Source: an uncultured Eubacteriales bacterium (GTDB lineage Bacteria > Bacillota > Clostridia > Oscillospirales > CAG-272). Taken from it: 64,000 nucleotides of DNA. The stretch spans positions 24,204 to 88,203 of the forward strand of contig CAKTAA010000001.1 of assembly GCA_934526185.1 (NCBI GenBank). Direction: 5' to 3'. Every line of letters starts with the position of its first letter. Position 1 is the stretch's first letter. This document shows, in pieces, positions 1 to 64,000 of this stretch. The notes beneath the pieces are model-generated. The model did not search any database, had not been told where the DNA came from, and saw only the letters and a program-made list of their open reading frames with translations. Both the position numbers and the translations under genes were made by a program.

Positions 1-105
1 GAGGAAAAGGCTTGAGAAACCTCTAAACAGCAAGCTCTATTATAAATGAACTTGAAGCATCAATCGGGGCATGAAAGCTTTGTCTTATGTCTTTTTCCCC
101 CTTTT

Positions 106-190
106 CTTGAAAAGGCAGTTTTCTTGAAAAGGCAGTTTTCTTGAAAAGGCAGTTTTCTTGAAAAGGTAGTTTTCTTGAAAAGGTAGTTTT
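106..190. repeat. Tandem direct repeat, 17-bp unit CTTGAAAAGG(C/T)AGTTTT, 5 copies
   Basis: Read directly. Units begin at 106, 123, 140, 157 and 174. Copies 1-3 carry GGCAG and copies 4-5 carry GGTAG. The unit length is not a multiple of 3. Confidence 0.95.
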
Positions 191-325
191 CAGAATGAAA
201 AATTATGTTCTCCTTTCAAATAAAATGCGCGTCGGTTGTTTCCGATTTCACAATGGATAACAGCATAACGGTGATGCGCCCCGGAGCTGCAAAGCATCAG
301 AACTCTCAAAGATCAGGGCATGGAT

Positions 326-362
326 ATCAGGTTGAAAAATTCAATTTTTCAGCCTGATTTTT
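326..362 (+). terminator. AT-rich inverted repeat, possible intrinsic terminator or operator upstream of prmC
   Basis: ATCAGGTTGAAAAATT / AATTTTTCAGCCTGAT gives about 16 bp including one G-U pair around a central C, followed by TTTT. Confidence 0.35.
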
Positions 363-412
363 GCACTTTTTTCGAATGAGGCCGGCGCAAATTTTCAATT
401 ACAGCGAAAGGC

Positions 413-1291
413 GTGGTCATATGTATGAATCTTGCAAATTGTAAAAAAGAAATTCTGCGTCTGCTCAGAAACGGAGTGTCATATAATACTGCACGCGGGG
501 ACGAGGCGGAGGCGGACAGTGCGGTGCTTTACGACTGCGGAGAAATTATCCGCTGCCGGGCAGGCTTTGACCGCGCCGCTGTATTCCTGAATGGGGAGCG
601 GGAGCTGCCGGAGGAGATAACAGAACGTATGCTTTCGGATGCCGCGTCGCGTGCCGCAGGGGAGCCGCTGGCCTATATACTCGGGCAGGCGCCGTTCTGC
701 GGGGAGGATTATATTGTGAGGCGCGGATGTCTGATACCGCGTGCGGATACGGAGATCCTTGTGGAGGAAGCTGTACGGCTCCTGCCGGAGAACGGATGCT
801 TTTGGGATCTCTGCACTGGGAGCGGCTGCGTAGCGGCGGCGATTTTGAAGGCGCGGCCAGATACGTCGTGTGCTGCCGTCGAGCTTTCCCGCACGGCGGC
901 GGAGACTGCGGCGGAGAATTTTGAGCGGCTCGGTGTCGGCAGCCGGGTGAACCTTGTGCTGGGCGATGCTTTGACGGATCCGCTGCCCGGAGAAATGCGC
1001 GCGGATTACATTGTATCGAACCCGCCGTATATTCCTACGGAAACCATACGGTCGCTTGACGACGAGGTGAGGCGTGAGCCGCCCGAAGCGCTTGACGGCG
1101 GCGTTGACGGACTCATCTTTTACCGAACATTTCTGAGCGCCTATGCGGAGCGCACTCGCCGCGGCTTTCTGTTTGAAATCGGATGGGATCAGGGGGAGGC
1201 GTTGCGGGGACTTGCGGAGAAAAATCATTTGAGATGCGAAATACGCAGAGATTACGGCGGCCGCGACCGAGTTGCGCATCTTAGAAAGTAA
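413..1291 (+). CDS. prmC: Release factor glutamine N5-methyltransferase (HemK/PrmC family)
   Basis: Class I SAM methyltransferase with the NPPY motif (VSNPPYIP) and a GSG-type SAM loop (LCTGSGCVA). The start is uncertain: GTG 413 or ATG 425. Confidence 0.85.
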   Translation: MVICMNLANCKKEILRLLRNGVSYNTARGDEAEADSAVLYDCGEIIRCRAGFDRAAVFLNGERELPEEITERMLSDAASRAAGEPLAYILGQAPFCGEDYIVRRGCLIPRADTEILVEEAVRLLPENGCFWDLCTGSGCVAAAILKARPDTSCAAVELSRTAAETAAENFERLGVGSRVNLVLGDALTDPLPGEMRADYIVSNPPYIPTETIRSLDDEVRREPPEALDGGVDGLIFYRTFLSAYAERTRRGFLFEIGWDQGEALRGLAEKNHLRCEIRRDYGGRDRVAHLRK

Positions 1292-2186
1292 AAATTAGCT
1301 CCGCCTGCATGGAGGATGGCGTGAGCACTGCGCTCATGAATGCTTTTTCGGGATCCGAACATCGACGGATGTTTCAGAATATTAAAAAAGAGAGAGCTTG
1401 CATGAAAAAATACGGGAAAGGCTTGGCGGCAATCGTATCTGCTGTCCTGCGGGTTCCTTTGAGTACCTGCGCTTCAAAAGAGCTTGCCGCTAAGAGGCCG
1501 AGGTCCTTGTGTGTACGGAAACGCAGGAGCAGGGGCCGGAAGTTGACTGCGGTTGCATAATGAATGCGCTGAAAACACATCGCAGGTGATCGTGATAAGC
1601 GCAAGGAGGCGGGATATGAAATCACCTTTATCGTGCGATGAGAATGGCGGCCGGTCTTTTTCTGCGCTTTCGTATGATGCGTATGAAGCCGATCTTGGCG
1701 GGTATCTTACCTTCGTTCAGGGCGATGATACATTTGCCCGGAAGAAGGTTGGCGGGAGAATGAGACGTTTGACACAACCATTTCAGCCTTTTGTATGGCA
1801 ATCCTTCCGGCACTGTCCTGCATGCGGGGGCGTATTGGCAATCGCTTTCGCCGGTTTTGCCGTGGCTGGATTGTGCGTGCGAAAACAATAACGCCAGACG
1901 GCGCTGGTTACCGCCCGCCCGATTATCTGTTGTGAAGTCATCCATCCTGTTGGATGGATTTTTGAAAGAGGGGAATCAGATAGAGGCAAGAGGCTGGTTT
2001 AACTTTGGCAATCTCAGCGGTTCGGTGCGAAATGCGTTCACAGCCGCCTGCAGGTGCAGTCCTTTCAGATTCTATATATTTGCAGCGATGGAGAATATAG
2101 GCTCGAATATGAATGGGATCCGGAAGCTCCGAATAGATATTCGAAAATCATGGAATATTATGAAAGAATCTCGGTTAGCGTGACAA

Positions 2187-2222
2187 AGGCAATGCCGATT
2201 TCGGCATTGCCTCAGCTTTTTT
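2187..2222. terminator. Intrinsic terminator between convergent units
   Basis: Perfect arms AGGCAATGCCGA / TCGGCATTGCCT followed by CAGCTTTTTT. It lies 40 nt beyond the stop of the minus-strand ABC ATPase gene. Confidence 0.6.
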
Positions 2223-2261
2223 ATTCAGACGTCAAAAGCCGCCGGGGAGTTGCCGGAAATG

Positions 2262-3002
2262 TCACAGCACCTTTGACAAAAAATCCCGCAGCCTCGGATT
2301 CTTCGGGTTACCGAAGAACTCCCCGGGACATCCGCTTTCCAGAATGACGCCGCCGTCCATAAAAAGGACATTGGTACCGACCTCCCGCGCAAAGCCCATC
2401 TCGTGCGTTACGACAATCATGGTCATGCCGTCGTTTGCCAGCTTTTTCATAACCTCGAGTACCTCGCCTACCATTTCGGGATCGAGCGCGCTTGTCGGCT
2501 CGTCGAACAGCATGACGTCCGGATTCATACACAACGCACGGACAATGGCGATGCGCTGTTTCTGTCCGCCGGAAAGCTGAGACGGATAGGCGTCGGCACG
2601 GTCAGCAAGACCAACGCGGCTGAGCAGCTCCATGGCGCGGCCTTCCGCCGCCTCTTTGCTCTCGCCGAGCAGCTTTACAGGTGCTATCGTCATGTTTTTC
2701 AGCACGGTCATGTGCGGAAAAAGGTTGAACTGCTGAAATACCATGCCCATTTTCTGTCTGTGTACATTGATATTTGTTTTCGGGTCTGTGATGTCCGTAC
2801 CTTCGAAGAAAATACTGCCGCCGGTTGGTTCTTCAAGACGGTTGAGACAGCGGAGAAACGTCGATTTTCCCGAGCCGGACGGCCCAATGACGACGGTTAC
2901 GTCGCCTTTCCGGATTTCTGCGTTTACCCCTTTCAGAACCTCTACGTCACCGAAGGCTTTGCAGAGGCCGTCTACTTTGATTAGCACCTCATTAGTGTTC
3001 AC
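2262..3002 (-). CDS. Polar amino acid ABC transporter, ATP-binding protein
   Basis: Walker [13 protein letters not shown] signature LSGGQKQR, Walker [12 protein letters not shown]. GlnQ-like length of 246 aa. Confidence 0.92.
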
Positions 3003-3726
3003 TGCGGCGCAGCCTCCTTTCCAGTATTCTTACAAGCTGTGTGAACAGCAGAACGATTACAAGATAGATCAGCGCAACGGCGATAAGCGGCATGAAGGCG
3101 GAAAAAGTTCTGCCGCGTATCAGATCACCCGCTTTTGTAAGGTCTGCGATTCCAACATAGCCGGCAACAGAGGTTTCTTTCAGCAGAACGATGAATTCGT
3201 TGCACAGCGTCGGCAGCACGATTTTGAACATCTGCGGAATGACGATGTATATCATGGTCTGAATATAGTTAAAGCCGAGAGAACGTCCGGCTTCAAACTG
3301 TCCGTTATCGACCGACATGATGCCGCCGCGGAAGATCTCGGCCACATACGCGCCGGAGTTGATGCCGAACGCGATGACGGCGATCATCGTCCCGTTGGTG
3401 GACGACGCGAATATGATAAAATACATAATAAGGAGCTGCACAACGACAGGCGTACCGCGTATAACCGTCAGATAAACGTTGCACAGCGCGTTTAAAATCC
3501 AGAGGACGACATAGCCGATTCCGCCTCGTTTTTTCAGCGTTTCCTTATTTTTGTCATAGGTTGAACGGATGACGGCGATGACAACGCCGACCGCGATGCC
3601 GATAAGCACAGCGAAAAAAGTGATGATTAGCGTATTTCCCAGACCGTCCAGAAGCCATTTCCATTTGCTGCCGTCCAAAAAATTCAGACGAAATTCCGCT
3701 GAGAAATCTTCAAACCAGTTACGCAT
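2992..3726 (-). CDS. Amino acid ABC transporter permease
   Basis: Multi-TM 244-aa protein. It overlaps the ATPase start by 11 nt, and its EAA-like loop region is typical of the HisM/GlnP family. Confidence 0.85.
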
Positions 3727-3820
3727 GGCAATTTCCTTTCGTATAACTTAAGGCAGGAAAAACGGGCGGCGGAAGCGCCGCCCGTTATGGGTGTCAGCCG
3801 ATCATATTTTATATGACCAT

Positions 3821-4627
3821 TCAGTCTTTGATGTACTTGTTGACAATTTCGTCGATTTTTCCTTCGGATTTCAATTCACTCAGCGCTTTGTTGAGCTTTT
3901 CAAGCAGCTCATCGTTTTCCTTGGAAACGCAGATGGCGTAATCCTCGTTGGTATATTCGCCGTCGAGTATTTTCAGCCCCTCGTTGGCCTTAACGTAGGA
4001 TTTGGCCGGTTCATTGTCGATGATGACAGCAGTCACTTTTCCGCTGAGCAGAGCCTGGACCGCGTCCGCGCCGGTTTTGTAGCGGATAACATTATCCTCG
4101 CCAAAGCCCCATTTTTTAGGTTCAGCGGATGAATAGATATCGCCGGTGGTGTCCTGCTGAACGCCTATTTTGATGCCGTCCTTAACACCAGTGGGCTCTT
4201 CTGTTTCTTCGTCGAAGCCGGTGTAAAAGTCCTCGAAGGACGTATACTCGCTGTTTTCGGGTACGATAACGACCTGAATGCCATTTGCGTAGGAATCTGT
4301 AAAGTCAACGCTTTCTTTGCGTTCATCCGTAACAGTCATGCCGGCCATACCCATATCGTATTTACCGGACTCCACACCGCCGACAATCGAACCGAACTCT
4401 ACGTCTTCGATCTGAAGCTCCATGCCGAGCTTCTCGGCTATGAGACCTGCGATTTCCACATCAATTCCTGCAAAGCTTCCGTCGTCTTCCTTGAATTCAT
4501 ACGGCGGAAAAGCCGCATTTGTCGCCATGACAAGCGTCTCGTCCTTTTTTTCAGAGCAGCCAGACATGACTGCCGCCGCTGTCAGCAGCATTGCTGCCGA
4601 CAGCAGCATAACTATGATTCTTTTCAT
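3821..4627 (-). CDS. Amino acid ABC transporter substrate-binding lipoprotein (family 3 SBP)
   Basis: Signal peptide with lipobox (AVMSGC). The GIDVEIA and TDERK motifs are typical of polar-amino-acid binding proteins. It is the first gene of the three-gene operon. Confidence 0.85.
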   Translation of the reverse strand: MKRIIVMLLSAAMLLTAAAVMSGCSEKKDETLVMATNAAFPPYEFKEDDGSFAGIDVEIAGLIAEKLGMELQIEDVEFGSIVGGVESGKYDMGMAGMTVTDERKESVDFTDSYANGIQVVIVPENSEYTSFEDFYTGFDEETEEPTGVKDGIKIGVQQDTTGDIYSSAEPKKWGFGEDNVIRYKTGADAVQALLSGKVTAVIIDNEPAKSYVKANEGLKILDGEYTNEDYAICVSKENDELLEKLNKALSELKSEGKIDEIVNKYIKD

Positions 4628-4665
4628 TCTGTAATCCTCCCGCAGATAACACGATAATTTATATC

Positions 4666-4694
4666 AGTATAACACCGGATGAACAAAAATGCAA
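4666..4694 (-). promoter_or_regulatory. Sigma-70-like promoter of the ABC importer operon
   Basis: On the minus strand: TTGCAT, a 17-nt spacer, then TATACT. It lies about 40 nt upstream of the GGGAGGA SD of the SBP gene. Confidence 0.45.
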
Positions 4695-4850
4695 GTATAT
4701 TTTTACAAAAATGTATAGATTTACGACGCCAATAAACGAATCGGCTGGAATATTTGAAAGAAAAAAGATGTACCGTACTGTTTGTACAATGTATGCAGAC
4801 GTATTCGCACCGAAGCGGAAAGAACGCGGCAATCTGACAGAGAAAGAATT

Positions 4851-5366
4851 TCATCGGACATTATTGTACAGATTGCCGAAATCTTCGATTTTTTCGATGA
4901 TCTGCGTAAAATCGGAGGAATAGGTGCGTGCCCTGTAAGAATGGAACGGATTTTGCATATGCAGCGCGGCGGAACCGTCCTTGTAGACAATTACCGTATC
5001 GTAAACGCCTGCGTTGCTGTAGTAAGGTGTGCCGTCTCTATAGGTGCTTCCGTAATAGTCGGTAAACAGAACGAACTCGACAATGTAGTCGATATCCGAA
5101 AAGATTTCGGTACTGTTTTCCTTTATGGTTATGATTCGCGTGTTCAGAATCTGATAATCAGACCATTGCTTCTCCAGCTCCTTGAGCGCCTTGGAAATCC
5201 GGTCGTCTGTTTTCGTAGGTTCCGTATCGGCTGTCTGACTGACCGCCTGCGTTTCCGTGTCTATACTTTTTGTGTCCGGCGGACGGTCTGTTCCGTCCTC
5301 CATCACACAGCCTGAGGTGACGCAGATGCAGAGAAGCAGGAAAAAAAGCGAGATACGTTTTTTCAT
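4851..5366 (-). CDS. Putative lipoprotein, function unknown
   Basis: 171-aa ORF with the strong SD AAGGAGGAAG, a signal peptide and lipobox (VTSGC). I recognise no family. Confidence 0.6.
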   Translation of the reverse strand: MKKRISLFFLLLCICVTSGCVMEDGTDRPPDTKSIDTETQAVSQTADTEPTKTDDRISKALKELEKQWSDYQILNTRIITIKENSTEIFSDIDYIVEFVLFTDYYGSTYRDGTPYYSNAGVYDTVIVYKDGSAALHMQNPFHSYRARTYSSDFTQIIEKIEDFGNLYNNVR

Positions 5367-5719
5367 TGTTCTTCCTCCTTTTGGTCATTGGTAAGTCCGG
5401 CCGGCGGAAATATCCGGAAGCTGTCGGACACGGCCGATGAAAGTTTAACATGCGGTTGTTTAGACCGCGTACATTATAGCACAGCATTTCGGGCAAGGCA
5501 ATACATGCGGTCGAAAATTCTGTTTTCTCGGCCTCGTTTGCCGAAGAATTTTCAGGCAGTAAGGATGAAAAAACGAAAAGAGAGAACAGGCGGAAGCAAA
5601 TCTTTTTCTCTTTCAGAAATTTGTACAAAATGATTATTTACAAAACCGATAATATAGGGTAAAATATAAAGGGTATACTATCGAAAAATGAAATCGGAAA
5701 CGAGAAAGTGGGAGATAGA

Positions 5720-6442
5720 ATGCAGGAAGATTTTAAATACCACAGAATTTTATTGAAGCTTTCCGGCGAAGCGCTGGCTACCGGAGGCGGCGGAGTTCTC
5801 AACTACGACTTCATAAGAGAAATCGGCAGCGCAATCAAAAAGTGCGTGGACGGCGGCGTCCAGGTCAGTCTTGTGGTCGGCGGCGGCAACATTTGGCGCG
5901 GCCGGCAGGGCGAAAAAATGGATCGCACGCGCGCTGACCATATGGGAATGCTCGCCACTGCAATCAATGCTCTGGCGCTTGAGGATGCCTTTGAACAATT
6001 CAGCATGGATACGCGTGTGATGACAGCCATTGATATGAAACAGTTTGCCGAGCCGTACATCCGCAACAAGGCTATTTCACATATGGAGAAGGGACGTGTA
6101 GTCATCTTTGCCTGCGGTATCGGCAGCCCGTTTTTCTCCACGGATACAGCCGCGGTGCTCCGCGCAGCGGAGATCAACGCCGATATTGTGCTGATGGCGA
6201 AAAACATTGACGGCGTGTATACGGCAGATCCGAAGATCGATCCCACGGCGAAAAAGCTTTCCGAAATCGATTACATGGATATTTTGAAAAACAGACTGAA
6301 AGCATTGGACTCCACGGCGGCCAGCTTCAGCATGGACAATCACATCCCGATCCTTTTCTTCGGCCTTGACGATCCGGAGAACATTGTAAAGGCCGTCAGG
6401 GGAGACGCCATCGGTACCATCATCTCCGGTCAGGATAAGTAA
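5720..6442 (+). CDS. pyrH: UMP kinase
   Basis: N-terminus [13 protein letters not shown] plus [10 protein letters not shown] and the C-terminal ATP-binding region typical of PyrH. Start re-picked to ATG 5720. Confidence 0.95.
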
Positions 6443-6536
6443 AAGCAGCAGAAAACGAACATACGGCGGCCGCGCACAGGCATAACCCCGGGGTGCCGTG
6501 CGGCAGACGCGCTTCGGGGAGAAAGGCAGAGAAATT

Positions 6537-7091
6537 ATGAAGCTTGACACAAAAGAATACGAGAGCAAAATGAAAAAAAGCATTGCGGCGCTGGAGGAGG
6601 AATTCAAGACCATCCGTGCGGGACGTGCGAATCCGGCGGTGCTCGACAAAATCACGGTGGATTATTACGGAACTCCGACGGCGATCCCGCAGATGGCGCA
6701 GGTCAGCGTGACCGACGCCCGCACACTGGTCATACAGCCGTGGGATGCCTCTACGCTCAAGAGCATGGACAAAGCCATTCAGGCAAGTGATCTCGGCATT
6801 CAGCCGCAGAACGACGGCAAGGTGCTTCGTATCGTTTTTCCGCAGCTTACCGAAGAGAGACGCCGGGATTTGACCAAGCAGATAGCAAAAATGGGCGAGT
6901 CGGCGAAGGTAGCGCTCAGAAACATCCGCCGCGACGCCAACGACGCCTGCAAGGCGCTGAAAAAGTCATCGGAGATGACAGAGGACGAGCAGAAGCAGTC
7001 CGAAAAGCATATTCAGGAGCTGACTGACGCAAAGATCAAGGAAGTGGACGGAATCGTCGAGAAAAAAAATAAGGAGATCATGGAGATCTGA
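6537..7091 (+). CDS. frr: Ribosome recycling factor
   Basis: Motifs EEFKTIRAGRANPAVLD and LTEERRRDL. Start re-picked to ATG 6537 (MKLDTKEYE). Confidence 0.95.
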   Translation: MKLDTKEYESKMKKSIAALEEEFKTIRAGRANPAVLDKITVDYYGTPTAIPQMAQVSVTDARTLVIQPWDASTLKSMDKAIQASDLGIQPQNDGKVLRIVFPQLTEERRRDLTKQIAKMGESAKVALRNIRRDANDACKALKKSSEMTEDEQKQSEKHIQELTDAKIKEVDGIVEKKNKEIMEI

Positions 7092-7112
7092 CCTCGGACG
7101 GCTTGCAGCATA

Positions 7113-7148
7113 CCGCGCCGGCGCGGAGACGCCGGCGCGCGGCTTTTT
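7113..7148 (+). terminator. Intrinsic terminator after frr
   Basis: 10-bp GC stem CGCGCCGGCG / CGCCGGCGCG followed by CTTTTT. Confidence 0.7.
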
Positions 7149-7379
7149 GGGAATATCCGAGCAGCCGGAAATGCCGTTTCCGTGCCGGAGGACGCTTGTG
7201 CTTCCGACCGATTCTAAAACGGTCCTGCGCGGTATTCGAACAGAAAAACGGCGGATCGATGCCGACCGAGAAGAAACAAAAAAAGAACCGAAACGGGGTA
7301 ATTCGGCCGTGAAAGGGCACGGAGGAGCAGGGGGCCGCGCTGCCGGAGGAATGAAACGGCGAAAGGAAACGCTTTACAT

Positions 7380-8081
7380 ATGGAAAAAAGCAGCTTCAGG
7401 GTAGATGAAAAGCTCAGGCATATCGCTTTTATTATGGACGGAAACGGCAGATGGGCCAGACAGCGCGGTATGCCGCGCGAATACGGTCACGGAGTCGGCG
7501 CCCGGGTGTTCCGCCGTGTTATCCGCTACTGCGGAGATATCGGCATCACGGCTGTAACTGTTTACAGCTTCTCTACAGAGAACTGGAAGCGTCCGCCGAA
7601 AGAGGTGCGGACCATCATGAAGCTTTTCCAGAGCTATCTGAAGGATGCGGAAAAGGAAGCGGCGGAATATGATATCCGTCTTTGCTTTTTGGGTGACAAG
7701 GGCGTGTTCCCCGAGGATATGCGCCGGAAGATGGAGCGTCTTGAGGAAGATACAAAGCACAACCGGCTGACGCTGAATGTAGCGATAAACTACGGCGGGC
7801 GGGACGACATTGTACATGCGGTGAATCGCCTGATAGCAGAGGGCAGGACGCATGTGACCGAGGAGGATATCACCTCTCATTTGTATACGTCCCACTGTCC
7901 GCCGCCGGATCTGATAGTGAGAACAGGCGCGGAGATGCGGCTGTCCAATTTCCTGCTGTGGCAGGCCGCGTACTCCGAGCTGTATTTTACCGACGTGCTT
8001 TGGCCGGATTTCACAGAGGACGAGGTTCTGGCGGCTGTTGAGAATTTTTATGCGAGAAAACGCCGGTTCGGCGGCGTCTGA
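7380..8081 (+). CDS. uppS: Isoprenyl transferase (undecaprenyl diphosphate synthase)
   Basis: Motifs IAFIMDGNGRWA, FSTENWKRP and RLSNFLLWQAAYSELYF are hallmark cis-prenyltransferase motifs. Confidence 0.93.
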   Translation: MEKSSFRVDEKLRHIAFIMDGNGRWARQRGMPREYGHGVGARVFRRVIRYCGDIGITAVTVYSFSTENWKRPPKEVRTIMKLFQSYLKDAEKEAAEYDIRLCFLGDKGVFPEDMRRKMERLEEDTKHNRLTLNVAINYGGRDDIVHAVNRLIAEGRTHVTEEDITSHLYTSHCPPPDLIVRTGAEMRLSNFLLWQAAYSELYFTDVLWPDFTEDEVLAAVENFYARKRRFGGV

Positions 8082-8395
8082 ATGCGGCGGCAGGCTTCCG
8101 AATAGAGACGGCTGAAAAATTTTTTCCACGAGCTGTTTGAAAAAAGCTGACGAGTATTTCGCTCGGAAGAAAAGTTCGCAAAACGAAGCTCTGAAGCAAC
8201 TCTGCAAGAAAAGTCCGAGAAGAACAATCATATGCGAATTTAGATGTCCCCTGCCTTACACGGCGTCCGCGGCATGAATTTTCGGCGCTGAGCTCGAACT
8301 TTCGCCGAAATGCTGATTGAAGGGGCAAAGCACCTTATTGACCTTATTGTAAAGAAAGGATGCGTTCAGTGCGCTGACGCTTCAGGATTCAAAGT

Positions 8396-9229
8396 ATGAA
8401 GCAACGGATATTGACGGGCGTTGTGCTTGTCATCATATGGATACCGGTTGCCATATTCTCCGATACCTGGCTTTTTTGTCTGTTTTTTTCCATCTTGTCG
8501 TCCGTGGGGACTTATGAAATGCTGCAGTGTACCGGTGTGTCCCGCAATGCGGCTGTTGCCGTCCCTGCAGTGGGCATCTCAGCCGCGCTCCCGTTTCTGA
8601 CACGATTCATAGAGGAGCCGGCAGACTTCGGTACGCTGCTGATGGTCGTGTTTTTTCTGTATTTATTTTATTTGCTGGCGGCTGCCGTTTTTTCGAGGGG
8701 AAAGCTGAAGTTGAATGAAATCGCCGTCGTTTTTATGATGACGCTCTATATTCCCGCTACCCTGTCCTGCATTATTCTGCTGCGCGATCTGCCGAGAGGC
8801 ACGTATTTGTATTATCTTGTATTTATAGGCGCATGGATTACCGATATTTTCGCTTATTTTACCGGTCGGTTTATTGGCCGGCACAAGCTGATTCCGGATG
8901 TCAGCCCAAAAAAGACCGTCGAAGGAGCTGTAGGGGGTACGGTTTTCTGTATGGCGTCGTTTGCGCTTTACGGCTTTGTGATCTGCCGCGTTTTTGACGT
9001 TACGCCGCATTACGGCGCGCTTCTGATCCTCGGCGGTGTGGTTTCCGTCATTTCACAGATAGGAGACCTTGCCATGTCTCTTATAAAGCGCCATTACAAC
9101 ATCAAGGACTACGGAAAAATATTTCCCGGCCACGGCGGAGTTCTTGACCGGTTTGACAGCGTAATGGCGGCAGCGCCGTTTCTGTATCTGCTGTGTGCCT
9201 CGTTTAAATTCTTCCACGTTCTTTTCTGA
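8396..9229 (+). CDS. cdsA: Phosphatidate cytidylyltransferase
   Basis: Polytopic membrane protein carrying the CDS signature region SPKKTVEGAVGG...GDLAMSLIKR...GHGGVLDRFDS. Confidence 0.88.
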   Translation: MKQRILTGVVLVIIWIPVAIFSDTWLFCLFFSILSSVGTYEMLQCTGVSRNAAVAVPAVGISAALPFLTRFIEEPADFGTLLMVVFFLYLFYLLAAAVFSRGKLKLNEIAVVFMMTLYIPATLSCIILLRDLPRGTYLYYLVFIGAWITDIFAYFTGRFIGRHKLIPDVSPKKTVEGAVGGTVFCMASFALYGFVICRVFDVTPHYGALLILGGVVSVISQIGDLAMSLIKRHYNIKDYGKIFPGHGGVLDRFDSVMAAAPFLYLLCASFKFFHVLF

Positions 9230-9490
9230 GCTTTGCACACGGCGGCAGCAGGACAATATTCTCCGAACGGCGGACTCGGCGGAGGGGGCGGAAATGGAGA
9301 AACACATCGTCCGGCGCTGCCGGGCGGTGTGGGGGTAGATTCCTTCCTGCATGGAACCGAATGCTTATGATTCAAAGAGCCGAAAAGTGAAAATGATGTT
9401 GGCTAAAACGGTACATCGCCTTTCGTCAGATTATAGGCGGAGGCTATATGAGAAAGCGCGGCGGAATTCAGCAAAAGGAGTATTCAATTT

Positions 9491-10693
9491 ATGTCAGACG
9501 GAAACAGGAGACCTGCATGCATTGCGGTGCTCGGCTCCACAGGATCGGTGGGGCGTCAGACGCTCGAGGTCGCAGAATTTTTAGGAATTCGTGTTGAGAC
9601 AATCAGCGGCTGCCGGAATGTATCGCTCCTTGAGGAACAAATAAGAAAATTCAGGCCCCGTATCTGTGCGGTTGCGGATGAAAATGCCGCGCGCGATCTG
9701 CGGATGAGTGTTCGGGATACCGCAACGGAAATTCTGTCCGGCAGCGAAGGGGTAACAGAGGCGGCCCGGAGCACAGAGGCGGATATTGTATGCAATTCCG
9801 TCACGGGGACGGCAGGACTCTTTCCGACATTGGCGGCGATTGAGGCGGGAAAACATGTGGCTCTTTCAAACAAAGAAACAATCGTGACCGCGGGGGAATA
9901 TGTCATGTGCCGCGCTCATACATATGGAGTGAGAATCCTTCCTGTGGACAGCGAGCACAGCGCCATTTTTCAGTGCCTGCGCGCGGGAAAGCAGGAGCAG
10001 ATTGAACGTCTGCTTCTGACCTGCTCGGGAGGCCCCTTCTATGGGAGAAAGCGGGAGGATCTGGCATTGGTGACGCCGAAGGAGGCGCTGGCGCATCCGA
10101 CCTGGAATATGGGGCCGAAGATTACGGTGGACTGCGGTACGCTGATGAATAAGGGCCTGGAGCTTATCGAAGCGGTCCATCTGTTCGGCGTGCCGCCCGA
10201 AAAGGTAGAGGTGCTGATTCACAGGGAAAGTATCGTTCACTCGCTTGCGGAATTTTCCGACCGGGCGGTGATTGCTCAGCTCAGTGTGCCGGATATGCGT
10301 CTCTGCATTCAGTATGCGCTTACGTATCCCGAACGCTGTCCTTCACTTTTGAAGCCGTTGGACCTTACAAAAATCGGATGTCTGACATTTGCTGAACCGG
10401 ATACAGAGGCTTTTCCGCTTCTCAAGCTGGCTCGGCGTGCGGCGTCCGCGGGTGGTGTTCTGCCCGCTGTGCTGAACGGTGCGAATGAAGCCGCCGTTTC
10501 CCTGTTTTTAGAAGGTAAGATCTTGTTTACGGAAATCTCCGACGCGGTGGGCGAGGTAGTCTGCGGCTGGAGGAGTGAATCGGGCGTGCGATGCCTTGAA
10601 GATATCCTGGAAGCGGATCGCCTCTCAAGGGAACGGCTGAATGATTTGTGCGGAGCAAGAGCTGACAGCCGACGAAACTCGGTACCGGATTGA
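9491..10693 (+). CDS. dxr: 1-deoxy-D-xylulose 5-phosphate reductoisomerase
   Basis: Motifs LGSTGSVG, LPVDSEHSAIFQC and NKGLELIEA. Confidence 0.95.
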   Translation: MSDGNRRPACIAVLGSTGSVGRQTLEVAEFLGIRVETISGCRNVSLLEEQIRKFRPRICAVADENAARDLRMSVRDTATEILSGSEGVTEAARSTEADIVCNSVTGTAGLFPTLAAIEAGKHVALSNKETIVTAGEYVMCRAHTYGVRILPVDSEHSAIFQCLRAGKQEQIERLLLTCSGGPFYGRKREDLALVTPKEALAHPTWNMGPKITVDCGTLMNKGLELIEAVHLFGVPPEKVEVLIHRESIVHSLAEFSDRAVIAQLSVPDMRLCIQYALTYPERCPSLLKPLDLTKIGCLTFAEPDTEAFPLLKLARRAASAGGVLPAVLNGANEAAVSLFLEGKILFTEISDAVGEVVCGWRSESGVRCLEDILEADRLSRERLNDLCGARADSRRNSVPD

Positions 10694-11085
10694 AACGCCG
10701 GTGAGCGGCGAATGGTGGCCCCCGATACGGCTGCCGGAATTCCTGCGGAATCCTGTCATAGCCTCCGAAAAGAATCTGAGCATAGTATTCTTGAATATCA
10801 GAAAATGAAGCTCCGCTTCTTCTGACGGTGGTTGAAGACGGATTATCGGATACAGATGCTGTGCAGCTTTGTATTTTGTATAAGGAAACTTTTGAAGGGG
10901 CGGCAGCGCAGTTCGGCAGACGGATGGAATGGGAAACGGATTCCGCGGCTGAACGGCGGGAAAAGGAGCTGCCGTCGGGCGGCACCTGAAACGGGCGCAT
11001 AGAGAAAATATCAGGTTCCCGCTGCCTGACAAAAACAGCACACCGAAAATTTCAGCGTGAAAAGCGAAAGGATTGGTTGAACAAC

Positions 11086-12120
11086 ATGAATTTCTGGTAT
11101 ATTTTGATCGCACTGCTGGTATTCGGCATTATGATTTTTATTCATGAACTGGGCCATTACACCATGGCCCGCATTTTTCATGTGACTATCCGGGAGTTTG
11201 CGCTCGGCATGGGGCCGAAGCTGCTGACGAAAACATCAAAAAAAACGGGGATTGCCTATTCGCTGCGTCTTTTTCCGATAGGCGGCTTTGTCAGCATGGC
11301 GGGGGAGGACGAGATATCGGACGACGAGGGATCGCTGAATAAAAAACCGGTATGGCAGAGGATGCTGATTACCGTCGCGGGCGCCGTGATGAATCTGCTG
11401 TTGGGTTTCCTCATTATGTGTGTACTGGTATGCACTTCTCAGAATCTCGGCACAACGACGGTACGGGAGTTTGAAAAGGATGCTGTGTCGGCGCAGAGCG
11501 GCCTTGAGGTCGGGGATGAAATCCTAAAAGTCGGAGACCGGCGTGTACACATCGCCGATGATCTTGTCTATGCGATTATGCATGATGCGGCCGAACCGGT
11601 CGAGATGACAGTGAGACGGGACGGCGAAACTCTTGTTCTGCCCGGCGTGGAGTTCCCGACGACTACGGAATCCGGTCATGTGTTCGGCATGTACGATTTC
11701 AGAGTGTTTTCGGAAGAAAAGAATATCGGCTCCGTGCTGTACCATACATTTTACCGCTCGGTGAATACCGTTACGATGATCTGGGAATCGCTGATTGATC
11801 TGATTACGGGGCGTTACGGTGTTGATGACCTGAGCGGTCCGGTCGGTGTGACCGGCGCGATATCTACGGCTGCGCAGTCGGGCATACCGAGTCTGGCAAA
11901 CATGTTTGTCTTTATTTCCATCAATCTGGGTGTATTCAATCTGCTGCCGCTGCCGGCACTGGACGGCGGCCGACTGGTTTTCCAGCTCATTGAGCTGATC
12001 GTCAGAAAACCGGTGAATCCGGTTATCGAGGGATATATTCATTTTGCGGGCATCGTGCTTTTGATGCTGCTTATGGTTGTCGTGACCTTTCAGGATATTC
12101 TGAAGCTGCTTCCCGGATAA
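11086..12120 (+). CDS. rseP: Site-2 (RIP) zinc metalloprotease RseP/RasP
   Basis: HELGH zinc motif in TM1, a central PDZ-like segment and a C-terminal NLLPLPALDGG motif. The start could instead be TTG 11077. Confidence 0.9.
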   Translation: MNFWYILIALLVFGIMIFIHELGHYTMARIFHVTIREFALGMGPKLLTKTSKKTGIAYSLRLFPIGGFVSMAGEDEISDDEGSLNKKPVWQRMLITVAGAVMNLLLGFLIMCVLVCTSQNLGTTTVREFEKDAVSAQSGLEVGDEILKVGDRRVHIADDLVYAIMHDAAEPVEMTVRRDGETLVLPGVEFPTTTESGHVFGMYDFRVFSEEKNIGSVLYHTFYRSVNTVTMIWESLIDLITGRYGVDDLSGPVGVTGAISTAAQSGIPSLANMFVFISINLGVFNLLPLPALDGGRLVFQLIELIVRKPVNPVIEGYIHFAGIVLLMLLMVVVTFQDILKLLPG

Positions 12121-12251
12121 ATACGCCGGAACGGCAGGCTGCAGGCAGGAGCGGCGGTTGGAAACGGCTTACACTGTAATACCGATCGAATTTCATAAAT
12201 AGTGATGGTGTAAAAGGTGCCGCGGCAATTTTCTATATATGGAGAGATGGT

Positions 12252-13343
12252 ATGTGGTTTGAGGAAAAACGGCGGGCTGCACGTGAGGTTCGGGCGGGCA
12301 CGCTGTCAATCGGAGGAAAGGCACCGATATCCGTACAGTCTATGCTGAATACGGATTCGCACAATGCAGAAGCCTGCATTGCGCAGGCCAAGCGCCTTTG
12401 CGGCGCGGGCTGCGACATCGTGCGTCTGGCTGTGCCGGACAGGGAAGCGGCAGCCACAATCGCTTCCATGAAGGAGGCTGGTGTTGGGGTTCCCCTTGTG
12501 GCGGATATCCATTTCGATTACCGGATTGCGCTGGAGGCTGTGGCGTGCGGCGCGGATAAAATACGGATAAATCCCGGAAATATCGGCTCAGACGAGCGGG
12601 TGCGCGCAGTTGTCTTTGCCTGCCGGGCGCGCGGACTGCCGATTCGTATCGGCGTCAATGCCGGCTCTCTGCAAAAGGACATACTGGCAAAATACGGCGC
12701 CCCTACGCCTGAGGCCCTGGCAGAAAGCGCCATGGCGCATGTCCGCCTGCTGGAGCGTTTTGATTTTACCGATATTGTGGTTTCCGTAAAGGCGTCACAG
12801 GTGTGCGATATGATCCTGGCCAACAGACTGCTCTCTGAGATGTGTCCGTATCCTCTGCATCTGGGCGTGACGGAGGCCGGCACGATCCGCGCAGGAACGC
12901 TGAAAAGCGCAGTTGGCATCGGTTCGCTGCTGTGCGACGGCATCGGCGATACGATACGGGTTTCGCTCACAGCGGATCCGGAGGAGGAGGTACGTGCTGC
13001 GCACGGACTGCTGCAGGCATTGGGGATCGGGCGTGCGGGTAGCATCGATCTGGTGTCCTGTCCCACCTGCGGGCGCACGAAAATCCCGCTGATTTCCATG
13101 GCGGAGGAGCTGGAAAGGCGTCTGGCGGCAGAAGTTCATGACGGCAGAAAGCTCCGTGTAGCACTGATGGGTTGCGCTGTCAACGGCCCGGGCGAGGCGA
13201 GAGAAGCGGATATCGGAGCGGCGGGCGGCGACGGTGAGGCGGTGCTGTTTAAAAAAGGCGTGGTAGTCCGCAAGATAGCGGCCGCGCAGCTTGTGGACGA
13301 GCTGATCCGGGAAATCAATAAAATGAGGGACGCGGAGAACTGA
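12252..13343 (+). CDS. ispG: 4-hydroxy-3-methylbut-2-enyl diphosphate synthase
   Basis: Motifs RLAVPD, ADIHFDYR, RINPGNIG and the CPTCGR Fe-S cysteines. Confidence 0.95.
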   Translation: MWFEEKRRAAREVRAGTLSIGGKAPISVQSMLNTDSHNAEACIAQAKRLCGAGCDIVRLAVPDREAAATIASMKEAGVGVPLVADIHFDYRIALEAVACGADKIRINPGNIGSDERVRAVVFACRARGLPIRIGVNAGSLQKDILAKYGAPTPEALAESAMAHVRLLERFDFTDIVVSVKASQVCDMILANRLLSEMCPYPLHLGVTEAGTIRAGTLKSAVGIGSLLCDGIGDTIRVSLTADPEEEVRAAHGLLQALGIGRAGSIDLVSCPTCGRTKIPLISMAEELERRLAAEVHDGRKLRVALMGCAVNGPGEAREADIGAAGGDGEAVLFKKGVVVRKIAAAQLVDELIREINKMRDAEN

Positions 13344-13410
13344 CCGCTTCTAATCCTTTGCCTGTTTGAAGCGGCAGGGCGAATTTTACCGGAGGGGGAG
13401 ACGAAAATAC

Positions 13411-16400
13411 ATGGGGGACAAGCCCGAGCGCACACTGCTTGATGTTTTTAAAAGATACAGACCGTCCGGCGATTTTGATGCGATCCTGCGCTCTGCGTCG
13501 GCGTGCCGCGTATATACGGATCGGGAGAAAAAAATAGTAAAAGCCAGCGCCTCCTTTCCCGGGTTGATTCCGAAAAAGACGCTGTATGCCATTGAGGAGG
13601 AGATACGGGAAGCGTATGACGTTCGGGAGGTAAGAATCATCCCGCACTATGACGCTTCCCTGTTTGCGCTGTCCTATATGACGGAGGTCCTGGAGGAGGT
13701 CAAGCGAGTCGGCGCTGTTTCGCGGGGCTTTTTTAACGAATATTCTACACGGTCGGAGAACGGAAGGATATTTATTGATGTCTCACTGACAAACGGTGGA
13801 ATCGATCTGCTGTATGACGCCCAGACGCCTCGGCTGATTTCGGAGATCATCCGAGAGGAATTCGGAATGAGCTTCGGTGTGGAAATCAGCAGGAGCGCAG
13901 GGTATGATTTTGACTACGATGCGTTCGACCGGCAGAATCTGGAGGCGCTTCTTGCAATGGAACACGACACCGCCGCGCGTTTGACGTCCGCACAGGAGCA
14001 AAAGGAGGCGCAGGCGGAGGAGGAGACGAGGCCCGCTCTGCGCCCGGTCAACTCCCTGACGGCCGGCGGTATGTCAGAGGCCGTATGGAACGGCAGTATC
14101 TGCCGGATGGGAAACATGACTTTTGATACCTCGGCGCCGGAGCTGATTATGGGCGAGGTATTTTCGCCGGAGGATGCCGCTCCGCTGAAGAACCTTACAG
14201 AGGCGAGGCGAAATGCCGTTGTAATGGGGCAGGTTACGAATCTGGAAACACGGCGGACAAAGAAGGGCGACAAGACCATTCTTACCGTTTATATCAGTGA
14301 CGAAGAGAGCTCGCTTGCCATGAAAGCGGTCATGGAAAACGAAGCTGCGGAACCGTTTGTCAGCGCAGTTCAGAAGACGCGCAGAAAGAACAAGCGCGGT
14401 ACGATTACGGTGCTTGAATATGATGCGGTGCTGGCAGTGAGGGGACACTTGAAAACGGACAGCTTTGACGGAGAACTGGTCATGGCACCCCGCGACGTCA
14501 TGATGATAAAGAAAATAAACCGCATGGATTATGCAAAGCAGAAGCGTGTGGAGCTGCACTGTCACACGAACATGTCCGCAATGGACGCGACCATTCCGCC
14601 GGACGTGCTGATAAAGACCGCAAAGGAATGGGGCCATCCGGCTGTGGCTGTCACCGACCATGGAAACGTTCAGGCGTTTCCTGAGGCCATGCTGGCCGCT
14701 GAGAAAGCCGGTATGAAGGTTATCTACGGCATGGAGGCATATTTTGTCGACGATACGGCGCGCGCTGTGTACGGAGACAGCAGCTCCGATTTCGACGACG
14801 AGTTCGTGGTATTCGACATCGAAACGACGGGACTTTCGCCGCTACGCGATAAAATTACGGAGATTGGGGCTGTGCGGATCCGCGGAGGAGAGATACTGCA
14901 GCGCTATCAGACCTTTGTCGATCCCGGTGAGCCGATTTCAGAAGAGATCACGGCCCTGACGGGGATCACGGACGAAATGGTCACCGGCGCGCCGGCGCAG
15001 GAGAGTGCGGTAAAGGAGTTTCTGACCTTTGCGGGTGATCGCATGCTGATTGCGCATAACGCCGGCTTTGACATCAGCTTTATCCGGAAAGCGGCGGCAG
15101 ACGCGGGGCTGCCTTTTGCCAACGCCTATCTTGATACGGTCGCCATGTCGCGGTACGCCAACCCCGATCTCAAGCGCCACAAGCTTGATGTTCTGGCCGA
15201 GCACTACGGTCTCGGCGATTTTCATCATCACCGGGCCTCGGATGATGCGGAAATGCTGGCTCAGATTTTTTTCCGTATGGCCGACCAGCTCAAGCGCGAG
15301 GGCGTTGACGGCATTGCGCGCATGAACAGTGCTATGAGCGAAAAAGCGGATCCGCTCAAGCTCAAAACATACCACCAGATTATTCTGGTAAAGGACGCGG
15401 TCGGGCTGAAAAATCTGTATAAGCTGATTTCCTCCTCCTACCTGACCTATTACCGCCGGCAACCCCGGATTCCAAAGACGTTGCTGGAGCAGCACAGGGA
15501 GGGATTGATCATCGGCTCGGCATGCGAGCAGGGAGAGCTGTTCCGCGCGATGCTGGAAAACCGTCCGTGGAACGATCTGAAAGAGATAGCGTCCTTTTAC
15601 GATTATTTGGAGATTCAGCCGCTCTCAAACAACCGGTTTCTGATAAATGAGGGAACGGTTTCCGGCGACGAGGATTTGAAAGAACTGAACCGGAATATCG
15701 TGCGCCTGGGTGAGGAGCTGGACAAGCCGGTCGTCGCCACCTGCGACGCGCACTTTCTGGAAAAGCACGATGAGATTTTTAGAAAGATACTCCTCAGCGG
15801 CATGAAATTCACCGATGCCGATCGGGATATCGGGCTGTATTTTCGGACAACGGAGGAAATGCTCCGGGAATTCGAGTATCTGGGTGAGGAAAAAGCATTT
15901 GAGGTAGTTGTGGCAAATACCAATCGCATCGCGGAAATGGTATCCGTGATACGGCCGATACCGGAGGGGACGTATACGCCGAAGATGGAGGGGGCTGAGG
16001 AGGAACTGCAGCGGCTTTGCTATGATCGGGCAAGCCTGCTGTATGAGTATGAGGGAAAAATTCCGCCTCTTGTTACCGAACGGCTTGGAAAGGAACTGGA
16101 ATCCATCATCAAGCATGGATTTGCCGTCCTGTACATGATAGCGCAGAAGCTGGTGGCGTACAGCGAAAGCCTTGGTTATATGGTAGGATCGCGCGGCTCC
16201 GTCGGTTCGTCCTTTGTTGCAACAATGTCGGGTATTTCCGAGGTCAATCCGCTGCCGCCGCATTACCGTTGCCCATCGTGCCGGTATACCGACTTTATTA
16301 CGGACGGAAGCATTGGTTCCGGTTTCGATCTGCCGGAAAAAAGCTGTCCGAAATGCGGGACGACGCTCGTCCGCGACGGCCACGACATTCCGTTTGAAAC

Positions 16401-17853
16401 CTTTCTCGGCTTTTACGGCGACAAGTCGCCGGATATCGATCTGAATTTTTCCGGGGATGTGCAGGGGCGCATCCATAAATATACGGAGGAGCTTTTCGGA
16501 AGCGAAAACGTGTTCCGCGCCGGAACCATCGGCACGCTGGCATCGAAGACGGCATACGGCTTTATTGCAAAGTATATGGAGGAGCACGGCGTCGCGCTCA
16601 ACCGCGCGGAGATTCATCGGCTGATAAATCACTGCGTTGGCGTCAAGCGCACAACCGGTCAGCATCCGGGCGGCATCATCGTCGTGCCCCGCGAATACGA
16701 AATTTATGATTTCACGCCGGTGCAGCATCCGGCAGACGACGCGAGCTCCAATATCATAACCACGCACTTCCAGTTTTCGTATCTGCACGATACGATCCTG
16801 AAGCTGGACGAGCTGGGACACGATATGCCGACCAAACTGAAAATTCTGGAGCGCTATACCGGCGTGCCGACAAAGGATGTGCCGATGAGCGATCCCGCGG
16901 TATATGAGCTGTTTTTGTCCACAAAATCCCTCGGCATCCGGCCGCAGGACATCATGGACTGCAAGGTCGGCACCTATGGCCTGCCGGAATTCGGCACGCG
17001 GTTCGTTCAGCAGATGCTCGAGGATACCAAGCCGAAAAACTTTTCGGATCTGCTTCAGGTATCGGGACTGTCTCACGGTACGGACGTGTGGCTGGGCAAC
17101 GCGCAGGATTTGATCCGCGGCGGTATTTGCGACATTTCCCAGGTGGTCGGAACACGGGACAGTATCATGCTGTATCTGATATACCACGGTGTTGAAAAGA
17201 GTATGGCCTTCAAAATCATGGAGGATGTGCGGAAGGGAAAGGGATTAAAGCCCGAATACGAGGAGGCGATGCGCGCGCAGGATATTCCGGATTGGTATAT
17301 CGGCTCCTGTAAAAAGATCAAATATATGTTTCCCAAGGCGCATGCGGCGGCTTACGTCATGCAGGCCATCCAGTTCGCGTGGTACAAGGTTCACAGGCCA
17401 ATGGAGTTCTATGCCGCGTACTTCACGGCGGCGCCGGGCGGCTTTGACGCGGAAATTGTGATGAAGGGCAAAGGCTATGTCGAGCGTGTGATCCGCGAGC
17501 TTAGGGAAAAGGGAAAGGAAGCCACGCAAAAGGAAAATGAGTCGCTGGACGCGCTGCTCCTTGTGGATGAATGTCTGGCCAGAGGGATCCGGTTTCTGCC
17601 GGTGAATCTCTACAAATCGGACGCCAGTGCGTTTCTTCCGGAGGAGGGGAGAATCCGCGTACCTTTCAACTCTCTGCCGGGCCTCGGCGATACCGCTGCG
17701 GAAAAGATCGCGCGGGTACGTGAGGACGGAGAAATCTTCTGCAGGCAGGAGCTGCAGGAGCGCGCACAGCTCTCCAAATCGGTAATGGAGATTCTGGAAA
17801 ACAACGGCGTGCTGGACGGCATGCCGGAAACCAATCAGCTATCGCTTTTTTAA
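13411..17853 (+). CDS. polC: DNA polymerase III alpha subunit, PolC type
   Basis: About 1480 aa with PHP motif HCHTNMSAMDA, inserted 3'-5' exonuclease (FVVFDIETTGL ... HRASDDA) and polymerase core. Start re-picked to ATG 13411 behind GGAGGGGGAG. Confidence 0.97.
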   Translation: MGDKPERTLLDVFKRYRPSGDFDAILRSASACRVYTDREKKIVKASASFPGLIPKKTLYAIEEEIREAYDVREVRIIPHYDASLFALSYMTEVLEEVKRVGAVSRGFFNEYSTRSENGRIFIDVSLTNGGIDLLYDAQTPRLISEIIREEFGMSFGVEISRSAGYDFDYDAFDRQNLEALLAMEHDTAARLTSAQEQKEAQAEEETRPALRPVNSLTAGGMSEAVWNGSICRMGNMTFDTSAPELIMGEVFSPEDAAPLKNLTEARRNAVVMGQVTNLETRRTKKGDKTILTVYISDEESSLAMKAVMENEAAEPFVSAVQKTRRKNKRGTITVLEYDAVLAVRGHLKTDSFDGELVMAPRDVMMIKKINRMDYAKQKRVELHCHTNMSAMDATIPPDVLIKTAKEWGHPAVAVTDHGNVQAFPEAMLAAEKAGMKVIYGMEAYFVDDTARAVYGDSSSDFDDEFVVFDIETTGLSPLRDKITEIGAVRIRGGEILQRYQTFVDPGEPISEEITALTGITDEMVTGAPAQESAVKEFLTFAGDRMLIAHNAGFDISFIRKAAADAGLPFANAYLDTVAMSRYANPDLKRHKLDVLAEHYGLGDFHHHRASDDAEMLAQIFFRMADQLKREGVDGIARMNSAMSEKADPLKLKTYHQIILVKDAVGLKNLYKLISSSYLTYYRRQPRIPKTLLEQHREGLIIGSACEQGELFRAMLENRPWNDLKEIASFYDYLEIQPLSNNRFLINEGTVSGDEDLKELNRNIVRLGEELDKPVVATCDAHFLEKHDEIFRKILLSGMKFTDADRDIGLYFRTTEEMLREFEYLGEEKAFEVVVANTNRIAEMVSVIRPIPEGTYTPKMEGAEEELQRLCYDRASLLYEYEGKIPPLVTERLGKELESIIKHGFAVLYMIAQKLVAYSESLGYMVGSRGSVGSSFVATMSGISEVNPLPPHYRCPSCRYTDFITDGSIGSGFDLPEKSCPKCGTTLVRDGHDIPFETFLGFYGDKSPDIDLNFSGDVQGRIHKYTEELFGSENVFRAGTIGTLASKTAYGFIAKYMEEHGVALNRAEIHRLINHCVGVKRTTGQHPGGIIVVPREYEIYDFTPVQHPADDASSNIITTHFQFSYLHDTILKLDELGHDMPTKLKILERYTGVPTKDVPMSDPAVYELFLSTKSLGIRPQDIMDCKVGTYGLPEFGTRFVQQMLEDTKPKNFSDLLQVSGLSHGTDVWLGNAQDLIRGGICDISQVVGTRDSIMLYLIYHGVEKSMAFKIMEDVRKGKGLKPEYEEAMRAQDIPDWYIGSCKKIKYMFPKAHAAAYVMQAIQFAWYKVHRPMEFYAAYFTAAPGGFDAEIVMKGKGYVERVIRELREKGKEATQKENESLDALLLVDECLARGIRFLPVNLYKSDASAFLPEEGRIRVPFNSLPGLGDTAAEKIARVREDGEIFCRQELQERAQLSKSVMEILENNGVLDGMPETNQLSLF

Positions 17854-18122
17854 ATGCCAGCGGTATTTTTTGAGGTTTTTCGCCTGATAATAAAGGCACT
17901 GTGTAACGCGCAATTCACCCGGAGGTCTGCTAAACAGAACTTGAGGAGGCATTGGTAAATTCTGGATTTTCTATCCATCCCGGGGTTTATAAACAGATGT
18001 TTAAAGCTGTTGTCATTTACATACAGCATCAAACACTTACCGGCCCTGATATTGTAACATCAGTCAAACAAGCAAAAATTCAATTCGTATGACGACAAGG
18101 GTTTTACCTGCGATAAAAGCCG

Positions 18123-18162
18123 CTCAACCGTTAGTTGAGTGAAAAATCTCTGTATAGTTGAG
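18123..18162. promoter_or_regulatory. Operator-like repeats upstream of the XRE gene
   Basis: Inverted repeat CTCAAC-CGTTA-GTTGAG (18123-18139) plus a second TAGTTGAG at 18155-18162. TTTGAG recurs at 18167 and 18184. Confidence 0.3.
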
Positions 18163-18299
18163 CAAATTTGAGAGAAATCAAACTTTGAGCGATTCCGTTT
18201 TCTGTATAAAGACAGTATAATGTACAGGTACGTACGGTTTCGCGTAATCATATGAATGGAACACGAGTTATGAAATTACTGACTGAAAGGGGTATCATT

Positions 18300-18635
18300 A
18301 TGGAAACCTTGGGAAAAAGAATTGCAAGGCTTCGCCGCGAAATGGGGCTTAAGCAGGAGCGATTAGCTGAGCTGCTCAGTGTAAGTCCTCAGGCGGTGAG
18401 CAAATGGGAGAATGATCAGACCTGTCCGGATATCAGTCTCCTGCCGAAGCTGGGAAAAGTGCTCGGCGTGAGCGTGGACGAGCTGCTCTCCGGTCAATCA
18501 GAGCAGACGGAGTTGGCCGTTAAGCTCGTACCTGAGAAAGAACGCAAGGATCTGAAAGATATGATGCTGCGTATTCTTGTCGATTCCTCCGAGGGAGACA
18601 AAGTACGGTTGAACTTTCCTATGGCGCTTGTATAG
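18300..18635 (+). CDS. XRE-family HTH transcriptional regulator, terminated by an in-frame TAG (see findings)
   Basis: N-terminal HTH LGKRIARLRREMGLKQERLAELLSVSPQAVSKWEND. Start re-picked to ATG 18300 behind AAAGGGG. The frame stays open for 52 more codons after TAG 18633-18635. Confidence 0.8.
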   Translation: METLGKRIARLRREMGLKQERLAELLSVSPQAVSKWENDQTCPDISLLPKLGKVLGVSVDELLSGQSEQTELAVKLVPEKERKDLKDMMLRILVDSSEGDKVRLNFPMALV

Positions 18636-18797
18636 GCGGCTCTGGATACGGGAATGGAAATACCTCAGGCATTAGCATTTCTGCACAGTGTCGACCTGAA
18701 TCAGGTTATAGAGATGGTTCGTCAGGGGGCGAACGGAAATTTGCTGGAGGTTGAGTCCGCTGAGGGAGATATTGTCCGAATTTTTGTGGAGTAGGCT

Positions 18798-19043
18798 ATG
18801 AAAATTATTATGAGAGACGGTGAAGGCGCCAATATCAAATTGGTGATTCCCACTGCTGTCCTTATCAACCGTTTTACCGCATTATTAGCGCCCAGACTTC
18901 TGAAAACACATGGCATATCCATTACGGGAAAGCAGGCTGTTGTCCTTGTGAAAGCGCTGAGAGAGTCTAAGCGTCGTCACCGCGGCTGGAAGCTGGTTGA
19001 GATACACGGGGATGACGGTAAAGCTTTTGAAATCACCATTTGA
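18798..19043 (+). CDS. Small protein of unknown function, paralogous in pattern to the C-terminal module of the upstream XRE protein
   Basis: 81-aa ORF whose ATG lies 3 nt after the second TAG of the XRE frame, with a GGAG SD 6 nt upstream. Confidence 0.6.
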   Translation: MKIIMRDGEGANIKLVIPTAVLINRFTALLAPRLLKTHGISITGKQAVVLVKALRESKRRHRGWKLVEIHGDDGKAFEITI

Positions 19044-19091
19044 TCGGACGCAAATTTTTAGTTAGTTGGCACAGGCGTTTTTGTCCTGCTA

Positions 19092-19130
19092 TCTTTCCCG
19101 TCGGGAGTTTTATTCTCCCAACGGGAAAGA
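19092..19130 (+). terminator. Long hairpin after the XRE cassette
   Basis: TCTTTCCCGTCGGGAG / CTCCCAACGGGAAAGA forms 16 bp with one mismatch and a 7-nt loop. The following T-run is weak. Confidence 0.4.
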
Positions 19131-19245
19131 TAATCTGCCGTTTTCGGCTTTAGTGTCTGTCTTCCGTCGTTCATTGTAATTTCCGCGTTGTCCGTCTGCT
19201 TCTGCGGCAGCGATGAAAAAGCTTTAGGATACGTGAAAAAAGATA

Positions 19246-19274
19246 TTGACAGAATCATGTCTGTGTGATATAAT
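19246..19274 (+). promoter_or_regulatory. Consensus sigma-70 promoter of the his operon
   Basis: TTGACA (19246-19251), exactly 17 nt, then TATAAT (19269-19274). Confidence 0.7.
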
Positions 19275-19504
19275 CAATTTAATTTATCGATTTAATCAGA
19301 TAAAGTAAGAAAGCGAACTGCGCTTTTTATTGCATTTCTCATACGGCGCGGACAGTACTGAATGAAAAATGCCTTTGACGGCGCAAGTGCAGGCCGAAAA
19401 CGGATAGGTGCAAATACAGCGCGTATGCCGGAGGAGAAGTTCCCCATAGAGCCTCCACTGCCGGAGCGCCCGCTGTGTCTGAATGGAGGATATTGGTGAC
19501 CATA

Positions 19505-20719
19505 ATGAGACAAAACAAAAATTTACCGGATGGAACGAGAGATATTCTGTATGACGAGGCGCGCCTGTACAGCGACATTACGGAAATGCTCTCGGAGGAA
19601 TACCGCGGAAGAGGATTCCGGCAGGTGATGACGCCGGCGATTGAGTATTATGATGTGTTTGCAGAGAGCGGCCGCTTTTTAGAGCCGGAGCATATGTATA
19701 AGCTGACGGACAACAACGGGAGACTGCTTGTACTGCGGGCTGACAATACCATGCCTATCGCGCGCGTGGCTTCAACAAAGCTGAAAAACGAGGGGTTCCC
19801 GCAGAAGCTGTATTATCACCAGAGCGTTTACCGAATGAATGGCGACTATTCGGGAAAACGCAGCGAAATACTGCAGAGCGGCGTGGAAATGATAGGAGAC
19901 AGCGGCATCAAAAGCGACATGATCTGCCTGACCACGGCAATCCATGCACTGCTGGCGCTGAAGCTCCCGTTCCAGATAGAAATCGGGCATGTCGGATATT
20001 ATAATGCCCTGATTGCTGCGATGGATCTGGAGGAAAGTACAGCGGAAAAGGTCAGACAGTTTGTGGATTCCAAGAATACAGTTTCTCTGAACTTTCTGTC
20101 ACAGCGGAGCGACCGGCTGGCAAAGGTTTGTGAAACCATTCAGAAAATCCCGCTGCTTTACGGGGGCTTGGAGGTGTTTCCAAAAGCAGTGGCGCTGGCG
20201 GAAGGAAATGCAGAGGCGCTTGAGGCGGCGGCTTACGTCAGGCGGCTGTATCAGACGCTGGTGGACGCTGGTTACGGCAAATATATCTGCGTTGATTTCG
20301 GTCTGGTTCATCAGATCGACTATTATACCGGTGTGGTGATACGGGGCTATGCGGCCGGCGCCGGCGAAGCGGTGCTTTCCGGCGGAAGGTACGATCGGCT
20401 GCTCTCAGGCTTTGACCGTCAGGCGGCGGCGACCGGCTTTGCCATCAACGTATGCATGGTGGCTGAGGCGCTGAAGAAAGCCGGCCGTATCCCGCGTGAA
20501 AAGAAGCCGGACTGCGTGGTGCATTTTGCGCCGGAGTATTTCCGTGAAGCAGAGGAATACCGCCGTTTGCAGGCGTCGGCGGGAAAGCTTGCTGAGCTGA
20601 CGGCGTTTGATACCCCTGAGGAGTCGCTTGCGTATGCGGCGGCAAGGGGCATACCGGTTCTCGTCACCGTTGAAGGCGGAGATATCAGAGAAGAAGCGGT
20701 AAAACTGCCGGAGGACTGA
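19505..20719 (+). CDS. hisZ: ATP phosphoribosyltransferase regulatory subunit
   Basis: HisRS-like catalytic fold (LPDGTRDIL, LRADNTMPIAR, GGRYD) without an anticodon-binding function. It directly precedes a short-form hisG. Start re-picked to ATG 19505. Confidence 0.9.
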   Translation: MRQNKNLPDGTRDILYDEARLYSDITEMLSEEYRGRGFRQVMTPAIEYYDVFAESGRFLEPEHMYKLTDNNGRLLVLRADNTMPIARVASTKLKNEGFPQKLYYHQSVYRMNGDYSGKRSEILQSGVEMIGDSGIKSDMICLTTAIHALLALKLPFQIEIGHVGYYNALIAAMDLEESTAEKVRQFVDSKNTVSLNFLSQRSDRLAKVCETIQKIPLLYGGLEVFPKAVALAEGNAEALEAAAYVRRLYQTLVDAGYGKYICVDFGLVHQIDYYTGVVIRGYAAGAGEAVLSGGRYDRLLSGFDRQAAATGFAINVCMVAEALKKAGRIPREKKPDCVVHFAPEYFREAEEYRRLQASAGKLAELTAFDTPEESLAYAAARGIPVLVTVEGGDIREEAVKLPED

Positions 20720-20894
20720 ACGGAACAAGACCGACGGTTCGGTAATTGTTCAAACGAAAAAGCGTTTTCTGCATTCGGCTGAAGAGAATTGGGCAGCCAT
20801 ATGGGAATGAAACAGCGAACGGCGTGACTGGCTGTCGGTCCGGGTGTCGCACAATCGAAAAAGCAGACGCGGAACGAACGGGGCGGAGGATAAT

Positions 20895-21524
20895 ATGATC
20901 AGAATCGCATTGACAAAAGGACGGATTGAAAAACAGGCGGCAGAGCTTCTGGCACGCTGCGGATACGATATGAGTGAGCTTGAGGAAAAGGGCAGAAAAC
21001 TGATTTTTCATGTTCGGGAAGAGGATATAGAGCTTGTGCTGGCAAAGGCAGCGGATGTGATAACCTATGTAGAACATGGCGTGTGCGATGTCGGGATAGT
21101 CGGAGCGGACACAATTATGGAGCATGCAAAAACGGTTTGCGAGCTGCTGGATTTGAACTTCGGCCGCTGTAAATTTGCGCTGGCGGGCATCCGTGGTAAA
21201 AATTTTTATGACGGGTACAGCCATAAGGTGATAGCGTCGAAATATCCGCATGTCACCAAGACGTATTTTACGGAGAAGGGCATGGATGTTGAGGTGGTTA
21301 AAATTGAAGGCTCTGTTGAGCTGGCTCCGCTGCTCTCTCTTTCCGATGCAATCGTCGATATCGTAGAGACGGGAGCTACACTGCGCGAAAACGGGCTTGA
21401 GGTTTATGAGGAAATTGCCTACATTTCTACCCGCCTGATTGTAAATCCCGCCAGTTTGAAGCTGAAAAAGCAGGAAATTGATACGCTGATAAGCAGAATT
21501 GCAGCAGTATTGCCGCGCAAATGA
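20895..21524 (+). CDS. hisG: ATP phosphoribosyltransferase, short form
   Basis: N-terminus MIRIALTKGR plus DIVETGATLRENGL. At 209 aa it is the HisZ-dependent type. Start re-picked to ATG 20895 behind GGAGGA. Confidence 0.93.
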   Translation: MIRIALTKGRIEKQAAELLARCGYDMSELEEKGRKLIFHVREEDIELVLAKAADVITYVEHGVCDVGIVGADTIMEHAKTVCELLDLNFGRCKFALAGIRGKNFYDGYSHKVIASKYPHVTKTYFTEKGMDVEVVKIEGSVELAPLLSLSDAIVDIVETGATLRENGLEVYEEIAYISTRLIVNPASLKLKKQEIDTLISRIAAVLPRK

Positions 21525-21709
21525 GCGTACGCGATGTAAGATAAAAAGACAGCGGGAACCGGAAAGCTGTAAATTTATCAGGCCGCCTTTGCTGCGGCAG
21601 CTTGATACGAACAAGGACGAGTCCGGACGTTAGAAATACCGTCAGAGAGAAAAACGGCGGCGGTGAGGTACTCTGGGTAAAAAACGCTGATTTTGGGGAG
21701 GAATATCGG

Positions 21710-22987
21710 ATGATGAAGCTGTATACGGACAGGGAAGAGCTGCTTTCCATGCTGCGCAGACGTGCGGCGTCCATTTCCGCCGGAGCCGGTGCGGAGGTTG
21801 AGGAAATTCTCCGTAAGGTACGTGCGGAGGGAGATGCGGCTGTTCGCTTTTATAATAAAAAATTCGATGGGGTGGAAATCGAACAGTATACAATGGAGCC
21901 GTCGCTTGTCGCGTCGCTTGCATCGCAGGCTCCGCGGGATCTGTATCAAACCATGGAGCGCGCGGCGGCAAATATATATGCTTATCACGAAAAGCAAAAG
22001 CAGAGAGGGTATCTTGAGGCGGACGAGAGACGGATTATGGGACAGCTTGTCCGGCCTCTGAACCGTGTGGCGGTATACGTTCCGGGTGGGACGGCGGCAT
22101 ATCCTTCTTCTGTGCTGATGAATGTGATTCCGGCAAAGGTTGCCGGTGTGAAAGAGATCGTTATGGTGACGCCGCCCAAAAAGGAAGGGCTTCTTCCGGC
22201 GGTCGCGGCGGCAGCGCAGATAGCCGGCGTTACGGAGATTCTGACGGTAGGCGGCGCGCAGGCAATAGCCGCGTGCGCCTATGGAACGGAAAGCATCAGA
22301 CGCGTCGACAAAATCGTGGGGCCGGGCAATATTTATGTGGCCATGGCAAAACGCGCTGTATATGGAACGGTGGATATCGACATGGTGGCCGGGCCAAGTG
22401 AGGTCCTGATTGTTGCCGACGAAACGGCGAACCCGACCTATTTGGCAGCGGATCTCCTGAGTCAGGCGGAGCATGACGCACTGGCGTCTGCGGTTCTGCT
22501 GACGACATCGCCGGAAATTGCCCAAGCTGTCCGCAAAGAGGTGAAGCGTCAGATGTCAGCGCTTTCCCGGCAGGAAATTATGGAGGCTTCGGTAGATTCA
22601 TTCGGCGCGATCCTGTGTGTGAAATCGCTTGAGGAAGCCGTTGATATATCAAATGAAATAGCGCCTGAACATCTGGAGCTTGCTGTAAAGGAACCTTTTG
22701 CCCTTCTCGGCAGAATACAGAACGCGGGGTCCATATTTCTTGGAGAATATACGCCGGAGCCTCTCGGAGATTATTTTGCCGGCCCCAACCATGTGCTGCC
22801 GACAAACGGCACCGCGCGCTTCGCATCCCCGCTGTCCGTGGACAGCTTTGTCAAAAAATCGAGCTATCTCTGCTATCGGAGGGAGGCGCTCAGAGACGCT
22901 GCCGAGGATGTTATTCGCTTTGCCCGCGCTGAGGGGCTGACAGCGCACGCAAACGCCGTAGCGGTGCGATTTCCCGGCGAGGTGTAA
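21710..22987 (+). CDS. hisD: Histidinol dehydrogenase
   Basis: Motifs VYVPGGTAAYPSSVLM, GPGNIYVA, SQAEHD and APEHLEL. Start re-picked to ATG 21710. Confidence 0.95.
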   Translation: MMKLYTDREELLSMLRRRAASISAGAGAEVEEILRKVRAEGDAAVRFYNKKFDGVEIEQYTMEPSLVASLASQAPRDLYQTMERAAANIYAYHEKQKQRGYLEADERRIMGQLVRPLNRVAVYVPGGTAAYPSSVLMNVIPAKVAGVKEIVMVTPPKKEGLLPAVAAAAQIAGVTEILTVGGAQAIAACAYGTESIRRVDKIVGPGNIYVAMAKRAVYGTVDIDMVAGPSEVLIVADETANPTYLAADLLSQAEHDALASAVLLTTSPEIAQAVRKEVKRQMSALSRQEIMEASVDSFGAILCVKSLEEAVDISNEIAPEHLELAVKEPFALLGRIQNAGSIFLGEYTPEPLGDYFAGPNHVLPTNGTARFASPLSVDSFVKKSSYLCYRREALRDAAEDVIRFARAEGLTAHANAVAVRFPGEV

Positions 22988-23107
22988 AGAGGCGGAGTAA
23001 AGCTTCATATGCTTGCTGAAAGCTGTCAGTCAACATAGCCCCGCCATATACGAGCGTGTAAATTCTGGGAAAGGGAGCCTTTGCGGTCAAAGGCGCGGTT
23101 ATAAAGT

Positions 23108-24190
23108 ATGGAAAACAAATGGATTCCGGAGAGAATACGCCGGCTGGAAGCGTATCAGCCGGCAGAGGGGGCGTGCCGCGTCCGTCTGGATGCGAACGAA
23201 AGCCCCTTTGCACCGACGGAGGAGATGCGTGACGCCTTTGCCGAAGCGCTGAGGGATGTGCAGTTTCAAAGATATCCGGATCCGTCGGCGGCTGCGCTGA
23301 GGGAAGCTTTTGCCGGCAGATACGGTTTGTCTTCCGACAATGTTGTGGCGGGAAACGGATCGGACGAGCTGATATTTCTGATATGCACCGCTTTTCTGCT
23401 TCCGGGCGACCGTATGGCCGTAACCGCACCGGATTTCAGTATGTATGCCTTTTACGGCAGTCTGGCAGGGGCGGAAATCGTCACCTTTGAAAAGAATGAT
23501 AATCTTTGCATGGATGCTGACAGGCTGACGGCTTTCCTCACAGAAGAGAAAATCAAGCTGGTGATCTTCTCCAACCCCTGCAATCCCACCGGACAGCTAA
23601 TGCACCGGGAGGAAGTGCTTTCCGTTGTCCGGCGGACGGACGCATTGGTTGTAGCGGATGAGGCGTATATGGAATTCTGCGGCGAAGGAGAGAGCGTTCT
23701 TCCCTTTTGCGGGGAATATCCTAATCTCATTGTTTTGAAAACGCTGTCTAAGGCCTTCGGATTTGCCGCGGCGCGTTTGGGATTCGCCGTTGGGAATACG
23801 GAGCTGGCGGAGGCCGTCAGAAAGGTGAAAAGTCCGTACAATCTGAACGCTGTTTCGCAGAAGCTGGGCGAAATTATGCTCTCCTTTGCCGGTATTGCGG
23901 AGAGCAATATACAAAAGATACGTCAAAGCAAGGCGGCGCTGGAATGCGCGCTGAAAAAAGAGGAGTGCAGGGCGCATTACCGCGTGTATCCGAGTGAGAC
24001 AAATTTTGTACTGCTCCGGTTTGCGGATGCGGACGGTTCGGCAGGCGCCGCGCGGGCGGCGGCCATGTTCGGGGCTCTGAAAAGGGACGGCGTTCTCGTA
24101 CGGCATATCCTCGGAGACTGCCTGAGAATAACAGCCGGGACGGCACAGGAGAACGAGGCGCTGCTTTGCAGCTTTTTTGCCCATCTGTAA
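23108..24190 (+). CDS. hisC: Histidinol-phosphate aminotransferase
   Basis: Class II aminotransferase with the PLP lysine context TLSKAFGFAAARLGF and with NPCNPTG. Confidence 0.92.
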   Translation: MENKWIPERIRRLEAYQPAEGACRVRLDANESPFAPTEEMRDAFAEALRDVQFQRYPDPSAAALREAFAGRYGLSSDNVVAGNGSDELIFLICTAFLLPGDRMAVTAPDFSMYAFYGSLAGAEIVTFEKNDNLCMDADRLTAFLTEEKIKLVIFSNPCNPTGQLMHREEVLSVVRRTDALVVADEAYMEFCGEGESVLPFCGEYPNLIVLKTLSKAFGFAAARLGFAVGNTELAEAVRKVKSPYNLNAVSQKLGEIMLSFAGIAESNIQKIRQSKAALECALKKEECRAHYRVYPSETNFVLLRFADADGSAGAARAAAMFGALKRDGVLVRHILGDCLRITAGTAQENEALLCSFFAHL

Positions 24191-24259
24191 CGGCCGCGGA
24201 AGGTGACAGTGTACCACAGGAAAAATAAATGATGACAGAAAAAGGCGGAGGAGATACAC

Positions 24260-24862
24260 ATGGTTAAAAGATGTGCGGCATTGGAACGAAACACAAAGGA
24301 AACGCAAATCCGCATGGCGCTTGAAATTCCGGAAAGCGGCGCCGGAGGTCTGCAGGGAACGAGCGGAATCGGCTTTTTTGATCACATGCTGAATTCCTTC
24401 GGCGTACATGGCCGATTTAGAATCAGTTTGGAAATGAGCGGTGATCTGCTGGTGGACGGACATCATTCCATAGAAGATACGGGTATTGTGCTCGGTCGGC
24501 TGTTCGGTGAGATTCTCACGGATAAAACGGGACTTGCCAGATTCGGTGAAAGCTATGTTCCAATGGACGAGGCGCTTGCGTTTGCGGCAGTGGATATTTC
24601 GGGCCGCCCGTATCTGGTGTACGATGCACCGCAGGCGGAATTTCAGTCCGTGCCTATGCTCGGCGCCTATGATGTGCAGATGACAAAGGAATTTTTTCGG
24701 GCTTTGGCAAACGGTGCCGGTATGACACTGCATCTCCGCGTCCTGTACGGCGAGAATGTGCATCACATGACGGAGGCAGTGTTTAAGGCGGCGGCAAGGG
24801 CAATCGCGCAGGCAGGAGCGCTGACCGGCAGCGATCTGCGCAGTACAAAGGGTGTTCTGTAA
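24260..24862 (+). CDS. hisB: Imidazoleglycerol-phosphate dehydratase
   Basis: Motifs RNTKETQI, GIGFFDHML, DGHHSIEDTGI and HHMTEAVFKA. Confidence 0.95.
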   Translation: MVKRCAALERNTKETQIRMALEIPESGAGGLQGTSGIGFFDHMLNSFGVHGRFRISLEMSGDLLVDGHHSIEDTGIVLGRLFGEILTDKTGLARFGESYVPMDEALAFAAVDISGRPYLVYDAPQAEFQSVPMLGAYDVQMTKEFFRALANGAGMTLHLRVLYGENVHHMTEAVFKAAARAIAQAGALTGSDLRSTKGVL

Positions 24863-25241
24863 AAATCTGTAATTTTATCGGGCGGCGTGCTGGGTATCAC
24901 AGCCGTGACAAACGGCTGACGTAAGCGCCGGTAAATCGGAAAAATGATGGCTGTGACAGTATGGCGAAGGCGAAAAGCTCAAGTCGGCTCTGACAGAGGG
25001 CTGTCATCAAAGTCTCGGATGCTTATCTTTTGCGCCGGCATGAAAATAATTCGGATACAGGTAAATTATTATAGTGAATAAACAGGAAAACAAGTACATC
25101 TCTAAGCACAAAAGCCCCTACCGACGGCTTTTGTGCCGAGCGTTTGTGCGAACACGCACCGATTTCTGAGATGTTTTTATGTTTATTAAATGTCTTCAAT
25201 AACGGCAGCGGAGTTGCCGCATTGCAGAAAGGGTTTCGTTT

Positions 25242-25871
25242 ATGGGCAAAACCGTAGGGATTGTTGATTATTCTATGGGAAATCTGCACAGTGTGAAGAA
25301 CGCGCTTGACTATCTCGGCGTAGAAAGCTTCATTTCAGGCAGAGAGGAGGAGCTGGAGAGCGCAGACGCGCTGATTCTGCCTGGCGTCGGCGCTTTTCCC
25401 GATGCCATGCGCGTACTCCGACGCGGGGAGCTGCCCCGGTTTCTGCGCCGGGAGACAGAGAAAAAGCCGCTGCTCGGAATCTGTCTCGGTATGCAGATTC
25501 TGTTTGAAAGGGGCTATGAATTTGAGGAATGCAGGGGCCTTGGATTGATAGAGGGAGAGGTTGTGCGCATGCAGCCGGAGCCGGAGAGAGGCGTCCCGCT
25601 GAAAATACCGCATATGGGCTGGAACGACCTGCATCTAAGGGGAGACTGCCCGCTTTTTCGGGGAGTACCGGAGGGAAGCTATGTATACTTTGTACATTCC
25701 TATCACGCGGTATGCACCAGACCTGAAAATTTGGCGGCCGTGACCTGTTACGGCGGAGATGTGACGGCGGCCGTACAGTGCGGCAATGTATACGGAACAC
25801 AGTTTCACCCGGAAAAGAGCGAGGCTGCGGGACTGCAGATTCTCAGAAATTTCTGTGATCTGGCGGGTTGA
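25242..25871 (+). CDS. hisH: Imidazole glycerol phosphate synthase, glutamine amidotransferase subunit
   Basis: Class I GATase with GICLGMQ and FHPEKS. Confidence 0.95.
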   Translation: MGKTVGIVDYSMGNLHSVKNALDYLGVESFISGREEELESADALILPGVGAFPDAMRVLRRGELPRFLRRETEKKPLLGICLGMQILFERGYEFEECRGLGLIEGEVVRMQPEPERGVPLKIPHMGWNDLHLRGDCPLFRGVPEGSYVYFVHSYHAVCTRPENLAAVTCYGGDVTAAVQCGNVYGTQFHPEKSEAAGLQILRNFCDLAG

Positions 25872-25933
25872 AATCTGCTGAGTATGGCAGCCGGAAGCTG
25901 TGAAAATATTTTTCTGAAAGGACGAAAACGTCT

Positions 25934-26656
25934 ATGATCATTTTACCGGCAATCGATATATTGGACGGACGCTGCGTGAGGCTTGTCAAGGGTGAATACG
26001 GTACGGCGCATCAGGTCGCTGCGGATCCGGAGGAGACAGCACTGCGCTTTGAACAGGAGGGGGCCTCATACCTGCACATGGTGGATCTGAACGGAGCGGC
26101 GGACGGGGCTGCGCGGAATGCAGAAATCTTCTGCCGCGTAGCACAGGCGCTGACGATCCCGGTGGAGCTTGGCGGAGGAATCCGCGATATGCAGACGGTT
26201 TCCTATTATCTGGAACACGGTATCCGCAGGGTAATTTTAGGTTCGGCGGCACTGGCGAGACCGGATTTTGTACGGGAAGCCGTGAAAGCGTTTGGAGCCG
26301 GGATAGCTGTAGGAATCGACGCACGTGACGGCAAGGTCAGCGTAGCCGGATGGACGGAAACCTCGGATACCGATTATTTGACCTTTGCCGGACAAATGGA
26401 AGCGTGCGGCGTACAGAATTTGATTTTTACGGATATATCGCGCGACGGCACCCTCGCCGGACCGAATCTTGTTCAGCTTGAAGCGCTCAAGCATGCCGTG
26501 TCCATTGATATCACGGCGAGCGGCGGCATAAAGAACACAGAGGATATCCGGGCACTGGCCGAGCTGGATCTGTACGGTGCCATCTGCGGAAAATCTCTGT
26601 ACAGCGGCACGCTTACTGTAAAGGATGCGCTTGCCGCAGCGCGGCAGGAAGCCTGA
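25934..26656 (+). CDS. hisA: ProFAR isomerase
   Basis: N-terminus MIILPAIDILDGRCVRL plus GGGIR and ASGG. Confidence 0.95.
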   Translation: MIILPAIDILDGRCVRLVKGEYGTAHQVAADPEETALRFEQEGASYLHMVDLNGAADGAARNAEIFCRVAQALTIPVELGGGIRDMQTVSYYLEHGIRRVILGSAALARPDFVREAVKAFGAGIAVGIDARDGKVSVAGWTETSDTDYLTFAGQMEACGVQNLIFTDISRDGTLAGPNLVQLEALKHAVSIDITASGGIKNTEDIRALAELDLYGAICGKSLYSGTLTVKDALAAARQEA

Positions 26657-26681
26657 AAAATTGTGTTGTCGGACGGTGTGT

Positions 26682-26876
26682 GACTGAACGCATCAAGCGT
26701 TCAGTCTAAGAGATTTCACGCCGCAAGGTCGTTAAACTCCAATCAGTACAGAGCTTAAAATGAGCGCAAGTGACCGAACGGCCATGCCGTTCAGTCTACG
26801 AGAGTTCGCCTACGGCGAAACGCCTTCCCGATTTAAGCTTTATACAAAATTCAACCGAAGCGCAGCCTGCGCTTCG
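26682..26876. repeat. Hairpin-repeat module inside the hisA-hisF spacer
   Basis: Two about 40-nt direct copies, GAC(T/C)GAACG..loop..CGTTCAGTCTA(A/C)GAGA(T/G)TTC(A/G)C, at 26682-26722 and 26772-26810. A third near-perfect palindrome, CGAAGCGCAG-C-CTGCGCTTCG, lies at 26856-26876. Confidence 0.8.
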
Positions 26877-26906
26877 CTATCAGTTTTGCTGGAAAGGAAG
26901 TCATAT

Positions 26907-27665
26907 ATGCTATCCAAACGAATCGTTCCCTGTTTGGACGTCAAGGACGGCAGGGTAGTCAAGGGCGTAAATTTTGTCAACTTAACGGATGCGGGCGATC
27001 CGGTTGAAACGGCCAAATTCTATAACACGCAGGGAGCGGATGAAATTGTTTTTCTCGATATCACCGCGACGCATGAAAAGAGAAAAACAATTACAGATGT
27101 GGTGGAACGGACGGCCAGAGAAGTTTTCATGCCGCTGACGGTAGGCGGCGGTATCCGAACGGTTGAGGATTTCCGCGAAATGCTTCTTGCGGGTGCGGAT
27201 AAGGTTGCCGTCAATTCCGCGGCTGTCCGCGACAAAAGCATAATAGGCCGTGCGGCTGACAAATTCGGGAGTCAGTGCGTGGTCGTAGCCGTTGACGCCA
27301 AGCGTGCGCCGGACGGCGGCTTTCATGTTTATATAAACGGCGGACGGTTGGATACCGGCATCGACGCGATAGCGTGGGCTGAGGAGGCGGAGAGGCTGGG
27401 GGCGGGAGAAATTCTTCTGACCTCCATGGATGCGGACGGAACGAAAAACGGATATGACCTGGAGCTGACGCGCAGTGTCGCCTCCCGGCTTCGCATACCG
27501 GTGATTGCCTCGGGCGGCGGCGGCTGCATGGAGCATTTTTACGATGTATTTGCCGACGCCGGAGCGGACGCCGCTCTTGCCGCATCTCTCTTCCACTACA
27601 GGGAGCTGAGCATAGGAGAGCTTAAGGACTATCTTCACAGGCGCGGCATAGCCGTCCGACGGTAA
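26907..27665 (+). CDS. hisF: Imidazole glycerol phosphate synthase, cyclase subunit
   Basis: N-terminus [20 protein letters not shown] plus GGGIR and ASGG. Start re-picked to ATG 26907; the track ORF starts inside the spacer repeats. Confidence 0.95.
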
Positions 27666-27827
27666 GCAGCTCTCGATAAAGCACATAAATAAGGTTCCTG
27701 TCCGGCTACGTTCAAAAGTTCTGAACAGGACGGCTCAGCCATATTCTGCACAGCGCTCTGCGCGGTAGTCGGCAAACAGCAAATAGCAGACGGCGACACG
27801 GGAAAAAGTGAAAAAGGAGAAAAAGAG

Positions 27828-28157
27828 ATGAAGACAGAGGAAGCGTGGGCAGACAAATTGTTTCAAAAGAATGATTTGGTGCCGGCAATTATCCAAGAAG
27901 CTGAAACCGGAAAGGTGTTGATGCTGGCGTACATGAACAGAGAATCCTTTCTTAGAACACTTGGGACGGGAACAACCTGGTTTTACAGCAGGTCGCGTCA
28001 ATCCCTGTGGAATAAGGGAGAGACGAGCGGCCATTTTCAGAAGGTTCATGAAATGTATGCTGACTGTGACGGGGATACGCTGCTTGTTCGGGTGACGCAG
28101 ACGGGCGTGGCCTGTCATACCGGAAACCCGACCTGCTTTTTTCAGAAAATTTTGTAA
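27828..28157 (+). CDS. hisI: Phosphoribosyl-AMP cyclohydrolase
   Basis: Motifs [22 protein letters not shown] and CDGDTLL, with SD AAGGAGA. Confidence 0.93.
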
Positions 28158-28283
28158 TTTTATTTTGAAGCTTCTCTATGTAAGGCGAATGCGGTTCAAA
28201 AAATATGCGGAATAAATGGGGCAAACAGGGTGTACGTTACCAAAACGGACGGAATGCCCTGAATGATAAGAAAGGTTACGGTA

Positions 28284-28631
28284 ATGATAATGAACGGACA
28301 GATTGACGGAACGGTATTGCAGCGGCTTAACGAGGTAATAGCCGGGCGGAAAGCAAATTTCGAGGAGGGCTCCTATACCTGTTACCTGTTTTCAGCGGGA
28401 CTTGACAAAATTCTGAAAAAAGTAGGCGAGGAAGCAGCGGAAACAATTATTGCGGCAAAAAACGGAGACAGGGAAAATCTTACGGGCGAGGTATGCGATC
28501 TGCTGTATCACCTGCTGGTCATGATGCAGGCGTGTGAACTGCCTCTCGACAACGTCTTCGGTGAATTATCCTGCAGAGCACAGAAAATCGGAAACCTGAA
28601 GGAGCGCAAACAGGTTGATCACAACTCCTGA
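28284..28631 (+). CDS. hisE: Phosphoribosyl-ATP pyrophosphatase
   Basis: MazG-like motifs SYTCYLF, KVGEEAAE and EVCDLLYHLLVM. It is a separate gene, not fused to hisI. The start is ATG 28284 or 28290. Confidence 0.9.
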   Translation: MIMNGQIDGTVLQRLNEVIAGRKANFEEGSYTCYLFSAGLDKILKKVGEEAAETIIAAKNGDRENLTGEVCDLLYHLLVMMQACELPLDNVFGELSCRAQKIGNLKERKQVDHNS

Positions 28632-28825
28632 CGGTGAGAAAGCAGGAGAATTTTCATGGCGTATCTGCAAACGATCCCGCGGAAACTCATGCCGTTATAA
28701 TGACAAATTCTCGCTGGGACCGGTATTCTCTCACCGGCGGAAGCAAGGGCAGCGTTCTGATTGGGCAATAAGAGCAGTAATAGATTAGAAAATGATTAAA
28801 ATTTTAGCTTTTTGTGCGGAAACAC

Positions 28826-28854
28826 TTGAAAAATTGGAAAAAGAATGCTATACT
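28826..28854 (+). promoter_or_regulatory. Sigma-70-like promoter of hup
   Basis: TTGAAA, a 17-nt spacer, then TATACT. Confidence 0.55.
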
Positions 28855-28965
28855 ACAGCAGAACAGATGTGGTTGCTTTTACCGGAATAAGGCGAATTAG
28901 CTGCTCGCTTTGTTTGACTGCGGCCATGCGTTACGAAAATTAAAAGATTAAAGAAGGGTGAAAAG

Positions 28966-29241
28966 ATGAATAAGACACAGTTGATCGATGCAGTTGTGGA
29001 AAAAACAGGACTCAAAAAGAAGGAAGCTGATGCAGCGGTTGCGGCGGTTTTCGGTGCGATTGAGGAGACTTTGGCTGCTGGCGAAAAGGTTCAGCTTGTT
29101 GGGTTCGGTACGTTTGAAGTTAAGGAAAGAGCTGAGAGAATGGGTCGCAATCCTTCAACAGGCAAGGAGATCAAGATCCCTGCGTCCAAGCACCCGACTT
29201 TCTCTGCAGGCAAGGCCCTGAAAGAAAGCGTAAACAAATAA
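28966..29241 (+). CDS. hup: DNA-binding protein HU
   Basis: N-terminus [21 protein letters not shown] plus [21 protein letters not shown]. Confidence 0.96.
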
Positions 29242-29300
29242 GAATCCGTCCGGGGACGGTTTGTGCGCTCTCACACGGTGAGCGGCATATTCAGACAAAC

Positions 29301-29346
29301 GGAACCGCACCGCTGCAGTCAGAGGGTGCGGTTCCTGCGCTTTTTA
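29301..29346 (+). terminator. Intrinsic terminator after hup
   Basis: GGAACCGCACC / GGTGCGGTTCC 11-bp stem, then TGCGCTTTTT. Confidence 0.8.
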
Positions 29347-29640
29347 TACAAATGTTAAAAAATGAAACAGGCAACCGAATCGTATGAGAGTAGAAAAGTC
29401 AGAATTCTTGAAGTCGGCGGGCTGTTTCTACAGTGAATTCATGTTTTTCGAAGACTTTGGATTCCACTGAGCGGCTGAGTCTGTGAGATCACGACTGGAC
29501 ACCCGGCGATCCGCGGATGGGCAGCGGCATCCCTGTATAGCGGGAACTGCGGACGAAAGGGGCAGAACGCGCGGCATATTTTCGCTGCAGTCCGGAAACA
29601 TGCGGCATGCCAGTTCCCGAAAGGCGGAAAGGAGATGAAG

Positions 29641-29904
29641 ATGAGATTAGATAAATTTTTGAAGGTTTCCAGAATTATCAAGCGCCGAACCGTTGCCAAC
29701 GAGGCCTGCGACGCTTCGCACGTCAAGGTCAATGGCAGAGGCGTCAAGGCATCGTATGACGTCAAAGAGGGTGATGTTATTTCCGTGTCCTTTGGGGAAC
29801 GTACGCTGACGGTGCGGGTTCTGAATGTGCTGGAGCATGCGCAGAAAGCAGATGCTTCGTCTATGTACGAGGTGCTTTCAAGCGAAAGCGGCTCCGAAAA
29901 TTAA
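29641..29904 (+). CDS. rqcP: S4-domain RNA-binding protein (YabO/RqcP family)
   Basis: N-terminus MRLDKFLKVSRIIKRRTVA closely matches the B. subtilis YabO N-terminus as I recall it. The hup-yabO-yabP-yabQ-divIC context also fits. Confidence 0.85.
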   Translation: MRLDKFLKVSRIIKRRTVANEACDASHVKVNGRGVKASYDVKEGDVISVSFGERTLTVRVLNVLEHAQKADASSMYEVLSSESGSEN

Positions 29905-30094
29905 AAAATCAAACAGAAAAAGACGCGGGCGGGCGATGCTGTACAAATGGGCGGCTGCGTGATAGAAAACTATACACGAAGAACAAACTTGTCAGGCGGC
30001 AAAGTCATAGGAACCCTTCCTCCTGAATATATTTTAGAGAAAAGAACGCAGAAGCCGGAGTGAATCTGCTTTTTGCTGCGGAGGAGGGAATAAG

Positions 30095-30376
30095 ATGGCT
30101 GATGAAATCCGCCCGCGTCCGGATCATATACTTGTCCTGAGGAATCGAGAGGAGTTGACGGTGACCGGTGTAGAGAACGTCGACAGCTATAATGACAATA
30201 TCATTGAGGCGGTGACGGCGCTTGGCGCCATGACCGTTGAAGGCCGGGAGCTTCATATCACAAAACTTTCGCTGGAGAGCGGCGAAATGCATGTAACGGG
30301 CAACATCAGCGGTGTGCTGTATGCGATAGAGCCGGAAAAGCCGGAGGGCGGTTTTTTCCGCAGACTTTTTAAATAA
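30095..30376 (+). CDS. yabP: Sporulation protein YabP
   Basis: Pattern L.LRNREELTVTGVENVDSYNDN...LHITKLSLESGEM.V.G, with SD GGAGGAGGG. Confidence 0.88.
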   Translation: MADEIRPRPDHILVLRNREELTVTGVENVDSYNDNIIEAVTALGAMTVEGRELHITKLSLESGEMHVTGNISGVLYAIEPEKPEGGFFRRLFK

Positions 30377-30571
30377 GATAAGAATACGGCAGCGCCTGTG
30401 CATTGTGCGGAGCCGCTATAAAGGGAGCTCTCAGTGTGAGATTTCCGTTTGGGCGACTCTGTGCGGTGAATTTTAGGTGGCCCTGTTGTTTTCGGGAGGC
30501 AGGCTCCTCTTGCTGACCCTCTCCGGGCGATGCAGCAGGACGCTCTGCGGAAAGTTTGGCGCAGAAAGGAC

Positions 30572-31231
30572 ATGAAACTGACGATGGAAGCTTCGGTTAC
30601 CGGCAACGGTGTATTATTTTTCTGGGCGATACTGCTGGGGGCTGTTTGGGGCGTTGTGTATGACATTTTTCGCGTCATACGGATTGCGCGCGGAGCCTCG
30701 TGCCCGGCTGATAATTATGCGGCGGTGAAACGCCTGCGCGCTGTCCGGCTGAAACTGCCGGAGCTGAGCGGAGCAAAGCGCAGAAAAGGAAAGCCTGAAA
30801 AATCTGAAAAACCTAAGCTGCACATAACGGAAACAGCGCTTGTCTTTATCGAGGATCTTCTGTTTACCTTAGCCTGCGGGCTTAGCTTTATCATTTTTGT
30901 TTTTTCAGCCAATTCCGGAATGTTCCGCTGGTTTTTGCTTGTGGGAGCGGCAGCGGGCTTCTGTGCGTATTATTTTACTGTGGGAAAACTGGTGACGGGA
31001 TGCGCGGCTCTGCTTGTGGCGCTGCTCCGTGCTGTTCTGATTCTGATAGGTAACTATACACTGTGCCCTTTGCTGCGTTTGATGCTTTTGACAGGGGGAC
31101 TGATTTACCGCCTTGCGGTCGGCGTCTGCGGGAGGATACAAAGCCGGTATCGGATGCATATGCTCAAACGCTATACGGCAGCACAGAGCAGGCGCCTTGA
31201 AGCGGCAGCACTTCATGGCTTCCGGACGTAG
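30572..31231 (+). CDS. yabQ: Spore cortex biosynthesis protein YabQ
   Basis: Multi-TM protein with the GAVWGVVYDIFRVIRI motif, positioned right after yabP. The start is uncertain (30530, 30572 or 30584). It ends in TAG. Confidence 0.75.
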   Translation: MKLTMEASVTGNGVLFFWAILLGAVWGVVYDIFRVIRIARGASCPADNYAAVKRLRAVRLKLPELSGAKRRKGKPEKSEKPKLHITETALVFIEDLLFTLACGLSFIIFVFSANSGMFRWFLLVGAAAGFCAYYFTVGKLVTGCAALLVALLRAVLILIGNYTLCPLLRLMLLTGGLIYRLAVGVCGRIQSRYRMHMLKRYTAAQSRRLEAAALHGFRT

Positions 31232-31403
31232 TGCGGCAGTATAGAAAATTATGTACGCCGATATGTGGATTCTGTTGTTTCTGCCTGCTCCTATCCGAAA
31301 AATATTTTTACAAAAAATTCTCGCGGGAGAAATCAATTTACTATGAATTTTCCCTTTTTGCCTGAGCAACGAGAAATATACTGTATTGAAAAAGTAAGGA
31401 GGA

Positions 31404-31694
31404 ATGGCTTTGAAGCCTAAAAAGCAAACTCACTTTTTTGTCAAAGCGGCTTTTGTCGTCTTTGCAGTTTTTTGTGTTATTACCATATTCAATATGCAGC
31501 ATAAGAATAACGGGAAAATAAATGATATAGAGACATTGGCTGCTCAGATAAAGGAAACACAGGCGAGGGTTGATGAGCTGCAGGATCAGGTTGAGACGCC
31601 GTATGACAAGGATTATATTATCAAAGTGGCAAAAGAGAAGCTGAATTACAGCCTGCCGAATGAAATTATTTTTTACAATGATCTGGCAAACTGA
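31404..31694 (+). CDS. divIC: Septum formation initiator (DivIC/FtsB family)
   Basis: One N-terminal TM followed by a coiled coil (ETLAAQIKETQARVDELQDQVE) and then DYIIKVAKEKLNY. Context after yabQ fits. Confidence 0.8.
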   Translation: MALKPKKQTHFFVKAAFVVFAVFCVITIFNMQHKNNGKINDIETLAAQIKETQARVDELQDQVETPYDKDYIIKVAKEKLNYSLPNEIIFYNDLAN

Positions 31695-31969
31695 TCGACG
31701 AATTTCATCAGACATGCTTTTTGCGAACGCAGAAAAAAGAGACGGAAGAAGCGCCTTTTAAATATGAAGAAAAGCAGGATGCTCCTGCCTCCGTATAACT
31801 TAGGTAAGATGTCCCCCACCTCATTAGGCGGCGGTTTCCATTCTGCCATTCAGTGGAGAGTCAATCCCCCACTTGAATGTTATGCTACCTTAAATGACGA
31901 GGCTGCGCTCCTTATTGAAGCCTAACGAGACAGAGACAGTACACAGGACATACCGGAAAGATGTAAAAT

Positions 31970-33196
31970 ATGGAAATGGAGAAATACATGAATCAGAGAA
32001 CAGCGCAGGAAAGCCGGAGCAAGCGACAGCAGAAAAAAGACGGTGTGATTTGGACCGTTTTGACAGCTATCTTGCTCCTCTTTTCCGTTTTGGGCAATGT
32101 GATCATGGGAGCGGTATTGTACAACAGGTTTTCCTCCGGAGAAGGCGAATCCTATGAGGAGCTTCAGGCGGAGCGGAACCGTCTGGCAGCCGTTTCCGAA
32201 CAATATGCTTCTCTTTTGGAGAATAATGCTGTTCTAAATGAAAAAATTGCGGATCAGTCTGAGGAGCTTGCGCGTTTGGAGGAGGAAAAGAAGGCTCTTC
32301 AGGAACAGCTTGATGAGCGTGCCCTTGATGAATTCGCTGCAGAAATTGACCGCCTGGTGCAGAATGCGCCCTGGTGGTTCGATGCGGCGGGGAATTTTGT
32401 AAAATGGGACGGAACCGATGTTCCGTCCGGCTATACACGAGCGTCGGTGTCTGTTTATTATGAGGATTTGGAAAGTGGGAGATCTTACGGCTGCGGAGAG
32501 GAGACGAGCTATTATGCCGCCAGTCTTATCAAGGCGCCGTACATATACGCATTGCTATGCGAATTTGCCGCTGCCAGAGAACGTACAGCGGAGGGCGAAG
32601 ATTTAGGCATCTACGACTGGAACCGTACGGTAACGCTGACGGATGCAATGAAAAGAAGCGGTTCCGGTACGATCAAAAGCATGCCGGCCGGTACGCAGTT
32701 TACGGTAAAGGAACTGATGCAGTATGCCATTGAAGTCAGTGACAATACGGCGTTTCATTTTCTGAAAACGACATACGGATCCGACTTTTTTTTCGAAAAG
32801 GCCAAGGAACTCGGCGTCAGCAGTGTATATGAAGGTTCATTTGATACGCTGAATGCAGAGGACGCGTGTGTTTTTCTGCGTGCTATCTATGAATTTGCAG
32901 AAGAGAACGATATAGAAGGACAAATGCTGCTTGAAAGCATGAAAAAAGCGAACTATACGATTCTCATTCCGCAGGCAGCGGAAGGTACGGAAACGGCGCA
33001 TAAATACGGATGGGATTCGAAGGCCTATCACGATATGGCGATTGTGTTTGCTAAGCGGCCTTATGTGATTTGCATCATGACAAATTTTGATTTTTCAGAG
33101 AGAAGTCAGTGGCGGGAGGGTATCAACGAATATTTGAGAGAAATTGCCGCGCATATTATGGAATATCATGAACAAACTGCCGCGGAGCGAACATAA
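31970..33196 (+). CDS. Membrane-anchored class A beta-lactamase-fold serine hydrolase
   Basis: N-terminal TM and coiled coil, then the SxxK (ASLIK), SDN (EVSDNTAF) and K(T/Y)G-like (HKYGW) motifs. Confidence 0.75.
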   Translation: MEMEKYMNQRTAQESRSKRQQKKDGVIWTVLTAILLLFSVLGNVIMGAVLYNRFSSGEGESYEELQAERNRLAAVSEQYASLLENNAVLNEKIADQSEELARLEEEKKALQEQLDERALDEFAAEIDRLVQNAPWWFDAAGNFVKWDGTDVPSGYTRASVSVYYEDLESGRSYGCGEETSYYAASLIKAPYIYALLCEFAAARERTAEGEDLGIYDWNRTVTLTDAMKRSGSGTIKSMPAGTQFTVKELMQYAIEVSDNTAFHFLKTTYGSDFFFEKAKELGVSSVYEGSFDTLNAEDACVFLRAIYEFAEENDIEGQMLLESMKKANYTILIPQAAEGTETAHKYGWDSKAYHDMAIVFAKRPYVICIMTNFDFSERSQWREGINEYLREIAAHIMEYHEQTAAERT

Positions 33197-33238
33197 AGAC
33201 AAATCATTTCAAAGTACAATCAGTCTATTTGATACGAT

Positions 33239-33270
33239 AAAGTGCTTTTCTGAGGAAAAGCACTTTTTTA
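33239..33270. terminator. Intrinsic terminator between convergent genes
   Basis: AAAGTGCTTTTC-TGAG-GAAAAGCACTTT followed by TTTTA. Confidence 0.75.
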
Positions 33271-33339
33271 TGGTTTTGTACTATGCAAATTTGTCAGTAT
33301 TCTGTATGGCAGAGCGTACTGCGGAAAATTTGCCTGGTG

Positions 33340-34509
33340 TTATGATAAAAAAACAGCCTCCGAGGCTCCGGAAGTATAGACAACGCGGCCGCTGATAACG
33401 GTTAAACGGACTCTGGTGTCAAGCTGCAGAGGGCTTCCGTCAAAGACTGCCAGATCCGCGTCTTTACCGACTTTCAGGCTGCCAAGCCTGTGATCTACCC
33501 GACAGATTTTTGCGGCGTTAATGGTAATGGCGCGGAGGGCGGACGCCTCCTCTAAGCCTTCCTTTTTGGCGAGAGCGGCGCAAAGCGGCAGATATTGTAT
33601 GCGGGACACCGGATGATCGGTTGTCAGTGCAACAAGAACGCCGGCCCTGTCAAGAATACCGGCCGTTTTGAAATCGGAGTTGTTAACCTCGTTTTTGCTT
33701 CTGGAGGCCAGAGACGGACCGACGATTGCCGGATAGCCGCTTGAGGCGATCGCATCGGCGATCAGATGCCCTTCCGTGCAGTGATCAAGGGTAAGACCCA
33801 GATGAAATTCATTTGCTATCCGAATGGCTGTAAAAATATCGTCTGTTCGGTGTACATGTGCTTTCAGAGGAATTTTACCCTCGAACAGATCGCGGTAGCA
33901 TTCCATCGAAAAATCCGGCTGAACGCCGCCGTTTTGTTCCGCGTCAAAATATTGACGCGCGAGAAACAGCTCTTCGCGAATGAGAGAAGCAATGGCCATC
34001 CTTGTAGATGGAATATTACCGTTGACACCGTAATTCACCTTCGGATTTTCACCAAACGCTATTTTTACAGCAGCGGGTGCAAGGACAACCATATCATCAA
34101 CTCTGCGTCCGTCCGTTTTTATAAAAGCAAACTGACCGCCAATGGCGTTAGCGCTCCCGGGCCCTGCCATGACGCCGGTGATTCCCTGAGCTATGGCATT
34201 GTGAAAAGCGCTGTCCATGGGATTGATGGCGTCGACAGCGCGCAGACAGGGGGTGACAGGATTGGTTCCCTCATTGCAGTCATCCCCTTGCCGCCCTGCT
34301 TTTTCCTCTGAAATACCGATGTGACTGTGGGCGTCAATCAAGCCCGGATAAATGTGAAGCCCGGAGGCGTTCAGAAGGCGCGTACCTTCGGGCGGCGAAA
34401 TATGCTCCGATATTTTTACGATTTTATCATCCCGTATCAGCAGGTCAGCGCGAATGGTCCCCTGATTTTCCTCCATGGTGTGAAGCGTTCCGTTTTGAAT
34501 GCAGATCAT
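33340..34509 (-). CDS. Metal-dependent amidohydrolase superfamily protein
   Basis: The PGLIDAHSHIG metal-binding HxH motif, a later HCTEGH and a C-terminal GSLKVGKDADL segment are typical of COG1228-type amidohydrolases. SD is GGAGG. Confidence 0.8.
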   Translation of the reverse strand: MICIQNGTLHTMEENQGTIRADLLIRDDKIVKISEHISPPEGTRLLNASGLHIYPGLIDAHSHIGISEEKAGRQGDDCNEGTNPVTPCLRAVDAINPMDSAFHNAIAQGITGVMAGPGSANAIGGQFAFIKTDGRRVDDMVVLAPAAVKIAFGENPKVNYGVNGNIPSTRMAIASLIREELFLARQYFDAEQNGGVQPDFSMECYRDLFEGKIPLKAHVHRTDDIFTAIRIANEFHLGLTLDHCTEGHLIADAIASSGYPAIVGPSLASRSKNEVNNSDFKTAGILDRAGVLVALTTDHPVSRIQYLPLCAALAKKEGLEEASALRAITINAAKICRVDHRLGSLKVGKDADLAVFDGSPLQLDTRVRLTVISGRVVYTSGASEAVFLS

Positions 34510-34624
34510 ACAAACCTCCGAAAAAATTTATTGCCGTGTATATTTTTGCCAAAAGAAAGCAAAACTATCCATGTCAGCATAGGATACTCAACTGGAAAAA
34601 AGGATTTTTAAGGAGGATTCTACC

Positions 34625-34786
34625 GTGAACAATCAGAATAATCAGAACCAAAACAACCAAAACAACCAAAACAACCAGAATCAGAACAATCAGAATCAGA
34701 ACAATCAGAACAACCGGAACAACCAAAACAATCAGAATCAGAAGAATCGTCAAAACAATAATCAGAACCAGCAGAACAGCCGCTGA
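34625..34786 (+). CDS. 53-aa Asn/Gln-only small protein (not in the ORF track)
   Basis: AAGGAGG at 34610-34616, an 8-nt spacer, GTG 34625 and TGA 34784-34786, then a strong terminator. 47 of 53 residues are N or Q. Synonymous codons are mixed (AAC/AAT, CAA/CAG). Confidence 0.6.
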   Translation: MNNQNNQNQNNQNNQNNQNQNNQNQNNQNNRNNQNNQNQKNRQNNNQNQQNSR

Positions 34787-34807
34787 GCGGCATGTGAAGT
34801 GTACTGC

Positions 34808-34860
34808 GGAACAGGCCGTCCTCTGCACAACAGTGCAAGGGACGGCCTGTTCCTTTTGTT
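34808..34860 (+). terminator. Intrinsic terminator of the N/Q ORF
   Basis: GGAACAGGCCGTCC / GGACGGCCTGTTCC 14-bp stem with an inner TGCAC/GTGCA extension, then TTTTGTT. Confidence 0.85.
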
Positions 34861-35008
34861 CTTATAATAATCTATAAACTAATAATATATCAATGCTCGA
34901 AAGAAATTTGATAAGAATGATATTGTACCTTATCGAGAAAACAACGATAATTTTACGTACGAAGCTGCAATAAAGAATCGAAAGAGCGGGTTTGTATTTT
35001 ACAAAATT

Positions 35009-35995
35009 TTACCGGCTGCTGTCGGCATACACTCTGCGGATCACGTCGTCAATTCCGGTTTCCTCAAAGCTGATGTCGCGAATCTGTTCGGTTTGCGATA
35101 TACGGGAGATGATCTCACCTGCGCCGGTATCCTTTTTACAATATTGCAGCCAGACACGATTTCCCTCTCTTCGGACAATTCTTGCGCACGGCACCGAAAA
35201 ATCCTTCGACGGCTCGTCAAACAGATCTGCAACGATTGTCTTTTCAGGCGCCAGTCGATCCATAAGCTCTGAAAGCGAACCGTCCTCCACAATTATCCCT
35301 TTGTTTATGATAATAATGCGGTGACATAATTGTTCAATGTCGTCCAAATCATGCGTGGTCAGTATGATTGTTGTTTTATATTGTTCGTTGATATCCCTGA
35401 TGAATTTTCTGACAGCATGCTTGACCTCGACATCAAGACCTATTGTAGGTTCGTCAAGGAATACAAGCGCCGGCGAATGCAGCATGGAAGCGGCCAGATC
35501 ACCTTTCATGCGCTGACCGAGAGATAGCTGTCTGACCGGTGTATCAACGATGCTTCCAATGCCCAGAATATCATCAAGAACAGATAGATTTTTACGATAT
35601 GTATCGTCCGGAATCCGGTAGATTCTGCGCAGAAGCTCAAAGGATTCGCCAAGCCGCAGATCCCAGTAAAGCTGTGAGCGCTGACCGAAAACAACGCCGA
35701 TATTTTGCACAACCTTCTTACGGTTTTCGTACGGCGAAAGTCCTCTTACGAGCACGGTGCCTGAGGTAGGCTGCAGGATGCCGCTCATCATTTTGATGGT
35801 CGTGCTTTTTCCGGCGCCGTTCGGCCCGATATAGCCGACGATCTCGCCCTCGGAAATATCAAAGCTGATATGATCCACCGCCCGAAACTTTTCCCTGTTG
35901 ATTTTTACAAGATTTTTCAGAGCGCCCCGAAAGCCGCTCTCCTTTTTATTTACCTGAAAATCCTTTACGAGGTCTTTTACCTCAACAACAGCCAT
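35009..35995 (-). CDS. ABC-2 type transporter ATP-binding protein
   Basis: Walker A GPNGAGKST, signature LSLGQRMK, Walker B LVFLDEPTIGLD, plus a C-terminal extension. Start re-picked to ATG 35995 (MAVVEVKDL). Confidence 0.9.
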   Translation of the reverse strand: MAVVEVKDLVKDFQVNKKESGFRGALKNLVKINREKFRAVDHISFDISEGEIVGYIGPNGAGKSTTIKMMSGILQPTSGTVLVRGLSPYENRKKVVQNIGVVFGQRSQLYWDLRLGESFELLRRIYRIPDDTYRKNLSVLDDILGIGSIVDTPVRQLSLGQRMKGDLAASMLHSPALVFLDEPTIGLDVEVKHAVRKFIRDINEQYKTTIILTTHDLDDIEQLCHRIIIINKGIIVEDGSLSELMDRLAPEKTIVADLFDEPSKDFSVPCARIVRREGNRVWLQYCKKDTGAGEIISRISQTEQIRDISFEETGIDDVIRRVYADSSR

Positions 35996-36138
35996 AAAAT
36001 TTACCACGCCTTTGCCGTGCAAAGGCTTCCCTTTTATTTGTAGTGCAAGCGGTTTATCGGATTTGTAAAAAGTGTTTTACGCCGACTTTCTCTTATCCGC
36101 CGGATGTTTCTGAAAACGTCCGATCCGAAGCGGAGGCG

Positions 36139-36963
36139 TCAGGAACCTGCGCTTTCATACCGTTTCATTCCGTTTTTGAAAAACAGATAAGCAAGTGAAA
36201 AGGTCAGCGCAGCGACGCCGAGGGATATCAGCCAGATATTTGAGGTCGGCATCAGTCCTGTTTCCATGTTCAGAAAGTCGCTTGCCGGATAATAACTGAC
36301 AAACCCCAGCGGTATAACAAATGTAAAAAGCACCTCAATGATCTTGGGATAAATGGAGAGCGGATACATTGTGGTGTATTGATATACGGTGAGTGTCATG
36401 TCCGAAAGCCTGTTGCGCCCTTTGATATAAAACGCAACGGATCCGACAAACAGAAAAACCGCCCCGCGGATGAAAGTCGCACTCAGAATGACGGTCAGAA
36501 GCTGCAGAAGGTTCCAGAATGTCGGTGCGAATCCGACCAGAAAACAGCCGTAAATCAGGATAATGACGGCGGGAAACAGGTCTGTCAGACCGATCAGGTT
36601 AAAGAACGATATGCAGAACTGGAAGAATACATTCATGGGGCGCAGCAGATATCTGTCGAATTCTCCATATAAAATACTGCTGTCCATATACCACGTCTGA
36701 ACAAACAGTACAACAGAGGTTCCGTGACTGACGATGGCGATACCGTACAAAAACACAATCTGCTCGTAGGACCATCCGCCGAGGCTGCCGAAGCTGCGCA
36801 CGGTTGCCCAGATGGTCAATAGAATCATTAAAAACTGAATCGGATTACAGAAAAACCAGCCGATTAAAAACGACGGATATTCCATCTGCCTTTGAACCTC
36901 AAGCCGCACGCTCAGCCGCGCGACGCTGAGATAGTGCCTGATGTTCTCAATAGCTTCTTTCAA
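36139..36963 (-). CDS. ABC-2 family transporter permease
   Basis: 274-aa polytopic membrane protein, second of two permease genes upstream of the ATPase. TTG start behind GAAAGGGG. Confidence 0.75.
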   Translation of the reverse strand: MKEAIENIRHYLSVARLSVRLEVQRQMEYPSFLIGWFFCNPIQFLMILLTIWATVRSFGSLGGWSYEQIVFLYGIAIVSHGTSVVLFVQTWYMDSSILYGEFDRYLLRPMNVFFQFCISFFNLIGLTDLFPAVIILIYGCFLVGFAPTFWNLLQLLTVILSATFIRGAVFLFVGSVAFYIKGRNRLSDMTLTVYQYTTMYPLSIYPKIIEVLFTFVIPLGFVSYYPASDFLNMETGLMPTSNIWLISLGVAALTFSLAYLFFKNGMKRYESAGS

Positions 36964-36997
36964 GGCCGCACCCCTTTCCGGAAAGTTTTAGCAGAAT

Positions 36998-37789
36998 TTA
37001 GCCGCCCTGAACGATAACGTTCCGGAAGGCTCTCTTTTTCAGCGCATTCATGGCGCAGAAGAGTATAATAACCCATACCGTTTGAACTGCCAGGCCGAAG
37101 AGTCCCTCGCTTACGGAGATTTTGCCGATATAGACGCTCACAGGAGCTTGTACAATGTAAAGAAACGGCAGAAATTTTAATCCTTCGGAGAGCCACGCCG
37201 GGAACAGCCAAAGAGGAACCAGCACGCCGGCCAGCAGATTGATAATATGCGATTTGATCGTGCCGATCGGTCCGAGCTCTATTACCCAAAAGGAAAATAA
37301 GCCGAAGATGGCCGCGATGGACCATTGCAGAAGAAAGCCCATTAGGGTACCGGCGATAAACAGCAGCAGCGCAGGAAATGAAGCGGGTACGGGCACGCCG
37401 AAGCACAGGGATGCGATAAGAAAAATCGGGACAAATTTTGTAAAAAAATTTGCAATAATACCTGCCACATCCGCAGCAAAATACATACCCATGACGCTGA
37501 CCGGCTTGATGAACTCGACGGCAACATTACCGCCGCGTATGCTTTGCTTTATGTTGCCTTCAACCGAAATGCTGTAGAATATGGCGAGAAGCATGGACAA
37601 AACGGAATAGTCAATCATCTGGCCGAGAGAGGTATCCGCGATTACGCCTTGATCTCCGTAGGCGGAAACCCAGAAAAAGTATTTTGAGAACATGATAAGA
37701 AGCTGCAGACAGATGGAAGTCAGAATTTCGAATCTATAGGCAAAGGCAACAAGCAGCCGCGTTTTGATGGCGTAAAGATACGGCAGCAT
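36998..37789 (-). CDS. ABC-2 family transporter permease
   Basis: Polytopic membrane protein. Start re-picked to ATG 37789 (MLPYLYAIK) behind GGAAGGAG. Confidence 0.75.
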   Translation of the reverse strand: MLPYLYAIKTRLLVAFAYRFEILTSICLQLLIMFSKYFFWVSAYGDQGVIADTSLGQMIDYSVLSMLLAIFYSISVEGNIKQSIRGGNVAVEFIKPVSVMGMYFAADVAGIIANFFTKFVPIFLIASLCFGVPVPASFPALLLFIAGTLMGFLLQWSIAAIFGLFSFWVIELGPIGTIKSHIINLLAGVLVPLWLFPAWLSEGLKFLPFLYIVQAPVSVYIGKISVSEGLFGLAVQTVWVIILFCAMNALKKRAFRNVIVQGG

Positions 37790-37999
37790 GAGATACTCCT
37801 TCCTGAATGCATTCGGACTCAGAGCGGGTAATTTGTGAAATATACAGTTTTCGGCAATATACGTAAAGAGTATGCGAATTATATCACGTTTTACAAGATT
37901 TATCAAGGGGTACAGCCAAAAATAATTGAGTTTACAATCAAAATATTTTTATATAAATACAAGACATTTTATAACAAAAGTTTGAATCTTGAAATACTG

Positions 38000-38734
38000 C
38001 ACTCATCAATCGGAAAACAAGCCAAAAGATGTACGATAACAGAAAATCACATGATGATGCTGAGCGGTTTCTGAGCAAACGAATACCTGCCGGTCTACGG
38101 TGCTTCGGTGGCAGGGGATTGCGGCAATAAACAGAAACTCCTCGTCCCAGCAAAGCCGCTTTTGCAGCGTTTGCGGCATATTATTTCTTCAGGTTCATCC
38201 AGCGCACGTTCACCGCGCCGCAGCATTCCCTATGCTTAAAGCAGAGAATTCCTGCGGCGCCGATAAACTGCCCTTTCTGACAAGTGCTTCGCGTTGCCGA
38301 TTCCCTGTCTGCTCCGGCACATTTCAGGCGAGAATAGCGGATACAGGTACAGTTTCGTCAGATATTTCTTTACGGTATTCTGAAAAAGTTCCGGCTTTGC
38401 GGCGCCACGGTCGGCACTGGCCGGAGAACATGTCATTTCCTTGTATACTTTGCAGCATTCCCTTGCCGTTTGCGGTACTCGATGCCGATTCCAGACAGAA
38501 TATGGCGTTGATATTAAAGATATTTGCAGGGGGAAAGGTATCTCTGAAAGCTCCGACGCTTATCTGCCGTATTTTCATTGGAAAACGCACGGAGGTAATT
38601 GTGAGTGATGCCGCGCTCACGGTATATCCTTTTGATTGACTTTTTTTGAAAGTGAAGCGTTGTTCCGGCAAAAACAGAGTGCGACGTGACCGGACTTCTG
38701 CGGTAAAAATCATACTCTTTTTGACAAATCCCAT
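38000..38734 (-). pseudogene. Probable decayed AraC-family regulator
   Basis: HTH-like strings are spread over three minus-strand frames: VKKYLTKLYLYPLFSPEM...GIGNAKHLS, then KGSLSAPQEFSALSIGNAAAR, then EEIICRKRCKSGFAGTRSFC. An N-terminal cupin-like piece is open from 38734. No single intact frame exists. Confidence 0.35.
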
Positions 38735-38748
38735 AGATTTGTGAAGAG

Positions 38749-40023
38749 TCAGCGGATTTGGCCGTTACCATCGATAAGAAATTTTACGGTTGTCAAATCC
38801 GACAAGCCGAGCGGTCCTCTTGCATGCAGCTTTTGTGTAGAGATGCCGATTTCCGCGCCGTAGCCGAAAACCTCGCCGTCCGTAAAGCGCGTGGACGCAT
38901 TGACATATACGGCGGCAGCATCAACCTGATTCTGAAAGAGCCTTGCGTTCTCCATGCTTTCGGTGATGATGGCCTCGCTGTGCTTTGTTCCATACCGGTT
39001 GATATGCGCAACAGCCTCTGTCAGAGAATCGACAACCTTGACCGCCAGAATGTAGTCGTTGTACTCTGTCTCAAAATCCTCCTCCGTAGCAGGGGTGCAG
39101 CGGATGATGCCTTGCGTTCGCGCGCAGCCGCGCAGCTCCACAGGTATTTTTGAGGCTTCCTCCGCCAGCAGGGGCAGAAAATCAGCAGCAGCAGCACGGT
39201 GTACGAGCAGAGTTTCAATGGCATTGCAGACAGAGGGGCGCTGCGCTTTCGCATTCATGGCAACAGAGCAGGCCATGTTCCTATCCGCGCTATCGTCTAC
39301 ATACAGATGGCAGTTTCCGGCACCTGTTTCAATGACAGGAACCTTTGCCTGCTCCGTTACACTGCGTATCAGACCGGCGCTGCCCCTTGGAATGAGGACA
39401 TCTACCAAACCGCGCATCTCCATGAGTGCCGAGGCGCTTTCGCGGTCGGTGATGTCGATAAACTGAAGCAGTCCGTCGGGGAGTCCCGCTTCTGTAAGGC
39501 CGCTTTTCAGGCACCGGACCAGCGCAAGGTTGGAGAGGAGCGCTTCCTTTCCACCGCGCAGGACAGCGGCGTTGCCGGACATCAGGCACAGTCCTGCGGC
39601 GTCGACCGTTACATTCGGCCGCGCCTCATAGATCATGGCAACGACACCGAGAGGTACATGAATTCTGCGGATCAGAAGTCCGTTCGGCCTTACGGAGCAT
39701 TCTCCCTGACCGACGGGATCCGGAAAACGCGCCAAATTGCCGAGCGCTTCCGCCATGGCGCGGATTCTTTCGGACGTAAGGCGCAGCCGATCCTGCATGG
39801 AGGCGCGCATGCCTTCCGCCTGAGCGCGCTCAAGATCCTTTTCGTTTTCGGAAAGGATAGAGGTCTCCTCCTCTAACAGACGACGTCTCATGGCTCGGAG
39901 AGCTTCCTGCTTCTGAGCGGTAGAGGCGAGCGCCCCGGCGGGCGCAGCCTGCTTTGCGGCAGCGCACAGCTCTCTGACATTTTCGCGGATAGCTTCTTTT
40001 GTGTTTCGTTCCTGTTCTTTCAT
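38749..40023 (-). CDS. proA: Glutamate-5-semialdehyde dehydrogenase
   Basis: Motifs IYEARPNVTVDA, VLRGGKEA, CNAIETLLVH and GAEIGISTQKLHARGP. Confidence 0.95.
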   Translation of the reverse strand: MKEQERNTKEAIRENVRELCAAAKQAAPAGALASTAQKQEALRAMRRRLLEEETSILSENEKDLERAQAEGMRASMQDRLRLTSERIRAMAEALGNLARFPDPVGQGECSVRPNGLLIRRIHVPLGVVAMIYEARPNVTVDAAGLCLMSGNAAVLRGGKEALLSNLALVRCLKSGLTEAGLPDGLLQFIDITDRESASALMEMRGLVDVLIPRGSAGLIRSVTEQAKVPVIETGAGNCHLYVDDSADRNMACSVAMNAKAQRPSVCNAIETLLVHRAAAADFLPLLAEEASKIPVELRGCARTQGIIRCTPATEEDFETEYNDYILAVKVVDSLTEAVAHINRYGTKHSEAIITESMENARLFQNQVDAAAVYVNASTRFTDGEVFGYGAEIGISTQKLHARGPLGLSDLTTVKFLIDGNGQIR

Positions 40024-40121
40024 GGCGCAGTATCCATCCTTTCGTTGCTTTCATTTTTCGGGCCGTGCTGCCGGCGCTGAGGTGACGAATATTTGTATAA
40101 AATTAGCTTTTAAGGAATGAT

Positions 40122-41006
40122 TCATTCAGCTTCTCCGGATGAGGGCTCTTCCGGAGAGCCGGTTTCTTCTGAACGGGTAAATCCGGTAATCACCATAACA
40201 CGGCTTACCTGCCCTATGGGAACAGCCGGCCGGATTACGGCGTAGAGCGCCGCGTTGGCGGCATCGGTTTTTACTTCGGCAACCTCACCGATATATAAGC
40301 CGGAAGGGTACACGCTTCCGATACCGGAGGTCAGAATGCGGTCTCCTGCTTTGATGTCTGCGGACGGATCTAAATTGGAGAGCCGGCATAAGCCCTCAAG
40401 ACGGAGGGAAAAATCTCCCTCAATAAGTCCGGCAGCGCCGCTTCGCTCCGCATATGCGCCGGCTGCCGCCGCCGTTTCCGTAAGCGGAACAACTCTCGAC
40501 CAGTTCGTCCCTACTTCATTTATGTAGCCCAGCACTCCTTCCGCGGTGATGACAGGCATATTCAGAGCAAGACCGTCGTCCCCGCCGCAGTTCAGCGTAA
40601 GATACGTGCGGTAGTTGTTGGTTTCGCGGCCGACTACATCAGCCTGAACGAATTGAAAATCCTTTCGTGTGCGCTTCAGCTCCAGAAAGCCGGAGAGGAA
40701 TTCATTTTCTTCGCGAAGCCGCTCAGCCTCCCGCAGCTCATTCTGCATTTCTACGGCAGCGCTTTCCAGCTCATCGATTTTCTTCTGTAGCTCATCGGTA
40801 TCCTGAAATCGCGAAAAAAAGCTGTCGACAGCACCGGAGATCGAAGTCAAGACTCCCTGAATCGGTGTTATGACCGAGGAGACGGCATTGCGCAGGGGCG
40901 GGGTATGCCCGGAAAGAGACAGGGCAAGTGTGACGGCCGCGCAGACGAACGCTGCCGCAAGGACCGCTATTATCATTTTATTTGGGCGCCGCTGTTTCTG
41001 TTTCAC
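40122..41006 (-). CDS. mreC: Rod shape-determining protein MreC
   Basis: N-terminal TM, coiled coil (ELREAERLREENEFL) and beta-rich C-terminus (PVITAEGVLGYI, TSGIGSVYPSGLYIGEV). GTG start behind AAAGGAGAG. Confidence 0.9.
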   Translation of the reverse strand: MKQKQRRPNKMIIAVLAAAFVCAAVTLALSLSGHTPPLRNAVSSVITPIQGVLTSISGAVDSFFSRFQDTDELQKKIDELESAAVEMQNELREAERLREENEFLSGFLELKRTRKDFQFVQADVVGRETNNYRTYLTLNCGGDDGLALNMPVITAEGVLGYINEVGTNWSRVVPLTETAAAAGAYAERSGAAGLIEGDFSLRLEGLCRLSNLDPSADIKAGDRILTSGIGSVYPSGLYIGEVAEVKTDAANAALYAVIRPAVPIGQVSRVMVITGFTRSEETGSPEEPSSGEAE

Positions 41007-41085
41007 AGCATTTCTCTCCTTTCAATAGGGGACGGGTTCCTTCAAAGAAGAACGCTGCCGGACATCCCGATTGAGGATACACCGC

Positions 41086-42090
41086 CTATTCCGCATGAAA
41101 GCGAAGCAGCTTTTCCGGATCTCCCCTGAAATCAAGGAGCTTTCCGATGCCGGCGATGACGCAGTCCTGCGGGTGCGCAGCCTGTCGAACTTCAAGATGC
41201 GTTACCTCTGACAGCAACTCTGTTATGCCGCCGAGCGCGGAACCGCCGCCGGTCAGGAGGATGCCGTCCTCCAGCAGATCTGCTGAAATTTCGGGCGGTA
41301 TGTTCTCCAGCGTTGTCCGGACGCTTTCCATCATCAGAAGGAGCGGATCGCTCATCGCCTCAAAGGTATCCCGGCTTGTAACCGCAACAGTTTTCAGGAG
41401 CCCGCTTACCACATCGCGGCCTCGAATTTCCATGGTTCCGCGATCCAGCCTGGGGTATACGGAGCCGATATTGTGCTTAATGGCTTCCGCAGTCCGGGTG
41501 CTAATCATTAGGTTGTATTTGCGGCGGATATGGGCGGAGATGGCTTCGTTGAGCTGCTCGCCGGCAACGCGGACAGAGGATGCACGGACAACGCCGCCCA
41601 GGCTCATAACTGCCGTTTCCGTCATACCGCCGCCGAGATCAATTATCATACAGCCCCTCGGCTGTGTTGCGCGGATACCGGCGCCGAGAGCGGCCATGAG
41701 GGATTTTTCGAGAACCGTAACGTTTTTTGCGCCAGCATCGTACAGAACCTCCTCTACCGCACGCCGTTCCACCTCTGTGATGCCCCATGGTACAGCGACA
41801 GAGACGTCCGGACGCCGGATAGGCTTGCCGACGGCGTTTTCCCAGAAGCTTTGCAGCATTGCGCAGGCGACGTCACAGCGTGCGATGACGCCGTCGCGGA
41901 CGGGGTAGCAGATTTCAAGACTTTCGGATGTTCTGCCAAGCATCGCCGCTGCCTCGCTTCCGGCAGTCAGCAGCTCTGAATTTTCTGTATCAACAGCCGC
42001 CGCCGAGGGTTCACGCATCACAATGCCTCTCCCCGGCAAAAAAATTCTGGTGAAGGAGGTGCCCAAATCAATTCCGATATGCTTGGCCAT
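41086..42090 (-). CDS. mreB: Rod shape-determining protein MreB
   Basis: Actin-fold motifs GIDLGTS, IIDLGGGMTE and LTGGGSAL. It ends in TAG. Confidence 0.93.
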   Translation of the reverse strand: MAKHIGIDLGTSFTRIFLPGRGIVMREPSAAAVDTENSELLTAGSEAAAMLGRTSESLEICYPVRDGVIARCDVACAMLQSFWENAVGKPIRRPDVSVAVPWGITEVERRAVEEVLYDAGAKNVTVLEKSLMAALGAGIRATQPRGCMIIDLGGGMTETAVMSLGGVVRASSVRVAGEQLNEAISAHIRRKYNLMISTRTAEAIKHNIGSVYPRLDRGTMEIRGRDVVSGLLKTVAVTSRDTFEAMSDPLLLMMESVRTTLENIPPEISADLLEDGILLTGGGSALGGITELLSEVTHLEVRQAAHPQDCVIAGIGKLLDFRGDPEKLLRFHAE

Positions 42091-42356
42091 ACGATTTATC
42101 CTTTCCGCGGTCTGTGCCGCATTTGTCCGTTAGAGAAACACGGCGGCCGCAGAAAGCGGCGCCTTTAAGGATAAGCTTCGCCGCTTTTGCGTCGGATTCC
42201 GCTCTGTGTTTTATCGATTGATACAATCCCGAATGCATAACGGAGCAGAAAAGCGGCATGTCTGCTATCACGGATGAGCGATGCTCCCCACCGTTTTAGC
42301 GTCGGATTCCGACTTTGCATATTCGAAACCGCAAAGAGGAAGCCTCGAATATGCTG

Positions 42357-43178
42357 TCAGCGGGAAAGCAGTCCCCGAATTTTTTCAAAACCGGCGTTCA
42401 GACGATCTATATGCAGATTTCCATCCTTATCAAAGGCGGTAGCCTCAACGGTCATGGTTCCGCTGTAGGCGTGGCGGCGGCACAGCCAGTCAAAAAAGGA
42501 ACCGAAGTCCACGTGTCCCTCGCCGGGCGCGAGCGTTTTCAGATTTTTCCAGTCCTTTATGCCGCCCGCATAGTCGTTGACATGCAGATGACGGATGTGC
42601 GGAAACATCCAGTCTGCCGAATCATCGCTGAAAATATCCGTCTGTCCGTGAAAGGCAGCCATTTTTGTGTCAAAGGTAAAATGAATATCCGGATACATCT
42701 GCGCAAGCTCCCGCCAGTGCGTCATAGGATCACCGCAGTTGCATATCACATTTTCAACTGTCAGATCGAGACGGAATGAGGATGCAATTTCGGCGAAAAA
42801 GGGAAAGGCTGCCAGATGATTTTTTATATGCCGGTCGGACGGAAGGCCGTTCCAGAGATGCAGAACCAGAGTGGAAGCGCCCAGCTCCGATGCAATTCGG
42901 CAGTTTTCCGAAAACAGCTCAAGTGCCGTTTGCAGTTCGGCTTTTTCCCCTGAGCTGAGAAGCTCTCCAATATGCTTGTCGCAGTGCATGACCGGAATAA
43001 AAAGCTGCATACGGAGCAGATCCTCAATAAGGACGCCGGCAGTGCCATACCAGGATTCGTACATCATGAATTCAAACCCGTCGCATGAAAGCTCTCGTGC
43101 GCACGGCTCGAGCAGCTTATAATTGCGTCCGTTGGGTTTTCCTATCAACGCGCCGGTGGAGCATAATATCGTATTCAT
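42357..43178 (-). CDS. Sugar phosphate isomerase/epimerase (xylose isomerase-like TIM barrel)
   Basis: Pattern of conserved H/E/D residues (VLHLWNG, LTVENV, IRHLHVNDY) typical of the AP endonuclease 2 / IolE-like fold. Start re-picked to ATG 43178. Confidence 0.7.
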   Translation of the reverse strand: MNTILCSTGALIGKPNGRNYKLLEPCARELSCDGFEFMMYESWYGTAGVLIEDLLRMQLFIPVMHCDKHIGELLSSGEKAELQTALELFSENCRIASELGASTLVLHLWNGLPSDRHIKNHLAAFPFFAEIASSFRLDLTVENVICNCGDPMTHWRELAQMYPDIHFTFDTKMAAFHGQTDIFSDDSADWMFPHIRHLHVNDYAGGIKDWKNLKTLAPGEGHVDFGSFFDWLCRRHAYSGTMTVEATAFDKDGNLHIDRLNAGFEKIRGLLSR

Positions 43179-43298
43179 TGGAGCCGTTTTTCCTTTCCCT
43201 GACACGGCGAAAACAAGCGAGACGGCGAAATGGGGTTCTGGCTATCCCTATACAGACAGGAAGCTTATATAATGAAAGATAAAAAGCGCCGCATCCTG

Positions 43299-43898
43299 CT
43301 ACTGCATATCTGTCCATTTATCCGGTGTCAGCAGATTCAAACCGAAATTCTTCAGCAGCATTTCATGGAGAAGGGAAACGGGCAGGCCGACCACATTGAA
43401 ATAGTCTCCGTCTATTCGGTCGACAAACGCCGCGCCGCGCTCCTGAATGCCGTACCCGCCGGCCTTGTCAAACGGCTCTCCGGTTTGGACATACGCCGTG
43501 ATTTCCGCCTCGGACAGTTTCCGAAACCAGACGTCTGTTTTGCGGCTCCCGAGACGGAGTGTACCGCGGTACAGAACGGCAAGGCCGGTGAACACCTGAT
43601 GGCGGGAGCCGGAAAGCAGACGGAGCATCCGGCAAGCGTCCGTTTGATCCGCCGGCTTACCGAGAATCCGGCCGCCGCTGACGACAACAGTGTCGGCTGC
43701 TACAATACACTCCTCCGGGAGCGCAAGCGGAAGGGCAGCCCGCGCCTTGCGGCAGGCAAGACCTGTGACCAGCTCTTCCGGCTCCGGATCTCCCGTATAG
43801 GCTTCCTCTTCATCAGGGACGGAGATGCGAAACGGAACGCCGAGCATTTCGAGAATATCCCGGCGGCGCGCCGAACGGGATGCCAAAAGTATTTTCAT
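43299..43898 (-). CDS. maf: Maf-like nucleoside triphosphate pyrophosphatase (septum formation protein)
   Basis: N-terminus MKILLASRSARRRDIL plus AADTVV, GKP and DKAGGYGIQ. Confidence 0.92.
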   Translation of the reverse strand: MKILLASRSARRRDILEMLGVPFRISVPDEEEAYTGDPEPEELVTGLACRKARAALPLALPEECIVAADTVVVSGGRILGKPADQTDACRMLRLLSGSRHQVFTGLAVLYRGTLRLGSRKTDVWFRKLSEAEITAYVQTGEPFDKAGGYGIQERGAAFVDRIDGDYFNVVGLPVSLLHEMLLKNFGLNLLTPDKWTDMQ

Positions 43899-43951
43899 AG
43901 ATGCCTTTCTCCTTTTTTCAGCCGAAGGTGTGTTCTCGGACCGGCGGCGAA

Positions 43952-45226
43952 TTATTCAAGTCCGACGGTCAGCTTCGGGAAATCGAGCGAGGTGAGCAGA
44001 CTGTCCATGTTATAAAGGAATACGACACGGTCGATATTGTTCTCTTCAATATACTCCAGGACAGATTGACGAAAATAACGCAGATCGATCAGAACAAGAT
44101 CGTAATGCCGGGCAAGAAACGGCGCGATGGAATTGGCAAAGCTGTCCTTCAAAAGCAGGAGTTTTTCTCTCGGCTGATCCGCCGAAAGCTGCCTGATTTC
44201 AAGGCAGGCGTGGTTGTTTGAAAGAAAAACGCTGTACTTGTCCTTCCCCTCAAGATACGAGGTGTCATAGAAGCCGCTGAAAACTTCTCCCGAGTCGAAA
44301 ATCCGTGTTTCAAAGTCGGTATCGTCACCCTCAAATCTGTAAAATTCGATGGTGTCCGGACCGATCCATTTCATGCCGGCGGAGGACCAAGAAGTACCGT
44401 AAAAGGAATCGCTTGCCGTCTGAATGTCAAAGGAATCGAGCGGCAGCGGCTCTTTTCCAAGATGCTGCATCAGAGCCGTGTAGGCGAGATAAGCTCCCTC
44501 TGTTGTCCAGTGGTGATCCGTGCGGTACATGACATAAGCGCCGCTATTCGCCGCTTGGAGAAGCGGATCACGCAGGTTCAGGATGTCGATTGCGTTTTCA
44601 TAGGACTGCAGCGTCTCCCAGGGGGCGTGTACCGGGGACATATCGAAAAGCGCAGGTAGCTTGCTTTCCATTGCGTCCACGGTACGCGGGGCGGCGGCAA
44701 GCGTCAGCGGAATGCCCTGCTCTGACAGAGCGGATGAAAACCGAGACAGCGTTTCAAGCTTTTCCGCGAGAGCTTCCGTGTCCGGCGAATCAAAGCGCTC
44801 AATGAGATAGGAGTCTCTGCCGAGCAGAATGCCGTTGTTTTCTCCCTTCATCAGGGCAATTTCCGAAACGCCGCGGACGCCGACGAAAAAATCGCGGAAG
44901 GGAAACTGATCCGCATAAAACGTATTGATTTCGCCGGTAAATTTGCCGGAAAAGAAGCGGTCGAGAAAGGTTCCGTTCTGCAAACGCTCCCAGATCGCTC
45001 CGTCGCTTTGAGAGGAAGCCTTGGGGAATTGCTGCAGATATCGGTTTTCCTGCTCGGAGTACTCCTTTGCAGGCAAAAGATAGATGAGGCACGCAAAGAA
45101 AAACAGAATGCCGACAAAAAGGACAGTGGTCAGAAGCTCCGTTATTTTTGCGTCAGATGCATGCTTTTCCTGAATTTGCTCAGGGGTAAGCGGGGCGCGG
45201 GCGGTCTGATTTTTGTGCATAGCCAT
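43952..45226 (-). CDS. DHHW-motif protein (AlgX/AlgJ-like SGNH partner of the MBOAT)
   Basis: N-terminal TM anchor and the literal motif YRTDHHWTTEGAY. It lies immediately downstream of the MBOAT gene. Confidence 0.8.
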   Translation of the reverse strand: MAMHKNQTARAPLTPEQIQEKHASDAKITELLTTVLFVGILFFFACLIYLLPAKEYSEQENRYLQQFPKASSQSDGAIWERLQNGTFLDRFFSGKFTGEINTFYADQFPFRDFFVGVRGVSEIALMKGENNGILLGRDSYLIERFDSPDTEALAEKLETLSRFSSALSEQGIPLTLAAAPRTVDAMESKLPALFDMSPVHAPWETLQSYENAIDILNLRDPLLQAANSGAYVMYRTDHHWTTEGAYLAYTALMQHLGKEPLPLDSFDIQTASDSFYGTSWSSAGMKWIGPDTIEFYRFEGDDTDFETRIFDSGEVFSGFYDTSYLEGKDKYSVFLSNNHACLEIRQLSADQPREKLLLLKDSFANSIAPFLARHYDLVLIDLRYFRQSVLEYIEENNIDRVVFLYNMDSLLTSLDFPKLTVGLE

Positions 45227-45361
45227 GTTTGGATTATCCTACTTTCGTATTTGTAAAGCCATGGTTTGGCCGTTTCGGCGGCAGAAGAAGGGAGGTCCGC
45301 TTTGGGCGGAATGGATGAAAAGATGAAAAAAGCGTTCTGTGTGTGTACTTCATTTGGAATT

Positions 45362-46771
45362 TCAGAAGGCAAAATACAGGAAAGGGTTATAAGAGGAATT
45401 TACAAGATATGCGGTCATGAGAAGAAGTCCGACGGGGACAAGCACACACGCAGCACATCTGCCGGCTGAGGAGCGGTCGTATATCTGCCAGAAAAGACGC
45501 TTGGGCAGCGGAGTGGAGCCGATGACGGCAATGGCAAGAAAAATGAGCTGATGCAGTATCGTGTAAAGGTCGCCGAGTGCGACAAAGCCTGCGGCTCCGG
45601 TTCCGAAAAGACTGCCGAGATACGCCGCGCCCGCGCTCATATCCTCAAAGGCGAAGATCAGCCAGCCGAAATAGATGAAAATCAGTGCATATGCGTGGCG
45701 GAAAAAGGAGGGAGCCTTTTCCAGACGCTTGAGCAGGAATGCTTTTTCGAGAATCAGCAGTATACCGTAATAGAACCCCCATATAATATAGTTCCAGTTG
45801 GCGCCATGCCAGAAGCCGGTCAGAAACCATACGATAAGAAGGTTGCGGTACATGCGGAAACGGCCGGTCCGGTTGCCGCCGAGGGGAATATACACGTATT
45901 CTCTGAACCAGGTGCCGAGTGAAATGTGCCACCTCCGCCAGAACTCCGTGACGCTCTGGGAGATATACGGATAGTTGAAATTTTCCAAAAAGCGGAAGCC
46001 AAGCATCTTTCCGAGCCCTATGGCCATATCGGAATAGCCTGAAAAATCGAAATAAATGTAAAAGCAGTAGAACAGCAGCCCTGTCCACGCGCCGATAACG
46101 GTGCGGCCGCCTGCTTCGGCTGTACGGAACGTTTCCCATACTGCGTATGCGGAATTGGCGAGAAAGACTTTTTTTGCGAGACCGCAGACAAAGGTTCGGG
46201 CGCCGCTTGCAAACAAGGAGACGGAAACCGTGCGTTGCCGGAGCTGGTCGTCAACGTCCTGATAACGGACAATGGGGCCTGCGATGAGCTGAGGAAACAG
46301 CGTGACATAGGTGCCGAAGGTCACAAAATTTTTCTGCATCCGCGCATTTCCCCGGTAAACATCGATCGGGTAGGACATTGTCTGAAAGGTATAAAAGGAA
46401 ATACCGATGGGCAGCGTGATGCCCAGAGGCTTGAGGAAAGAAAGAAAGGGAATCCGGCTGAGATTGACAAGGAAAAAGTCGCTGTATTTGAAAAAGCCGA
46501 GAATCAGGAGACTGATGACAATGTCAAGCACAAGGAAAAAACGCGCGCGGCGGGGATTGACGTCCCTGTACTTGCCTACAAAATAGCCGCATACATAGTT
46601 TACCGCGATGGTAAAAACCATCAGCCAGATGAGCCTTGGCTCACCCCAGCCGTAAAAGGCCAGGCTGACGATAAACAGAACCAGGTTGCGGAATTTCCAC
46701 GGTGTGACAAAATACAGAAGAAGGGAGGCCGCCAGATAAAAATAAAGAAATTCCAGGCTGGAGAAAACCAT
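45362..46771 (-). CDS. MBOAT family O-acyltransferase (AlgI/DltB-like)
   Basis: N-terminus MVFSSLEFLYF plus FWRRWHISLGTWFREYVYIPLGGNR and FLTGFWHGANW (catalytic His region). Start re-picked to ATG 46771; the track ORF is over-extended. Confidence 0.9.
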   Translation of the reverse strand: MVFSSLEFLYFYLAASLLLYFVTPWKFRNLVLFIVSLAFYGWGEPRLIWLMVFTIAVNYVCGYFVGKYRDVNPRRARFFLVLDIVISLLILGFFKYSDFFLVNLSRIPFLSFLKPLGITLPIGISFYTFQTMSYPIDVYRGNARMQKNFVTFGTYVTLFPQLIAGPIVRYQDVDDQLRQRTVSVSLFASGARTFVCGLAKKVFLANSAYAVWETFRTAEAGGRTVIGAWTGLLFYCFYIYFDFSGYSDMAIGLGKMLGFRFLENFNYPYISQSVTEFWRRWHISLGTWFREYVYIPLGGNRTGRFRMYRNLLIVWFLTGFWHGANWNYIIWGFYYGILLILEKAFLLKRLEKAPSFFRHAYALIFIYFGWLIFAFEDMSAGAAYLGSLFGTGAAGFVALGDLYTILHQLIFLAIAVIGSTPLPKRLFWQIYDRSSAGRCAACVLVPVGLLLMTAYLVNSSYNPFLYFAF

Positions 46772-47056
46772 AAGCTTCAAACATACCTTTCTTGGTTTCG
46801 GTTGAAAACGGACGACGACAGATGGTTTGGCCGGATAAAATAAGGGGTTCTTTTCCGGCTGCAAGAGAATTATGAATGCCGCACTGAATAAAGGTGCTGC
46901 GGTACCGGCTTTTGAAATGCCGGCCGCCGAAGGGAGCGTCTGAAGAGACAGGCAGGACGGCTGTCTGCTGGAAACGGGCCTGATATCCGAAATACACAAA
47001 GACATAAAGAAGGCATTTCCGCACAGAAATTCCTTCTTACGGCGGCCGCAGAGACT

Positions 47057-48463
47057 TTATTTAACCTGTCTGCCGGTCAGGGAAAGAGAACAGGCGTCCC
47101 AATAACCTGTCATTTCAAAGCGAATATCAAGCGTATTGCCGTCGTCCTCCGGCGTCAGACGGATGCTTTCCGTCTGAGGACTGTTGATATGGCGGCAGAG
47201 GAGGAAAAGACTGCCGTTATCCATGGTGCAGCAGGAGGCAACACGGATCTCCTCCCGTTTCTCCGGCGACATCAGACCGAGAAGCTTAGGCTTTCGGTAG
47301 GGCGCTGTATATGCGCTGCGGATCCAGACACCCCGACCGGCTGACAGCACCTCTTCCTTTCTGCCGTCACTGAAGTGAAGATTGACGGAATCTTTCAAAA
47401 TTTCAAGCCGCAGAGCGGTAAAACCGATCGGATTGGATTCCAGCCGATAGCACCGGCTGCTCAGCGCGATCTGTCTGTCTGGCAGCGGTTCAAAGGCGGG
47501 AATTACAGCAGGCGTCTGATCGCAGCCGCACAGATTTTCGGCAAGCTCAAACAGATCGTCCATTTCCTTCTGCATGTTGCTGACCATCGCCTGAGCAGCG
47601 ATAACAATGTTCAGCTTCGGCAGAACCACGCATAACTGCCCGCAGGCGCCGTCGCCGCGGAAACCGTCCCTTGCATTGCGCCAGAACTGGTAGCCGTAGC
47701 CTGCCGTCCAGTCGGGAGTCCCGTTGCCGCTGTTGTCGGAATGTGCGCGGGTGGCTTCCGCTATCCATTCGCTGCTTATGATGCGTTTTCCTTCCCAGAC
47801 GCCGTCGTTTGCGACGAGGAGGCCGAATTTAATGATATCGTCATTTGAAAGATGCAGACCGATACCGCCCTCATTGACGCCCTCGCCGCACTGGTTCCAG
47901 TAGACTCCGCTGATACCGAGCGGAACGAAGAGCTTTCTGTTTACATAATCGAAAAGCGTCTCTCCGGTGACACGCTGAATCAGCGCGGACAGCAGACAGG
48001 TAGCGCCGGTATTGTAGGCAAAATGCGTACCCGGCACAAACGGTACCGGCTGCGCGAGAAAAGCTTTGGCAACATCGTCTGTATTGTACATGTGCGGCAT
48101 GATGCAGCCGGCGTGTCCGGTGTTCATGGAAAGCACATGTGAAAGACGCATAGAGGCCAGATTTTCACTTACCGTTTCCGGCAACTTATCCGGGAACAGA
48201 TCAACAATAAGGTCGTCCGTATGCAGCAATCCCTCCTTTACGGCAAATCCGATTCCGGTTGACGCGAAGCTTTTGCTCAGTGAATAATTTTCTCTTTTAT
48301 CCGCGCAGGAATATGGAGCAGGGGCGATGCGCAGCATTTTTTCGCCGTTTTTGTATATTTGAAGAGTCTGAATTTCGTTCCCGGATTTTTTGGATTCCTC
48401 ATAAAAGCGGTTGACAGCCGCGCGGGATACGCTGCTGTGCAGTTCATATTCTGATGCGAGCAT
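47057..48463 (-). CDS. Beta-lactamase-fold (class C/PBP4-like) serine hydrolase
   Basis: SxxK motif in YSLSKSF, YxN in FAYNTGA, and a C-terminal beta-rich extension. SD is AGGAAGG. Confidence 0.8.
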   Translation of the reverse strand: MLASEYELHSSVSRAAVNRFYEESKKSGNEIQTLQIYKNGEKMLRIAPAPYSCADKRENYSLSKSFASTGIGFAVKEGLLHTDDLIVDLFPDKLPETVSENLASMRLSHVLSMNTGHAGCIMPHMYNTDDVAKAFLAQPVPFVPGTHFAYNTGATCLLSALIQRVTGETLFDYVNRKLFVPLGISGVYWNQCGEGVNEGGIGLHLSNDDIIKFGLLVANDGVWEGKRIISSEWIAEATRAHSDNSGNGTPDWTAGYGYQFWRNARDGFRGDGACGQLCVVLPKLNIVIAAQAMVSNMQKEMDDLFELAENLCGCDQTPAVIPAFEPLPDRQIALSSRCYRLESNPIGFTALRLEILKDSVNLHFSDGRKEEVLSAGRGVWIRSAYTAPYRKPKLLGLMSPEKREEIRVASCCTMDNGSLFLLCRHINSPQTESIRLTPEDDGNTLDIRFEMTGYWDACSLSLTGRQVK

Positions 48464-48878
48464 GGTTTGATACCTTCCTGAATATTTTTATGAATGATAC
48501 AGAAAAACAGTAGATAAGAAGCGAAACGCCGCGGCAATAAAGCAGAGTAAAATCAAACGGCTAAAGCAAAAATATTTTCTCCCTATTATACCGCTTTTGC
48601 TTATAAAAATCAAGAGTGAAACGCATACCGAACCAAAGGAATTTTTCCGGCCTCCGCACGGCTTTCGGGCTGTGTGCAGATCCTTTCATTCAGATTCCTA
48701 TTGACTTCCGGGGCGTCTTGTGATAACATGTTTTTCCTGACCGGCTGAAACAGTCCGGAGGGGCAATATTTCGGTCCTTCGATTTGGGGTACTGAAAAAT
48801 AATTCTGTCGTCCTGTGCCGTCTTTGGAACGGGGGATTATATTAAGAAAGGAACGGCTTCAAGGTGAAATCTTTACAA

Positions 48879-50099
48879 ATGAATGCAAAAAAACTGACGG
48901 GACTTTGCGCAGCCGTCTATTTTTGCAGTTATCTGACCAGAATCAATTACTCGGCCGTCATGGTGGAAATGATTGCAAAAGAGGGCTTTGCAAAATCGGA
49001 GGCCGCTGCGGCGCTTACAGGGCTGTTTTTTTCTTATGGCATCGGACAGATAATCAGCGGCTATTTGGGAGATCGGCTGCGTCCGCATTTGCTGATCTTC
49101 TGGGGCCTGCTTGTCAGCGCCGCGATGAATCTTCTGATCCCCATGAGCGGAGAAGCCGGGACAATGACCGTCATTTGGTGCGTGAACGGTCTTGCACAGG
49201 CCTTTATGTGGCCTCCGCTTGTTAAAATTATGTCGGCTTTCTTAGAAGAAGAGGAGTACAAAAAAGCTGCGGTACGGGTGAACTGGGGCGGTTCTCTGGG
49301 AACGGTCTTTGTTTATTTTACGGCGCCGGCTCTGATAGCCTACGGAAGCTGGAAATACGTTTTTGTCTTTTCCGCCGCAGCCGCAGCGGCAATGGCCTTT
49401 CTGTGGCTGTTCAGCTATCGAAAAATTGAAAAAGGAGCAGTCTGCGCAAAGACTGAAGGTACGGCCGCCGCTGATTCCGATAAGAAACGCCTTAGCGTGC
49501 CGGGCTATGCCTGGCCGATGCTCGGCGCGGCAATGCTTGCCATTGTTATGCACGGGATACTCCGAGACGGCATTACGACATGGATGCCCTCATATATTTC
49601 TGAAATGTTCAGAATGGAAAGCACGGTTTCCATATTTTCCGGTGTTGTTCTGCCTGTTTTCGGCATCCTTATGCTGCAGGTCGTTTCAGCGGTTAACCGA
49701 AAATTCCTGAAAAATGAAATGCTGTGTGCGGCAGTCTTCTTTGCTGTGGGAGCCGTATCACTTCTGCTGCTGAGCCTCTTCGGAAAAACTCATTGGATTT
49801 GGGCGCTCCTTATGCTCATGCTGGCGGTAGGGTGTATGTACGGCGTGAATCTGATACTGGTCTGTGTACTGCCGAACTATTTCAGCAGAACCGGCAAAGC
49901 GTCTCTTGTCTCGGGACTTTTGAACGCCTGCACGTATGTGGGGAGCTGTGTTTCGACTTACGGCATTGCTGTTATTTCGGAGCGATCCGGATGGGGAGCG
50001 ACCGCTGCTGTCTGGTTTGCTGCGGCTGCTTTCGGAACGGTTCTCTGCGCTGTCTTAATTTTCGTATGGAAGACTTTTAAGAGTGCTGTGAATTCGTGA
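48879..50099 (+). CDS. MFS transporter
   Basis: About 12 predicted TM segments and the G-x-L-x-D-R motif (GYLGDRLRP) after TM2. The start is ATG 48879 or GTG 48864. Confidence 0.85.
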   Translation: MNAKKLTGLCAAVYFCSYLTRINYSAVMVEMIAKEGFAKSEAAAALTGLFFSYGIGQIISGYLGDRLRPHLLIFWGLLVSAAMNLLIPMSGEAGTMTVIWCVNGLAQAFMWPPLVKIMSAFLEEEEYKKAAVRVNWGGSLGTVFVYFTAPALIAYGSWKYVFVFSAAAAAAMAFLWLFSYRKIEKGAVCAKTEGTAAADSDKKRLSVPGYAWPMLGAAMLAIVMHGILRDGITTWMPSYISEMFRMESTVSIFSGVVLPVFGILMLQVVSAVNRKFLKNEMLCAAVFFAVGAVSLLLLSLFGKTHWIWALLMLMLAVGCMYGVNLILVCVLPNYFSRTGKASLVSGLLNACTYVGSCVSTYGIAVISERSGWGATAAVWFAAAAFGTVLCAVLIFVWKTFKSAVNS

Positions 50100-50396
50100 G
50101 GAGAAGGATGCGGCGTATGCCGGATCAGAAATTCTATACAATGCGATATGCAAAATGAGGCGGCCTCTAACTTGATTTTCTGCGGACTGGACTTTTGGTT
50201 GATATCTCGTATCAAAATTGAAATGCACTTGTGATGTTATAATCGGGTGTATCTCCCGGAACGGAATAACCAAAACAGAGCAGTATGCCGAAAATGCAGC
50301 ATTCCCATTGTCAGAAAGCGAAAACATTACTATGCTGTATATAAGAATTAGGATTTATTACTTATGTATAAACAGGAATATGTAGGCAAGAAAGAT

Positions 50397-50894
50397 ATGG
50401 ATAAAATTATGGTAATTGGTTGCCCTGGAAGTGGCAAAAGTACATTTTCCAGAGCATTGCACAAAATTACAGGCATTCCGCTTTTTCATTTGGATATGAT
50501 GAATTGGAATTCTGACAGAACGACTGTAGATAAATCTGTTTTTCGTGAGCGACTGTTAAATACAATTCAGAAGAGCGAATGGATAATTGACGGAAACTAT
50601 GGTTCCACTATAGAATTAAGAATACAGGCATGTGATACGGTAATTTTTTTAGATTATCCGTTAGATATTTGTCTTAATGGTATTATGAAAAGACGCGGAA
50701 AAGTACGAAGCGATATGCCATGGGTAGAAACTGAAAAGGAAGAAGATGCTGAATTTATCGAGTTTATAAAAAATTATAATTCACAAAGCAGACCCAAAGT
50801 GATGGAGCTGTTAGAAAAATACTCATACAAAGATATTTATATTTTTAAAAACCGAAATGAGGCGGATAAATTTCTAAATCTCATTCAACAATGA
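50397..50894 (+). CDS. P-loop NTPase, adenylate-kinase/topology-modulation (FlaR-like) family
   Basis: The P-loop follows directly after the start (MDKIMVIGCPGSGKSTFS), and the gene is small. It is visibly AT-rich relative to its neighbours. Confidence 0.75.
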   Translation: MDKIMVIGCPGSGKSTFSRALHKITGIPLFHLDMMNWNSDRTTVDKSVFRERLLNTIQKSEWIIDGNYGSTIELRIQACDTVIFLDYPLDICLNGIMKRRGKVRSDMPWVETEKEEDAEFIEFIKNYNSQSRPKVMELLEKYSYKDIYIFKNRNEADKFLNLIQQ

Positions 50895-51018
50895 ATTCCA
50901 ATTTTATAGGCGTGGCTGCAAACTGTTCTTATTTTTATTATAGTAAAATCAATTCCGCTGCGAAGTCTCAACAAAAATATTCCACAGAAAATAATGCTAT
51001 TGGTACAGCGGCAGGGTA

Positions 51019-51047
51019 TTGACAAGGGAACAGGACTGGATTATAAT
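51019..51047 (+). promoter_or_regulatory. Consensus sigma-70 promoter of the FMN riboswitch-ribU unit
   Basis: TTGACA (51019-51024), a 17-nt spacer, then TATAAT (51042-51047). Confidence 0.7.
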
Positions 51048-51064
51048 AGTTAACGAAAACGTAT

Positions 51065-51185
51065 ATGGAAATCTTCGGGGCAGGGTGAAATTCCCGACTG
51101 GCGGTAAAGTCCGCGAGCGCTGTGAGGCGCAGATCCGGTTTGATTCCGGAACCAACAGTACAGTCTGGATGTGAGAAGATGACGG
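51065..51185 (+). promoter_or_regulatory. FMN riboswitch (RFN element) aptamer
   Basis: Hallmark strings CTTCGGGGCAGGGTGAAATTCCCGAC, GGCGGTAAAGTCCGCGAGC and CCGGTTTGATTCCGGAACCAACAGTACAGTCTGGATG. P1 closes ATCTTC (51071) with GAAGAT (51175-51180). A riboflavin transporter lies downstream. Confidence 0.9.
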
Positions 51186-51300
51186 CGGCCGGAATTTTGA
51201 AGCTATGCTTTTGTGCAGCTTTGGAATCGAAAAAGCTTTTCTGAAAACCGCCGTTTGCACTGAAAATTTTGGATGAGCCGCACAGCGGCCGTCTGCCGGC

Positions 51301-51339
51301 AGCCCCGCCGATCCTGAGATCCGGCGGGGCTGTATTTTT
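51301..51339 (+). terminator. Riboswitch expression-platform terminator
   Basis: AGCCCCGCCGATC-CTGA-GATCCGGCGGGGCT followed by GTATTTTT, 60 nt before the ribU ATG. Confidence 0.8.
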
Positions 51340-51399
51340 CATAACGCCTCCTTCTGCATTTCCTTGCGTTGAAAACAAATATGGGGGTGCTGTATTCTA

Positions 51400-52080
51400 A
51401 TGAGAAACGTAAGAGTGAAAAAGCTGACGCTGACAGCGATGCTGTGCGCCATCGCGTATGCGGTGATGGCTGTGGGAAGAATTCCTGTTGTGATGTTTTT
51501 GTCGTATGATCCAAAGGATGTCATTATCTGTATCGGAGGATTTCTTATGGGGCCGGTGGCGGCGTTCGTTGTGTCCGCTGTTGTTTCCCTTGTGGAAATG
51601 GCGACGGTAAGCACAACCGGACCGATCGGTTTGGTAATGAATATCATTTCCTCCTGTGCTTTTGCCTGTACGGCGTCGCTGATATACCGGAAAAAGAGAA
51701 GCATGGGCGGCGCCGTTTTCGGTCTTGCCGCCGGATGCGCCGCCATGACGGTGGTTATGCTGCTGTGGAACTATCTTGTCACGCCGATTTATATGGGATA
51801 TCCCCGTGAGGCGGTGGCTGCGCTGCTGGTTCCCGTGTTTCTGCCGTTCAATTTGCTGAAGGGCGGGCTGAACTTCGCTGTAACACTGCTGCTTTATAAG
51901 CCTGCATCTGTCGCGCTGCGCCGCGCCGGTCTGCTGCTTTCTGGGGAGCCGGATGAAAGAAAGCCTTCTGCGGCGGAGATGAAAAAGCCGTGGCGGCCGA
52001 ATGTCGGCATGCTGCTCTTTGCCCTGCTGCTTCTTGCAACCTGCATTTTGCTGCTGCTGGTTTTCAAGGGCGTGATTTGA
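51400..52080 (+). CDS. ribU: ECF transporter S component for riboflavin
   Basis: 226-aa six-TM protein (LTLTAMLCAIAYAV...) directly behind an FMN riboswitch. Confidence 0.85.
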   Translation: MRNVRVKKLTLTAMLCAIAYAVMAVGRIPVVMFLSYDPKDVIICIGGFLMGPVAAFVVSAVVSLVEMATVSTTGPIGLVMNIISSCAFACTASLIYRKKRSMGGAVFGLAAGCAAMTVVMLLWNYLVTPIYMGYPREAVAALLVPVFLPFNLLKGGLNFAVTLLLYKPASVALRRAGLLLSGEPDERKPSAAEMKKPWRPNVGMLLFALLLLATCILLLLVFKGVI

Positions 52081-52191
52081 TTTCCATATCTGCTGCGGCT
52101 TGTTCTTCGGCATGCGCGGGATTCTGAAAAAAAGCAGACTGTTTTCGATACTCTATATCTGAGCCGGGGTTCGGTTTTTCGGAGCAATGGC

Positions 52192-52220
52192 TTGACCTCG
52201 AAGAAATTTTTGTGTATAAT
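52192..52220 (+). promoter_or_regulatory. Near-consensus promoter upstream of the radical SAM gene
   Basis: TTGACC (52192-52197), a 17-nt spacer ending in TGTG, then TATAAT (52215-52220). Confidence 0.6.
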
Positions 52221-52446
52221 GGAAATATAAGGTATGGTTTGCAGCGCTCATGGCACGGCGAAGCGTTCGGTAACTTCTTCGGCACCGGCGGGAGGCACGG
52301 GACGTTGTCTGTTTTTGGAACGCCGGGCATAATACTACTGCCGGCAGTAATGACGCTGTATTACAATTTTCATTTGGAATCCGCCGTTTCCGTTTGTAAA
52401 AGATGCGGGAGCGTCTTTTGGGCGGCGGGGAGTTTGTGAGGGGATT

Positions 52447-53955
52447 ATGTCAAAGAAAGACGTTGCTCTGATTGCATTTTATAATACAAAGGCGCTCGGT
52501 GTACGATATCTGGCAAATGCGCTGAAGGCGTCCGGGTATGTGCCGCACATTATTTTTCTGAAAGGCTTTAACAGCGCGACGCCGTCGCGCGCCACAGCAG
52601 AGGAGATGCGGCTGCTCGGCGGGCTTATCGACCGGATTTCCCCGCTGTTTATCGGCATGAGCGTGATGAGCTCGCTTTATCTGGAAACTACATACGACGC
52701 GAACCGCGTTGCGCGGGAGCGCGGCCTGCCGCTGTTCTGGGGCGGCGTTTTCGCATCGCTGGAATCCGAAAGAGCGGCGCATTCCTGTGATTATGTGATG
52801 CGCGGAGAGGGCGAGGAGACGATTGTCGATGTGGCCGAGGCGCTGACCTGCGGCGGAGACGTCAAAAAGATCCCCAATCTGGCGTGGATAGACGATGAGG
52901 GAAAATATTGTGAAAACCCGCTGCGTCCTTTGGTCGAGGACATCGATCGGTGCGGATACCCGGAGGTAGACGGGGGAAACATGTACGTCATCGATAACGA
53001 TAAAATCCGCGAGGGGGATCCGCAGACCACGGCTTTTACCTATGAGCTTACCGCGTCGCGGGGATGTCCATTCCGCTGCACGTACTGCTCTGCGCCGAAT
53101 CTGAGGCGTATGTATGACGGAAAGGGAAAATATCTGCGGTTCCGGAGCGTTGACAGTGTTATGGAGGAGCTGAAAAAAGCGAAGCAGAGAATTCCGAAGC
53201 TGCGCGTCGTTCACTTTTGGGACGAGGTGTTTTCGACGAGAGACGAGTGGGTGGACGAGTTTTCCAGCAGGTATAAAAAGGAAGTCGGGATACCGTTCCG
53301 TATTTGGAGTCACCCGCTGGCGGTGAATGAAAAGCTGATTACCAAGCTGGTAGACGCTGGTCTGCATCAGGCGGTAGTCGGCATTCAGAGCGGATCGCCG
53401 TCCGTGAGACAGGATACCTTTCACCGGCCGGAGACGCAGGAGCAGATTATAGAGGCAAGCCGCATCCTGTCCAGGTGCCGCGTACCTGTGGTCTATTACG
53501 ATTTGATGATTTGTCATCCCTTTGAAAATCTTGAACAGCTAAAGGAAACCTTTGACCTCTGCATGGCGCTTGAACCGCCGTTCCGGCTGAATATTCACGG
53601 TCTGAATTTCCTGCCGGGAACAGATATTGTCCAGATGGCGCTTGATCAGGGAATACACACGCAGGAAGAGCTGGACTCCATGATGTACAGCTCCATCAAG
53701 GAGCAGTACGACAGATACTGGGGCTCTGCTGCCAAGGATTTCAAAAAGGCAAGTGATAAAAACGTCTGGGTGGATATGATCTATCTGACACAGTTTCCGC
53801 AGGTGCGTGAAACGCTGAAGGCATTGGCTGCTCGGGCGGAAGCCGATGAATGCGGTGTGGAAAACGAAATAAGGAAGCTCAAGAAAAAGATGGAGAGAAA
53901 GCTGTTTGTCGACAGATATACCGATAAAATCAAGCTTGTGCTGAAAATAAAATAA
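52447..53955 (+). CDS. B12-binding domain-containing radical SAM protein
   Basis: N-terminal Rossmann-like B12-binding region, radical SAM cluster motif RGCPFRCTYCSAP (CxxxCxxC), and a C-terminal coiled-coil tail. Confidence 0.85.
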   Translation: MSKKDVALIAFYNTKALGVRYLANALKASGYVPHIIFLKGFNSATPSRATAEEMRLLGGLIDRISPLFIGMSVMSSLYLETTYDANRVARERGLPLFWGGVFASLESERAAHSCDYVMRGEGEETIVDVAEALTCGGDVKKIPNLAWIDDEGKYCENPLRPLVEDIDRCGYPEVDGGNMYVIDNDKIREGDPQTTAFTYELTASRGCPFRCTYCSAPNLRRMYDGKGKYLRFRSVDSVMEELKKAKQRIPKLRVVHFWDEVFSTRDEWVDEFSSRYKKEVGIPFRIWSHPLAVNEKLITKLVDAGLHQAVVGIQSGSPSVRQDTFHRPETQEQIIEASRILSRCRVPVVYYDLMICHPFENLEQLKETFDLCMALEPPFRLNIHGLNFLPGTDIVQMALDQGIHTQEELDSMMYSSIKEQYDRYWGSAAKDFKKASDKNVWVDMIYLTQFPQVRETLKALAARAEADECGVENEIRKLKKKMERKLFVDRYTDKIKLVLKIK

Positions 53956-54092
53956 CAGTTCGAGATTCCGGCAATTTTGCGATGATCCGTACCTGCCGGC
54001 ATAAAAAGCCGGCCCGGCATTGCAGAAAAAACATACGGCCGCGTGTGAAGGAATAAAAAAGCCTGCAAAAGTTTAAAAATTTCAAAAAATAC

Positions 54093-54122
54093 TTGACAGC
54101 ATGTACGGAAATCATGTATAAT
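54093..54122 (+). promoter_or_regulatory. Sigma-70 promoter of rpmH
   Basis: TTGACA (54093-54098), an 18-nt spacer, then TATAAT (54117-54122). Confidence 0.6.
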
Positions 54123-54216
54123 AGAGAATACTGTATGGACGCGTATCAGATTTATGAGTTTTTCCAAAACGATAGAGAATCGTTCATCCAAGCTGATCAT
54201 CAAGGGGGTGTAGCCG

Positions 54217-54351
54217 ATGCTTAGAACATACCAGCCAAAGAAACGTCAGAGAAAAAAAGAGCATGGTTTTCGGAAAAGAATGAGAACTGCTGACGGCAGA
54301 AATGTGTTGAAAAGAAGGCGTGCCAAAGGCAGAGTAAGACTCACTTACTGA
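54217..54351 (+). CDS. rpmH: 50S ribosomal protein L34 (not in the ORF track)
   Basis: My translation is [44 protein letters not shown] (44 aa), with SD AAGGGGGTG. Confidence 0.95.
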
Positions 54352-54366
54352 TGTTGCAAAAAAGAA

Positions 54367-54396
54367 GCCTGTGGCATTTGTCCATAGGCCTTTTTG
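54367..54396 (+). terminator. Intrinsic terminator after rpmH
   Basis: GCCTGTGG / CCATAGGC 8-bp stem with one G-U pair, then CTTTTTG. Confidence 0.55.
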
Positions 54397-54821
54397 TATT
54401 CCATGTCATTTGCTGTCCGTTTATGCGTGCGTTTTCATACGAAAGAAAGCAGTTTGTCGGCTTTTGCGGCATACATACGGAAGATTGACGGAAACTCCGT
54501 CGTTTTTCGGCAGACGGTGTTTCCGAAACGCTGCGGGGGCGGAAAAAAAGGTTTGTTTGGCTTTTGCCGGGCGGAAAAAGTGTTTTTTGCCGGAACCGTC
54601 TAAAGCCGGCAGATAAAGAAATTCAGACGAAAAAAGAGACGGGCCAATCCTTGTCTGTTCATACGGACAGTCTCCGGAGACAAAAGCGGAATCCGCAAAA
54701 AGCAGGGCGGTCAGACGGCGAAGATCGCCGATTTCATTGATTTCAAGGGCTGTGTAAGCGCAATATTGGAGAATGGGGCCTGCTCCGGAACATGCGCAGC
54801 GCAGCTAAAAACGGCGGGATT

Positions 54822-55241
54822 ATGAAGTACAGAGCGATCGGAGAAAATCATTTGTTCGGCAAAGTGTACGCGAGGGGGAAAAAAGCTGTCGCGCGCACTG
54901 TGGTTGTGTATTGTCTGAAGGACTATCACGCCGCCCGTTTGCAGAAGGCGCATCCGCTGAAGCTGCGGGTGAACCGAATCGGCCTTACCGTCACCAAAAA
55001 AATCGGGGGAGCCGTCACAAGAAGCCGCGTTAAACGGATTCTGCGTGCAGGTCTGCAGGAGGTGGAAAAACACACGCCGCTGAAGACAGGATTTTTGATC
55101 GTCATTGTGGCGCGTGACGCCGCAGTTACCGCAAAATCCACACTGGTGGCCCGCGATCTCTCTTATGCAGTGCGGAAGCTTGGCCTTGCCGCCGATAACG
55201 CTGCGGCTGTCGGAAAGGTTTCGGGAGAAAAAAATCCATGA
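54822..55241 (+). CDS. rnpA: Ribonuclease P protein component
   Basis: Basic about 140-aa protein carrying the RNR-like motif region (GLTVTKKIGGAVTRSRVKRILR). Start re-picked to ATG 54822. Its stop overlaps the yidD ATG (ATGA). Confidence 0.88.
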   Translation: MKYRAIGENHLFGKVYARGKKAVARTVVVYCLKDYHAARLQKAHPLKLRVNRIGLTVTKKIGGAVTRSRVKRILRAGLQEVEKHTPLKTGFLIVIVARDAAVTAKSTLVARDLSYAVRKLGLAADNAAAVGKVSGEKNP

Positions 55242-55465
55242 GCCGCATATGTATTTATTTGATTTCACTTTACCGCAGATTTCTGTCTCCTCTGAAGAGC
55301 GTGCCGAGCTGCCGATTTCGGCCGACCTGCTCTGCCTACGCAATCGAGGCGTTCCGCGAATGGGGATTTATCAGAGGTCTCGGCCTGTCGGTATACAGAG
55401 TGCTCCGCTGCAATCCGTTTTGCCGCGGCGGATATGATCCGGTTCCCAGGCGCCGCCGGAAATAA
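55238..55465 (+). CDS. yidD: Membrane protein insertion efficiency factor YidD
   Basis: Matches the YidD consensus: LISLYRRFLSPL...CRF.PTCSAYAIEA....G...G..L...R.LRC.PF..GGYDPVP. Confidence 0.92.
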   Translation: MSRICIYLISLYRRFLSPLKSVPSCRFRPTCSAYAIEAFREWGFIRGLGLSVYRVLRCNPFCRGGYDPVPRRRRK

Positions 55466-55513
55466 ACGGCGGAAACAGCAGCATATAATACATAAAATAT
55501 CGGAAAGGTATGG

Positions 55514-56638
55514 TTGGCCGATTTGAACAGTATTTTGGATATTATTAACGTACCCTTTGGGTACGTCATTTCGTGGAGTTACCATCTGACAAACAGCTAC
55601 GTGCTGGCGTTGCTGTTCTTTGCAATCGTCATGAAGCTCGTGCTGTTTCCTTTGGGAATCAAGCAGCAGAAAAATATGGTAAAGCAGGCATCCCTGCGTC
55701 CAAAGGAACAGGCAATCCGCAAGAAGTACGCGGGACGCAACGATAAGGTGACACAGCAGAAGATGCAGGAAGAGATCATGAATCTCTATACACGCGAGCA
55801 TTTCAACCCTGCGAGCGGATGTCTGCCTCTGCTTCTGCAGCTTCCGATTATCTGGTCTCTGTACAGCATCATCACCAATCCTCTGAGCTATATCTGTAAG
55901 CTGTCGACCGAAAGCGTCACTTTGCTGCAGACAAAAATCAACGAACTGTTGACGGCCGGCGGCGGATCTGCTGTAGAAAAGTTTGTAAACCAGATACAGA
56001 TGATAACAAAAATGAAGGAGCTTGGCCTCCAGAATTTTGACGGTCTTATCGAGGGCTTCACAACCGCCGATATACCGAATTTCACCGTTTTTAACGGCGC
56101 GATCGATCTTTCTGCGATCCCCATGGAGCATCTGGCAAGCTGGCTTGTGCTCATTCCGATACTGACGTTTGTGGTTTCCTATTTTACCATGAAGCTGACA
56201 AGAAAATTTACCTATACGCCTCCGCAGCCGGAAGGACAGGATGCGGGCGCGTCTATGAAGATTATGAACCTTTCCATGCCGCTTATCAGCGTGTTTATCT
56301 CCTGCACTATTTCTGCTGCTATCGGTGTATACTGGATGTACCAGAACATACTCGGCCTTGTACAGCAGGTGATTCTGTCAAAAATGTACCCGATTCCGCA
56401 GTTTACGGAGGAGGATTTCAAGGCGGCGGAACGGGAATTTGGAGTAGCTTCTAAAAAAGAAAAGAAAAAGCAGGCAAAGGTGCGTTCGTTGCATCATATT
56501 GACGATGATGATTTTGAAGAATCAAAGACATCGGATGAACGGAAAGAGCTGGAGCCGCAGCCGCAGAAAAAAGCTCTGCCTGAGAGAACGGCCGGTATTG
56601 AACATGCTGAGCTGAAGGACGACGACCGCAACGCATAA
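55514..56638 (+). CDS. yidC: Membrane protein insertase YidC
   Basis: Motifs LLFFAIVMKLVLFPL, the LRPKEQAIRKKY loop, GCLPLLLQLPI and a basic C-terminal tail. TTG start behind GGAAAGG. Confidence 0.9.
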   Translation: MADLNSILDIINVPFGYVISWSYHLTNSYVLALLFFAIVMKLVLFPLGIKQQKNMVKQASLRPKEQAIRKKYAGRNDKVTQQKMQEEIMNLYTREHFNPASGCLPLLLQLPIIWSLYSIITNPLSYICKLSTESVTLLQTKINELLTAGGGSAVEKFVNQIQMITKMKELGLQNFDGLIEGFTTADIPNFTVFNGAIDLSAIPMEHLASWLVLIPILTFVVSYFTMKLTRKFTYTPPQPEGQDAGASMKIMNLSMPLISVFISCTISAAIGVYWMYQNILGLVQQVILSKMYPIPQFTEEDFKAAEREFGVASKKEKKKQAKVRSLHHIDDDDFEESKTSDERKELEPQPQKKALPERTAGIEHAELKDDDRNA

Positions 56639-56644
56639 CAGACG

Positions 56645-56676
56645 AGGCCTGCCCGGAAACGGACGGGCCTGTTTGT
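56645..56676 (+). terminator. Intrinsic terminator after yidC
   Basis: AGGCCTGCCCG-GAAA-CGGACGGGCCT (one mismatch) followed by GTTTGT. Confidence 0.5.
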
Positions 56677-56904
56677 AAGCTGTTGCTGCGCGGGACGGTG
56701 TACTTTGTTAAAAAACGGGACGGAAAAAATTCAAAACATAGATTTGAATTGGGAACAAAATACAGCCTTGCGCGTCTCTACCTATGTGGGTGGCGGAGTG
56801 CAGACAGGAATCTCAGCGGTAAAAATATTTTGAATGACAAAAGAAAATGTATAGGCTCAAAATGCTAACAGCAAAGATCACATGTGAAATGGAGTTTCAA
56901 TAAT

Positions 56905-57690
56905 ATGCGAACATATGCTGATTTTCATGTTCATACAAAGTTTTCCGACGGCAGAGACAGCATGGAGAAGATGGCGGAGACCGCATATGAAAAGGGGATG
57001 TACGCGCTCGGATTTTCCGATCATGCGGAAAGGGATTTCGGATTGAACGAAGCACGTATTGAGGCATACAAGGCTGAAATTGTACGAATCCGGAAGCTGT
57101 ACGAGGGAAAAATACAGATATATGCCGGCGTTGAGCTGGACTTGTTTTCGGAGATGCCGACAGACGGGCTTGATTATATCGTATCGTCAGCGCATTATCT
57201 CAAGCATGGCGACGAGCTGCTGCCGGTCGACTGGTCCGGAGAACGGACACGGGAAATTGTTGACAAATATTACGGCGGCGATATTTTTGCGTATACCCGG
57301 GATTACTACAGCGAGGTTTCGCATCTGGCCGATCGGGGACCGGCTGTCATCGGGCACTTTGATCTGGTGACCAAGTTCAATGAGGGCGGACAGATGTTTG
57401 ATGAATGCGATCCGAAATACCTTGCGCCCGCTATGGATGCCGTTGAAGCGCTCGCGGCTAAAAATGCGGTCTTTGAGATCAATACCGGGGCGATATTCCG
57501 CGGGCACAGGAGTCAGCCGTATCCCTCGCTGCCGCTGCTGAGACGTATGAAGGAGCTGGGCGGACGTTTTATACTCGCCGGCGACAGCCATAATGCGGAT
57601 GCGCTGTGCTATCAGTTTGCGGAGGCAGAGGCGTATGCCGGACTTGCCGGCATAACAGAGTTTGAAAAGTATCCGCCCGGAAGAAATTGA
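56905..57690 (+). CDS. hisJ: PHP-family histidinol-phosphatase (HisJ/HisK type)
   Basis: N-terminus MRTYADFHVHTKFSDG plus later H/D metal ligands (FSDHAE, SAHY, IGHFD, GDSH). Start re-picked to ATG 56905. Confidence 0.75.
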   Translation: MRTYADFHVHTKFSDGRDSMEKMAETAYEKGMYALGFSDHAERDFGLNEARIEAYKAEIVRIRKLYEGKIQIYAGVELDLFSEMPTDGLDYIVSSAHYLKHGDELLPVDWSGERTREIVDKYYGGDIFAYTRDYYSEVSHLADRGPAVIGHFDLVTKFNEGGQMFDECDPKYLAPAMDAVEALAAKNAVFEINTGAIFRGHRSQPYPSLPLLRRMKELGGRFILAGDSHNADALCYQFAEAEAYAGLAGITEFEKYPPGRN

Positions 57691-57897
57691 CGTTTTTTAA
57701 ATTTTCAGTTTGATTTCCGGACACGGCCCTGACAGCGGATGACCGCGAAAAGAAGGACATTTTGCCGATTTTGAAAGAGAAAATTACATGCCGTCACCGA
57801 TTCTGTCGGTTTTTCGGAAATGCGCGGTATGAAAATAAATAGGTTTCCGGCAGAACACAAGCTGCCGGCCGCTAATATATTAAATGAGGTGAAAAAA

Positions 57898-58875
57898 GTG
57901 AAAAAACAGACAGTTGCAACGGGAAAGACAGTGGAGGCCGCGGTGGCGGCAGGTGCGGAGGCGTTGGGCGTTTCACAGGAGGCCGTCTCCTATGAAATCG
58001 TGGAGCAGCCAAAGAAGGGATTCCTCGGCGTGGGAGCCGCACCCGCAAAGGTGAAGGTAGAATATGTTCTGAAGCCTGAGGAAGCGGCGATGGAATTTTT
58101 ACAGAATCTGATAAAGGAAATGGAAGTTGAAGCCACCGTAACGCTCAGAGAAGAGAGCAACGGTGAAAAGCTTCTGTCCGTTTCGGGCGAAAAGGCCGGC
58201 GTGTTTATCGGTCACCACGGCGATACGCTGGACGCGCTGCAATACCTGGTCAACCTCGCTGCAAACCGCAAGGACGAGGACGACAGGACGTATACGCGCT
58301 TTACACTTGATGTAGAAAACTACCGCGCAAAAAGAGAGGAAACGCTGCGCCAGCTCGCCAGACGTATGGCTTCCAAAGCGCTGAAATACAGAAAGAACAT
58401 CACGTTGGAGCCGATGACACCCTATGAGCGCAGGATCATTCACTCGGAGATTCAGAACATAGAGGGCGTTTCCACCAACTCCATTGGAACGGAAAACAAC
58501 AGAAAGATTGTAATTTATCTGACCGCATCAGGGACGAAGGAAGAAAAGGCGGAAGCGCCTGCAAAGCCGGAAAGACAGGAAAAAGCGAAGCCGGAGAGAA
58601 GCGAGCAGCGGACAGAACGTCCGCGCAGCGCGAAGAGCAGACAGCCGGAGAGCAGTTCCCGGGAGAAAGAAAAGAACGAACAGCCGGTATCCTCGGCAAA
58701 GCCCTATTATATGCGTCCGGTGCGCAAGCCGGTCAAGGAAAAGAGCGTGGCCAGCTATTTCGGCGACGAGGAATACACCGACGACTATATGGAGGAGCCG
58801 CTGCCTGAAAACATAGCGGAGATATGCGGAATCTACGAGGGCGACGGTGAGTCGGACGAAAACGGAAAAAAATAA
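57898..58875 (+). CDS. jag: Jag/KhpB RNA-binding protein (Jag_N, KH and R3H domains)
   Basis: [19 protein letters not shown] (Jag_N), [13 protein letters not shown] (KH) and [16 protein letters not shown] (R3H), with an unusually long acidic/basic C-terminal tail. GTG 57898 lies behind GAGGTG. Confidence 0.88.
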
Positions 58876-59000
58876 GAACGCCGGAAGCGGCGGATTCAGA
58901 GGGGAAAGCGCCTCAAACAATACTGACGGACGCATCCGGCGGGTACCTCGCCGGATTTCGCGCGGAGAGGCGGCGGCCGTCTGGGGAGAAGGTTGAGAAA

Positions 59001-60437
59001 ATGGCTTCAGATAAAAAACTGGTGGAACAGATTACCTCCATGGAGGAGGATTTTGCAAAATGGTATACGGATATCGTAAAAAAGGCCGATCTTATCGATT
59101 ATTCCAGCGTTAAGGGATGCATGATCATCCGGCCGTACGGATATGCGATCTGGGAGAATATACAGGGAATACTGGATAAAGAGTTCAAGGCGCTCGGACA
59201 TGAGAATGTATATATGCCGATGTTCATTCCGGAATCCTTGCTCAATAAGGAAAAGGAACACGTGGAAGGCTTTGCGCCGGAGGTGGCGTGGGTAACACAC
59301 GGCGGCAGCGAGCCGCTGACCGAACGCCTGTGCGTGCGCCCTACCTCGGAAACGCTGTTCTGCGAGCATTACGCGCATATCATCCGTTCCTGGCGCGACC
59401 TGCCGAAGCTGTACAATCAGTGGTGCAGCGTTGTGCGCTGGGAAAAGACGACAAGACCGTTTCTGCGCAGCAGGGAGTTTCTGTGGCAGGAGGGACATAC
59501 CATGCATGCCACAGCGGAGGAGGCGGAAGCCGAAACGCAGCGGATGTTGGAGGTATACGCGCGCTTCTACGAGAACGAGCTTGCAATACCCGTTATCCGC
59601 GGACGCAAGACAGACAAAGAAAAATTCGCCGGCGCGCTGGCAACCTATACCATAGAAGCGATGATGCACGACGGCAAAGCGCTGCAGGGCGGTACGTCGC
59701 ATAATTTCGGAGACGGCTTTGCCCGCGCGTTTGAGATTCAGTACCTTGATAAGAACAATCAGCTCCAGTATTGCCACCAGACCTCGTGGGGCGTATCTAC
59801 GCGGGTAATCGGCGCGATTATCATGGCCCACGGGGATGACAGCGGATTGGTCCTGCCTCCGGCTGTCGCGCCCGTGCAGGTTGTCGTCGTGCCGGTGGCA
59901 CAGCATAAGCCGGGCGTAAGCGAAAAGGCCGCGGAGATTACCGAACGCCTGTCCAAAATTGTGCGGGTGAAAATGGATGCCTCGGACAACAGCCCCGGCT
60001 GGAAGTTTGCGGAATATGAGATGAAGGGCGTCCCGCTGCGGCTGGAAATCGGCCCGCGGGATATGGAGCAGAACCAGTGCGTGCTGGTGCGCCGCGATAC
60101 ACGTGAAAAAATTGTGGTGTCACTCGACGAGATAGAAACAGCGGTGCCGCGCCTGCTTTGTGAGCTGCGCCAGGCGCTGTACGACGCGGCGCTTGCCCGC
60201 CGCGAAAGCATGACGGAAACCGTAGGGGATTTGGAAACGCTCATCCAAACGGCAAAGACGAAGCCGGGCTTTATCCGTGCGATGTGGTGCGGAGACGAAG
60301 CCTGCGAGGTCGCGCTGAAGGAAAAGGCCGACGTCACTTCCCGCTGTATGCCGTTCGGTGAGGAACCGTTCGGAGATACCTGCGTGTGCTGCGGCAAGCC
60401 TGCGAAGCACCTGGTCTATTGGGGAAAAGCCTATTAA
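59001..60437 (+). CDS. proS: Proline--tRNA ligase (archaeal/eukaryote-like type, no INS editing domain)
   Basis: 478 aa with N-terminal [35 protein letters not shown], class II motifs and a C-terminal Zn-binding CxxC...YWGKAY. Confidence 0.93.
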
Positions 60438-60601
60438 TTGACGAAGCTGTTTACAGCGGAACGCAAATTGAACAAAGAAAACCGAAACCGGCGCTTTCAG
60501 TCTGGACGGCATTGCATGGAAGAAGAGCCGCAGATTGTAAAGCGCCGATTTGATTCAATTGGGTAGGACTGCGCTGTTTTGTCTGCTGTTGTGAAACCGA
60601 C

Positions 60602-60916
60602 TCAGGCCGCGTTGGTTTCCGGCGGGAAATCGCGCAGACTGTAATGAATAATAATTTCAGTCAGAGCAGAGAGAAACAGAGTGTCTGTGACGATTGAGCA
60701 TGTCGCTTCGTCCGGCGAGGAGCCGCATTGGTATTGCAGAGCGTATAAGGCATAGGCTCTGTGATGCCTGTCGAACTGGATAAAGAGGGAATAGCGTACC
60801 CTGTCGACGGTGATATCGAGTTCGTAAATAGGGCATAGGGGATTGGATTTTGCATGCATCTGGATATACTGTTGGAATGCGCAGAGATGGGATTTTTTCA
60901 TTTGACGGCAAAACAT
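60602..60916 (-). CDS. Hypothetical protein
   Basis: 104-aa ORF with SD AAAGGAG 10 nt upstream of its ATG, divergent from the mini-HTH genes. I recognise no family. Confidence 0.45.
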   Translation of the reverse strand: MFCRQMKKSHLCAFQQYIQMHAKSNPLCPIYELDITVDRVRYSLFIQFDRHHRAYALYALQYQCGSSPDEATCSIVTDTLFLSALTEIIIHYSLRDFPPETNAA

Positions 60917-61112
60917 AAAATTATGTCTCCTTTCGATAATTGAAATGATTTTTAAACTACATTATAGATGAAAAACCAAATTATAATGTAATCATACGCT
61001 TTAATTTGTGCTTTATCAGAGAGATAAATTTCATAAATGAATGTATAATCCAAAATTTATTTAAATTTTACGAATTATAATGTATAATAACAAATAAAAG
61101 AGGATTGATCGT

Positions 61113-61325
61113 ATGGGAATGGCTACAAAAATACGCACAATTATGCGTGAGAGAAAAATGACAGCCAAAGCGTTAGCAGAAAAGTTGGGGACAACAGGTA
61201 ATAATTTAGGGAGCAAATTGGCGCGGGATAACCTCAGAGAAAAGGAAATACAGGCCATTGCAGAGGCATTAGATTGTGACTTTGACGGCATTTTCACATT
61301 AAGAGATTCGGGAACTAAGGTATAG
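61113..61325 (+). CDS. Mini HTH (Cro/XRE-like) protein, copy 1
   Basis: 70 aa with HTH MTAKALAEKLGTTGNNLGSKL and C-terminal ALDCDFDGIFTLRDSGTKV. SD is AAAGAGGA. It ends in TAG. Confidence 0.7.
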   Translation: MGMATKIRTIMRERKMTAKALAEKLGTTGNNLGSKLARDNLREKEIQAIAEALDCDFDGIFTLRDSGTKV

Positions 61326-61529
61326 TTCGTTGGGCTTTTAACTAAAAACTGCATAGTTCCAAATGATGCGTATTTCTTATATTACAAGTAATTAATCTTA
61401 TAATATAAGGGTTATTCACTTCTTACATAAGATATTGTACATCAGTTTATGTGATTTGTCAAGAACATTTTCTAAAAATTTGATTTTTTTCTGAAAATAT
61501 TGTAGAATAGATAGTGCGGGGGATTGTAT

Positions 61530-61745
61530 ATGAATATCATGACAAACAAAATAAAATATATTTTATCTCTTAGGAATATGACAATAAAAGATTTGGCAAA
61601 AAAATTAGGTAAAAATGAACGGTATTTTTATAACAAGTTTTATAAGGGTGTATTCACGATAGAGGAATTAGAAGAGATAGCCAGTGCATTGGAATGCGAC
61701 TTCGACGGCGTTTTCACGTTAAGGGATTCAGGAACTAAGATATAG
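61530..61745 (+). CDS. Mini HTH (Cro/XRE-like) protein, copy 2
   Basis: 71 aa with HTH MTIKDLAKKLGKNERYFYNKF and C-terminal ALECDFDGVFTLRDSGTKI. Its own promoter-like TTGATT-17-TAGAAT is present, and the SD is GGGGGA. It ends in TAG. Confidence 0.7.
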   Translation: MNIMTNKIKYILSLRNMTIKDLAKKLGKNERYFYNKFYKGVFTIEELEEIASALECDFDGVFTLRDSGTKI

Positions 61746-61841
61746 CCGCCGAACTTTTACCCAAAATCCTGCATAAAGCCCGCAGGATTGGAATATATAT
61801 GTATAGAGTGGCTATCTGCCGCTTATCCGCTTGGGGGAGCT

Positions 61842-63056
61842 ATGGATTACTCAGAAAAAATCAGAGAACTGATGGAACAGATCTGTTCGCCGCTGATTCT
61901 GCGGAAGGTGACCTTCAGCCGGCCCGGAAATCCCGACGTTGTCCGCGCCTGCGCTGCGCCCTTTCAGAAAAAGGACGGCGTTTATATTCAAATCGAAACG
62001 CTGATGCGGGACGGCAAAGCGTTTCACCGCAATATCCCCTTGTCCGAGGCGCCAGAGGCGCTTAGCGCTATGGCCGGCGGTCCCTACCGGCAGATCAACG
62101 GCATGACAGCAGGCGGCAATTTTGAAATCCAATGGTCAAAAAAGGGAAAATGCATGCTGCAAAGCCATGTGAAACCGTCGGACAATACCGTTGCGCCCGC
62201 TTCTCACGACAGAGAGCGCCGTCACATTCTGACAGAGGGACAGGGGCCTGCTTTGCCCATGCTGCACCGTTTGGAGCTGTGCGACGAAACAGGGCGGATC
62301 TATGACAAAAAGCGCTCGAAATTCCGGCAAATCAACCGCTTCCTTGAAATTGTGGAGGATATTTATCCTTCACTGCCCCATGACGGCCCTTTATATGTCA
62401 CCGATTTGTGCTGCGGCAAAAGCTATCTGACCTTTGCCGTCTATTATTATCTGGTTTGCGTGAAAAAAAGAGAAGCCCATGTGAGGGGCGTGGATCGAAA
62501 GGCCGATGTGATTTCCTTCTGCGGGCGGATCGCGGAGGAGCTGCATTTTACCGGCTTGCAGTTTGTTTCGGGTGATATCGGGGCTTACGAGCCGGAACAG
62601 CCGCCGGATCTGGTGGTATCCCTGCACGCCTGCGATACGGCGACGGACATGGTGCTGCTGAACGCGCAGCGGTGGAAAACGCGCGTCATTCTTTCGACGC
62701 CGTGCTGTCACCACGAGCTGCTCGGAAAAATAGACTGCGAGCCGCTTTCCTTTCTTACGGCGTATCCCCTGCTGAAAAATAAGCTGTGCGACGCCGCGAC
62801 GGACGCTCTGCGCTGTCTGTGGCTGGAAAGCAAGGGATACCGTGTGGAGACGGTGGAGCTTATAGATCCGGAGGAGACGCCGAAAAATGTGATGATACGT
62901 GCGGTTCGGCGTCCGTCGGTTCCGGCAGGGGAGAGAGAGGCGCGCGAGGCGGAATATCTGGCGGCGTGCGAGTATTTAGGCGCCGGGCCGTCCCTGCTCA
63001 CTGAAAATATTCGAAACAAGCCGTGCGGCAAATGCACGGAGAAAGAGGGAATCTGA
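61842..63056 (+). CDS. Class I SAM-dependent methyltransferase with an about 190-aa N-terminal extension
   Basis: SAM-binding loop VTDLCCGKSYLTF, acidic loop GVDRK and the SLHACDTATD motif. Start re-picked to ATG 61842. Confidence 0.75.
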   Translation: MDYSEKIRELMEQICSPLILRKVTFSRPGNPDVVRACAAPFQKKDGVYIQIETLMRDGKAFHRNIPLSEAPEALSAMAGGPYRQINGMTAGGNFEIQWSKKGKCMLQSHVKPSDNTVAPASHDRERRHILTEGQGPALPMLHRLELCDETGRIYDKKRSKFRQINRFLEIVEDIYPSLPHDGPLYVTDLCCGKSYLTFAVYYYLVCVKKREAHVRGVDRKADVISFCGRIAEELHFTGLQFVSGDIGAYEPEQPPDLVVSLHACDTATDMVLLNAQRWKTRVILSTPCCHHELLGKIDCEPLSFLTAYPLLKNKLCDAATDALRCLWLESKGYRVETVELIDPEETPKNVMIRAVRRPSVPAGEREAREAEYLAACEYLGAGPSLLTENIRNKPCGKCTEKEGI

Positions 63057-63059
63057 TAA

Positions 63060-63734
63060 ATGAAGCGAACGCCGCTGAGGGAGCGTGTGCTGCCGGTTTA
63101 TACAAAAGGGGAAGAGATTTTCAACATGGTCTCCCATATTGCGGGCGGCGTGCTGGGAATTGTTGCGACGGTTTTGTGCGTGGCGTTTGCTGTGATGCAC
63201 CGGAATGTGTACGGGGTTGTCAGCGGAGCGATTTTCGGCGCGACCATGATCGTTCTGTACACCATGTCGAGCATTTATCACGGATTGTCGCCGAAGCTGC
63301 CCGGAAAAAAGGTGTTTCAGGTGATCGATCACTGTTCTATTTATCTGCTGATCGCCGGGACGTATACGCCGTTTTCCCTGTGTACGCTCCGCCCGGTTTC
63401 GCCGGTGATCGGCTGGTCTATTTTCGGTATCGTATGGGGCATGGCGGTACTCGGCATTGTGCTCAACTCCATAGATCTGGAGGCCTTCAAAATTTTTTCC
63501 ATGTGCAGCTATCTGGGGATGGGCTGGTGTATTGTAGCCGCCGCGGGGACGATGATGCGGGAGCTTGGCGGAGGCGGCACCGCTTTGCTGCTGAGCGGCG
63601 GGGTTGCCTATACGGTAGGGGCTGTTTTTTATGCGTTCGGGCGCCGCAAAGCATACATTCACTCCGTGTTTCATCTGTTTGTCTGCCTGGGCAGTTTTCT
63701 GCACTTTTTTTGTATTCTGCTGTATGTAATGTGA
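63060..63734 (+). CDS. Hemolysin III / PAQR family membrane protein
   Basis: Seven-TM protein with the SSIYH, DHCSIYLLIAGTYTP and HLFV motifs. Confidence 0.88.
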   Translation: MKRTPLRERVLPVYTKGEEIFNMVSHIAGGVLGIVATVLCVAFAVMHRNVYGVVSGAIFGATMIVLYTMSSIYHGLSPKLPGKKVFQVIDHCSIYLLIAGTYTPFSLCTLRPVSPVIGWSIFGIVWGMAVLGIVLNSIDLEAFKIFSMCSYLGMGWCIVAAAGTMMRELGGGGTALLLSGGVAYTVGAVFYAFGRRKAYIHSVFHLFVCLGSFLHFFCILLYVM

Positions 63735-63762
63735 TGTAGGATGTGATAAGGGGTGAGACGCG

Positions 63763-64000
63763 GTGGGGACGGTAAAAATTCTCTTGGTGGAGGATGACAG
63801 GGGTATCATAAGCAGCCTGACGGAATTTCTGCAGGGAGAAGGATTCTCCGTGGCTTCGGCCGCCGGACAGGCGGCGGCCGTGGAGCTGCTCGGGCGCGAG
63901 GCGTTTGATTTGCTGCTGCTCGATATATCGCTTGCCGACGGAAACGGCTTTGCCGTGCTGGCGGCGGCAAAGGCGCACGGCGCTCCCGCCGTCATTTTTC
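63763..64000 (+). CDS. Response regulator receiver domain, partial (runs off the window)
   Basis: KILLVEDD plus the phospho-acceptor context DLLLLDISLADGNG. The putative GTG start at 63763 is uncertain. Confidence 0.8.
   Translation, partial: MGTVKILLVEDDRGIISSLTEFLQGEGFSVASAAGQAAAVELLGREAFDLLLLDISLADGNGFAVLAAAKAHGAPAVIF

What the first reader, a model, noticed from the sequence alone, without database searches (positions are those of the whole stretch)
34610..34860. Unlisted 53-codon ORF encoding an almost pure Asn/Gln polypeptide with its own strong SD and terminator
This ORF falls below the 60-aa cutoff of the ORF track.

Its signals, read directly:
- AAGGAGG at 34610-34616, an 8-nt spacer, then GTG at 34625
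- 53 sense codons, ending in TGA at 34784-34786
- a 14-bp GC stem (34808-34821 / 34840-34853) followed by TTTT

My translation is MNNQNNQNQNNQNNQNNQNQNNQNQNNQNNRNNQNNQNQKNRQNNNQNQQNSR. N or Q accounts for 47 of 53 residues.

AAC/AAT and CAA/CAG are interleaved irregularly. The composition is therefore kept at the amino-acid level rather than arising from a clean DNA microsatellite. The listed antisense L/I/V ORF (34574-34828) is its shadow.

The unit stands alone. It is divergent from an amidohydrolase-superfamily gene 115 nt away and convergent with an ABC-2 exporter.

Hypotheses, all inference:
- a spore nitrogen or amino-acid reserve, analogous to the Gln/Asn-rich gamma-type SASP of Bacillus (this organism has yabP/yabQ)
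- a prion-like or disordered scaffold
- a translational sensor of Asn/Gln-tRNA supply
- a substrate paired with the neighbouring amidohydrolase

A GTATA-18 nt-AAAACTA string upstream loosely resembles forespore sigma F/G promoters.
Basis: partly seen in the sequence, partly recalled or inferred. Interest (0 to 1): 0.72.

Follow-up and report, generated by a model that had tools for sequence, protein, structure and literature searches.

The report
Unannotated Asn/Gln-rich forespore small protein
A real but unannotated 53-codon gene encodes an almost pure asparagine/glutamine peptide that is probably made inside the developing spore; it belongs to a widespread, undescribed family in gut Clostridia that may fill the role of the "gamma-type" spore storage protein these bacteria are said to lack.

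Summary

Comparative data show a genuine protein-coding gene.
- About 40 small N/Q ORFs (31-114 aa) occur in Clostridia genomes, mostly Oscillospirales MAGs. Nearly all have an SD, and 33/42 have their own terminator.
- Non-N/Q residues are 89% R/K/S/E/D. His, Thr and Ile are almost absent, and every member is net basic.
- Against a close relative, pN/pS is 0.10.
- 26 complete alleles in six lineages vary in length but are never frame-broken.

The upstream GTATA-N18-AAAACTA string is conserved. It matches forespore sigma-F/G promoters, including mapped C. difficile SASP promoters.

Where the gene lies divergent from the amidohydrolase, the promoter is palindromic and reads as a forespore promoter on both strands.

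Best reading: a new SASP-like forespore protein, a likely amino-acid/nitrogen reserve or core protectant. It is not a homologue of SspE. Expression and function are inferred, not shown.

No Pfam or NCBIfam model matches the peptide. None of ten family peptides tested is in a 15-billion-protein collection, and one pipeline called the antisense shadow instead.

The parts
34538..34567 (+). Forespore (sigma-F/G-type) promoter of the N/Q gene: -35 GTATA 34538-34542, 18-nt spacer, -10 AAAACTA 34561-34567
   Evidence: Motif present. It is conserved at the same place in orthologous loci, with a non-conserved spacer. The block is identical in the 96%-related strain L201. It resembles TSS-mapped C. difficile SASP promoters.
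34541..34570 (-). Same element read on the bottom strand: GGATA-N18-AAAAATA, 31 nt upstream of the amidohydrolase ATG. Inferred promoter of the amidohydrolase; the two together form a palindromic bidirectional promoter.
   Evidence: A bottom-strand motif is found in 15/24 amidohydrolase-adjacent loci versus 1/21 non-adjacent (Fisher p=4.6e-5). It is retained in the P0060 lineage, where the N/Q ORF is lost.
34610..34616 (+). Shine-Dalgarno AAGGAGG, 8 nt before the start codon
   Evidence: An SD of at least 4 nt precedes the start codon in 42 of the 45 candidate ORFs in the scan.
34625..34786 (+). 53-codon ORF (GTG...TGA) encoding MNNQNNQNQNNQNNQNNQNQNNQNQNNQNNRNNQNNQNQKNRQNNNQNQQNSR. Mass 6.4 kDa, pI about 12, net charge +4.
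   Evidence: Family and selection evidence.
34808..34857 (+). Intrinsic terminator: 15-pair outer stem plus 5-pair inner stem, then TTTT
   Evidence: 33 of 42 family members have a hairpin plus T-run within 110 nt of the stop.
33340..34509 (-). Divergent partner gene: 389-aa amidohydrolase-superfamily enzyme (Amidohydro_1/3) of unknown substrate; its SD GGAGG is the reverse complement of 34515-34519
   Evidence: The pairing is conserved in 24 loci. In Lachnospiraceae the homologue sits 2 nt after an M23-peptidase gene that follows a SpoIID-domain gene.
34574..34828 (-). Antisense 84-aa L/I/V ORF: a compositional shadow, not a gene
   Evidence: Reverse complements of AAY/CAR codons are RTT/YTG, so this frame is open automatically. 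It has no SD, and its start lies inside the terminator hairpin. A metagenome pipeline nevertheless called the equivalent ORF in L201.

Best explanation
The 34625-34786 ORF is a genuine monocistronic gene for a roughly 6-kDa, intrinsically disordered, strongly polar and mildly basic polypeptide that is about 80-90% Asn+Gln.

It belongs to an unannotated family spread through spore-forming Clostridia, mainly Oscillospirales. It is most likely transcribed only in the forespore by sigma-F/sigma-G RNA polymerase, from a promoter about 50 nt upstream of the start codon.

In the window's lineage that promoter is a palindrome whose two half-sites serve as -35 and -10 in both directions. The divergent amidohydrolase would therefore be co-expressed with the N/Q gene.

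The protein would accumulate in the spore core as a SASP-like component. Its most probable use is as a store of amino acids and amide nitrogen that is degraded at germination, possibly doubling as a hydrophilic protectant of the dehydrated core. This is the role proposed for the gamma-type SASP (SspE) in Bacillales, which Clostridia lack.

Shown: the gene signals, family conservation, amino-acid-level selection and promoter-motif conservation.
Inferred: forespore expression, spore localisation and the reserve function.
For: (1) Signals. The ORF has an SD, a start codon, a stop codon and a strong unidirectional terminator.

(2) Family.
- N/Q ORFs sit at the orthologous position in 16 of the first 18 amidohydrolase loci, whose enzyme identity ranges from 84% down to 57%, and in L054.
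- A pattern scan found about 30 more. All of the small ones are in Clostridia MAGs or isolates; in other phyla the same pattern lies inside long proteins.

(3) Selection on the protein, from 42 members.
- Composition is N 54%, Q 26%.
- Of 410 other residues, 89% are R/K/S/E/D, against 46% expected from random one-nucleotide neighbours of N/Q codons.
- His 1 versus 68 expected, Thr 1 versus 35, Ile 0 versus 35, stops 0 versus 17.
- Net charge is +1 to +6 in all 42 members. The C-terminal residue is R/K in 28/42.
- In-frame CAY codons: 1, against 530 CAR and 1107 AAY.

(4) Window versus the 96%-related strain L201.
- An in-frame 9-nt indel and a GTG-to-ATG start change.
- 7 synonymous versus 5 non-synonymous changes: pS 0.385, pN 0.039, ratio 0.10. 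The neighbouring enzyme gives 0.06. Binomial p=2e-4.

(5) Alleles. 26 complete alleles in six lineages, each lineage with an identical amidohydrolase, range from 31 to 114 aa. N- and C-termini are conserved and there are no frameshifts or premature stops.

(6) Promoter.
- The strict G[ACT]AT[AG]-N17/18-[CAG]A[ATC]A[ACT]TA motif lies within 110 nt upstream in 28/45 ORFs. Background is 0.008 per 100 nt. Most of the rest are one mismatch away.
- Half-sites are conserved while the spacer is not.
- Alpha/beta-SASP genes in L013, L113 and L124 carry the same type of promoter.
- So do TSS-mapped SigF/SigG-dependent C. difficile SASP promoters: CD1290 ...AAAACTA and CD3220.1 GTATA...CAAAAATA (PMC7438776 supplement; PMC3789822).

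(7) The partner enzyme is independently tied to the forespore.
- A bottom-strand motif occurs in 15/24 adjacent loci.
- The motif lies upstream of 9/58 amidohydrolase-only loci.
- In Lachnospiraceae the homologue follows a SpoIID-domain gene and an M23-peptidase gene.
- In L013 an alpha/beta SASP gene lies next to it.

(8) The organism is a spore former: YabP, YabQ and DivIC are in the window.

(9) Literature. SASPs are small, sigma-G-dependent and monocistronic. Gamma-type SASP is thought to be an amino-acid reservoir and has not been found in clostridia (PMC3533761; PMC8452069).
Against: - There is no transcript, TSS, ribosome-footprint or proteomic evidence for any family member. Forespore expression rests on a promoter motif only.
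- Sigma-F and sigma-G motifs cannot be told apart here.
- The palindrome could instead be an operator for a dimeric regulator.
- Length variation arises by gain or loss of 9-, 18- or 45-nt units, which preserves the frame automatically. In-frame indels alone are therefore weak evidence.
- The family was collected partly by a composition pattern, and low complexity prevents proof that the non-syntenic members are homologous rather than convergent.
- There is no GPR cleavage site, so the route of degradation is unknown.
- His is avoided although it is nitrogen-rich, which argues against pure nitrogen storage.
- One lineage (P0060) has lost the ORF, so it is dispensable there.
- C. difficile CD2841, a sigma-G-dependent amidohydrolase, turned out not to be an orthologue of the window enzyme. 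No experimental datum therefore transfers directly.
Confidence: 0.55

Rival explanations
1. The protein is real and forespore-made, but its role is physical rather than nutritional. An N-rich, prion-like, gel- or amyloid-forming polypeptide would help vitrify or organise the dehydrated spore core, or set dormancy and germination heterogeneity. R/K residues would tune its solubility.
For: - The composition is extreme (N:Q about 2:1) and hydrophobic residues are absent.
- Asn-rich repeats of the C. difficile spore protein GerG drive gel formation in vitro, vary in repeat number and score as prion-like (PMC5241399).
- Allele length is highly variable between strains, which could tune material properties.
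Against: - Every member carries +1 to +6 net charge and no aromatic-rich core. Charged residues generally oppose prion formation (general knowledge).
- No experiment has been done.
- This reading does not exclude a reserve role.
Confidence: 0.2
2. The N/Q peptide and the amidohydrolase form a dedicated substrate-enzyme pair. The enzyme would deamidate or trim the peptide, for example from its C-terminal Arg/Lys, to release ammonia and amino acids at germination.
For: - The divergent pairing is conserved down to about 57% enzyme identity, while the other flank varies.
- The two genes share a palindromic promoter.
- 28/42 peptides end in R/K.
- There are weak similarities to amidohydrolase-superfamily prolidases and Xaa-Pro dipeptidase.
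Against: - About 20 of 30 pattern-derived family members have no amidohydrolase within the fetched locus.
- The enzyme family is common without the peptide: Lachnospiraceae, and the P0060 lineage after loss of the ORF.
- The closest solved structure, 3ooq, has no assigned function.
- Co-expression of enzyme and substrate in the same compartment would require the enzyme to be kept inactive until germination.
Confidence: 0.15
3. It is not a protein. The region is a neutral A/C-rich VNTR or a small RNA, for example a protein sponge with repeated CAGAAY motifs, and the ORF is incidental.
For: - Length polymorphism is VNTR-like, and assemblies often break inside it.
- The promoter and terminator would suit an sRNA equally well.
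Against: - The SD and start codon are conserved.
- Substitutions are concentrated at third positions: pN/pS 0.10.
- In-frame CAY (His) is virtually absent although CAR and AAY abound. Only hydrophilic or charged replacements are tolerated.
- There is no Rfam match.
Confidence: 0.05
4. It is a leader-peptide attenuator or translational sensor of Asn/Gln-tRNA supply. Ribosome stalling in the N/Q codons would control read-through of the terminator into a downstream gene.
For: - An ORF rich in one or two codon types is followed closely by a terminator.
- There is a weak Rfam Thr_leader resemblance: 20.5 bits against a gathering score of 55, E=1.3.
Against: - The next gene is convergent in the window and in 23 of 35 evaluable loci. 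Co-oriented neighbours are functionally unrelated, for example a nitroreductase and a DsbH-like thioredoxin.
- No alternative antiterminator pairing is evident.
- ORFs of 31-114 codons with about 80% 'sensor' codons are unlike known leaders.
- A forespore promoter is unexpected for amino-acid biosynthesis control.
Confidence: 0.03
5. The true gene is the antisense hydrophobic ORF (34828-34574), encoding a small membrane peptide or type-I-toxin-like product, and the N/Q frame is its shadow.
For: The antisense frame is always open. A metagenome gene caller chose it in L201.
Against: - It has no SD, and its start codon lies inside a roughly -40 kcal/mol hairpin.
- The promoter, SD and T-run of the terminator all face the + strand.
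- Antisense openness is automatic for AAY/CAR codons.
- Avoidance of sense His, which would give antisense Val/Met, is not explained by selection on a hydrophobic peptide.
Confidence: 0.02

Closest known systems
Gamma-type SASP (SspE; PF04259 / TIGR01442) of Bacillales
   Same: - Small, low-complexity and Gln/Asn-rich.
- Monocistronic, with a strong RBS and terminator and a forespore sigma-G-type promoter.
- Length and repeat number are very variable between species.
- Proposed role is an amino-acid reserve.
- A Sporosarcina SspE-like protein (L181) even carries an (NNQ)n tract. It scores 27.3 bits against the TIGR01442 cut-off of 30.65.
   Different: - No detectable homology: no Pfam or NCBIfam hit.
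- It lacks the conserved GPR cleavage motif (E-F/I-A/G-S-E, recalled from the literature).
- N/Q content is far higher, about 80-90%.
- It occurs in Clostridia, where SspE is reported absent (PMC3533761, PMC8452069).
- In many genomes it is coupled to an amidohydrolase by a shared promoter.
Alpha/beta-type and minor SASPs (SspA-D, SspF/Ssp4, CD1290, CD3220.1)
   Same: - Size below 100 aa.
- Same promoter type and gene architecture.
- In L013 an alpha/beta SASP gene lies beside the same amidohydrolase.
   Different: - Alpha/beta SASPs have a conserved helix-turn-helix-like DNA-binding fold and sequence.
- This peptide has no such motif and is predicted to be disordered by its composition.
GerG (CD0311) of C. 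difficile
   Same: A spore-associated protein with Asn-rich, repeat-number-variable, prion-like low-complexity repeats that gel in vitro (PMC5241399).
   Different: - In GerG the Asn-rich repeats are only a central region of a larger protein: its predicted prion-like domain alone spans residues 43-270 and about 30% of its residues are of one unusual composition.
- GerG is restricted to C. difficile.
- It acts on the incorporation of Csp germination regulators, which are made in the mother cell.
- There is no sequence relationship.
Amino-acid-operon leader peptides (e.g. Rfam Thr_leader RF00506)
   Same: A short ORF enriched in particular codons, followed by an intrinsic terminator.
   Different: - No regulated downstream gene and no antiterminator.
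- Far longer.
- A forespore-type promoter.
- The Rfam score is far below the gathering threshold.
Cyanophycin / cyanophycinase (functional analogy only; general knowledge)
   Same: A nitrogen-dense polymer store paired with a dedicated hydrolase. Here there are 2.1 N atoms per residue.
   Different: - Cyanophycin is made non-ribosomally from Asp and Arg.
- Here the polymer is ribosomal and genetically encoded.
- The hydrolase link is unproven.

Membership tests
Gamma-type SASP (SspE) | Match to the family HMM (PF04259 / TIGR01442) | tested here: not met
   The window peptide and three other family members have no hit, even at E<=1. The positive-control-like Sporosarcina protein scores 27.3 bits.
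Gamma-type SASP (SspE) | GPR protease cleavage motif (E-F/I-A/G-S-E; recalled from the literature) | tested here: not met
   The window peptide contains no E, F, I, A or G at all. These residues are rare across the family.
Gamma-type SASP (SspE) | Forespore sigma-G-dependent transcription | tested here: inconclusive
   A conserved sigma-F/G-type motif is present, but there are no expression data.
Gamma-type SASP (SspE) | Abundant in the spore core and degraded early in germination | not testable with these tools
   Needs spore proteomics and germination time courses.
SASP in the operational sense (small acid-soluble spore protein) | Under 100 aa, monocistronic, strong RBS, own terminator | tested here: met
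   The window ORF has 53 aa, an AAGGAGG SD and a roughly -40 kcal/mol terminator. Across the family, 33/42 have terminators. A few alleles reach 114 aa.
SASP in the operational sense (small acid-soluble spore protein) | Presence in spores and solubility in acid | not testable with these tools
   pI about 12 and GRAVY -3.4 predict acid solubility, but this is not evidence of presence in spores.
Alpha/beta-type SASP (PF00269) | Conserved DNA-binding sequence or HMM match | tested here: not met
   No Pfam hit. tblastn with a recalled SspA sequence hits other genes in L013, L113 and L124, not the N/Q ORFs.
Leader-peptide transcription attenuator | A co-oriented regulated gene downstream of the terminator | tested here: not met
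   Convergent in the window. Across the family 23 are convergent and 12 co-oriented, with unrelated functions.
Leader-peptide transcription attenuator | Match to a known leader RNA family | tested here: not met
   Thr_leader scores 20.5 bits against a gathering score of 55, E=1.3.
Q/N-rich prion-like domain | Q/N-rich, low-complexity composition with few hydrophobic residues | tested here: met
   80% N+Q across the family.
Q/N-rich prion-like domain | Self-propagating aggregation | not testable with these tools
   Needs in vitro or in vivo aggregation assays.
Type I toxin (antisense hydrophobic ORF) | Own promoter and RBS for the hydrophobic ORF | tested here: not met
   There is no SD, and the start is buried in the terminator stem.

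The most novel reading that the evidence does not exclude
Spore-forming gut Clostridia carry a two-gene forespore module driven by one palindromic sigma-F/G promoter that fires in both directions. One arm makes a ribosomally encoded poly-(Asn/Gln) store whose length is tunable by repeat slippage. The other arm makes the amidohydrolase that mobilises the store at germination, by deamidation or carboxy-terminal trimming. This would be a genetically encoded counterpart of the cyanophycin/cyanophycinase pair and the missing clostridial equivalent of gamma-SASP plus GPR.
Probability: 0.12. Interest if true: 0.85.

Novelty: new variant of a known kind. Interest (0 to 1): 0.68.

Why it matters
- Spore biology holds that clostridia have no gamma-type SASP (PMC3533761, PMC8452069). 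This family is a concrete, testable candidate for the missing reserve or protective protein in the Oscillospirales-type spore formers that dominate the gut.
- It shows how a whole family escapes annotation. The ORFs are short and extremely low in complexity. HMMER bias filters remove them, and some gene callers pick the antisense shadow.
- The palindromic promoter, in which each half-site serves as -35 for one direction and -10 for the other, is an unusual architecture for alternative-sigma promoters. It offers a compact bidirectional forespore-specific expression element.
- An 80-90% N/Q polypeptide kept soluble only by sparse R/K is a natural system for studying polar low-complexity sequences in a near-anhydrous cell.

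Tried and rejected
- **Protein search with the peptide.** 1813 word-sharing candidates, none scored E<=1e-3; I attribute this to compositional bias correction.
- **Exact look-up of 10 family peptides in the 15-billion-protein collection.** None present.
- **Pfam and NCBIfam on several members.** Nothing.
- **Rfam.** Only sub-threshold chance hits.
- **Borrowing experimental support from C. difficile CD2841**, a SigF/SigG-dependent, spore-associated 'putative amidohydrolase'.
  - Three exact-pattern scans of genome contigs found nothing.
  - A metagenome scan retrieved the locus.
  - CD2841 is a 534-aa enzyme sharing only 29% identity over 109 C-terminal residues with the window enzyme. It is not an orthologue, so I use the C. 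difficile data only to calibrate the promoter motif.
- **A second strict motif hit in the window (2131-2160, +).** It precedes no convincing gene and overlaps an antisense ABC ATPase. I treat it as chance.
- **Link to the convergent ABC-2 exporter.** Rejected because downstream neighbours differ in every lineage.
- **The Vyas et al. 2011 paper on gamma-SASP variability.** Not held.
- **Structure prediction.** Not attempted, because the composition implies disorder.
Full report
**1. The observation**

- AAGGAGG lies at 34610-34616, followed by an 8-nt spacer and GTG at 34625.
- There are 53 sense codons and TGA at 34784-34786.
- Asn (30) plus Gln (17) make 47 of 53 residues. Both synonymous codons of each are used: AAC 18 / AAT 12 and CAG 12 / CAA 5.
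- Tandem Repeats Finder reports only imperfect arrays, 67-85% matches.
- The terminator is a 46-nt hairpin at 34808-34853. It has 14 Watson-Crick pairs plus a G-U in the outer stem and a 5-bp inner stem, followed by TTTT. The terminator segment folds at about -40 kcal/mol.
- The amidohydrolase (33340-34509, minus strand; Pfam Amidohydro_1/3) starts 115 nt away.
- An ABC ATPase with two ABC-2 permeases converges from the right.
- No Rfam family reaches threshold.

**2. It is a conserved gene, not a chance ORF**

I fetched 80 loci that encode relatives of the amidohydrolase.
- A small N/Q-rich ORF lies divergently upstream of the enzyme in 16 of the first 18 loci (L001-L018; enzyme identity 84% down to 57%) and in L054.
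- Each has an SD, a start codon and usually a hairpin plus T-run.

- In Proteobacteria, Bacteroidota, Actinomycetota and other phyla the pattern lies inside long proteins.
- All of the roughly 30 small (34-70 aa) N/Q ORFs come from Clostridia. These are Acutalibacteraceae, Oscillospiraceae, Ruminococcaceae, Faecousia, 'Eubacteriales' and one Acetatifactor.
- About ten of these are again divergent from the amidohydrolase. About twenty are in other contexts.

**3. Selection acts on the protein**

Pooling 42 members:
- Composition is N 54%, Q 26%, K 6%, R 5%, S 3%, E 2% and D 2%.
- I compared the 410 non-N/Q residues with what random one-nucleotide changes of AAY/CAR codons would give. R/K/S/E/D make 89%, against 46% expected.
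- His is 1 versus 68 expected, Thr 1 versus 35, Ile 0 versus 35, Leu 1 versus 17, and stops 0 versus 17.
- All 42 peptides are net basic (+1 to +6). 28 end in Arg or Lys.

At the codon level, in-frame CAY occurs once, against 530 CAR and 1107 AAY. An RNA motif would not predict that pattern.

A strain whose amidohydrolase is 96% identical (L201) gives a direct comparison.
- The promoter block is identical.
- The start is ATG instead of GTG.
- There is one in-frame 9-nt indel.
- There are 7 synonymous against 5 non-synonymous changes: pS 0.385, pN 0.039, ratio 0.10.
- The adjacent enzyme gene gives 0.06. The binomial p for this excess of synonymous changes is 2e-4.

**4. Length polymorphism**

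I fetched contigs that encode exactly the same amidohydrolase protein.

| Lineage | Complete allele lengths (aa) |
|---|---|
| P0009 | 72, 90, 114, 114 |
| P0085 | 40, 43, 55 |
| P0041 | 31, 46 |
| P0017 | 44, 53 |
| P0023 | 48 (invariant) |

- Together with the window and L201, this gives 26 complete alleles in six lineages. All have conserved N- and C-termini, and none has a frameshift or premature stop.
- Eleven further contigs end inside the repeat, all still in frame as far as they go.
- The region therefore behaves as a coding VNTR.
- The repeat units are 9, 18 or 45 nt, so frame preservation by itself is weak evidence. The argument rests on section 3.
- In the P0060 lineage the ORF has been lost while the promoter element remains.

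**5. The promoter**

Shuffled windows give 2.4 +/- 1.5 matches.
- The same motif lies within 110 nt upstream of 28 of 45 N/Q ORFs. Background is 0.008 per 100 nt.
- Most of the remaining ORFs differ by one base, for example CAAGCTA or TAAACTA.
- In an anchored alignment the two half-sites are conserved while the spacer is not.

The pattern corresponds to the forespore sigma-G / sigma-F consensus of B. subtilis. I recall this as GHATR-N17/18-CATXHTA and GCATR-N15-GGHRARHTX (Helmann and Moran; Wang et al. 2006), and it is recalled knowledge, not tested here.

Controls support the assignment.
- Alpha/beta-type SASP genes in L013, L113 and L124 carry GCATA...GGTAAATTA and GTAT(T/G)...GCAAACTTATA.
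- TSS-mapped, SigF/SigG-dependent C. difficile SASP promoters read ...GTAAAAACTA (CD1290) and GTATA...GACAAAAATA (CD3220.1) (PMC7438776 supplement; PMC3789822).
- Those papers also stress that SigF and SigG motifs overlap in clostridia. I therefore call the element forespore-type and do not choose between the two sigma factors.

**6. A palindromic, probably bidirectional promoter**

In the amidohydrolase-adjacent loci the -35 and -10 half-sites are reverse complements of each other.
- Example L014: GGAATAGTTTTTG...CAAAAACTATTCC.
- Example L008: GAATAGTTTTCC...GGGAAACTATAC.
- The bottom strand therefore reads as the same promoter type pointing at the enzyme.
- In the window the bottom strand reads GGATA-N18-AAAAATA (34570-34541), 31 nt before the enzyme's ATG.

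A bottom-strand match is present in 15/24 adjacent loci but in only 1/21 non-adjacent loci (Fisher p=4.6e-5).

Independent hints tie the enzyme to the forespore.
- 9 of 58 loci with the enzyme but no N/Q gene also have the motif upstream.
- In many Lachnospiraceae the enzyme follows, by 2 nt, an M23-peptidase gene that is preceded by a SpoIID-domain gene. That layout resembles the clostridial spoIID and 'SpoIIQ, CD0125 family' genes (PMC3533761). Their identification here is my inference.
- In L013 an alpha/beta SASP gene flanks the enzyme.

The other flank of the N/Q gene differs in every lineage: ABC-2 exporter, nitroreductase, DsbH-like thioredoxin, SLH protein, dCTP deaminase and others.

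**7. What it most likely is**

The gene has the full signature of an ssp gene.
- It is small and monocistronic, with a strong RBS and its own terminator.
- It has a forespore-type promoter.
- Its product is hydrophilic.
- Its host is a spore former: YabP, YabQ and DivIC are in the window.

The product is 6.4 kDa with pI about 12, GRAVY -3.4 and 2.1 N atoms per residue. It would be acid-soluble and disordered.

The closest functional analogue is gamma-type SASP (SspE). SspE is a Q/N-rich, highly variable protein thought to be an amino-acid reserve, and it has never been found in clostridia. A Sporosarcina SspE-like protein with an (NNQ)n tract (L181) shows that such tracts occur in that family. 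It scores 27.3 bits against a TIGR01442 cut-off of 30.65.

The window peptide is not a member of that family. It has no HMM match and no GPR site, so I file it as a new SASP-like family.

My confidence by claim:
- Coding status: about 0.9.
- Forespore expression: about 0.7.
- Reserve or protectant function: about 0.4.

**8. Rivals**

- A physical, gel- or prion-like role, as suggested by GerG, cannot be separated from storage with these tools.
- A dedicated enzyme-substrate pair is attractive, but about two thirds of the pattern-derived members lack the neighbouring enzyme.
- An sRNA or neutral VNTR, a leader-peptide attenuator, and the antisense hydrophobic ORF are each contradicted by specific tests.

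**9. Annotation status**

- No Pfam (2025) or NCBIfam (2026) model matches.
- A HMMER-based search returns nothing.
- None of ten family peptides is in the 15-billion-protein collection.
- In L201 the pipeline called the 95-aa antisense shadow and over-extended the amidohydrolase to 416 aa.
- In other lineages the ORF was called, but without any annotation.
- Full-text searches found no description of such a family or of a bidirectional forespore promoter.

I did not carry out or leave out any step of the restricted kind.

Noticed in passing
window 34538-34570: The promoter upstream of the N/Q gene is an imperfect palindrome. Each half-site can serve as -35 in one direction and -10 in the other, which gives overlapping divergent forespore-type promoters. 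This architecture is specific to loci where the amidohydrolase is the divergent neighbour.
   Followed up: yes
L201 527-814 and 753-2003: In a 96%-related strain, a metagenome gene caller annotated the antisense hydrophobic shadow ORF (95 aa) instead of the N/Q gene. It also extended the amidohydrolase by 27 codons to overlap that ORF.
   Followed up: yes
L019 939-4176 (and many Lachnospiraceae loci among L016-L080): The amidohydrolase homologue lies 2 nt downstream of an M23-peptidase gene that follows a SpoIID-domain gene. This looks like an engulfment or forespore operon context. Many upstream sequences end in the same ...KDGEPVNPMSKL* C-terminus.
   Followed up: partly
L013 4455-4604 (minus strand): An alpha/beta-type SASP gene sits immediately beyond the amidohydrolase, so the enzyme is flanked by two small spore-protein genes.
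   Followed up: partly
L181 6596-6844 (minus strand), Sporosarcina MAG: An 83-aa protein with an N-terminal (NQR)/(NNQ) repeat tract and an EFGSETDVQHVKQQNQ motif. It scores just below the TIGR01442 SASP_gamma cut-off (27.3 versus 30.65 bits). It is probably a divergent gamma-type SASP carrying N/Q repeats.
   Followed up: partly
L113 and L124 (Clostridium spp.): Proteins of 99-125 aa with a structured N-terminal part (weak DUF3231 match) and a C-terminal N/Q tail lie within a few kb of alpha/beta SASP genes. They may be another class of N/Q-tailed spore protein.
   Followed up: no
L212-L221 (P0060 lineage), about 1000-1200: The N/Q ORF is absent but the palindromic promoter (AATATTTTTGACAG...GTAAACTATCC) is retained upstream of the amidohydrolase. 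The gene can therefore be lost without losing the enzyme's promoter.
   Followed up: partly
L204-L206, L209-L211, L244, L245, L250, L251: Many metagenome contigs end inside the N/Q repeat. The repeat breaks short-read assemblies, which will also depress the family's apparent frequency.
   Followed up: no
family-wide; e.g. L004 MDF..., L006 MEF...QFNR, L009 ...QYNR, L202 MSF...: Phe and Tyr are not one-step neighbours of all N/Q codons (13 F observed versus 0 expected). They cluster at position 3-5 or within the last three residues, and 28/42 peptides end in Arg or Lys. This suggests conserved terminal recognition features of unknown meaning.
   Followed up: no
L226 3588-5341 (C. difficile-like metagenome contig): CD2841, a SigF/SigG-dependent, spore-associated 'putative amidohydrolase', has a promoter (GAATAGTATTTACTTCTTGGCAAACAATA) very like the bottom-strand promoters here. 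It is, however, a non-orthologous 534-aa enzyme. Two different amidohydrolase-superfamily enzymes thus appear in forespore programmes.
   Followed up: yes
window 2131-2160 (+): This is the only other strict sigma-F/G motif match in the window. No convincing downstream gene follows, and it overlaps an ABC ATPase on the other strand. It is probably chance.
   Followed up: partly
window 28966-31694: Canonical Firmicutes cluster: hbs (HU), an S4-domain gene (yabO-like), yabP, yabQ and divIC. A membrane-anchored class-A beta-lactamase-fold protein follows at 31970-33196.
   Followed up: partly
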